Positions 1 to 32,000 of a DNA stretch of 32,000 nt are shown here, in pieces (position 1 is the stretch's first letter; each line of letters begins with the position of its first letter). The stretch is from positions 1,590,001 to 1,622,000 of the forward strand of contig NC_020304.1 of the NCBI RefSeq assembly GCF_000341395.1, read 5' to 3'. Both the position numbers and the translations under genes were made by a program. The notes beneath the pieces are model-generated. The model was given only the letters and a program-made list of their open reading frames with translations. It searched no databases and had not been told where the DNA came from. The DNA comes from Desulfocapsa sulfexigens DSM 10523. Lineage in GTDB: Bacteria; Desulfobacterota; Desulfobulbia; Desulfobulbales; Desulfocapsaceae.

Positions 1-1306
1 GCTTCCCAATCGTAATCTTCTCAATACATATTTTAATGATATCATGGCTGATTTCACGACGGGCTCCGAGAAACTTGTCCTTATGCTGATGGATCTGGAT
101 GATTTTAAAACTGTTAATGATTCACTGGGGCACTCCGTTGGCGACTCCCTCCTGCAAGCTGTAGGCGAGCGGTTAAAAGACTGTATATACCAAGAGGATA
201 TGCTTGTCAGAATGGGGGGAGATGAATTTGTCATAGTTCCACGGCATATATGTACCAATGACCATATAGAGGCCATGGCGTCCCATGTTCTGGATAGTTT
301 TATTGCACCGTTTGATCTCCAGGAGCAGGAAGTATTTATCACGGCCAGTATAGGGATAGCTGTATTTCCCGAGGATGGGGAAACATTGGAGGAACTCTTG
401 CGCAATGTTGATTCCGCCATGTATCAGTCCAAAAACAAGGGACGCAATACTGTGGAGCGCTACAGTGGGCGGTTAAGCGAGGCTTTAAACGAAAAGCTGC
501 GCTTAACAGCTATGCTGCGACGTGCCCTGGAACAGAAGGAATACCTTCTGTACTACCAGCCACAGCAGGAGCTGGCAACGGGCAAGGTAGAGTGTTTTGA
601 AGCATTATTACGTTGGCAGCCACAAAGTGAGGCGATGATTTTTCCCGATAAATTTATTCCTATTCTTGAAGAAACGGGCATGATCGTGTCTGTGGGAGAA
701 TGGGTGCTACGGGAGGTGTGTTTCCAGGTGACGTGTTGGCAAACAAAAGGTATTGCCATTCAACATGCCTCGGTGAATGTTTCACTCAGACAGTTTCAGC
801 GGCCTGATATCGTAAAAGAGTTGCTCTCTATTGTCACTGAGAGCGGCGTTGATCCTTCTATTATCTGTCTTGAGCTTACAGAGAGCATAATGATGGATAA
901 TTTCAGAGAAAACCTGCATAAATTGCAAGCATTACGAACGGCTGGGTTTTCTGTTTCTATTGACGATTTTGGCACAGGTTACTCGTCTTTAAATTATCTG
1001 CGGCGCATGCAGATTCAGGAGTTGAAGATTGACCGTTCATTTATCAATGCGTTATCAGAAGACACAACTCTGGTAAACGCCATCCTCGGTATGGCCCGAG
1101 GTCTTGGGTTGAGGATTGTGGCGGAAGGTGTGGAAACCGAGGAACAGAAAAGTTTTCTAAGAGCTCATAACTGCGAATTCATGCAAGGATACCTGCTGAG
1201 TCGTCCACTTCCGGCTGAACAATTTGAGGCCTTTATCCTTTCCCTTGGGGCTGCGACAACCGACAACCCGCAACAACTTAAAAAAAACGTTAAAATTAGC
1301 AGATGA
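1..1306 (+). CDS. GGDEF/EAL dual-domain c-di-GMP signalling protein, 5' end cut by the window edge
   Basis: The frame is open from nt 2 (LPNRNLLNTYFNDI precedes the ATG at 44), which is the usual entry into a GGDEF domain. Motifs: RMGGDEFVIV, ECFEALLRW (EAL), DDFGTGYSSL, KIDRSF. Stop TGA at 1304-1306. Confidence 0.93.
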   Translation, partial: LPNRNLLNTYFNDIMADFTTGSEKLVLMLMDLDDFKTVNDSLGHSVGDSLLQAVGERLKDCIYQEDMLVRMGGDEFVIVPRHICTNDHIEAMASHVLDSFIAPFDLQEQEVFITASIGIAVFPEDGETLEELLRNVDSAMYQSKNKGRNTVERYSGRLSEALNEKLRLTAMLRRALEQKEYLLYYQPQQELATGKVECFEALLRWQPQSEAMIFPDKFIPILEETGMIVSVGEWVLREVCFQVTCWQTKGIAIQHASVNVSLRQFQRPDIVKELLSIVTESGVDPSIICLELTESIMMDNFRENLHKLQALRTAGFSVSIDDFGTGYSSLNYLRRMQIQELKIDRSFINALSEDTTLVNAILGMARGLGLRIVAEGVETEEQKSFLRAHNCEFMQGYLLSRPLPAEQFEAFILSLGAATTDNPQQLKKNVKISR

Positions 1307-1454
1307 GCGCATGTACCAAGATAAGGCGTCACGAAAAGCAGGCAAAATGGTGTTATGAGTCGGCCAAGGCTTTTACCAAAGGAAAATACATCCTGTGCCT
1401 TCTCCAGTCCACGACCTTTGGTGAATCGGGAAAAATGTCTTTGTAAGAATTTGG

Positions 1455-2858
1455 ATGATGGCTGGTAAAACGAACATAGCGTTTTCGGTGCTCTTCTTTG
1501 TTGTCCTTTTTGGGGGCACCGAGGCTGTCCAGCAGGTTGAAGCCCATCCTTTGGGCGGAGTGCTACAAAAAACCGTGCTCTCTGATCTCACTAACGCCGT
1601 TCTGATAGAATACAACACCCATATTGGATCGGAAGTGGTATTGACTTTGCATCCAGACAAAAATTTTGACGGGGCCCTGGACGAGAAAGAAACGGCTCAA
1701 TTCCTCGATCGTGTCAATTATCTTCTTCTTGGAAATATTACCTGTCGGGTGGGAAAGAGAGAACTTGCGCTCCAGGAGATGAACAGACAGCTAACCCTCG
1801 AAGATCCTGCAGATTTTAAAAACGGTCTGAACGTTCAATTTACCTGGCGTGTTTCGTTGATGGAAGACGGCAAGTTACCCAAGGGCCTTTTCAGCATTAA
1901 AGACAACAACTTCAGGGCGGGCGAGTTGAACCGACTCAATTACTTTGTGACTGTCCTGGGTGATAGCGGCCAAACGACCCTTGCCGATGAGGGACGGGAA
2001 CTGATCTGGGACCTGGCTGCCCTAAGACTGGTATCTCAGGACTCGTACCTTCCCCCCCCTTCTTTTCAGGCTGTCGGAGTAACAACCGGAACGACGAACA
2101 ATGAAGGAGAAACCGGCAAGGAAACAGACGCTCTCAAGGCTCTATTTCCTGCCTCGAATGGAAGCTACGGTCTCTACCTGCTTGGGCTGTTTTCCGCCTT
2201 TATTCTAGGATCTTTTCATGCTTTGAGTCCTGGCCATGGCAAATCCATGGTAGCGGCATATCTTTTGGGTTCGCAGGGCCGAATCATCGATGCCATAAAC
2301 TTGGGTCTTGTTGTAACGGCGACACACGTCTTCTCCGTTATTGTTCTCGGCTTACTTGCTCTGACCTTGTCACGCTATACGTTGTCGCAAAACTTTTTCC
2401 CCTGGCTCGGAGTTGCCTCAGGGGCTCTTGTCTTTCTGACCGGGTATTTTATATTGGCAAGGATGGCATTTGCCACAAGTCACCATCACGAGCACCATCA
2501 CGATAATCCTATTGAAAAAACTTATGATCATTCGCTGAAAGAGGTCGTCTCCCTGGGAATTGCAGGCGGTCTTGCTCCCTGTCCCAGTGCCATCGTAGTT
2601 CTGTTGTTTGCTATTTCCGTCAATCGTATTGCAACGGGTCTTCTGATAATTCTGAGTTTCAGCCTGGGGCTTGCTGTCGTGCTTATTCTCATCGGTATAT
2701 TGTCGGTTACTGCCTCCAGGCGTATTACAGGGTTTGGTTCCAATGTCGGCTGGATTAAGCGTCTTCCGGTCTTCAGTGCCGGTATCATCATGGTGCTTGG
2801 CGTTATTATCGGCTTGAATGCGTTGAGGCAAGCCGGTATCTTAACCTTAACCTTCTGA
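1455..2858 (+). CDS. Nickel/cobalt transporter: NicO/RcnA-type permease fused to an N-terminal periplasmic domain
   Basis: Signal-like N-terminus, then a ~230-aa soluble region beginning AHPLGG. The permease half has the NicO signature HALSPGHGKS, a His-rich loop SHHHEHHHD, a second conserved motif GGLAPCPSA and multiple TM helices. Confidence 0.85.
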   Translation: MMAGKTNIAFSVLFFVVLFGGTEAVQQVEAHPLGGVLQKTVLSDLTNAVLIEYNTHIGSEVVLTLHPDKNFDGALDEKETAQFLDRVNYLLLGNITCRVGKRELALQEMNRQLTLEDPADFKNGLNVQFTWRVSLMEDGKLPKGLFSIKDNNFRAGELNRLNYFVTVLGDSGQTTLADEGRELIWDLAALRLVSQDSYLPPPSFQAVGVTTGTTNNEGETGKETDALKALFPASNGSYGLYLLGLFSAFILGSFHALSPGHGKSMVAAYLLGSQGRIIDAINLGLVVTATHVFSVIVLGLLALTLSRYTLSQNFFPWLGVASGALVFLTGYFILARMAFATSHHHEHHHDNPIEKTYDHSLKEVVSLGIAGGLAPCPSAIVVLLFAISVNRIATGLLIILSFSLGLAVVLILIGILSVTASRRITGFGSNVGWIKRLPVFSAGIIMVLGVIIGLNALRQAGILTLTF

Positions 2859-3040
2859 GCCATCGCCAAAAGGAACGGATTGATCCTGCCCCAATTTTGT
2901 AAAGTCATAATTAAGCAAACCAAGTCTTGCTGATGCCTCGTTCTTAAAATAAACATGATTGGTATAACTCGTGCGGGGGTACTTGGGATATTGCCGTATT
3001 CCTTTGTATTCAAAAGCGCAGCTGTCGCTATTGTTTTGTT

Positions 3041-3478
3041 ATGTCGACATATTTTGTGATGTTTTATTTGTTTTTAATCGTTTTTATAGTTAATGTGATC
3101 CAAATCGAAAGCTCAGCTCATGTCAGCGTGAACCCCAGTCAGAAAGCTAAAATGGTCAAATCTTATACCGTAACCATACTTAATCATGATTTGAAGGTTT
3201 CCTGTCAACGAGGTTACAGCCTGTTGAACAATTTCCTGATAAATAATGCTCCTATCCATACAACCTGTGGTGGCCATGCTAACTGTGGATGTTGCCGGAT
3301 AAGGATTTTGGAAGGAGAAAAAGGATTAACCCAGCCAAACGAACGAGAAGTGAAACGACTCGGTAAAGATCTTATCTCACAAGGTTGGAGACTTTCATGC
3401 CAAACACACAGTTTGCGTGATATTACAGTTCACATGCCAACAAGTAATGAGTTGGATCCAGAGTGTTCAAAAAAGTAG
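3041..3478 (+). CDS. 2Fe-2S ferredoxin-like (fer2) domain protein
   Basis: Cys motif CGGHANCGCC (C-x5-C-x2-C) plus the distal RLSCQ Cys, typical of plant-type/NqrF-type fer2 domains. The start is uncertain: ATG 3041 gives a hydrophobic N-terminal extension, and GTG 3128 or ATG 3152 (MVKSYTVTIL) are alternatives. No clear SD at any of them. G+C is lower than the flanks. Confidence 0.7.
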   Translation: MSTYFVMFYLFLIVFIVNVIQIESSAHVSVNPSQKAKMVKSYTVTILNHDLKVSCQRGYSLLNNFLINNAPIHTTCGGHANCGCCRIRILEGEKGLTQPNEREVKRLGKDLISQGWRLSCQTHSLRDITVHMPTSNELDPECSKK

Positions 3479-3497
3479 CGATCAAAAGAACTGAACA

Positions 3498-3725
3498 TCA
3501 AAAGGGAATGAGCTGATCGCTCACCTCTCCCATCATCAACAGTATCACTATCAAGACCAGCCAAATTTTCAGTCTGAAAATCACCAAGAAAATCAACCTG
3601 CTCCTGTGTACCAGCATCAAGAAAACCAGCGTATATCTCAGTAGTTTTTTAATTAAGAATTGTAGCAGTCTTTTCTTTTCCCACCTTCTGCTGTCGATGA
3701 CCAGTGATAAGCTTTCCAGTTTCAC
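3498..3725 (-). CDS. Hypothetical small hydrophobic protein (75 aa), doubtful
   Basis: GTG start preceded by AAGGA 4 nt upstream on the minus strand. The translation is strongly hydrophobic, and an open frame of 75 codons is somewhat unexpected in AT-rich DNA. No recognisable motif. Confidence 0.25.
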   Translation of the reverse strand: MKLESLSLVIDSRRWEKKRLLQFLIKKLLRYTLVFLMLVHRSRLIFLVIFRLKIWLVLIVILLMMGEVSDQLIPF

Positions 3726-3980
3726 ATAATCCTTAAACGCAACCTGTCTACTGTTGCTCTTAAATAGTTAAGATTGCAAAGGGCTTCCTTCTGATGTCTT
3801 TCTAAAAAGTCTGTCAAAGACATTTCAGGTATGCTTTAATGAACGGATAAACATTGTAGCAGAGAAGAAGCGCGAATAGTCTCGCATTCTGCCTCCCTGT
3901 TCACTTAAGCTTGTCAGAAATATTCAGTTTCGTGATAAGAATTTGTTGGATTTGAAAATCAATAATGGGAGCATCAACCA

Positions 3981-4988
3981 ATGCCTTCTTTAGATTTTGA
4001 AAAAGAAAAACAAAGGTTTCTCAATTACGCTAGTGACAATATCGAATTGTTACGTAACGCTGAATCGTCATTTTCGACTCTAATTAAATCACTCCTGGCC
4101 ACCTCTTCAGAACTCTCTGCATCAACCGTTACATCTCGCGTCAAAGGTCTCGAAGAATGCATCAGTAAATTTTCAAGAAAATACCAGTCAGAACTTGAAG
4201 AAGAAAAAAAAGAATATGAAATTAAAGATTATATAACTGATTTAATTGGCATAAGAATCATCTGTCTTTATGAAAAAAATATTCAAGAAATTGGAAAAAT
4301 CCTGATGGATAATTTGTGTCTAATTGATTCAACAGACAAATCTCGACTACTGGAACAAACAGAAAATTCTTTTGGCTACAAAGGCTTACATCTAGATCTA
4401 AAGCTTGATTCAACAAGAGAAATTATGCCTGAGTACCGTATTTATAAAGACATAAATTTTGAGGTACAAATACGGACAATTATACAGGATGCCTGGAGCG
4501 TTCTTGATCATAAAATTAAATATAAGAAATCAATACCACATGTGCTAAAGCGCAGGATAAACAGTCTTGCAGCTCTTTTTGAGACAGCCGACAGAGAATT
4601 TTTCAGTATTCGTGAAGAAACAGAAAAACTTGAGAAGATTACCAAGGAAAAAATCAACACCAACGAAAATGAGACATTAAACGTTTTCCATTTTGAAAAG
4701 ATTGCAGAACAGTATTTCCCTGAATTTCATTTTTCATCACGAAAAATTGATGCCCTCGTTGATGAAATATTGAATCACAAAAAAATTACGGAAGTGTATT
4801 TTAAGAAACTCATTAAACAAAATATAGAAACAGTACTTAACTACGAAGAGTTTCTTAAAGGCCAGCATCTTCTGACACCGTATACAATAATACGGCACAC
4901 CCTATACTATGGGGATAAAAAGGCATTTACTCGTATACTTTATGAGTACCAAAGAAAGGCATTTGACAAATGGCTTGAAAACCAATGA
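3981..4988 (+). CDS. RelA/SpoT-homologue (small alarmone synthetase / toxSAS-like nucleotide pyrophosphokinase) with C-terminal extension
   Basis: Synthetase-domain motifs in the canonical order: SRVKGLEECISKFSRK, DLIGIRIICLY, GYKGLHLDLKL, FEVQIRTIIQDAWSVLDHKIKYK. GGGAG SD 9 nt upstream of the ATG. About 120 aa follow the catalytic core with no recognisable motif. A hand count of the first 100 nt gives 34 G+C. Confidence 0.9.
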   Translation: MPSLDFEKEKQRFLNYASDNIELLRNAESSFSTLIKSLLATSSELSASTVTSRVKGLEECISKFSRKYQSELEEEKKEYEIKDYITDLIGIRIICLYEKNIQEIGKILMDNLCLIDSTDKSRLLEQTENSFGYKGLHLDLKLDSTREIMPEYRIYKDINFEVQIRTIIQDAWSVLDHKIKYKKSIPHVLKRRINSLAALFETADREFFSIREETEKLEKITKEKINTNENETLNVFHFEKIAEQYFPEFHFSSRKIDALVDEILNHKKITEVYFKKLIKQNIETVLNYEEFLKGQHLLTPYTIIRHTLYYGDKKAFTRILYEYQRKAFDKWLENQ

Positions 4989-5219
4989 AAAAAATCTAAT
5001 CGAGGGGGCTCATGCCTCTTTATTGCAGATGGTACACTATAGTTATTGGACTGATTCGTAGCTGTGTGATGCGGTTTTGTAGATACAAAATTAGTCTCTC
5101 TTTTTCCTCCTAACTATCCTCTCAGTATGAGGCGTGACGAAAACTGTGGAGGGAGAAAGAACAGGTGGGTACTGTAATAGGTACTGCAACATTTCTCTTT
5201 TCAGATAAGGACTATAATC

Positions 5220-6158
5220 GTGCGTTATTTTCTCCTTCTCATTTTTATATCGCTTACGGCCTGTGACAGCCGTCCCCAAAATATCGCTCTGGGTACATTG
5301 GAGAGAGACCGTATTGCTCATACAGCCACAACTAATGAAATTGTGGTGGCATTGCCAGTTTTGCAGGGCAGTGAAGTGAAAAAAGGTACTCTCCTGGTAA
5401 AGCTGGATGACACCCTGCAACAGACGCAGGTCAGCAAGGCTGAAGCAGAGGTTGCTCAAGCTGAAGCGAATCTTGAAAAATTACGCAACGGCGCCCGACT
5501 GGAAGAAGTTGCGGCCGCAAGGGCTAAAGTTGAAGGGGCAAAAGCAGTGCTGGTTGAAAATGAAGCGAATTATGAACGTTCACTGAAACTGATAAAATAC
5601 AGCGTAATCAGCCAGGCCACTCTGGAAAGTGCATTGGCATCGCGTGATTCCAGCCTTGCAAGTTTGCAGAGTGCTCAGGAGGAATTGCATGAGTTAACAA
5701 GTGGTACACGCGAGGAGGACTTGCGTGCAGCCGAGGCTCGTTTGGATGCCGTTATTGCAAGCTTGGCAGGTGAAAAGAAAAAGTTAGCTGACTTAAGCGT
5801 CAGGGCTACCCGGGATGGGCTCCTTGATGATCTTCCCTGGAATCTTGGAGAACGGGTAACTGCAGGTAGTCCTCTGGCAATAGTCCTTGCAGGTAAGGCT
5901 CCTTTTGCCCGAATTTATGTTCCCGAACCTTACCGCGTAAAAGTAAAAGTCGGAGACACCTTAGTTGTACATGTTGACGGTCTTGAAAAAACACTCAATG
6001 GCAAATTGCGCTGGATTGCAACTGAACCCGCCTTTACACCTTACTACGCGCTAAATCAGGAAGAACGTTCACGTCTGATGTATTTAGCGGAAGTACAATT
6101 ACAAGACAGTGAAGCCTATCTACCTAATGGGGTGCCTGCACAAGTAGAGCTACCATGA
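5220..6158 (+). CDS. HlyD-family membrane fusion protein (lipoprotein) of an ABC-2 exporter
   Basis: GTG start with AAGGA SD. Lipobox LTAC. Long Ala/Glu-rich coiled-coil segment flanked by beta-barrel-like ends, as in YbhG/HlyD proteins. The stop overlaps the next gene (ATGA). Confidence 0.88.
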   Translation: MRYFLLLIFISLTACDSRPQNIALGTLERDRIAHTATTNEIVVALPVLQGSEVKKGTLLVKLDDTLQQTQVSKAEAEVAQAEANLEKLRNGARLEEVAAARAKVEGAKAVLVENEANYERSLKLIKYSVISQATLESALASRDSSLASLQSAQEELHELTSGTREEDLRAAEARLDAVIASLAGEKKKLADLSVRATRDGLLDDLPWNLGERVTAGSPLAIVLAGKAPFARIYVPEPYRVKVKVGDTLVVHVDGLEKTLNGKLRWIATEPAFTPYYALNQEERSRLMYLAEVQLQDSEAYLPNGVPAQVELP

Positions 6159-7081
6159 GCGAATATGCAATAAAGGCTTCAAAGTTAAGTCGAAATTTTG
6201 GGAACCTGAAAGCAATAAAAGAGCTGGATCTCGAGGTTGAAAGAGGCCTGATTTATGGTTTTCTAGGTCCCAATGGCTGTGGTAAAACCACAGCCATTCG
6301 TTTGTTGACCGGCTTATTGAAACCCAGTTCTGGCGAAATTCAGGTTTTAGGATTGAAGCTTCCACAGGATGCAGAAAAACTCCGCCTCCATATTGGTTAT
6401 ATGACCCAGAAGTTCTCTCTCTATGATGACTTGACAGTAAAAGAAAATTTACAATTTGTCGCAAAAATATATAGTCTGTCTGGTAATTTACGAAAGAAAC
6501 GCATAGATGAACTGTTGAATATCTATGGCCTGGATCAAAGAACAAATCAGCTGGCTGGAAGTATGAGTGGTGGGCAGAAGCAACGTCTTGGCCTGGCTGC
6601 TGCTACATTGCATAAACCTGAGTTATTGTTTTTAGATGAGCCCACTTCGGCTGTTGATCCTGAAAATCGTCGTGAGTTTTGGGAGCAGTTATTTGACTTG
6701 AGTGATCAAGGTATCAGTATACTGGTTTCGACTCATTATATGGATGAAGCTGAACGTTGTCATAAATTGGCGATATTAGAGGCGGGTAATAAGCGTGCAG
6801 ATGGATCGCCAGATGAGTTAATGCGGCAGATGGGGGCACATGTCGTAGAAATAGCCTCATCAAACCTTAGGCAGCTAAAACAGGAATTGGTGATGTTGCC
6901 CGATGTGATTTCTGCTGCCCAGCTTGGAGCACAATTACGAGTTCTGGTCAAAAAAAGCATTCCAGATCCGGTGAAGTTTTTATCCCGACAAAAGAGTGTT
7001 AACCCGGAAGCAAATCTGTCCGTAGTCAGACCAAGCCTGGAAGATGTATTCGTTACCTGTACCGGCAGGGGGAGACAGTGA
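6155..7081 (+). CDS. ABC transporter ATP-binding protein (ABC-2 type)
   Basis: Walker A GPNGCGKTT, signature MSGGQKQRL, Walker B LLFLDEPTS, H-loop STHYMDE. Overlaps both neighbours by 4 nt. Confidence 0.93.
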   Translation: MSEYAIKASKLSRNFGNLKAIKELDLEVERGLIYGFLGPNGCGKTTAIRLLTGLLKPSSGEIQVLGLKLPQDAEKLRLHIGYMTQKFSLYDDLTVKENLQFVAKIYSLSGNLRKKRIDELLNIYGLDQRTNQLAGSMSGGQKQRLGLAAATLHKPELLFLDEPTSAVDPENRREFWEQLFDLSDQGISILVSTHYMDEAERCHKLAILEAGNKRADGSPDELMRQMGAHVVEIASSNLRQLKQELVMLPDVISAAQLGAQLRVLVKKSIPDPVKFLSRQKSVNPEANLSVVRPSLEDVFVTCTGRGRQ

Positions 7082-8223
7082 ACGTTTTATTACGAATTTA
7101 TGCCATCTTCAGCAAAGAACTCACTCAACTTAAGCGTGATAAGATGACCTTTGGTATGGTGATAATGATCCCGTTAATACAGTTGGTTTTATTTGGGTAT
7201 GCCATTAACTCCAACATACGACATATACCTGCAGGCGTGGTGGATGACAGTAAAACCGGGTTAAGTAGAGTCTTGATTCAAACCATCAGTGCAACCCATG
7301 TGGTAAATTTTAAACAACATTATAGTAACGCTCAACAGGCAGAGGAAGCTATTGCACGTGCTGAGGTACGAGCTGTTCTGGTGATACCGAAGGATGTCAG
7401 TCAAAGATTAGTACGACATCAGGCCGTTGGTCTAGGATTGCCACCTTCGAGTGATGAAGAAACCAGTCGCCCGCTTGCACAGTGGGTGGTCGATGGGTCA
7501 GATACGACGATAGCTGCAGCTATAAAAAGCCTGCGAAATATGCCATTGGCTGAATTACTTAGCAAACCCGCAAACCGCAGTACGCCAACTTTTGAAGTGA
7601 CTCTGTTATATAACCCCGAACAACGCAGTGCAGTGAGCATTGTTCCAGGCCTTGTAGCTGTTATTTTAACGATGACCATGATTATGTTTACTTCAGCGGC
7701 CATTGTACGTGAACGTGAACGGGGCAATTTAGAAATGCTGATAACAACCCCTGTTAGGCCCGTTGAATTAATGCTTGGGAAGATTATCCCCTATATGTTT
7801 ATTGGCGCCCTGCAGGTTACGATTATTTTAACTCTTGGGAAAATTGTATTTGATGTGCCAATTAATGGAGGCCTTGGGCAGTTGGCAGGTGCTACCTTCC
7901 TGTTTATCGCCGCAAGCCTCACATTAGGATTAGTTATCTCAACAATAGCCAAAAACCAACTACAATCCACCCAAATGACGATATTTGTATTACTGCCATC
8001 AATACTTTTATCCGGTTTTGTGTTTCCCTACGAAGGTATGCCTGAATTGGCACAACATATTGCAGAAGCATTGCCTGCGACTCATTTTGTGCGCTTGATA
8101 CGTGGTGTGGTTTTACGTGATGTGCAAGTAATTGATATGACTTTTGACGTCTCTTGGCTGGCATTGTTCACATTGGCGGGTTTGGCGGTAGCATCGTTAC
8201 GATTTAAGAAGAACCTGGATTAG
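7078..8223 (+). CDS. ABC-2 family transporter permease
   Basis: GTG start overlapping the ATPase stop (GTGA). One N-terminal TM helix, a large periplasmic loop and then about five C-terminal TM helices, the YbhR/YbhS-like architecture. Confidence 0.9.
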   Translation: MNVLLRIYAIFSKELTQLKRDKMTFGMVIMIPLIQLVLFGYAINSNIRHIPAGVVDDSKTGLSRVLIQTISATHVVNFKQHYSNAQQAEEAIARAEVRAVLVIPKDVSQRLVRHQAVGLGLPPSSDEETSRPLAQWVVDGSDTTIAAAIKSLRNMPLAELLSKPANRSTPTFEVTLLYNPEQRSAVSIVPGLVAVILTMTMIMFTSAAIVRERERGNLEMLITTPVRPVELMLGKIIPYMFIGALQVTIILTLGKIVFDVPINGGLGQLAGATFLFIAASLTLGLVISTIAKNQLQSTQMTIFVLLPSILLSGFVFPYEGMPELAQHIAEALPATHFVRLIRGVVLRDVQVIDMTFDVSWLALFTLAGLAVASLRFKKNLD

Positions 8224-8408
8224 CATATTTAAAGCGATCCAATGATTCCATATTGCTCAATCATAACCCACAAGGTTCCCCGTCGTTATCCGGATTGAAA
8301 GACACCGCCTCCTTTTTTAAGGTTTCATGAAACCAGTATCCAAGGTCGCAAAGGCGAAAACGATTGCTGCAAAAAGAGCCTTTATTGTGTATCAGGAGGT
8401 AATATATT

Positions 8409-8432
8409 ATGTTCATGGTGGAACGGAACTGA
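8409..8432 (+). promoter_or_regulatory. Candidate 7-codon leader peptide (MFMVERN) in the AOR 5' leader
   Basis: Perfect AGGAGG at 8394-8399, 9 nt upstream of ATG 8409. Stop TGA at 8430-8432, 37 nt before the AOR GTG, which has no SD of its own. CCTCCT at 8308-8313 is complementary to this SD. Confidence 0.3.
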
Positions 8433-8469
8433 AGACTTACTACTATTGCTTACCTGAAAAATAAATATC

Positions 8470-10254
8470 GTGGCTACTTCTCTATACGGCTGGACTGGAA
8501 AAATCCTCCACATTGATCTCGATAATGGCTGTATTGACCTTATCCGGCCGGAATCTGGAATTTACCATACATACATAGGCGGTAAAGGGCTTGCAGGGTA
8601 TTACCTGAGACCTCAGGTGACTCTGCCCTGGGATCATCCGCGTATGCCACTCCTTGTTTTTACCGGTCCCCTGGTTGGGACAGCTGCTCCGACCTCTGGT
8701 CGTTCAACAATCATGTCACGGTCGCCGCTTAGTGGAACAATCGGGGACACCTCCGTCGGTGGTCGCCTTGGCTTTCAGTTAAAACGGGCAGGGTGGGACG
8801 GGATTATTATTACCGGTCAGTCCGAGACGCCATGCGGGATTGAGATAGAAGATGACAAGGTTCAGATTGTTGGAGCGGCTGAACTTTGGGGAAAGGACAC
8901 AGCAACCGTCTTCAATATCCTGGCAGCTGGTAGCCGATCGGTTGCCACCATCGGCCCGGCCGCAGAAAATGGAGTCTTCTTTTCAGCCTTGATGGTTGAT
9001 AAACACCATGTTGCCGGACGATCAGGCATTGGACTTTCCTTTGCAGCCAAAAAACTCAAATATCTGTCGGTGCGGGGCAGTGGCAATGTAAGGATCCACG
9101 ACAGAGAAAAACTGCATGTCGCTCGAGAGGAAATTCTCAGGCTCACGGCAGCCTCTCCTATTCTCATGGGGCAGCACGGGTTTTCCTGCTTTGGCACAGG
9201 ATCCATTTATGACCTGATGGATTCACGGCGTATGATGCCAACGGATAACTTTCGGAAGACTCATTTTGGCCGGGCCTCCGAACTCAATGCCCATGCCTAC
9301 AAAAAACAATATGACCCGGGCAAGCATGGTTGTATGGGCTGCCATATCCGCTGTAAAAAAATCGGTCGCAGTGAGAAGCACGCCGGTGCTTCCATGCCTG
9401 AGTTCGAAACCATGTCTCATTTCACCGCCCTCATCGAAAATACAGATATGGACCTTGTCATGCAGGCCAATGCACTTTGCAGCCGTTATGGTATGGATAC
9501 AATTTCTGCTGCCGCAACACTTGCCTGTTACAAGGAGATGTCCGGCATTAGTGATCTGTCTGGCCAGCTTGTGCAATTGCTGGAAGAGATCGGCCTGGGA
9601 TCTTCTGATCTTGGCAGACAGCTTGGTAAGGGGTCTCTCCATTATGCCTCAAGCCATAATCAGCAGACTGCTTCAATGAGTGTTAAGGGATTGGAACTGC
9701 CCGCCTATGATCCCAGGGGGGCATACGGAATGTCTCTGGCCTATGCCCTTGCTACCCGTGGAGGCTGTCATTTGCGGGCCTATCCGATCAGTCATGAAAT
9801 TTTACGAAAACCTGTTGCCACGGACCGTTTCACCTTCAGCGGCAAGGCCAGGATAGTTAAGATTGCAGAGGATCAGAATGCCATTGTTGATTCGCTCACT
9901 GCCTGTAAATTTATCTTTTTAGGAGCTGGCCTTGAAGAGTATGCCGGGGCATTCAATGCTGTCACCGGAATGACTGTTACGGCTCAGGATCTGTTAAAGA
10001 TTGGCGAGCGCATCTGTTACCATGAGCGCTTGATGAACAGTCTTAACGGATTTTGGGCCAAGGACGATGATCTTCCCGACAGATTTTTTGTAGAAGCTGG
10101 AACCAGCGGTAATGGCATAGAGATTAAGCCTCTTGAGCGGGAAGCATTTCTTGAGGCTCGCAGCCGCTACTACAGAATTCGCGGTCTTGACCAGGACGGC
10201 AGAGCAACACAAGAAAAAGCTGAAGAGCTGGGGCTTGTATGGAAAAACTCCTGA
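8470..10254 (+). CDS. aor: Aldehyde:ferredoxin oxidoreductase family protein (tungsto-/molybdopterin enzyme)
   Basis: N-terminus YGWTGKILHIDL and YIGGKGLAGYYL. 4Fe-4S ligand motif CMGCHIRC (C-x2-C-x3-C) plus the distal DSLTACKF. Length of 594 aa is typical. GTG is the first start after an in-frame TGA. Confidence 0.92.
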   Translation: MATSLYGWTGKILHIDLDNGCIDLIRPESGIYHTYIGGKGLAGYYLRPQVTLPWDHPRMPLLVFTGPLVGTAAPTSGRSTIMSRSPLSGTIGDTSVGGRLGFQLKRAGWDGIIITGQSETPCGIEIEDDKVQIVGAAELWGKDTATVFNILAAGSRSVATIGPAAENGVFFSALMVDKHHVAGRSGIGLSFAAKKLKYLSVRGSGNVRIHDREKLHVAREEILRLTAASPILMGQHGFSCFGTGSIYDLMDSRRMMPTDNFRKTHFGRASELNAHAYKKQYDPGKHGCMGCHIRCKKIGRSEKHAGASMPEFETMSHFTALIENTDMDLVMQANALCSRYGMDTISAAATLACYKEMSGISDLSGQLVQLLEEIGLGSSDLGRQLGKGSLHYASSHNQQTASMSVKGLELPAYDPRGAYGMSLAYALATRGGCHLRAYPISHEILRKPVATDRFTFSGKARIVKIAEDQNAIVDSLTACKFIFLGAGLEEYAGAFNAVTGMTVTAQDLLKIGERICYHERLMNSLNGFWAKDDDLPDRFFVEAGTSGNGIEIKPLEREAFLEARSRYYRIRGLDQDGRATQEKAEELGLVWKNS

Positions 10255-11402
10255 AAAAATATGCCCTGAAACTCATTGCTGCAGGGCTTGCGGAGAATCC
10301 TCTTATCTGCGGACTGGATGATGAGGTGGTCTGGAGTCGGGCCGACGACGATATCCAGGTCTTAGAGCAGGTCCTGGCTGGCATGAACATAAACTCTCTC
10401 ATTTGCATTGAACCGGCAGACCCGTATTTGACGATTTTCCGGTTTCTATGCGATCGTTATCCAGAAACCATAACTCCAGAGGACTGTGAAACACGTACTT
10501 TTCTCCATGATGTGCCTGTGATCAGTAACTTTTCAGCTGCAGCTATCCTCACCCACCTGCGTAGACGCAAGTCCATTGTTGTTGCTTCCGGCAAGAGTAT
10601 CCGCCTGATCACCTTTGGAGCTGTCAGCCCGGAGCAGGCCTTTGTCAGTCTCAGCTCCGTCTGTTTCAGCGCCTTTGTCCTCTTTTTTACAGACTACCTG
10701 GCCGACCGCAGGCAGGGTGTAGTCACGGAGGAACAGCAGCGAGCCTTTGACAGGGTGACTGCACAGCTCTCCCCGCCACACAGGACAACACCAGCGCTGG
10801 AGGCAGGGCCATTTCGCAGTGCAGAGCAGGTCCACCGGGCAATCATTGAGGCTGGTCGTTTTACGGTGGACTATGGACTGGTTGACTCATATTTTGGTAA
10901 TATCTCCTATCGTCTTGACCAGACCATATATATCAGCCAGACTGGCTCATCCCTTGATGAGCTGGCTGGGTGTATAGACCCCTGTCCTCTGGATGACTCA
11001 TCCTGTGCTGGGATAACCGCCTCCAGTGAACTGGTGGCCCATGAAGAGATCTACAGAAACACAGCTAATCGAGCCATCCTCCATGGCCATCCGAAGTTTG
11101 CGGTTATTCTATCCATGGATTGCAGTGATTTTGATTGTATCAACCGTGGTCGCTGCCATATTAAATGTTCGAAGGAACGCTTGATCGAAGATATTCCCAT
11201 TGTTCCCGGTGAAGTTGGAACTGGCCCCACCGGTCTCTGCCACACCCTGCCTCCTGCCATTCAAGGCAGACGGGGTGTAATTGTATGGGGGCATGGCCTG
11301 TTTACAGTGGCAACTGTTGATTTTAATGAGGCATTCAAACAGCTTCTCGAAATTGAAAACATGTGTCGGGAAGAATATTTTGCCAGGGTCAGGCATTGTT
11401 GA
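10239..11402 (+). CDS. Class II aldolase/adducin-domain protein with an N-terminal domain of unknown function
   Basis: The C-terminal half has FGNISYRL, ASSELVAHEEIY, metal ligands HGHP and WGHGLF, in the order seen in FucA-like enzymes. The N-terminal ~190 aa are unassigned and may be a degenerate second copy. Overlaps the aor stop by 16 nt. Confidence 0.8.
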   Translation: MEKLLKKYALKLIAAGLAENPLICGLDDEVVWSRADDDIQVLEQVLAGMNINSLICIEPADPYLTIFRFLCDRYPETITPEDCETRTFLHDVPVISNFSAAAILTHLRRRKSIVVASGKSIRLITFGAVSPEQAFVSLSSVCFSAFVLFFTDYLADRRQGVVTEEQQRAFDRVTAQLSPPHRTTPALEAGPFRSAEQVHRAIIEAGRFTVDYGLVDSYFGNISYRLDQTIYISQTGSSLDELAGCIDPCPLDDSSCAGITASSELVAHEEIYRNTANRAILHGHPKFAVILSMDCSDFDCINRGRCHIKCSKERLIEDIPIVPGEVGTGPTGLCHTLPPAIQGRRGVIVWGHGLFTVATVDFNEAFKQLLEIENMCREEYFARVRHC

Positions 11403-11451
11403 AATTCCGTAGCTGTCCCGTTCTCTTATAAAAAGCATAAAGGAAGTTGCC

Positions 11452-11760
11452 ATGGCTCTGGTTAATATTGAATCTGCAATAAAACAGGTATTGCAGATCG
11501 TTAAAAAACTGGATCCGCCACAGGGGTTGGAAATACTGACTTATAAGCGTAATCGCGGGATCACCATCATTAAAATCGATGAAGATACTCTATCCGTCCA
11601 GGAAAGAGGGTATGAGGAAAGTACCTTTCAAGTGACAATGGCTGATCTGGGAAAGCAGCTTAAATCCATTGCTAAAAGAGAGTTTCCGCGAAGTCGTAAA
11701 GTACGTGTCTATCAGTTGGATAGTCCCTACTGTCTAGGAATAAAACGCAAACAGATATAG
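11452..11760 (+). CDS. Hypothetical protein (102 aa), last gene of the aor cluster
   Basis: AAGGAAG SD 6 nt upstream of the ATG. Same strand as the preceding gene and 49 nt after its stop. No recognisable motif. Confidence 0.6.
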   Translation: MALVNIESAIKQVLQIVKKLDPPQGLEILTYKRNRGITIIKIDEDTLSVQERGYEESTFQVTMADLGKQLKSIAKREFPRSRKVRVYQLDSPYCLGIKRKQI

Positions 11761-11773
11761 CTGATCAGCTATA
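11756..11773. repeat. Perfect 18-nt palindrome TATAGCTGATCAGCTATA
   Basis: Read directly from the sequence. It spans the TAG stop of the 102-aa ORF, lies between convergent genes and is centred on GATC. Confidence 0.9.
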
Positions 11774-11778
11774 AAACT

Positions 11779-12306
11779 TCACAGATCATCAAGGCTGGCA
11801 AAGTGGCGCGGCTGGTGAAAATCGGGTCTCTTACCTGGGACAGAGAACGCGGCAAGGTAGCGGCGTTTCACTCCTTGTCCATGGATGGCGTATGCATTTG
11901 CATGGCTGAAGGGAAGAATAGACTGGCTCAGGGGCAGGATTAAGGTGGACTGCCAGTGGGTGCCGGTGATGTTTGTCTCACAGCGGGTAGGGGAGATGCT
12001 CCTGCTGATCTGACGGATTCCAGTGAGATGGTAGATTAAGTAGTGGCCATGGGGGCCAATCTCGATTTCCAGATAGTGTCCGTCGGCCCCCAGGAGAAAC
12101 AGCTCCGCCACTTCATAACACCAGAGCCCTTCGAGCTCTCCGGCTGGGGCGGAGGGAGCAGGATCCCCATGAAAAGGTCCCTGTATCCCCACTTCGAGTT
12201 CCTGGTCCCTGATGCAGAATCGTATCTGCATCTTTTCAGAATCAGCAACTGCCTTACCATCCCATGTTTTTGAAGTACTGAGAATAAAATGCGGGCTAGA
12301 GAACAT
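11779..12306 (-). CDS. Hypothetical protein downstream of surE
   Basis: The ORF track starts at 12369, but that would overlap surE by 55 nt. The ATG at 12306 (MFSSPHF) lies 8 nt past the surE stop. Beta-rich composition, no motif recognised. Confidence 0.6.
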   Translation of the reverse strand: MFSSPHFILSTSKTWDGKAVADSEKMQIRFCIRDQELEVGIQGPFHGDPAPSAPAGELEGLWCYEVAELFLLGADGHYLEIEIGPHGHYLIYHLTGIRQISRSISPTRCETNITGTHWQSTLILPLSQSILPFSHANAYAIHGQGVKRRYLAAFSVPGKRPDFHQPRHFASLDDL

Positions 12307-12314
12307 TTTGTGTT

Positions 12315-13097
12315 TTACTCTCGGCAGAATAAAGAAGAGGGGTCTTCCTGCTCTTTTTCCAGCTGCCACTCTTCTTTCAAGTATTGAATACCCTGGTGGT
12401 TTGTCAGGTCGAGGTGAATTGGAGTGACAGAGACATAGTCATTGGTCACAGCATAGACATCAGTGTCCTCTCCTAAAGCGGGGGAGGGGGTTCCACCACC
12501 TATCCAGTAATGTTTACGACCAAAAGGATCCAGGGTTTCCTGGATGGCATTGTCCCAAAGACGTCTTCCCTGGCGAGTGACTTTTATTCCCTTGATTAAG
12601 TCAGTTGCCGGAACATTGACATTGAGTAAGGTATCCTGTGGAAGACCTTGCTGTAAAATCAGTTTTGCGAGCTTTGCGGCAAGTTGGGCTGCCTTGCTGA
12701 AATCATAGGGTGCTTCTCCTGCCAGAGAAACGGCGAGTGATGGAATTCCGTACATGGTACCTTCTACGGCTGCTGAAACGGTACCAGAGTAGGAAATGTC
12801 GTCACCGAGATTGGGGCCGGGGTTGATGCCTGAAACCAGCAGATCAGGCCTTTGTTTGACAATCTTGTTCAATCCAATGGCGACACAGTCGGTGGGCGTG
12901 CCATTTAGAGTGTAAAAATTGTCTCCCAGTCTGGTTACTCGCAGAGGGCGGTTCATGGTAAGTGAGTGGGAGACGGCAGAGTTGTCCCTGTCGGGTGCGA
13001 TGATCAGGCATTCTGCCTGCCTGCTGAGTTCCTGAACCAGCGCTTCAAGGCCTGGGCTGTGAACTCCATCGTCATTGGTGATAAGAAAAAGTGGCAT
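12315..13097 (-). CDS. surE: 5'/3'-nucleotidase SurE
   Basis: N-terminus MPLFLITNDDGVHSPGL (NDDG metal site), GINPGPNLGDDISYSGTV, length of 260 aa. Confidence 0.95.
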   Translation of the reverse strand: MPLFLITNDDGVHSPGLEALVQELSRQAECLIIAPDRDNSAVSHSLTMNRPLRVTRLGDNFYTLNGTPTDCVAIGLNKIVKQRPDLLVSGINPGPNLGDDISYSGTVSAAVEGTMYGIPSLAVSLAGEAPYDFSKAAQLAAKLAKLILQQGLPQDTLLNVNVPATDLIKGIKVTRQGRRLWDNAIQETLDPFGRKHYWIGGGTPSPALGEDTDVYAVTNDYVSVTPIHLDLTNHQGIQYLKEEWQLEKEQEDPSSLFCRE

Positions 13098-13397
13098 ATT
13101 GTTCGATAGTAATGCTAAGTTGTTTGTGAGTAGGACCTCGACATAAGATCCCCATAAGGTAAACTAACACTGGTGAACAGCAAGTGAGGCCAGTATAAGT
13201 TCCTTATCAGAAATTTTCTCGGAGTCTACGCTTACCTGCGAAAAAAAACACGAAAATTATCTGTAAGGCACTCATTTCTGAAGGAGACCAAACCATTTTA
13301 CCTACTTTTTGATATTGATATCAGCATTAATAAAAAAGGGAAAAGAGTATATTGGAAATTCTGATCGCTTGTCTGGTGAAAATTTGGAGGTGTGGTA

Positions 13398-13616
13398 ATG
13401 GCAACATGTACTAGGTGTGGCGCGTCAATCGGCAAGGGGGACAAAGTGTGTCCCGAGTGCGGGGTGCTTTTGAAGCGAAAAAACCGGCGATCCTGGTATA
13501 TTGCCAGGGTCTGCCTTGTTCTGTTATTTTTTGGATTAGCTGTAAATTTATTAAATTTTTGTTCCGGGATGAGCAGCGACTCATCCGCACCCGTTCCCAA
13601 AGAATCAAATATGTAG
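13398..13616 (+). CDS. Zinc-ribbon domain membrane protein
   Basis: CTRCG-x10-CPECG double CxxC followed by one TM helix. GGAGG at 13386-13390 is ideally spaced (7 nt) for ATG 13398 and too close to the track's GTG at 13392. Confidence 0.6.
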   Translation: MATCTRCGASIGKGDKVCPECGVLLKRKNRRSWYIARVCLVLLFFGLAVNLLNFCSGMSSDSSAPVPKESNM

Positions 13617-13695
13617 GGACATGTCCTGTTGGAATAGAGTCGTGAACCACGAGCAACTGCTCTGCTGTGATCAAGGTTAAAGAGTAAAAAAAGAA

Positions 13696-14724
13696 TTGAG
13701 TATCTCGTCTTTTAAAATAAGAAAGTGTTTGTCTGTTACTGTGTTGATGGTACCTGTTATTTTGATTGTAACAGGTATCGTTCTATGCGGCGCGGGTGTT
13801 GCAGCTGAAGTTGATAGTGTAACTCCAAGAAAACTCAAACTCGATAATAGTCTCACTATTCTAAACACAATTTTTAATCAACGTATTCAGGAGGGAATCG
13901 AAAAAGCCAATGCTCGACAGCTTGGATCCTGTGATGAAGATGTCCTCTATACTGAACTGAGAAAAGCAATTTTTCAATCCTTTACGGCATCTCTGGGGCT
14001 TAAAGGGTACGCCCTGGATAAACAATTACGCAGTTTGCTCGCCAGGCAAAGTTATTCTCTATCTTTAAACGACTCGATTTATCGTGACATAAGCTATCTG
14101 GAAGGTTTTTCCTTAAATGTTAAAGAGCTGAGTGATGTCGTCAGCATCAATGGTCATCTTGTCGGGTTGGATAAACTAGGTCATTTCTTTGCTGAGGGCT
14201 GGAAATATTTCGAGTTAACCCAGTATGATGGGCATACTGTTGATCAGGTCCTTGAGTGGGGCAAGGAGCAGGAGTCTGGGAAATTTGGTTATACAACTAC
14301 CGGTATTTTTTCCTTTGCGGATCTTGCAGCTAACTTCAATGGCTGGCGTTTTTGGAATAGCGTTTTATTGAAACAAAATGATCCTTTAAAAGGAGCAGTT
14401 GCTAATTTTTTTAACAGGCCACATGTAAAGTGTGAAAGTCAGATTATTGCTTCTATCAAAAACAGAAGAATTGTCAGGGCCTGGGAATATAAAACCCGAT
14501 TTGATTTGTCGGATTATGTAGATGGCTCCTGGGATGAAGGGAATAATTGTAACAGTTATGCAGATCCTGTTATTGAAGAAAAAGTTACATCACGAATCAA
14601 AAATGTTGCGCCCGACTTTACCTGTCCTTTTACAGCTGAGTACTGTTTAGCAGCTCAAAAAAAATATGGCTATTATGCAAAACATGTTTTGCATCCCTAC
14701 TGCCTGATTGTCGATAAAAAATGA
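13696..14724 (+). CDS. Hypothetical exported Cys-rich protein
   Basis: N-terminal KIRK followed by a hydrophobic stretch (signal peptide or anchor) and at least eight Cys in the mature part. AT-rich codon usage. The TTG start at 13696 is uncertain (ATG 13747 is an alternative). No family recognised. Confidence 0.65.
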   Translation: MSISSFKIRKCLSVTVLMVPVILIVTGIVLCGAGVAAEVDSVTPRKLKLDNSLTILNTIFNQRIQEGIEKANARQLGSCDEDVLYTELRKAIFQSFTASLGLKGYALDKQLRSLLARQSYSLSLNDSIYRDISYLEGFSLNVKELSDVVSINGHLVGLDKLGHFFAEGWKYFELTQYDGHTVDQVLEWGKEQESGKFGYTTTGIFSFADLAANFNGWRFWNSVLLKQNDPLKGAVANFFNRPHVKCESQIIASIKNRRIVRAWEYKTRFDLSDYVDGSWDEGNNCNSYADPVIEEKVTSRIKNVAPDFTCPFTAEYCLAAQKKYGYYAKHVLHPYCLIVDKK

Positions 14725-14746
14725 AAAAAGAAGGCATGTTTTGAAA

Positions 14747-15214
14747 ATGTTTTTTCTTCACGGTCTGGATTCTTCCAGCAAAGGGACAAAAGGAAGGTGG
14801 TTTGCGAGACATTTTCCAGAGATGTGCATCCCGGATTTTCAGGGTGACCTGACGACACGGATCAGTGCGCTGGAGGCCCTGTGTCGTGGATGTAATAAGC
14901 TCGTTTTGGTTGGCTCAAGTTTCGGTGGGCTTATGGCCACCTGTTTTGCCATGCGCCATCCGAATAGATGTCAATCACTTGTCCTGCTGGCTCCAGCTCT
15001 GAATTTTCCGGAATTCTCTCCCCCGGAGGAGAAAATTGCGGTTCCCACAAGTCTTTGTATAGGGCGTCAGGACACGGTAACCCCTCCGGATAAAGTGCTT
15101 CCCCTTGCTCAACAAACTTTTTCAAAGTTGCAGATTTTCAGCTATGACGATGATCATATGCTTCATAACAGCTTTGAAGAACTGGACTGGGACAAGCTTC
15201 TGCATAAAAAATAA
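14747..15214 (+). CDS. Alpha/beta hydrolase, YqiA-like esterase family
   Basis: MFFLHGLDSS start typical of the family, nucleophile elbow GSSFGG, C-terminal DDDHML (Asp/His). ATG 14747 is preferred over the upstream TTG 14708, which would overlap the previous gene. Confidence 0.8.
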   Translation: MFFLHGLDSSSKGTKGRWFARHFPEMCIPDFQGDLTTRISALEALCRGCNKLVLVGSSFGGLMATCFAMRHPNRCQSLVLLAPALNFPEFSPPEEKIAVPTSLCIGRQDTVTPPDKVLPLAQQTFSKLQIFSYDDDHMLHNSFEELDWDKLLHKK

Positions 15215-15228
15215 CATGATTACCACCA

Positions 15229-15253
15229 CTCCTCAGCCTACCCGCCTGAGGAG
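15229..15253 (+). terminator. Candidate intrinsic terminator of the hydrolase gene
   Basis: CTCCTCAG / CTGAGGAG 8-bp stem with a 9-nt loop, starting 15 nt after the stop and followed by GTTGTTTCGTGTTG. The T tract is interrupted, so the call is weak. Confidence 0.35.
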
Positions 15254-15255
15254 GA

Positions 15256-15356
15256 GTTGTTTCGTGTTGATTATATGGGCATCTGTGGCCTGGACGGCCG
15301 CAGCAGAGCCCCCAGGGATGGGTTTATGGCGTCCCATATAATCGACACGGAACAAC
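15256..15356 (+). repeat. Long imperfect inverted repeat (24-nt arms, 53-nt spacer) forming a branched hairpin
   Basis: Left arm GTTGTTTCGTGTTGATTATATGGG (15256-15279) and right arm CCCATATAATCGACACGGAACAAC (15333-15356) give 22 Watson-Crick pairs plus 2 T-G positions. They can extend by 3 bp (GGA/TCC). The spacer holds a second 8-bp hairpin, 15283-15290 with 15296-15303. Confidence 0.8.
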
Positions 15357-15444
15357 TCCGGGTTACAAAGCTGAGTTTGAATGATAATCAGGAAAAATAA
15401 TGGTGAAAGCTTCCAGGCATTAGTACGCAAATGGTTTGAAATAT

Positions 15445-16356
15445 TCAGCGTAGCAGTCTTTCAGCTCTGTTCCTGCGAAAAATCCGAAACAACTCATTGG
15501 CGACAAGTGCTCCCAGTACCAGCAGGCCACCGCTCAGGGTGTGTATCGAGAGCTGCTCACCTGCCCATAACCACGCCCATGTCACACCGAAAATAACTTC
15601 GAGTTGTCCAAGCAGCGAGAGTTCGGGTGCCGAGAGTTCTTTCGTCAGACGAACAACGAGGAGACAGGGAGTGGCAAGCTGGAATATCCCCAGTAGTGAG
15701 AGGAGGCCAAGGTCGTGGGGAGATGCCTGGAATGGCCAGGCCAGGGGGAGCATTGCCAGGGTTGAAAGCATTGCACCGATTAATACCGCCTGCAGCATGT
15801 CTTGAACGGGTTTGTTATCGGGAGTGATGGTCCTGTCCAGGCCGATATGCTGGAGGAGTGTAAAGTTGATGGCTGCTGCGACAGGAACTCCAAGGGAAAC
15901 CAGGGAACCGATCATGGAGAATGTTGCATCCTTGTCATACAGAAACATCCAAACAATTCCCAGGGCTGCAACTGCAATTGCCAGCCAGGTTGTCGTCGCC
16001 AGTCGGTGATGAAGGAAGAAGTGGGTGAAAAGTGCTGTGATCAACGGGCCAAGTGCCATGACGATTAGAACATTAGCCACCGTGGTGAGAGTGATTGCCA
16101 CCATAAAGGCTGTAAACATGATAGACCAGCATATCCCTGAAATCCAGATAACCTTTGAAGGGTGCAGGAGTTTGCGCCATAGGCCGGGACCGCGTGTCAA
16201 GGTGAGGGCAAATGCGAGAGCGATGACGCAAAAACCGCTGCGCCAGAAGGTCACTTCGAAGCTCCTGGCTGTGTCAAGATGTCGTGTCACAACACCGGCC
16301 ATGCTCCAGAGCAGGGTAACTACAATCATCAGAGATATGGCTTGGGGGCGTGACAT
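15445..16356 (-). CDS. EamA/DMT-family transporter
   Basis: About ten TM helices in two EamA-like halves. The ATG at 16356 (MSRPQAISLMIVVTLLWS) is preferred over the track start at 16470, whose first 38 residues are not membrane-like. Confidence 0.85.
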   Translation of the reverse strand: MSRPQAISLMIVVTLLWSMAGVVTRHLDTARSFEVTFWRSGFCVIALAFALTLTRGPGLWRKLLHPSKVIWISGICWSIMFTAFMVAITLTTVANVLIVMALGPLITALFTHFFLHHRLATTTWLAIAVAALGIVWMFLYDKDATFSMIGSLVSLGVPVAAAINFTLLQHIGLDRTITPDNKPVQDMLQAVLIGAMLSTLAMLPLAWPFQASPHDLGLLSLLGIFQLATPCLLVVRLTKELSAPELSLLGQLEVIFGVTWAWLWAGEQLSIHTLSGGLLVLGALVANELFRIFRRNRAERLLR

Positions 16357-16530
16357 GGCATTCAGAGAGTGAAAAGGTGTAAGCCAGGGTGCAGGGATTC
16401 TGTACTGTTTACTATCGCAAGAATCAGGCTTACAGTGTCTTCCATACGTAAAGTTTTTGAAGTCCGGCAACGTACGAACTCTTGTGCTTTACGTCAAGAA
16501 TATTTACTACCGCTTAAAGGTGAGAATACT

Positions 16531-17127
16531 ATGATAAAAAATAAAATCATTCTTTGCGTGTTTGTCAGCGTACTACTTTGTGCTCCTGCTGTTGCTGCTG
16601 ATAAGGCAGTTTTTGCTGGTGGTTGTTTTTGGTGTATGGAGGCGGATTTTGAAAAGCTGGAGGGAGTGAGAGAGGTGATTTCCGGGTTTACCGGAGGTGT
16701 TTTGAAAAATCCCACCTATAATGGGAACCACGCTGGTCATGTTGAAGCTGTTGAAATTTCATATGATTCTGAAAAAATAAGCTATGAAGAGTTACTGGAA
16801 TATTACTGGCACCATATCGACCCCTTCGATGCAGAAGGACAGTTTTGTGATAAGGGGGCAAGTTATGTGACGGCTATTTTTGTGGCTAATGATAAAGAAA
16901 GAGAGCTTGCTGAGCAGTCAAAGAACAGGATCGCACGCCAATTTCCCAACCAGAAAGTCGTCACTCCAATTTTAGCGCAATCAACCTTTTATCCTGTGCA
17001 GGGGAACGAAAGTAATCATCAGGATTACTACAAAAATAACCCGGTTCGGTATAAGGTTTATCGCTGGAATTGTGGTCGCGACAAACGTCTACAGGAAATT
17101 TGGAGGACGAGAGGCAATATTGATTGA
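16531..17127 (+). CDS. msrA: Peptide-methionine (S)-S-oxide reductase MsrA with signal peptide
   Basis: Catalytic GGCFWCMEADF motif. Preceded by MIKNKIILCVFVSVLLCAPAVAAD, which has a signal-peptide n-region, h-region and AVA cleavage-type site. The upstream part of the track ORF (16369-16530) has no MsrA similarity. Confidence 0.93.
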   Translation: MIKNKIILCVFVSVLLCAPAVAADKAVFAGGCFWCMEADFEKLEGVREVISGFTGGVLKNPTYNGNHAGHVEAVEISYDSEKISYEELLEYYWHHIDPFDAEGQFCDKGASYVTAIFVANDKERELAEQSKNRIARQFPNQKVVTPILAQSTFYPVQGNESNHQDYYKNNPVRYKVYRWNCGRDKRLQEIWRTRGNID

Positions 17128-17129
17128 AA

Positions 17130-18974
17130 TTAATCTATTAGTGCGTCTCTAACGGCTCGTCCAAGTTGCATCATTGAATAGGGCTTTTTAATAAATCCGC
17201 TAACTCCATGCCTGAAGGCTTCTTTAACATCCTCATTTTCCGAGAAGCCACTGGTAATGATGGCCTTCTGCTCAGGGTGTATCTGCCTGATCTTGTCAAA
17301 TGTTTGGCGGCCGTTCATGCCAGGTTCCATAAGCATATCGAGAACCAGAAGGTCAACCGTGTTCTTCTCACAAAAGGAGAGGGCCAACTCTCCTGAGGCG
17401 ACAGAAATAACTTTGTAACCAAGAGTTTCCAGCATCTGAGTTCCAATCTCCCGTAACTGTGGTTCGTCATCAACGAGCAGAACAGAACTTCCATTCCCTT
17501 TGATATCTTGCAGGGTGTCATCGTCGATTTTGGCATGTTTCTTCTCTGTGGTTAGAGGAAAGAACAGCTGAAAGCAGGTTCCCTCGTTAGTGCTTTCCAC
17601 TGATACTCCACCATCATGCTCTTTCATGGTATTCCAGACTACGGTCAGGCCAAGCCCGGTGCCACTCCTTCCCATGACTTTCCTGGTGTAAAATGGTTCA
17701 AAGATGCGTTCCAGGTCTTTGTCATCAATGCCGGGCCCGTTATCCTGTACGCTTAACACCCCATATTCACCGGGGTGAATATGATATCTGGTTGCGGTCT
17801 CGTTATCGATGGTTTTGTTTTCCGTAATGATACTGACCGTACCAGTCGCATCAACCGCTTCGCTTGCATTGGTTACCAGGTTCATGAGACATTTCTTAAC
17901 ATGTACAGAAGAGCAGAGAATGGGAGAATGAATGGCTGCGAGTTTTTGCTGATAGGTGATTTGCTGGTGCAATGATTGAAGCGTGTCAAACTCGGGAGAG
18001 CCGAGATACTCCTGGGTCAATGTGGTCAGATTGTGAACTGTTCTACTGGTGGCTACGCCACGGGCGACGGTGAGCAAGTCAGCGACTACAGCTGCAGCCC
18101 TTGAACCAGAGTCCTGAATGGCCTCAAGTGGTTTTCTCAGCTTGCTGTCTTTAGGTAAGTCGTAGAGTATCAACTCTGAATAGCCGGTAACTCCTGAGAG
18201 AATATTGTTGAGGTCGTGGGCCACTCCTCCGGCCATCAGGCCTATGGATTCCATCTTCCTGGCCTGGTGAAGTTTTTCTGCGATGTGTTTTTTTTCCAGG
18301 AAGTCCAGCTCGATCTGTTTTTGTTGGATTTTCTGTTTCCTGCTAAATCGGTTGTGAATCCCGATGGTCATCCACCAGATAAGGATGATAATGGACAGCA
18401 GAATAATGCTTGAGTTTAGGATAACCATGTTCAGGGTATTCTTTTTTGACAGAATTGAGGCATGGGCAGCACTTAATTCGAGCAAATGGACGTTTTTGTG
18501 AATGAGAAGAAGCGTATTAAGATCATCAATGGCGGGATGGACCACGTTCAATTCGTACTTTTGTAACCTTTTCATGTTCATTTCTGGGCCGGGCTGAGAA
18601 AAGAATTCAACGGCTTTGCTTAAAGTGTTGATTTTTACTAGTAATTCCTCTGCGGCTTTTTGTTCTTTCAAGCCGATATGTTTCTCATGGAGAAGATGAA
18701 TTTCTCCCTGTTCCCGCAGCAGGTGAGTTGCCGTCTGCAGGCGCTCGAGGGATTCGGGGTCCTTGTCTTTTGCGATAGCGCAATGGAGGGAGTAATGGCC
18801 TATGTCGGAGGCGTGATTGGCCATCTCGACCATGGCAATGGCCCCGGGTGTGATGTCTGAGATAATTTCCCGAAGAACCCCTTCCCCTTTTCTGGAGTGC
18901 CAAAAAAGGAAAATATTACTTATGATGATCAATCCGCAAATGACGATAAAACCAAGGTGGAGATTTTTTTTCAT
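17130..18974 (-). CDS. Hybrid sensor histidine kinase/response regulator
   Basis: Two TM helices bracket a ~170-aa periplasmic helical region. H-box AHDLNNILSGVTGYSELI. ATPase motifs DNGPGI and GTGLGL. C-terminal receiver VLLVDDE...LDMLMEPGMNG...K. Confidence 0.92.
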   Translation of the reverse strand: MKKNLHLGFIVICGLIIISNIFLFWHSRKGEGVLREIISDITPGAIAMVEMANHASDIGHYSLHCAIAKDKDPESLERLQTATHLLREQGEIHLLHEKHIGLKEQKAAEELLVKINTLSKAVEFFSQPGPEMNMKRLQKYELNVVHPAIDDLNTLLLIHKNVHLLELSAAHASILSKKNTLNMVILNSSIILLSIIILIWWMTIGIHNRFSRKQKIQQKQIELDFLEKKHIAEKLHQARKMESIGLMAGGVAHDLNNILSGVTGYSELILYDLPKDSKLRKPLEAIQDSGSRAAAVVADLLTVARGVATSRTVHNLTTLTQEYLGSPEFDTLQSLHQQITYQQKLAAIHSPILCSSVHVKKCLMNLVTNASEAVDATGTVSIITENKTIDNETATRYHIHPGEYGVLSVQDNGPGIDDKDLERIFEPFYTRKVMGRSGTGLGLTVVWNTMKEHDGGVSVESTNEGTCFQLFFPLTTEKKHAKIDDDTLQDIKGNGSSVLLVDDEPQLREIGTQMLETLGYKVISVASGELALSFCEKNTVDLLVLDMLMEPGMNGRQTFDKIRQIHPEQKAIITSGFSENEDVKEAFRHGVSGFIKKPYSMMQLGRAVRDALID

Positions 18975-19325
18975 CGATGCGCCATTGAATCAGGTTTTGA
19001 GAGTGAACATTATTGTCAGTACGTATTGTTTGACGTGTGAAGTGCTTATTTTCTCTGGGATGTAGGAGAGAGTGGGCTCAGTAAGCATATCTTCACCATT
19101 CAAGGATATCGCTTCTCTCACGGGAAATCCAGAGAATTATATTGAGGTGAACAGGGTAAGATGGTTCTGTTAAAAAGATACCTTTGTTTGACATAAGCGT
19201 GCTTTTGTGTCAGACCTTCTTTTTTTTATATGCAATCCGATCACTTGATGGTTTGTTGCTACAGTGCAGGGAGTTTTGTTAAAGGAGAATCGGGCAGGGT
19301 GGCGGAAAAAATTGAAAACACTTTT

Positions 19326-20345
19326 ATGAAATTAAGCGAGCTGGGATTGGATCGCTGGTTCATCGATCAGGCAGGGGAGTTTTGTGAATCCGGGCAGCAG
19401 ATTGCTCGGGTAACGGTGGTTGACCGTGGCTGGTATACTGTGAGAAACGAAGATGGTGAAGTGCTTGCCAGGGCAACGGGGCGTTTCCTGCACTCCACCG
19501 AATCGACCTGCGATATGCCATGCGTCGGTGATTGGGTTTGTCTGCGTTATCAAGATGATGGAAGTGCTGCGACCATTCATGCGATGTTGCCAAGAAAATC
19601 CTTTCTGCAGCGGAAATTTGCTGGAAAAAGAGTTGAGTTGCAGATGATTGCAGCCAATGTTGATGCAGCCTTTATTGTTCAATCCTGCAATTATGATTTT
19701 AATGTGAGTAGACTTGAACGCTATCTGGTTATGGTGAATGAAGGTCGTGTCGAACCACTGCTCATTCTGAGTAAAACCGATCTGGTCAGTGCAGATGAAC
19801 TGGAAGAATTAATAGCTGAAATTCGTCGGGCGGGGATCAACACCAGAATTATTGCAATCAGTAATATAACCGGATCAGGTTTAGAGGAGATCAGGGAGGT
19901 TATGGATTGTGGCAGGACGTACTGTATCGTAGGCTCCTCAGGAGTAGGGAAATCCACCCTGATTAATCGGCTCACCGGGGACGACAGCTTGAAAACAGGA
20001 GCAGTTGGTGATTCGGGTGAAGGGCGACATACAACCGTGCGTCGCCAGCTTATTGTTCTTGAGCAGGGTGCAATGTTGATTGATACACCCGGAATGCGGG
20101 AAGTCGGACTTCTCGGGGTCAGCGAAGGAATGGATGATAACTTTGACGATATTCAGGAGTTGTCACTGAGTTGTCGTTTCTCCAATTGCAGCCACACAAG
20201 TGAACCGGGATGTGCCGTTGTGAAGGCAATAGAAGAGGGGGATTTACAGGAGGAGCACTTTCAGAACTATTTGAAGTTGAAGATGGAATCGGACTGTAAT
20301 GCGCTCTCGTACGCCGGTAAGCGGAAAAAGAAAAAGACTTTGTAG
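19326..20345 (+). CDS. rsgA: Ribosome small-subunit-dependent GTPase A
   Basis: Circularly permuted GTPase order: LSKTDL (G4) precedes GSSGVGKSTLIN (G1) and DTPGMRE (G3). Zn knuckle CRFSNCSHTSEPGC. ATG 19326 (MKLSELGLD) is preferred over the track start at 19230. Confidence 0.92.
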   Translation: MKLSELGLDRWFIDQAGEFCESGQQIARVTVVDRGWYTVRNEDGEVLARATGRFLHSTESTCDMPCVGDWVCLRYQDDGSAATIHAMLPRKSFLQRKFAGKRVELQMIAANVDAAFIVQSCNYDFNVSRLERYLVMVNEGRVEPLLILSKTDLVSADELEELIAEIRRAGINTRIIAISNITGSGLEEIREVMDCGRTYCIVGSSGVGKSTLINRLTGDDSLKTGAVGDSGEGRHTTVRRQLIVLEQGAMLIDTPGMREVGLLGVSEGMDDNFDDIQELSLSCRFSNCSHTSEPGCAVVKAIEEGDLQEEHFQNYLKLKMESDCNALSYAGKRKKKKTL

Positions 20346-20490
20346 CCTCAAAGTAGCACCTGGTCTTTACAACAAGAACATGTACAGGCTCTGTCGTATT
20401 CGTATACAGAGTAGTCAGGGGGCTGAATCTCCCACGACAGAGTTGCGCTGCTGTGGAAGAGTCAGCCGGCTGGAAGCGCCGGGTAATGAA

Positions 20491-20811
20491 TTATTGTTCA
20501 TCCAATATTTCATCTACCCAGGAAAGAGCTGCAGCGACCTTGGGAAAACCGATGGTTGAAATGAGGAGGAGAAGGGTATGCTGCAGTTCTTCTTCGCTTG
20601 CTCCAGCATGCAGTGCCCGTCTGGCATGAGAGTTGACGGACCCTATTGATCCCAGGGAAGCGGCAACGCCAAGTTGGATAAGCTCTGAGGTCTTGTTGTC
20701 CAAGGGGCCGGCTTTACGGACTGTGGAACCAAGATTCTGCACAGCATCCAGAACTTTTGGAAAACGTTTTTGCAGACGACGGTAATGTTTTGGACCTCTT
20801 TTTTTAGACAT
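20491..20811 (-). CDS. Carboxymuconolactone decarboxylase (AhpD-like) family protein
   Basis: CMD-fold core ELIQLGVAASLGSIGSVNSHARRALHAGASEEEL. ATG at 20811 (MSKKRG), 76 nt downstream of the ftsH stop on the same strand. Confidence 0.8.
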   Translation of the reverse strand: MSKKRGPKHYRRLQKRFPKVLDAVQNLGSTVRKAGPLDNKTSELIQLGVAASLGSIGSVNSHARRALHAGASEEELQHTLLLLISTIGFPKVAAALSWVDEILDEQ

Positions 20812-20871
20812 GATGCATCTCCTTTGAATGATGGTTATGGACAGGGGAATATCCCCGGTTTGATTTTGAAC

Positions 20872-20898
20872 TTTTCTGTTATTTCTGTTATTTCTGTT
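20872..20898. repeat. Three tandem 9-nt units (T/A)TTTCTGTT across the ftsH stop codon
   Basis: TTTTCTGTT ATTTCTGTT ATTTCTGTT read directly from the sequence. The ftsH stop (TAA on the minus strand) is at 20888-20890. Confidence 0.9.
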
Positions 20899-22720
20899 TT
20901 GAAAGATTTTCCTCTTTTTCCAATAGTTCTTCGAGGAAGCTTCCGTCAATCTTTTCCTTTTGGAGCAACTCCATGGCGGCTTTTTCCAGCACGGCTCTTT
21001 TTGCAGCAAGAAGGGTCAGTGCTATTTCATATTGTTGGTCAATAATGTTGCGTACTTCTCCGTCAATCAGTCGAGCAGTGTCATCACTGTATTCTCCTCT
21101 GCTGTTCCGACTGAGGTCGGGGCCAAGAAACATTCCCTGGGGTTCACCTTTGTAGTAGACCTGTCCAGTGTTTTCACTCATACCATATTCTTTCACCATG
21201 CTGCGGGCAATATCAGTCGCTTTGGCCAGGTCATTATGGGCACCAGTGGAAATATCGTTAAAAATCATTTCTTCAGCTGCCCGGCCTCCCAGCAGTATGG
21301 CAATTTTCCCCAGCAGTTCTGTTTTTGTCATCAGAAAGCGGTCTTCCGTTGGAACCTGCATGGTGTATCCAAGGGCGGCAATACCACGAGGAACGATGGT
21401 GATTTTTTTTACCGGATCGCTTCCCGGGATTGACAGGGCCACCAGGGCATGGCCCAGCTCATGGTAGGCGACAATTTTTCGCTCGTTGGGGTTAATGAGG
21501 CGATTCTTTTTTTCAAGACCCGCAGTGATTCGCTCGATGGCTTCCTCAAACTGTTCTTTTTCGACAGTGCTCTTCCTGGCTCGGACTGCAAGCAAGGTAG
21601 CCTCATTTACGAGATTTGCAAGATCCGACCCGACCATTCCAGGGGTCATGGATGCGAGCTCCTCAATATCTATTATCCCAAGTTTTTTGACTTTTTTGAG
21701 GTGCACATTCAGTATTGCCATGCGCCCCTGTTTGTCTGGCCTGTCAACGAGAACCTGACGGTCAAAACGTCCAGGTCGCAGCAGAGCAGGGTCGAGAACC
21801 TCCGGGCGATTGGTTGCAGCCATAAGAATCACTCCGATGTTGGGATCAAAGCCATCCATCTCGACGAGAAGTTGATTCAGCGTCTGTTCTCTTTCATCGT
21901 GGCCAGAAATGCCACTAAAACCCCGTGCCTTCCCCAGTGCATCAAGCTCGTCAATAAAAATGATGCAGGGTGCATTCGCATTGGCCTGATCAAAAAGATC
22001 TCTAACCCTGGCGGCCCCCATGCCGACAAAGAGCTCAACAAACTCGGAGCCGCTTATGCTGAAAAAAGGTACATGACTTTCTCCGGCCACAGCCTTGGCA
22101 AGCAGGGTTTTTCCGGTACCCGGCGGGCCAACCAGGAGCAGTCCCTTGGGGAGTGAACCGCCGTACTCGAGATACTTTTCAGGATTCTTGAGAAAGTCTA
22201 TTATGTCAAGTAGCTCTGCTACTGCTTCATCAACACCGGCAACATCGTCGAAGCTGATACCGATATCATCCTGCTTATGCACCTTGGCTTTGTTTTTTCC
22301 AAGAGTCATAAAGCCAGGTTGTTGGGCTGTTAAGCGCTTGATAAGAAAAAACCAGATTCCCACAAAGAGAAGAACAGGTATGGTCCATGACAGTATGTCT
22401 CGCAAAAGTGTGGATTCGATGGTGGCGGAATACTTCACATTATATTTGTCCAGGAGTTCGGAGGTCTCAGGGTCAACTCGAACTGTTCGAAAATATGTTT
22501 CTTTGTCGGAATCACTTTCGGGTTTTAACAGGCCTTGAATCTGATTTGTCGTGATCGAGACCTCTGCAATCTGATCATTTTTGAGTGCCTGAACAAATTG
22601 GCTGTAGGGGATTGTCTGGACACGATGCACAGAAGCCAGATAATCCTGAAGAAGCAGCACGATCCAGACACCGATAACAAAGTACCAGATAGATATTTTA
22701 TGATGCTGTTCTATTTTCAT
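20888..22720 (-). CDS. ftsH: ATP-dependent zinc metalloprotease FtsH
   Basis: Two N-terminal TM helices, Walker A GPPGTGKT, Walker [32 protein letters not shown], zinc site HELGHAL. Confidence 0.97.
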
Positions 22721-22953
22721 TGTTCACCTTTTGATGGTTTTCCTGTGATGTCCTGGGTGAGCATAAAAGGCAGTCTCCGATGGCTCAATACTATTCTATC
22801 ACATAGTCGAGGGAAGCAGGAAGGATTCCAGCTGAATATTATGAAAATAAAGGTTTTCCAATGGGATAAGGGGAACAGAATTTGCGGTAGAGATTCATTA
22901 GCGCTTTGTGAGTTCCCTTGACAAGGATGTTGAGCGACTGATACTATTCATAC

Positions 22954-23811
22954 ATGAAGATACAGATTGTACGGCTACCTCTTTTGTTTCTTGTACTGCA
23001 GATCCTGAGTGGTTGTGCCGGGATGATTGCAGATTCATTTATGCGCCCTGCGATAACAAATTTGCAGCAGCAGACAGATATTGAACTTGTCTGTGAAGGA
23101 ACTCCAGCGATTCTGCTGATGATCGACTCCATGGTTGCTTCTGATCCGGAGAACAAGGATCTGCTGATGACGGCAACTAAGGCCTTCAGTGGTTATGCCG
23201 CGGCACTGGATGCGTGCAACAAGCCGCATCGGGCAGCCATGGTCAGTGTCAAGGCCAGACGATACGGTCTGTCCCTGTTGTGGCCGAATAGTGATCTTCA
23301 TATACTTGCAACGCTCCCCCTGCCTGATTTACAGAAACGTCTGGCGGGTTTGAGTGACAGTGATGTCGATTCTTTGTTTTGGGCTGGTAACGGCTGGGGA
23401 ACCTGGATCTTACATCAGCAGGGAACGCCTGCATCCCTGGCACAGCTGATCCGGGTTGAACAGATAATGCTGCGTGTTCTCGAGTTGGATGAGAGGTATT
23501 ATTACGGTGCCGCCCACCTCTTCCTTGGCGCCTATTACGGTTCTAAACCGCCACTTTTGGGCGGCGACTTTGAGAAAAGCCGTCATCATTTCGAACGGGC
23601 TCTTGGCTTCAGCAATAGAGAATATCTTCCGGGGCTTGTCTTGTATGCTGAGACCTATGCGCGGATGTCTTTTGATCGTGAACTGTTCAGCAGTCTCCTC
23701 CAGGAGGTTCTTGATTTTCCGCTTGAGAGCAGGCCGGACCTGGGCCTTGCCAATCAACTTGCCAAACTGAAAGCACGTGAACTGCTTGGTGGAGTAGAAG
23801 AGTATTTTTAG
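22954..23811 (+). CDS. TRAP-transporter T-component (TatT-like) helical-repeat lipoprotein
   Basis: Lipobox LSGC. All-helical TPR-like sequence (YYGAAHLFLGAYYG, GLVLYAETYARM) immediately upstream of dctPQM. The family assignment is from memory of TatT-family annotations. Confidence 0.75.
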   Translation: MKIQIVRLPLLFLVLQILSGCAGMIADSFMRPAITNLQQQTDIELVCEGTPAILLMIDSMVASDPENKDLLMTATKAFSGYAAALDACNKPHRAAMVSVKARRYGLSLLWPNSDLHILATLPLPDLQKRLAGLSDSDVDSLFWAGNGWGTWILHQQGTPASLAQLIRVEQIMLRVLELDERYYYGAAHLFLGAYYGSKPPLLGGDFEKSRHHFERALGFSNREYLPGLVLYAETYARMSFDRELFSSLLQEVLDFPLESRPDLGLANQLAKLKARELLGGVEEYF

Positions 23812-23856
23812 TATGTTAAAAAACCAACTCCGAGTCATTCGAGCCAGGAGAGTTAT

Positions 23857-24879
23857 ATGTATCAACTGAAACGAGCTATCCAGATTCTGATCCCTTTCTT
23901 AATGGCATTATGCTTTTGTACTCAGCTGCAGGCCAGCACGAAATATCTCTTCAAAGTTGCAAGCATTGCCCCGGAGGGTAGTATCTGGACAAAACGCTTC
24001 CGCGATTTTGCCGCAGAAGTGAACGAGCAAAGCAACGGGGAGGTGGCGTTTAAGGTATACTCGGGCGGGATCATGGGAGATGATCAGGCGATGTATCGTA
24101 AGCTACGGGTTGGACAGCTCAATGGTGGTGGCTTCACCATGACCGGTATTGGTAATGTGGTGCCGGATTACCGAATCATGGGGGTACCCTTTTTTTTTCG
24201 ATCCTATGAGGAGGTTGATTATGTGCAACAGGGACTTATGCCTCTTTTTCAGAAGGCCTTTAATAAAGAAGCTCTGGAACTTATTGCCATGACCGAAGTG
24301 GGCTTTGTCTACTCCATGTCCACCACACCTGTCTCCACTCTCAGTGGGCTGAAAAAGAGTAAGGTATGGGCTCCGGAAGATGATCCCGTGAGTGCGACCT
24401 TTCTTCAAACTTTGGATATTACGCCACTGCCATTGAGTATTCCCGATGTCCTCACATCCCTGCAGACAGGAATGGTGGAGACGGTATTTAACTCTCTGTA
24501 TGGAAATATTGTTCTGCAATGGTTCACCAAAACGAAATATATATCGGATATTCCCTTTGGCTATGCCTATGGTGCCATCCTGCTGGATCGCAAAAAATTT
24601 TCCCGTCTTCCGGAGTCGTACCAGGTAATGATACGAGAGACAGCGGGGAAACATTTTGGAATGCTCATCGCTGACACCCGTAAAAGTAACCTGGAATCAA
24701 GACAGGTACTGGTGGATAATGGCGTTGCTTTTATTCCTCCTGAGCCTGCAGATGTACTTGTCCTTAATGACAAACATGATGAAACTGTCCGTCGATTGCA
24801 GGGTACTGCTTTCAGTGAAGAGATTTATCAGGCGGCTGTGAAACTACTTAATGAGTATCGAAACCGACAAGATAAATAA
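23857..24879 (+). CDS. TRAP transporter substrate-binding protein (DctP family)
   Basis: Signal peptide, then FKVASIAPEGSIWTK...KVYSGGIMGDD...LRVGQLNGGGFT, typical of the DctP/TatP branch. Length of 340 aa. Confidence 0.9.
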   Translation: MYQLKRAIQILIPFLMALCFCTQLQASTKYLFKVASIAPEGSIWTKRFRDFAAEVNEQSNGEVAFKVYSGGIMGDDQAMYRKLRVGQLNGGGFTMTGIGNVVPDYRIMGVPFFFRSYEEVDYVQQGLMPLFQKAFNKEALELIAMTEVGFVYSMSTTPVSTLSGLKKSKVWAPEDDPVSATFLQTLDITPLPLSIPDVLTSLQTGMVETVFNSLYGNIVLQWFTKTKYISDIPFGYAYGAILLDRKKFSRLPESYQVMIRETAGKHFGMLIADTRKSNLESRQVLVDNGVAFIPPEPADVLVLNDKHDETVRRLQGTAFSEEIYQAAVKLLNEYRNRQDK

Positions 24880-24914
24880 GTGACAGAGAGTACCTAACCG
24901 GACGTGGGGGATGT

Positions 24915-25439
24915 ATGGACATCAGGCAGGTTGCACGTCAGATCGGGGTTTTTGAAAAACGACTTGTGGACGGTCTGCTCTGTATCCTCCTGCTGGCGAT
25001 GATTTTTCTTGCTTGTCTGCAGATTGGTCTGCGGACATTTTTTTCGAGCGGTCTGCTCTGGGCTGACCCACTGCTGCGTTATCTGGTTATATGGTGTGGC
25101 ATGTTCGGGGCGGTTGTGGCGACCAGAGAGAAAAAACATATTGCCATTGATGTACTAGGCTACCTGGCGGCCGAGCGTATTAAACCCTGGATAGGACTCC
25201 TGATAGATTTTTTTTCATCTCTTGTTGCGGCTGCTCTTACCTGGGCGGCCATTCTTTTTGTTCGTAATGAGTTTTCTTTTGGCAGTATCCCCCTTTTGAG
25301 TATTCCTTCCTGGGGCTGGGCCCTGGTCTTTCCCTTGGGGTTTGGTCTGATTACCCTGCATTTCCTTGCGGCAATAAGCGCAGATATAAAAACACTTGTC
25401 TCTTCTCAACGGAAAACTGAGCCAGGGAGAGAAAAGTGA
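24915..25439 (+). CDS. TRAP transporter small permease (DctQ family)
   Basis: 174 aa with four TM helices, positioned between the dctP-like and dctM-like genes. Stop overlaps the next start (GTGA). Confidence 0.85.
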   Translation: MDIRQVARQIGVFEKRLVDGLLCILLLAMIFLACLQIGLRTFFSSGLLWADPLLRYLVIWCGMFGAVVATREKKHIAIDVLGYLAAERIKPWIGLLIDFFSSLVAAALTWAAILFVRNEFSFGSIPLLSIPSWGWALVFPLGFGLITLHFLAAISADIKTLVSSQRKTEPGREK

Positions 25440-26701
25440 ATATTTTAAAAGGAGTCATTCTAGGTCTGGCCCTTCTTGGCAGCCCCTTGTTTATAGTTAT
25501 CTCTGCCGTGGCCCTGCTGTCTTTTTACAGTGTGGATATTGATATCTCGGTTGTAATCATCGAGATGTCACGTCTGATCGATACGCCACTCTTGCTTGCT
25601 CTGCCTCTCTTTATTTTTGCGGGCACCATTTTGTCCGATAGTGGAACTCCAAAGCGTCTCCTCGGTCTGTCCAATGTATTGCTGGGGTGGCTTCCTGGCG
25701 GGCTTGCTCTGATTGCACTTATAGTCTGCGCGGTATTCACCGCATTTACCGGTGCCTCGGGAGTGACCATTTTTGCTCTTGGCGGGCTGCTCCTTCCGGC
25801 ACTTCTCAAGGATGGTTATACAGAAAAATTTTCTCTTGGCCTTATTACCTCATCGGGTAGTCTGGGATTACTGTTCCCGCCAAGTTTACCCCTTATCCTC
25901 TATGGGGTTATCGCCGAGGTACGGATAGATCATCTCTTTCTTGCAGGTATCCTGCCGGGTATCCTGATGCTGCTTTTGCTGGTTGCCTATTCCGTCTACA
26001 GAAGTCCGTCCAGAAAGGTGCAGGAAAGACAGATTAATGGTAAGCAGATACTTGCAGCCCTCAGGGAGACAGTATGGGAACTGCCTCTGCCTTTTATAGT
26101 CCTTGGAGGGATTTATGGCGGTTTTCTGGTGGCAGGCGAGGCTGCTGCTATAACCGCTCTGTATGTATTGGTGGTTGAGGTGTTTATCTATCGAGACATA
26201 AAACTGCAGCAGTTACCCGGAATCATGGTGAAGTCCATGATGCTTTTCGGTGGTATTCTGGTTATTCTTGCAGCCTCCATGGCTACAACCAATTTTCTGG
26301 TGGATCAGGAGGTGCCCATGCGCCTCTTCGAATTTATCCGCAACTATATCTCCAGCAAGTACACATTTCTCCTGCTGCTGAACATCTTTCTCCTTGTTGT
26401 CGGCTCCATGCTGGATATTTTTTCAGCGTTGGTCCTTATTGTGCCGCTTATTGTTCCGATTGCCAGAGGCTATGAAGTCAATCTGATTCATCTCGGCATA
26501 ATTTTTCTCACCAACCTCCAGATCGGCTACTGTACACCGCCAGTGGGACTCAATCTTTTTCTGGCCAGTTACCGCTTTGAACGACCTGTGATCCAGCTCT
26601 ACAGTGCCACCTTGCCATTTCTGGCACTGTTGATGCTTACTCTGGTTATTATTACGTATTTCCCCCTGTTAAGTCTTTTTCTTGTCCAGTTGTTGGGATG
26701 A
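25436..26701 (+). CDS. TRAP transporter large permease (DctM family)
   Basis: 421 aa and about 12 TM helices. Conserved stretches FTGASGVTIFALGG and PPSLPLILYG. Confidence 0.92.
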   Translation: MNILKGVILGLALLGSPLFIVISAVALLSFYSVDIDISVVIIEMSRLIDTPLLLALPLFIFAGTILSDSGTPKRLLGLSNVLLGWLPGGLALIALIVCAVFTAFTGASGVTIFALGGLLLPALLKDGYTEKFSLGLITSSGSLGLLFPPSLPLILYGVIAEVRIDHLFLAGILPGILMLLLLVAYSVYRSPSRKVQERQINGKQILAALRETVWELPLPFIVLGGIYGGFLVAGEAAAITALYVLVVEVFIYRDIKLQQLPGIMVKSMMLFGGILVILAASMATTNFLVDQEVPMRLFEFIRNYISSKYTFLLLLNIFLLVVGSMLDIFSALVLIVPLIVPIARGYEVNLIHLGIIFLTNLQIGYCTPPVGLNLFLASYRFERPVIQLYSATLPFLALLMLTLVIITYFPLLSLFLVQLLG

Positions 26702-28107
26702 GTGGCAGGGAAAAAGGAGGAGTAATGGCAAGTAAACATGGTGTGCACGCTGGTTTCCTTTCGGCCCTGACTCTTCTCTTTACCTTTTTAATTTTACATT
26801 CTGAAAATGGATGGGCCCAACCTGGAGCTTCTTCCGCTTTTATTCTTGAGGTCAGGGGAGCAATCGGACCGGGGGTAAGTGATTTTGTGAGACGCGGTCT
26901 TGAAAAAGCTGATAGAGAAAAAGCCGAAATCGTTATCCTGAAGCTTGATACCCCGGGAGGACTCGATATGGCCATGCGGGAGATTGTCAAGGATGTCCTG
27001 GCCTCTCCTGTCCCGGTGGTGAGCTATGTTGCTCCAGAAGGAGCACGGGCTGCAAGTGCTGGAACCTATATCCTCTATGCAAGCCATGTGGCAGCCATGG
27101 CTCCGGCCACAAACCTTGGTGCTGCTACTCCGGTGACCATAGCAGGGATGCCGGATATGGAAGGGAAAGGGGAGCAGCAGGATGATGGTACGGGAGGGGA
27201 GAAGAACCTGCAGGGCTCGCAAAATGCCATGAAGAACAAGATGGTCAATGACGCTGAGGCCTATATAGTATCCCTCGCAGAAAAACATGGAAGAAACAGG
27301 GAATGGGCGGCAAAAGCGGTGCGGGAGGCTGTGAGTCTAGGTTCAGCAGAGGCTTTACGTCTGGGGGTCGTCGATTTTGTGGCAGACAATATCGATGATC
27401 TTCTGGCCCAGATTGATGGAAAGGAGGTGATACTCGCCACAGGAAGCAGGCAACTGGATACAAGTGATCTTCGTCTGGTGCATATGGAAAAAGACTGGCG
27501 TACCAGGTTGCTTATGGTGATAGGTGATCCTAATATCGCCTATATGCTGATGCTTCTCGGTATGTATGGCCTTTTCTTTGAACTGGCCAATCCCGGTTCT
27601 GTTCTGCCGGGTGTACTGGGTGGTACTGCTTTGCTCCTTGCCCTCTACGCCTTTCAGATGCTCCCGGTGAATTATGCAGGACTTGCACTTATTGTCCTCG
27701 GGCTCTCCTTTATGGTGGCAGAAGCTTTTACCCCCAGTTTTGGAGTTCTGGGGCTGGGAGGACTGGCAGCATTTGTGTTTGGATCCATCATTCTGATGGA
27801 CGAAAAAAGCCTGCAGATATCTCTTGTTCTTATCGGCAGTACCGGGCTGTTCTCATTCGTCTGTATCCTCTGGATTCTCGGCGCTCTGTTGTCAATAAGA
27901 CGTAAAAGGGTGATCACGGGTGAGGAGCAGATGCTCGACAGCATCGGTGTGGCCATGGACGATTTTACAGAAGACGGACGGGTCTGGATCCTTGGGGAAT
28001 CATGGCAGGCCAACAGTACAGCTCCCCTGAAAAAGGGGGAAAAAGTCAAAGTTCTCAGGCAGGATGGCTTGTGTCTTTCCGTTACACCTTTACAGGAGGT
28101 AGAATGA
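26698..28107 (+). CDS. NfeD-family membrane-bound ClpP-class serine protease
   Basis: ClpP-like N-domain ([18 protein letters not shown]), central TM bundle, C-terminal NfeD OB-fold ([10 protein letters not shown]...[14 protein letters not shown]). ATG 26698 overlaps the dctM stop (ATGA). ATG 26725 with GGAGG is an alternative start. Confidence 0.88.
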
Positions 28108-28108
28108 T

Positions 28109-28870
28109 ATGATCACTGTGCCCATTATTGTTTTTCCAATCGGGCTGCTTGTAGCCCTGGTAGCACTTTCATTTAAGATTGTTCCGGAGTATCAGCGTCT
28201 GGTGGTTTTCTTTCTTGGTCGATTTCAGGAAGTTAAACAACCTGGCTTGAGACTGGTTGTCCCCGGGATTCAGCAGATGCGTCGGGTGGATTTACGGGTA
28301 ATCACCATGGATGTGCCAAGTCAGGATGTTATTTCCAGAGATAACGTTACGGTACGTGTTAACGCGGTCCTGTATTTTCGGGTTGTTGATCCGGAAAAAG
28401 CGATTATTCAGGTCGAGGATTACTATAATGCCACCAGTCAACTGGCTCAGACAACTCTGCGCTCGGTACTAGGGCAGCATGATCTTGACGAGATGTTGGT
28501 GGAAAGAGAAAAGATGAATGCGGATCTCCAGCAGATCATCGACAAGCAGTCTGATGCCTGGGGTATTAAAGTCAGTAACGTAGAGATCAAACATGTGGAT
28601 TTGAATGAGAACATGGTGCGTGCCATTGCCAAACAGGCCGAAGCGGAACGGGAACGGCGGGCAAAGATAATCCACGCGGAGGGAGAACTGCAGGCCTCTG
28701 AGAAACTCCTGGCAGCTGCAAATGTCATCTCGCAGAATCCGCAGGCCCTGCAGCTCAGATATCTGCAGACTCTCAATGATATCTCCAACGAGAATACCAC
28801 CACTATTGTTTTTCCCTTGCCCATCGAAACAATCAAAGGATTGTTTGAGAAGGCACCGGTAAAGTTTTGA
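28109..28870 (+). CDS. SPFH/band-7 (stomatin-like) protein
   Basis: N-terminal TM helix, then [15 protein letters not shown]...VDLRV...TRDNV...VNAVLYFRV and the [12 protein letters not shown] coiled coil. Starts 1 nt after the nfeD stop, with a CAGGAGG SD. Confidence 0.93.
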
Positions 28871-28956
28871 TGTATTCTTGAAGATAAAAGTTTCCTGAAA
28901 CGGGAAATGATGAGTCACGTTTTGACAGAAAAAAACAGAGAGCGGATAGGGCGTAT

Positions 28957-29328
28957 ATGACACTGGATCATAAAAAGCTTGCGGTTATTCACATCGTCAA
29001 GCGGGAGTTGGACCTGAGTGATGACGATTATCGGGATATTCTGGAGCGTGAGACTGGTGTCCGCTCAGCAAAAGATCTGGATGAGAAGGGGTTCAGGCGT
29101 TTGATGCGTGCCTTTGCAGCAAGTGGTTACTATCGTATCAACAAGCACGGTCTTACGCTGCGACAGAAAATGTATATTGGCCACCTGGCCGACGATCTAG
29201 GCTGGGATGAAGAACACCTGAAAAACTTTTTGAACAAATATTACCATAAGCAAGAGATCGAAAGGCTGACAAAGGGGGAGGCGAGTAAAGTGATTGAGTC
29301 ACTAAAGAATATACTTAAACGTGAATGA
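28957..29328 (+). CDS. Phage Mu GemA/gp16-like (DUF1018) protein
   Basis: LAVIHIVKRELDLSDDDYRDILERETGVRSAKDLDEKGF matches my recollection of the DUF1018 pattern (IHv.k..Lgl.DD.YR..L...tG..SakdL). Not verified by search. Confidence 0.7.
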   Translation: MTLDHKKLAVIHIVKRELDLSDDDYRDILERETGVRSAKDLDEKGFRRLMRAFAASGYYRINKHGLTLRQKMYIGHLADDLGWDEEHLKNFLNKYYHKQEIERLTKGEASKVIESLKNILKRE

Positions 29329-29362
29329 GCAGGTATCTATCTTTTTTATAACAGGAAATTGA

Positions 29363-30007
29363 ATGAATAATCGACTGCAGGAACTACTGGCTAAACTGAA
29401 GCAGCTTGAAGAAGAACTGCTCATTGAACTGCAAAAAAAAGAACAGGAGTATTTTTACGAGATCCATAATAAAAAGGTTCTTTTTAAACGGGAAGTCAGA
29501 GAGAAAAACAGACGTCTTGCCAAGACTATCCGGCGCTATCTTGGTGATGCCTCCCTTCTAAACATACTTACGGTACCGATAATATGGGCTTGTCTGGTTC
29601 CAGCCCTGTTCATGGATCTGGTGGTTTCTCTCTTTCAGCTGAGCTGTTTCCCTATCTATTCCATTCCCAGGGTCAGGCGCAGTGATTACTTTATAGTTGA
29701 TCGTCAATATTTAAGTTATCTGAATGTGATTGAAAAAATTAACTGTTGCTACTGTGGCTATTTCAACGGACTGATAGGATATGTTCAGGAAATAGCTGCT
29801 AGAACAGAACAATACTGGTGTCCTATAAAGCATGCACAACGAGGGAAAGTGCAGCATAGCCGTTATGAAAAATTTCTGGATTACGGTGATGCCATGGGGT
29901 TTCGAGAGAGAAACAGTGTAATCCGCAGGGCTTTTGATGACCTTGATACCACGCAATCAGACAAAAATGACGGAGAGAAACACGGTGCTCAGCCCGGCGA
30001 AAAATAA
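29363..30007 (+). CDS. Hypothetical membrane protein with N-terminal coiled coil and Cys cluster
   Basis: Coiled coil LQELLAKLKQLEEELLIELQKKEQE, one or two TM helices, then INCCYCGYFNGL...YWCPIKHA. No family recognised. Confidence 0.7.
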   Translation: MNNRLQELLAKLKQLEEELLIELQKKEQEYFYEIHNKKVLFKREVREKNRRLAKTIRRYLGDASLLNILTVPIIWACLVPALFMDLVVSLFQLSCFPIYSIPRVRRSDYFIVDRQYLSYLNVIEKINCCYCGYFNGLIGYVQEIAARTEQYWCPIKHAQRGKVQHSRYEKFLDYGDAMGFRERNSVIRRAFDDLDTTQSDKNDGEKHGAQPGEK

Positions 30008-32000
30008 AAGAGTAATTTTCTTTTTGATCCTGCTGTTGCTGATGTTTGGCAATTGGCTGTCCAATGGCTTATCACAACCATTGCAGGAGGTGAAAATCGG
30101 TGTACTGGCCAAGCGGGGTCCTGAAATAGCTCTTAAAAAATGGTCGGCAACGGCGGATTACCTGTCCCAGGCACTTCCTGGGTATCGTTTTCAGATTGCA
30201 GCCCTTGATTTTACGGAAATCCATGCAGCTGTTCAAGAAGGAACAATTGACTTTGTGCTCGCCAACTCGGCATTTTATGTGGAACTGGAAAAATTGTATG
30301 GGGTCAAGCGGATAGCAACTCTTCTCAACCAGGACAGCTCCGGTCGGCAGACCACCATGTTTGGCGGGGTAATCCTGGCCCGCTCTGACAGAGAGGATAT
30401 CCGGGAAATTCGGGATCTGAAAGGGAAAAGCTTTATGGCCGTGGAGCAGCGTTCTTTTGGGGGCTGGATCATGTGCTGGCGGGAGCTGCATCGAATGGGG
30501 CTTGAGCCGGAAAAATTTTTCTCCTCACTGCAATTTGGCCAGACTCATGATGCTGTTGTGGCGGCAGTTCAAAGGGGAGACGTCGATGGAGGTACTGTCC
30601 GGACTGACACTCTGGAGCGGATGGCTGAAGGGGGTGATATCAATCTGGATGATTTTCATATTCTCAATGAGCAGCAGGTGGAAAACTTTCCTTTCAGGAT
30701 AAGTACTTCTCTTTACCCCGAATGGCCCTTCGCGGCCGTGAAAGACACTTCTCTTGACCTGGCTCGCCAGGTTGCCTCGGCTTTACTGGCTATGAAGGCA
30801 GATGCCCCGGCAGCCATTGCAGGAAAAAGTGCCGGCTGGACCGTGGCACTGAATTACCAGCCCGTTCACGATTGCCTTATGGAGCTACGTATAGGACCCT
30901 ATTCGGATTTTGGTTATTTCAGCTTTTATGATGTAGTGAAAAAGTACTGGCTGCAGCTTGTTCTTCTGTTCCTTTCTTTTACCATTGTTGTATTGACTTC
31001 TCTTTATATTCTCCGGCTCAATCGGAGGATCAGGCAGAAGAAAGAGGAAGTTGATGAGTTGAACAGAACTCTTGAGGCTAAGGTCCTGGAACGTACCAGA
31101 AAGGTAAACAGCCTTCTTGACCAGGAACTGTACCTTCGTGAAATAATGGAAACAATCGCTGAGGTGAATGGCCTCCTTATCTCAGCAACAGATATGGATA
31201 TGCTGTTACAGGAGGCTTGCCGGGTAATGGGGGAACATGGGCATTACGCCTATAGCTGGATCGGTTTGTTGGAAAACAATGTGGTGAGCAGAGTTTTTAC
31301 CAGCGATGACTCTGTCAGGTTTCCGAGTGATCCTCCTTATGATCCGATGGATACCGAGGATTCTTTTTCATTAACACCCGCTGCGCATTGTATGGCAAAG
31401 AACCAAACGGTGGTTGTGCGACAGAGCAGTACTGTCAGTACTGTTTCTCCCTGGCTGGATCTGGCTGAAGTTACGGAATATCAATCTGTTATCTCTTTGC
31501 CTCTTCGTGCCGATCAGTACAGCTCACCGTTGGGTGCTTTCAGTGTTTACACTCTGCGACTGGAGGGGTTTGAAGAGGAAGAAATTGCCATGCTCGAGGA
31601 GCTCGCCGGTGATATCGGTTTTGCTATCAATGCCTTCAGACAGAAAGAGCAGGTCGCAAAGCTAGAGAGAGAACGCACTGAAAATTACGAAGAGACTATT
31701 CTCTCCTTTGCCAATATTATTGATCACAGAGACACTTATACTGCCGGACATACCACACGGGTAGCCCATTACTGTAAGCTGCTCGCCAGGGAAATGGGCC
31801 TTGGAGAAGAAGAAACAGGGATCCTGCAAAAGGCAGCCGTTCTTCATGATATTGGTAAAATTGCCACGCCGGATAGTGTTCTGCTTAAACCCGGTAAGCT
31901 TTCCGACCTGGACTATGATCTTATTAAGCTCCATGCGCTGGCAGGATATGAGATACTCTCGGGTATCGGGATGTATGAAGATCTGGCAGTGATCATACGG
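29967..32000 (+). CDS. Sensor protein with a periplasmic PhnD-like binding domain, TM helix, GAF domain and HD-GYP domain, 3' end cut by the window edge
   Basis: The ORF track does not list this gene, most likely because no stop occurs before nt 32000. I translated the frame by eye from 29922 to 32000 and met no stop. It reads signal peptide KNKRVIFFLILLLLMF, then VKIGVLAKRGPE...IDFVLANSAFY (phosphonate-binding-like), TM helix LVLLFLSFTIVVLTSLYIL, a GAF-like region, and HD-GYP start HRDTYTAGHTTRVAHY...AAVLHDIGKIATPDSVLLKPGKL. Start is ATG 29967 or GTG 29985 (GGAGA 8 nt upstream). Confidence 0.85.
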   Translation, partial: MTERNTVLSPAKNKRVIFFLILLLLMFGNWLSNGLSQPLQEVKIGVLAKRGPEIALKKWSATADYLSQALPGYRFQIAALDFTEIHAAVQEGTIDFVLANSAFYVELEKLYGVKRIATLLNQDSSGRQTTMFGGVILARSDREDIREIRDLKGKSFMAVEQRSFGGWIMCWRELHRMGLEPEKFFSSLQFGQTHDAVVAAVQRGDVDGGTVRTDTLERMAEGGDINLDDFHILNEQQVENFPFRISTSLYPEWPFAAVKDTSLDLARQVASALLAMKADAPAAIAGKSAGWTVALNYQPVHDCLMELRIGPYSDFGYFSFYDVVKKYWLQLVLLFLSFTIVVLTSLYILRLNRRIRQKKEEVDELNRTLEAKVLERTRKVNSLLDQELYLREIMETIAEVNGLLISATDMDMLLQEACRVMGEHGHYAYSWIGLLENNVVSRVFTSDDSVRFPSDPPYDPMDTEDSFSLTPAAHCMAKNQTVVVRQSSTVSTVSPWLDLAEVTEYQSVISLPLRADQYSSPLGAFSVYTLRLEGFEEEEIAMLEELAGDIGFAINAFRQKEQVAKLERERTENYEETILSFANIIDHRDTYTAGHTTRVAHYCKLLAREMGLGEEETGILQKAAVLHDIGKIATPDSVLLKPGKLSDLDYDLIKLHALAGYEILSGIGMYEDLAVIIR

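Follow-up and report, generated by a model that had tools for sequence, protein, structure and literature searches.

Fused or partner-activated RelA/SpoT enzymes, such as CapRel and Pag1B, form a growing class of bacterial immune effectors. To our knowledge, each new regulatory domain of these effectors has shown a new mode of infection sensing. CapRel (CapRelSJ46, 7ZTB) is a fused toxSAS toxin-antitoxin that senses a phage capsid protein and modifies tRNA. It is a precedent for a fused RelA/SpoT defence enzyme, and its antitoxin and sensor is a pseudo-zinc-finger (pseudo-ZFD) built of a three-stranded beta-sheet and a helix, in which a YXXY motif is conserved and the surface is hypervariable (PMC9712102). 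The PANGU enzyme Pag1B (a GRel toxSAS) consists of a SYNTH domain, a linker that was unresolved in the cryo-EM structure and a C-terminal DMK domain, which is an acidic DNA mimic; it is an inert oligomer that makes pppGpp after activation by the nucleoid-associated protein Pag1A (10.64898/2026.04.06.716658). Pag1B is non-toxic alone and is an alarmone producer, not a tRNA modifier. In contrast to these immune effectors, RelP (YwaC/SAS2) and RelQ (YjbM/SAS1) are housekeeping (p)ppGpp synthetases of Firmicutes of about 210 aa.

A further SAS group of the RSH classification, bdRel, has been catalogued by name since 2011 without an assigned function. Its distribution included beta- and delta-proteobacteria, and for Acidovorax citrulli AAC00-1, Acidovorax JS42, Diaphorobacter TPSY and Ralstonia pickettii 12J no other SAS is listed (Atkinson, Tenson and Hauryliuk 2011, PMC3153485). 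The literature searched contained nothing on the function, C-terminal domain, mobility or context of bdRel, and no experiment on any family member.

The window, that is, the whole stretch of 32,000 nt analysed here, carries a real, intact and foreign SAS-like gene, for which a preliminary description had proposed a single-gene toxSAS or CapRel-like module. Full-length members of its family were found in Paracidovorax, Acidovorax, Diaphorobacter and Ralstonia. Since the genomes labelled bdRel and this family share genera, we infer that the window protein belongs to bdRel, the match being made at the level of genus, across strains with differing accessions.

The gene and its surroundings

The features of the locus are collected in Table 1.

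Table 1. Features of the SAS locus, in positions of the window.
Feature	Position	Strand	Basis or remark
Low-GC stretch (0.31-0.42)	2860..5220	.	Flanking chromosomal genes ~0.47-0.50 GC
2Fe-2S ferredoxin-like (Fer2-like) ORF	3041-3478		GC 0.39; inside the low-GC stretch
Strain-level junction	3753..3796	.	Comparison with near-identical contigs
GTTGGAT, fits core-site consensus GTTRRRY	3945..3951	+	Similarity to relative L014 (90% identical) starts after its G, at 3946
Shine-Dalgarno-like GGGAG	3967..3971	+	9 nt 5' of ATG; direct reading of sequence
SAS-like ORF, bdRel-type, complete (335 aa + stop)	3981..4988	+	ATG start
Two N-terminal helices, residues 1-45	3981..4115	+	AlphaFold2 model, family alignment
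RelA/SpoT SYNTH core, residues 46-186	4116..4538	+	PF04607, RelP/RelQ alignment, Foldseek
Long conserved helix LKRRINxLAxLFExADxEF, residues 187-223	4539..4649	+	Matches alpha5 of RelP/RelQ
Linker, residues 224-233	4650..4679	+	Poorly conserved, low model confidence
Family-specific five-helix C-domain, residues 234-335	4680..4985	+	AlphaFold2 and family alignment
ATCTAAT, resembles inverse core site	4994..5000	+	6 nt after stop codon

As had been described, the gene stands alone: its spacers measure 255 nt upstream and 231 nt downstream, and the ORFs on the same strand within them reach only 24-50 aa. Nucleotide similarity ends at 4999 in a 90% relative and at 4986 in an 85% relative, so the spacer ORFs are not conserved with the SAS gene. 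A small antitoxin encoded in the spacers was rejected, these ORFs falling outside the block that is conserved in the 85-90% relatives.

The AT-richness noted in the preliminary description was also found, with a GC content of 0.33 (GC3 0.29) against 0.47 for the remaining window. Nevertheless, the low-GC stretch proved wider than the gene and takes in, besides the SAS gene itself, the Fer2-like ORF and some 500 nt in which no convincing gene was seen. Contig L002 (99.5% identical) shares sequence with the window only rightward of 3753, so that the flanks differ even in this strain; two further contigs have breakpoints at 3788 and 3796, one of them with a second breakpoint at 5252. An identical protein is present on three public contigs, and identical or 98% identical proteins occur across several independent samples. 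Public annotations name it '(p)ppGpp synthetase'.

The promoter and terminator scan around the gene gave nothing informative, and no recognisable sigma-70 promoter was found upstream. The window neighbourhood is housekeeping in character, and no mobile-element or defence genes were found near the SAS gene in the window. Within its Desulfobulbales chromosome the gene is an isolated insertion, with neither an integrase nor an attC site.

Catalytic core and C-terminal domain

The RelA_SpoT family (PF04607) was the sole Pfam match of the whole protein at E <= 1, covering residues 52-184 (E 4.6e-15; 56.3 bits versus a cut-off of 27), and no match to HD, TGS or ACT domains was obtained. The protein thus has the makeup of the SAS class: a SYNTH domain with intact catalytic residues, no HD, TGS or ACT domain, and 335 aa. 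This agrees with the earlier reading of a stand-alone SAS-type synthetase, distinct from the housekeeping long Rel/SpoT. None of the pyrophosphokinase motifs that had been listed is missing, and all are invariant across 77 members of the family: R53-x-K55, K63, D87xxG90xR92 and the G-loop G132-Y133-K134-G135-L136-H137, together with E161xQ163xR165-T166, W172, H177 and Y181-K182. Across the family, R53, K55, K63, R66, D87, R92, Y133, E161, Q163 and H177 are invariant or nearly so, and the ATP site of the core is made up of these residues except for Y133 and Q163. In S. aureus RelP, the residues of the ATP site and of catalysis are R78, K80, K88, R91, D107, R112, E174 and H190 (PMC5794853). The invariant motifs of the family aligned onto them with a single departure, S84 of RelP being the invariant E59 here. 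These alignments established a RelP/RelQ-like core, a predicted pyrophosphokinase, with every ATP-binding and catalytic residue intact. For the acceptor substrate, the literature searched offered no residue-level rule applicable to the sequence.

The nearest matches in both sequence and fold were RelP and RelQ. Among PDB sequences, the family profile matched them at E 1.7e-16 to 1e-10, and they headed the Foldseek results with target-normalised TM-scores of 0.72-0.80 over about 210 residues. They share their ATP-site residues, G-loop Tyr and ExQxRT motif with the window protein, but the identity is only ~20-25%. RelP and RelQ end after alpha5, whereas in the window protein the corresponding helix runs into a linker that is followed by the five-helix domain of about 100 aa. 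The window protein also differs in being encoded by a mobile, AT-rich accessory gene and in its unusually conserved extreme N-terminus (MPSLDFExEKxxF; M1, E9 and F13 invariant). Placement in a housekeeping SAS clade, which the preliminary description had regarded as contrary to its proposal, was borne out in part: the nearest solved relatives are RelP and RelQ, but the NCBIfam RelQ equivalog NF053588 (GTP diphosphokinase YjbM) scored 54.1 bits, far below its cut-off of 320.

The helical C-terminal extension that had been described is real, with five helices and no strand over residues 235-334 of the AlphaFold2 model. The pLDDT was 84 for the whole protein, and residues 222-335 folded alone reached 91.8 with a pTM of 0.84. 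Preceding this domain, the linker varies from 9 to 41 residues across the family and is usually acidic. The invariant residues of the C-domain are F236, F246, D257, Y288, R305, H306, L308, L320, F328 and W331, and its signature is NP(Y/F)TxIRHxLYxx(D/N)K. Within the clade of the window, its dN was 2-4 times that of the catalytic domain, and its core is strongly conserved across phyla. No Pfam match was obtained in this region, and Foldseek found no structural relative in the PDB (best E 0.8) or in BFVD (best E 1.1). A search with the C-domain returned only 183 matches in 1.84 billion representative proteins. This conserved five-helix domain, tethered by a long helix and a flexible linker, is therefore found almost nowhere else. 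One of the few other places is an unrelated Bacteroidota protein with an Rx4H HEPN-like motif, which carries the C-domain as a fusion; most of that protein's family is without it. The C-domain may thus be a portable regulatory module. A stand-alone C-domain protein, as in a split toxin/antitoxin, was rejected, since the short matches were contig-edge fragments starting inside helix alpha5.

CapRel and the window protein are alike in being single polypeptides in which an N-terminal SYNTH-type domain is followed by an extension of about 100 aa at the C-terminus, with no separate antitoxin, and both CapRel and the bdRel family occur on prophages and in accessory regions. Nevertheless, the family profile matched none of the PDB sequences of CapRel (7ZTB, 9ERV), FaRel2 or Tas1 at E <= 10. 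In the Foldseek comparison, which had been suggested as a check of the CapRel proposal, 7ZTB came at rank 39 with a TM-score of 0.38 (E 2e-6), behind RelQ and RelP. The C-domain is not a pseudo-ZFD, because it is all-alpha and gave no Foldseek match to any PDB chain. A conserved YXXY is absent: YxxY occurs in 22 of the 77 members at non-homologous places, and the conserved motif of the C-domain is instead NP(Y/F)TxIRHxLY. The sensor of CapRel has a hypervariable surface, in contrast to the invariant polar core of the all-helical domain here. Hence, from the CapRel-like proposal a single-gene SAS with a conserved C-domain and no partner was retained, and CapRel membership was rejected on profile comparison, fold comparison and C-domain topology.

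Likeness to PANGU type I Pag1B was found in the arrangement of a SYNTH domain, an alpha-helical linker and a C-terminal domain within about 340 aa (AlphaFold2 model), and in the G-loop Tyr (Y129 in Pag1B, Y133 in the window protein). PANGU is, however, bicistronic with an adjacent NAP gene, whereas the bdRel family has no conserved partner, and the DMK domain is acidic, whereas the C-domain is near neutral (net charge +2; family median +1), the two having been compared by description alone. The missing NAP gene and this charge speak against membership of PANGU type I.

Distribution, mobility and contexts of the family

Full-length relatives were found in at least 441 species representatives of about eight phyla, which makes this a large family and widens its range to Cyanobacteria, Acidobacteriota, Bacteroidota, Ignavibacteria, Clostridia, and alpha- and gamma-proteobacteria. 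In 79 of 80 loci the gene exceeded its flanks in AT content, with a median GC difference of -8.5 points. Copies 84-98% identical occur across phyla: those in three gammaproteobacterial families are 97-98% identical, and copies of 84-85% identity link a cyanobacterium with Clostridia and Pseudoalteromonas. In pairs from distant taxa, the shared DNA did not reach beyond the ORF and its immediate margins, from about -25 to +20-80 nt. These comparisons of sequence established horizontal acquisition of the gene as a single-gene unit.

In some lineages, on the other hand, the gene looks resident. It is syntenic with near-native GC in about 10 Comamonadaceae species, where it is the sole SAS besides RelA and SpoT, and it is syntenic in three Desulfocapsaceae genera. 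Conservation at one position with native G+C, which had been named beforehand as contrary to a defence role, was thus seen in part, the near-native GC being that of Comamonadaceae. Selection on the N-domain and on the C-domain is purifying, with omega 0.03-0.16 in close pairs and, against the 90% relative, 0.05 and 0.14 respectively; disrupted copies were found in 4 of the 80 loci.

Many relatives are integron cassettes. A core site of the GTTRRRY type lies within 60 nt upstream of the ATG in 21 of the 80 loci, mostly 22-43 nt upstream, and 18 of these sites are of the GTTAG type, against about 1.6 expected for this narrower pattern by our own estimate. A strict search found attC hairpins directly adjacent in nine loci (L026, L031, L036, L037, L041, L051, L052, L058 and L077), and that of L026 folds as a textbook attC. 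The full cassette layout, seen in many relatives, has a GTTAGNY core preceding the ATG by 22-43 nt; the stop codon overlaps an inverse core, (G)GCTAAC, and GTTAG closes an imperfect hairpin 60-110 nt downstream. Integron cassettes carry phage-defence genes (Kieffer 2025, Darracq 2025 and Getz 2025, as cited in 10.64898/2026.03.17.712381); an experimentally tested RelA/SpoT cassette was not reported in the literature searched. No integron integrase was identified beside the relatives in the flanks examined. Two neighbouring integrases, on viral contigs, were generic tyrosine recombinases (TIGR02249 48-69 bits versus a cut-off of 265).

Unlike these relatives, the window copy has no attC, array or IntI, and an active integron context was rejected for it. 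The region 4986-5125 gave no attC-like fold (z +0.6 and +1.0), the detector found none on the + strand in the 32 kb, and neither an integron array nor IntI was found in the window. What the window copy does have is a 7-mer at the boundary of similarity, GTTGGAT, which could possibly be a relic of a cassette boundary; this faint trace is only seven nucleotides long, and the left flank of L014 forms two tandem hairpins and not a canonical attC. At the other end, ATCTAAT is the complement of the left boundary of L014, ATTAGAT, and no attC hairpin follows it.

Contexts of conflict were found around several relatives. The Grimontia copy lies in the cargo region of a P2-like prophage, between the portal gene and ogr/gene A; another relative is inside an island with AbiJ, Abi_alpha, Shedu SduA and BrnT; and further ones adjoin tyrosine integrases or phage tail and head genes. 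Strong PADLOC matches among the neighbours were IetA, a type IV REase, DarT, AbiT, PARIS AriA, mads and type I RM, but control ORFs 6.5-10 kb away in the same loci also matched defence models, so that the neighbour count has no clean negative control. The window protein itself gave with PADLOC only a partial and weak match to the candidate PDC-S33, on which nothing relevant was found in the literature searched. No full-length copy was present among 50,697 deposited phage genomes.

The search for partner genes used BLAST clustering of all flanking ORFs of 60 aa or more within 6 kb, together with a comparison, at E 1e-3, of adjacent ORFs on the same strand that were 50 aa or longer. The flanking ORFs of the 80 loci gave only lineage-local synteny, with no conserved partner gene, and no adjacent partner was conserved in the 67 loci for which both flanks were available. 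A cross-taxon cluster of about 919 aa was dismissed as generic PAS/GGDEF/EAL domain sharing at varying distances. The absence of a two-gene toxSAS-antitoxin pair, claimed earlier for the window, therefore extends to the whole family, and the two-gene toxSAS types (FaRel, FaRel2, PhRel, PhRel2) were rejected on the lack of an adjacent conserved antitoxin.

A trigger-activated switch and competing explanations

The explanation that we prefer, with slightly less than even confidence, is that the window gene encodes a bdRel-type mobile SAS-like enzyme that would be held inactive and would cause growth arrest upon activation by a trigger. In normal cells the enzyme would be restrained by its own C-domain, by oligomerisation of the kind seen in RelQ and Pag1B, or by both, until the C-domain received a signal, either a small ligand or a protein of phage or host, that switched it on. 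With ATP as donor, it would then pyrophosphorylate the 3'-OH of a purine nucleotide, most likely GDP or GTP to give (p)ppGpp, with ATP as an alternative acceptor, and the outcome would be growth arrest as a stress or abortive-infection response. On sequence grounds, such a stress or phage-triggered switch is credible because members of the family pass between phyla as one gene, frequently in the form of an integron cassette or inside a prophage or defence region. The prophage cargo, the Abi/Shedu island and the defence-gene neighbours count in its favour as a conflict context, as does the sharing of the C-domain with a HEPN-motif protein, which points to a portable module. Several findings count against it: the housekeeping nature of its nearest characterised relatives, RelP and RelQ; the syntenic, near-native-GC copies of Comamonadaceae and the syntenic ones of Desulfocapsaceae; the purifying selection, with invariant polar D257, R305 and H306 unlike a hypervariable phage sensor; the lack of full-length copies in the phage genomes and the weakness of the PDC-S33 match; and the absence of mobile-element or defence genes near the window copy.

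Much of the same evidence would suit an ordinary regulated (p)ppGpp synthetase, an accessory SAS tuning the stringent or stress response, which we judge less likely. The C-domain would then be an oligomerisation or allosteric ligand-binding element, its invariant polar residues suggesting a fixed ligand or interface, and cassettes and islands would spread the gene for stress or antibiotic tolerance and not for phage defence. Along with the RelP/RelQ matches, the complete set of (p)ppGpp-synthetase ATP-site residues with the G-loop Tyr, the status as sole SAS besides RelA and SpoT in Comamonadaceae, the synteny in Desulfocapsaceae, the selection on both domains, the public annotations and the housekeeping neighbourhood in the window all favour this reading. 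It fits poorly with the score against the RelQ equivalog, with a horizontal mobility and AT bias that are unusual for a housekeeping regulator, with the relatives in a prophage cargo slot and in the Abi/Shedu island, with the presence of the C-domain on a HEPN-motif protein and with the disruption of 4 of 80 copies. A widely transferred, regulated alarmone synthetase would in its own right be relevant to stress tolerance carried by integrons.

An effector of the PANGU kind, that is, an inert oligomer needing a separate activator, here a host or phage factor encoded elsewhere, that binds the C-domain, as Pag1A does with Pag1B, appears improbable. Its domain order, size and G-loop Tyr are close, its catalytic domain resembles the tetrameric RelQ/RelP, and its flexible, low-confidence linker recalls that of Pag1B, but no adjacent partner is conserved in the 67 loci or present in the window, and the C-domain does not have the acidity of the DNA mimic. 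A true CapRel-type fused toxin-antitoxin, whose N-domain would pyrophosphorylate tRNA 3'-CCA ends while the C-domain blocked the ATP site until a phage structural protein bound, was considered more improbable still. It would account for the single ORF with its C-terminal extension, for the prophage, island and cassette contexts, for the significant though low-ranked match to 7ZTB and for the faster evolution of the C-domain than of the N-domain in the clade of the window; the failed profile match, the TM-score only about half that of RelQ/RelP, the all-alpha C-domain with its scattered YXXY and the conservation of its core across phyla contradict it. Annotation of the window gene as CapRel, or as a gene for defence, should await experiments. 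Least probable of all, to a very small degree, is a decaying passenger, an ex-cassette gene now stranded, neither expressed nor useful. The missing attC, integrase and recognisable sigma-70 promoter and the disrupted relatives would be in line with decay, whereas the intact ORF with its ribosome-binding site, the near-identical proteins of independent samples and the low omega of both domains against the 90% relative are contrary to it.

Extending the preferred reading of a trigger-activated switch to the family, we tentatively propose, with a confidence well below even, that bdRel enzymes may constitute a new family of single-gene, trigger-activated abortive-infection effectors spread largely as integron cassettes. 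The five-helix C-domain would serve them as an as yet undescribed, portable sensor or autoinhibitor on at least two unrelated types of toxic effector, the RelA/SpoT pyrophosphokinase and the HEPN-motif protein. Interest in this domain lies in its confident fold, its lack of a known structural relative and its presence on the second protein. The unit is tractable, consisting of one gene of about 1 kb with cassette-borne relatives, and is easy to clone and challenge. Additionally, some SAS members of the family carry TPR or zinc-ribbon tails beyond the C-domain.

An intact RelP/RelQ-type core tethered to a family-specific C-terminal domain

The small alarmone synthetase-like (SAS) protein carried a single Pfam domain, RelA_SpoT (PF04607; residues 52–184, E 4.6e-15), and no HD hydrolase, TGS or ACT domain was found in it by the Pfam search, in agreement with the preliminary description of this DNA. 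The catalytic motifs listed there were all present and each was invariant across the family alignment (n = 77 sequences). Furthermore, the ATP-binding and catalytic residues of Staphylococcus aureus RelP (R78, K80, K88, R91, D107, R112, E174, H190; PMC5794853) were matched one to one by R53, K55, K63, R66, D87, R92, E161 and H177, with Y133 as the G-loop tyrosine; the sole difference in the mapped residues was an invariant Glu of the family (E59) at the site of Ser84 in RelP. Since all of these RelP residues were conserved, the enzyme looks catalytically competent.

The nearest solved relatives were RelQ/RelP by both profile and Foldseek searches of the PDB. The family profile matched RelP/RelQ-type chains only (E 1.7e-16 to 1.6e-10), and no CapRel, FaRel/FaRel2, Tas1, exported SAS or long Rel chain was matched at E <= 10. 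When the AlphaFold2 model (built from a 23-sequence alignment, mean pLDDT 84) was submitted to Foldseek, RelQ/RelP ranked top (E 7e-9, target-normalised TM-score 0.72–0.80). Identity with RelQ/RelP proper was ruled out, since the protein scored 54 bits against the NCBIfam RelQ equivalog, whose cut-off is 320. In PADLOC the only match was weak and partial: 37 bits to PDC-S33, a single-gene candidate, over the catalytic region alone.

The C-terminal extension noticed in the preliminary description proved to be a conserved all-helical domain, modelled with pLDDT 91.8 and pTM 0.84 when residues 222–335 were taken by themselves. Its invariant residues were F236, F246, D257, Y288, R305, H306, L308, L320, F328 and W331. 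The domain was near neutral (+2 in the window protein, family median +1), and the linker before it was acidic and 9–41 residues long across the family. Foldseek found no structural match for the domain, the best E values being 0.8 against the PDB and 1.1 against BFVD. In the window's clade, non-synonymous change in the C-domain was 2–4 times that of the core; C-domain and core had equal rates of such change in the syntenic Comamonadaceae.

Of 1.84 billion representative proteins, just 183 were detected with the C-domain profile, nearly all of them with the same SAS architecture or contig-edge fragments. The exception was a Bacteroidota family of ~440 aa with invariant ILRESHxxHF and ITERRNLFVHxDG motifs (Rx4H HEPN-like). 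This family, with more than 1,000 members and seemingly uncharacterised, had no Pfam match and a weak PADLOC match to RTasHEPN, and one member is named HEPN domain protein in UniRef. The C-domain, with the signature NPYTxxRHCLY...F..W, had been acquired in 7 of the 14 members aligned. Because it was joined to both SAS and HEPN-motif proteins, the C-domain is a portable module on two unrelated effector-like enzymes, an attachment typical of regulatory or sensor domains of conflict systems. A few SAS members had extra domains beyond it, either TPR repeats (~250 aa in P0202) or a zinc-ribbon-like tail of ~120–170 aa with four CxxC pairs (P0183 and P0215).

Positions of the SAS gene, its modelled elements and associated features (window coordinates unless a locus or residues are named)
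Feature	Position	Strand	Remark
SAS ORF	3981..4988	+	ATG start, 335 aa
GGGAG	9 nt upstream of SAS ATG	+	from sequence
Two N-terminal helices			AlphaFold2 model
Alpha/beta catalytic core			AlphaFold2 model
Long helix	residues 187-223		AlphaFold2 model
Linker	residues 224-233		AlphaFold2 model, low confidence
Five helices	residues 235-334		AlphaFold2 model
GTTGGAT	3945-3951		fits GTTRRRY; similarity to the 90% relative (L014) starts exactly after its G
ATCTAAT	4994-5000		after SAS stop codon
Fer2 ORF	3041-3478	+	145 aa; 2Fe-2S ferredoxin domain, hydrophobic N-terminus, GC 0.39
c-di-GMP genes	44-1306		window
c-di-GMP genes	L001 2972-6232
c-di-GMP genes	L002 4517-6345
c-di-GMP genes	L046/L078/L084/L089/L090/L092 ~7000-9900	-
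Trio locus	L017, L019, L020 ~8970-11720		Desulfopila, Desulfosediminicola, Desulfogranum
P2-like prophage cargo	L013 ~6090-11066		Grimontia hollisae (L013/L021/L094)
HEPN-motif proteins with C-domain	L101 8001-9629		537-551 aa; P0212, P0315, P0316, P0322, P0332, P0336, P0338

Homologues were many and full-length (~335–360 aa). When each species was represented by a single genome, at least 441 species encoded a relative; the best 80 of these covered residues 1 to ~333 at 42–90% identity and came from Desulfobacterota, alpha-, beta- and gamma-proteobacteria, Cyanobacteria, Acidobacteriota, Bacteroidota, Ignavibacteria and Clostridia. A sole SAS labelled 'bdRel' has been listed for Acidovorax citrulli AAC00-1, Acidovorax JS42, Diaphorobacter TPSY and Ralstonia pickettii 12J (Atkinson et al., 2011, supplementary tables). 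Because full-length members were found in the genera of all four, with synteny in Comamonadaceae, we infer that the family is bdRel and the window protein a new member of this catalogued, unstudied subgroup; in the literature searched bdRel appeared as a name only, with no description of function. The system represents a new form of the 'SYNTH domain plus regulatory tail' theme. The frame was broken early in 4 of the 80 species representatives (Desulfogranum marinum DSM 2058, Marinomonas polaris, a Lamprocystis MAG and Undibacterium luofuense; L020, L040, L057 and L085), which may be pseudogenes or sequencing errors; in the Desulfogranum copy the protein stopped after 101 aa and tblastn matches still ran to the end.

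Horizontal transfer as a single gene

The SAS gene was AT-rich relative to its surroundings, as originally remarked (GC 0.33 and GC3 0.29 vs 0.47 for the remainder of the window), and the low-GC stretch was broader than the gene (~2860–5220), including a Fer2-like ORF. The gene was AT-richer than its flanks in 79 of the 80 loci (median difference 8.5 points, maximum 32). Copies from Pseudohongiellaceae, Porticoccus and Pseudoalteromonas were 97–98% identical, and a cyanobacterial copy was 84–85% identical to those of Clostridia and Pseudoalteromonas. In all such cross-taxon pairs DNA similarity was confined to the ORF, from ~25 nt upstream to 20–80 nt downstream, and clustering of all flanking ORFs revealed no neighbour conserved across taxa. 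AT bias, cross-taxon identity and ORF-only similarity bore out the view that the gene is foreign and is transferred horizontally by itself; the window gene is a partner-less SAS with a C-terminal domain.

In 21 of the 80 loci a GTTRRRY-type core site lay <=60 nt before the ATG; 18 of the 21 had the form GTTAG[ACG]Y (~1.6 expected for this narrower pattern, as an estimate), mostly 22–43 nt upstream. Many loci had an inverse core, (G)GCTAAC, overlapping the stop codon, and many an imperfect palindrome with a GCGTTAG end 60–110 nt downstream; in one (L026) the downstream site folded as a textbook attC, and a strict detector placed an attC immediately adjoining the gene in nine loci. Since core sites, inverse cores and attC-like palindromes flanked the ORFs, many relatives are integron gene cassettes. 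This carriage, the fusion to a HEPN-motif protein and a C-domain that matched nothing in PDB (solved structures) or BFVD (predicted viral structures) may be new; no prior report of the three was found in the open-access literature searched.

Relatives were also sometimes located in prophages and defence islands. The gene in Grimontia hollisae belonged to the cargo region of a P2-like prophage, which runs from the portal gene to ogr/gene A and is a recognised hotspot of anti-phage genes. The other cargo there comprised a ParA/ArsA-like ATPase, a 353-aa HATPase_c protein, and 224-aa and 252–274-aa proteins without family match; these four genes may be further defence candidates. The island of another relative contained AbiJ, Abi_alpha, Shedu SduA_C, BrnT, transposases and an integrase. 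On viral contigs the gene adjoined tyrosine integrases, or tail and head genes, and it was carried by a 16.8-kb Paracoccus plasmid and by Agrobacterium and Ralstonia replicons. Among 50,697 deposited phage genomes no full-length copy was detected. One 8.1-kb record, 'Vibrio phage 10N.261.45.F7_PE002A' (PQ189320.1, hit H1), encoded a different, more distant RelA/SpoT-like protein (6787–7311) with 29% identity over query residues 85–263, including part beyond the catalytic core.

Strong PADLOC matches among the immediate neighbours (117 ORFs from 61 non-redundant loci) were IetA, type IV restriction enzymes, PbeA, DolB, DzbB, DarT, AbiT and DpdF; those among 103 ORFs 6.5–10 kb off were mads proteins, PARIS AriA, AbiL and type I RM. 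A subset of SAS loci lies in defence-rich regions; distal ORFs also matched, and no quantified enrichment is claimed.

Synteny was seen in two lineages only. In about ten Comamonadaceae species, with a GC deficit of just 3–6 points, the SAS gene was followed by a PHA-depolymerase-like gene and preceded by a divergent CHASE-GGDEF-EAL sensor gene; in three Desulfocapsaceae genera the order was metallophosphoesterase (calcineurin-like, 281 aa), SAS and methyltransferase (Methyltransf_16-like). In both lineages the gene looks resident. Genes of c-di-GMP signalling were near SAS in several unrelated contexts: a dCache-PAS-GGDEF-EAL gene 2.7 kb upstream in the window, PAS-GGDEF and response regulator genes directly upstream in L002 (a near-identical contig), and the divergent CHASE-PAS-GGDEF-EAL gene of Comamonadaceae. 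This proximity could be due to chance, given the abundance of c-di-GMP genes in the genomes concerned.

Possible modes of action

Because the gene enters new hosts alone, we infer that it is not constitutively toxic, being either benign or self-restrained. The likeliest reading as a whole, which we hold tentatively, is a cue-triggered synthetase: the enzyme would be held off by its own C-domain and/or oligomerisation, a cue perceived via the C-domain would turn it on, and the alarmone produced, (p)ppGpp by analogy with the nearest relatives and Pag1B, would halt growth. An ordinary regulated (p)ppGpp synthetase, a reading favoured by the kinship with RelP/RelQ and by the syntenic copies that look resident, is somewhat unlikely. 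A defence role of the window gene is conjectural.

The family has the same architecture as Pag1B, the PANGU effector activated by the nucleoid-associated protein (NAP) Pag1A. Nevertheless, PANGU has an adjacent NAP gene and an acidic C-domain, whereas the SAS family has neither, and a PANGU-like effector with its activator encoded elsewhere is improbable. CapRel is regulated by a 'pseudo-zinc-finger' domain, built on a three-stranded beta-sheet, in which YXXY is conserved and the surface is hypervariable (PMC9712102); the SAS C-domain, in contrast, is all-helical, has invariant core residues and does not conserve YXXY. The CapRel structure 7ZTB ranked 39 in Foldseek (E 2e-6, TM-score 0.38), with FaRel2 below it. 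The CapRel-like label of the preliminary description thus failed in profile search, fold, C-domain topology and YXXY alike, and a true CapRel-type tRNA modifier is highly improbable. That the gene is a decaying passenger is scarcely credible; omega was 0.03–0.16 in close pairs, indicating purifying selection on core and C-domain.

The window copy and its junctions

Over 15 kb, the source contig (L001) and the window were identical. In another contig (L002), 99.5% identity was limited to the sequence right of 3753, and the left flank differed; a third (L003, 1,466 nt) spanned exactly 3788–5252, and a fourth (L004) ended at ~3796. As the assemblies break on both sides of the gene, this suggests that populations differ in its flanks. 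The 90% (L014) and 85% (L015) relatives shared DNA over 3946–4999 and 3961–4986 only. Given these strain breakpoints and the ORF-confined similarity, the window gene likewise acts as a unit of one gene, placed at a junction that varies between strains.

The GTTGGAT and ATCTAAT sites bordering the ORF could be cassette relics. No attC fold was found downstream of the gene, the detector placed none along the window's whole + strand, and no integrase was among the window genes, which were housekeeping (ABC exporter, AOR, FtsH, RsgA, TRAP transporter). These results weigh more heavily against an active cassette than the two sites weigh for a relic, and a cassette origin of this copy is possible. 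In L014, two tandem perfect hairpins (488–537, fold z-score -5.8; TTCACGGCGGC-tcc-GCCGCCGTGAA and TCGCGGTGC-tgacttc-GCACCGCGA) lay directly before the start of similarity; they resemble a terminator or REP-like element rather than an attC.

The ~500 nt between the Fer2 ORF and SAS (3479–3980) contained no convincing gene, and the Fer2 ORF had no gene call in the public annotation of L001. This ORF may be a second foreign gene beside SAS.
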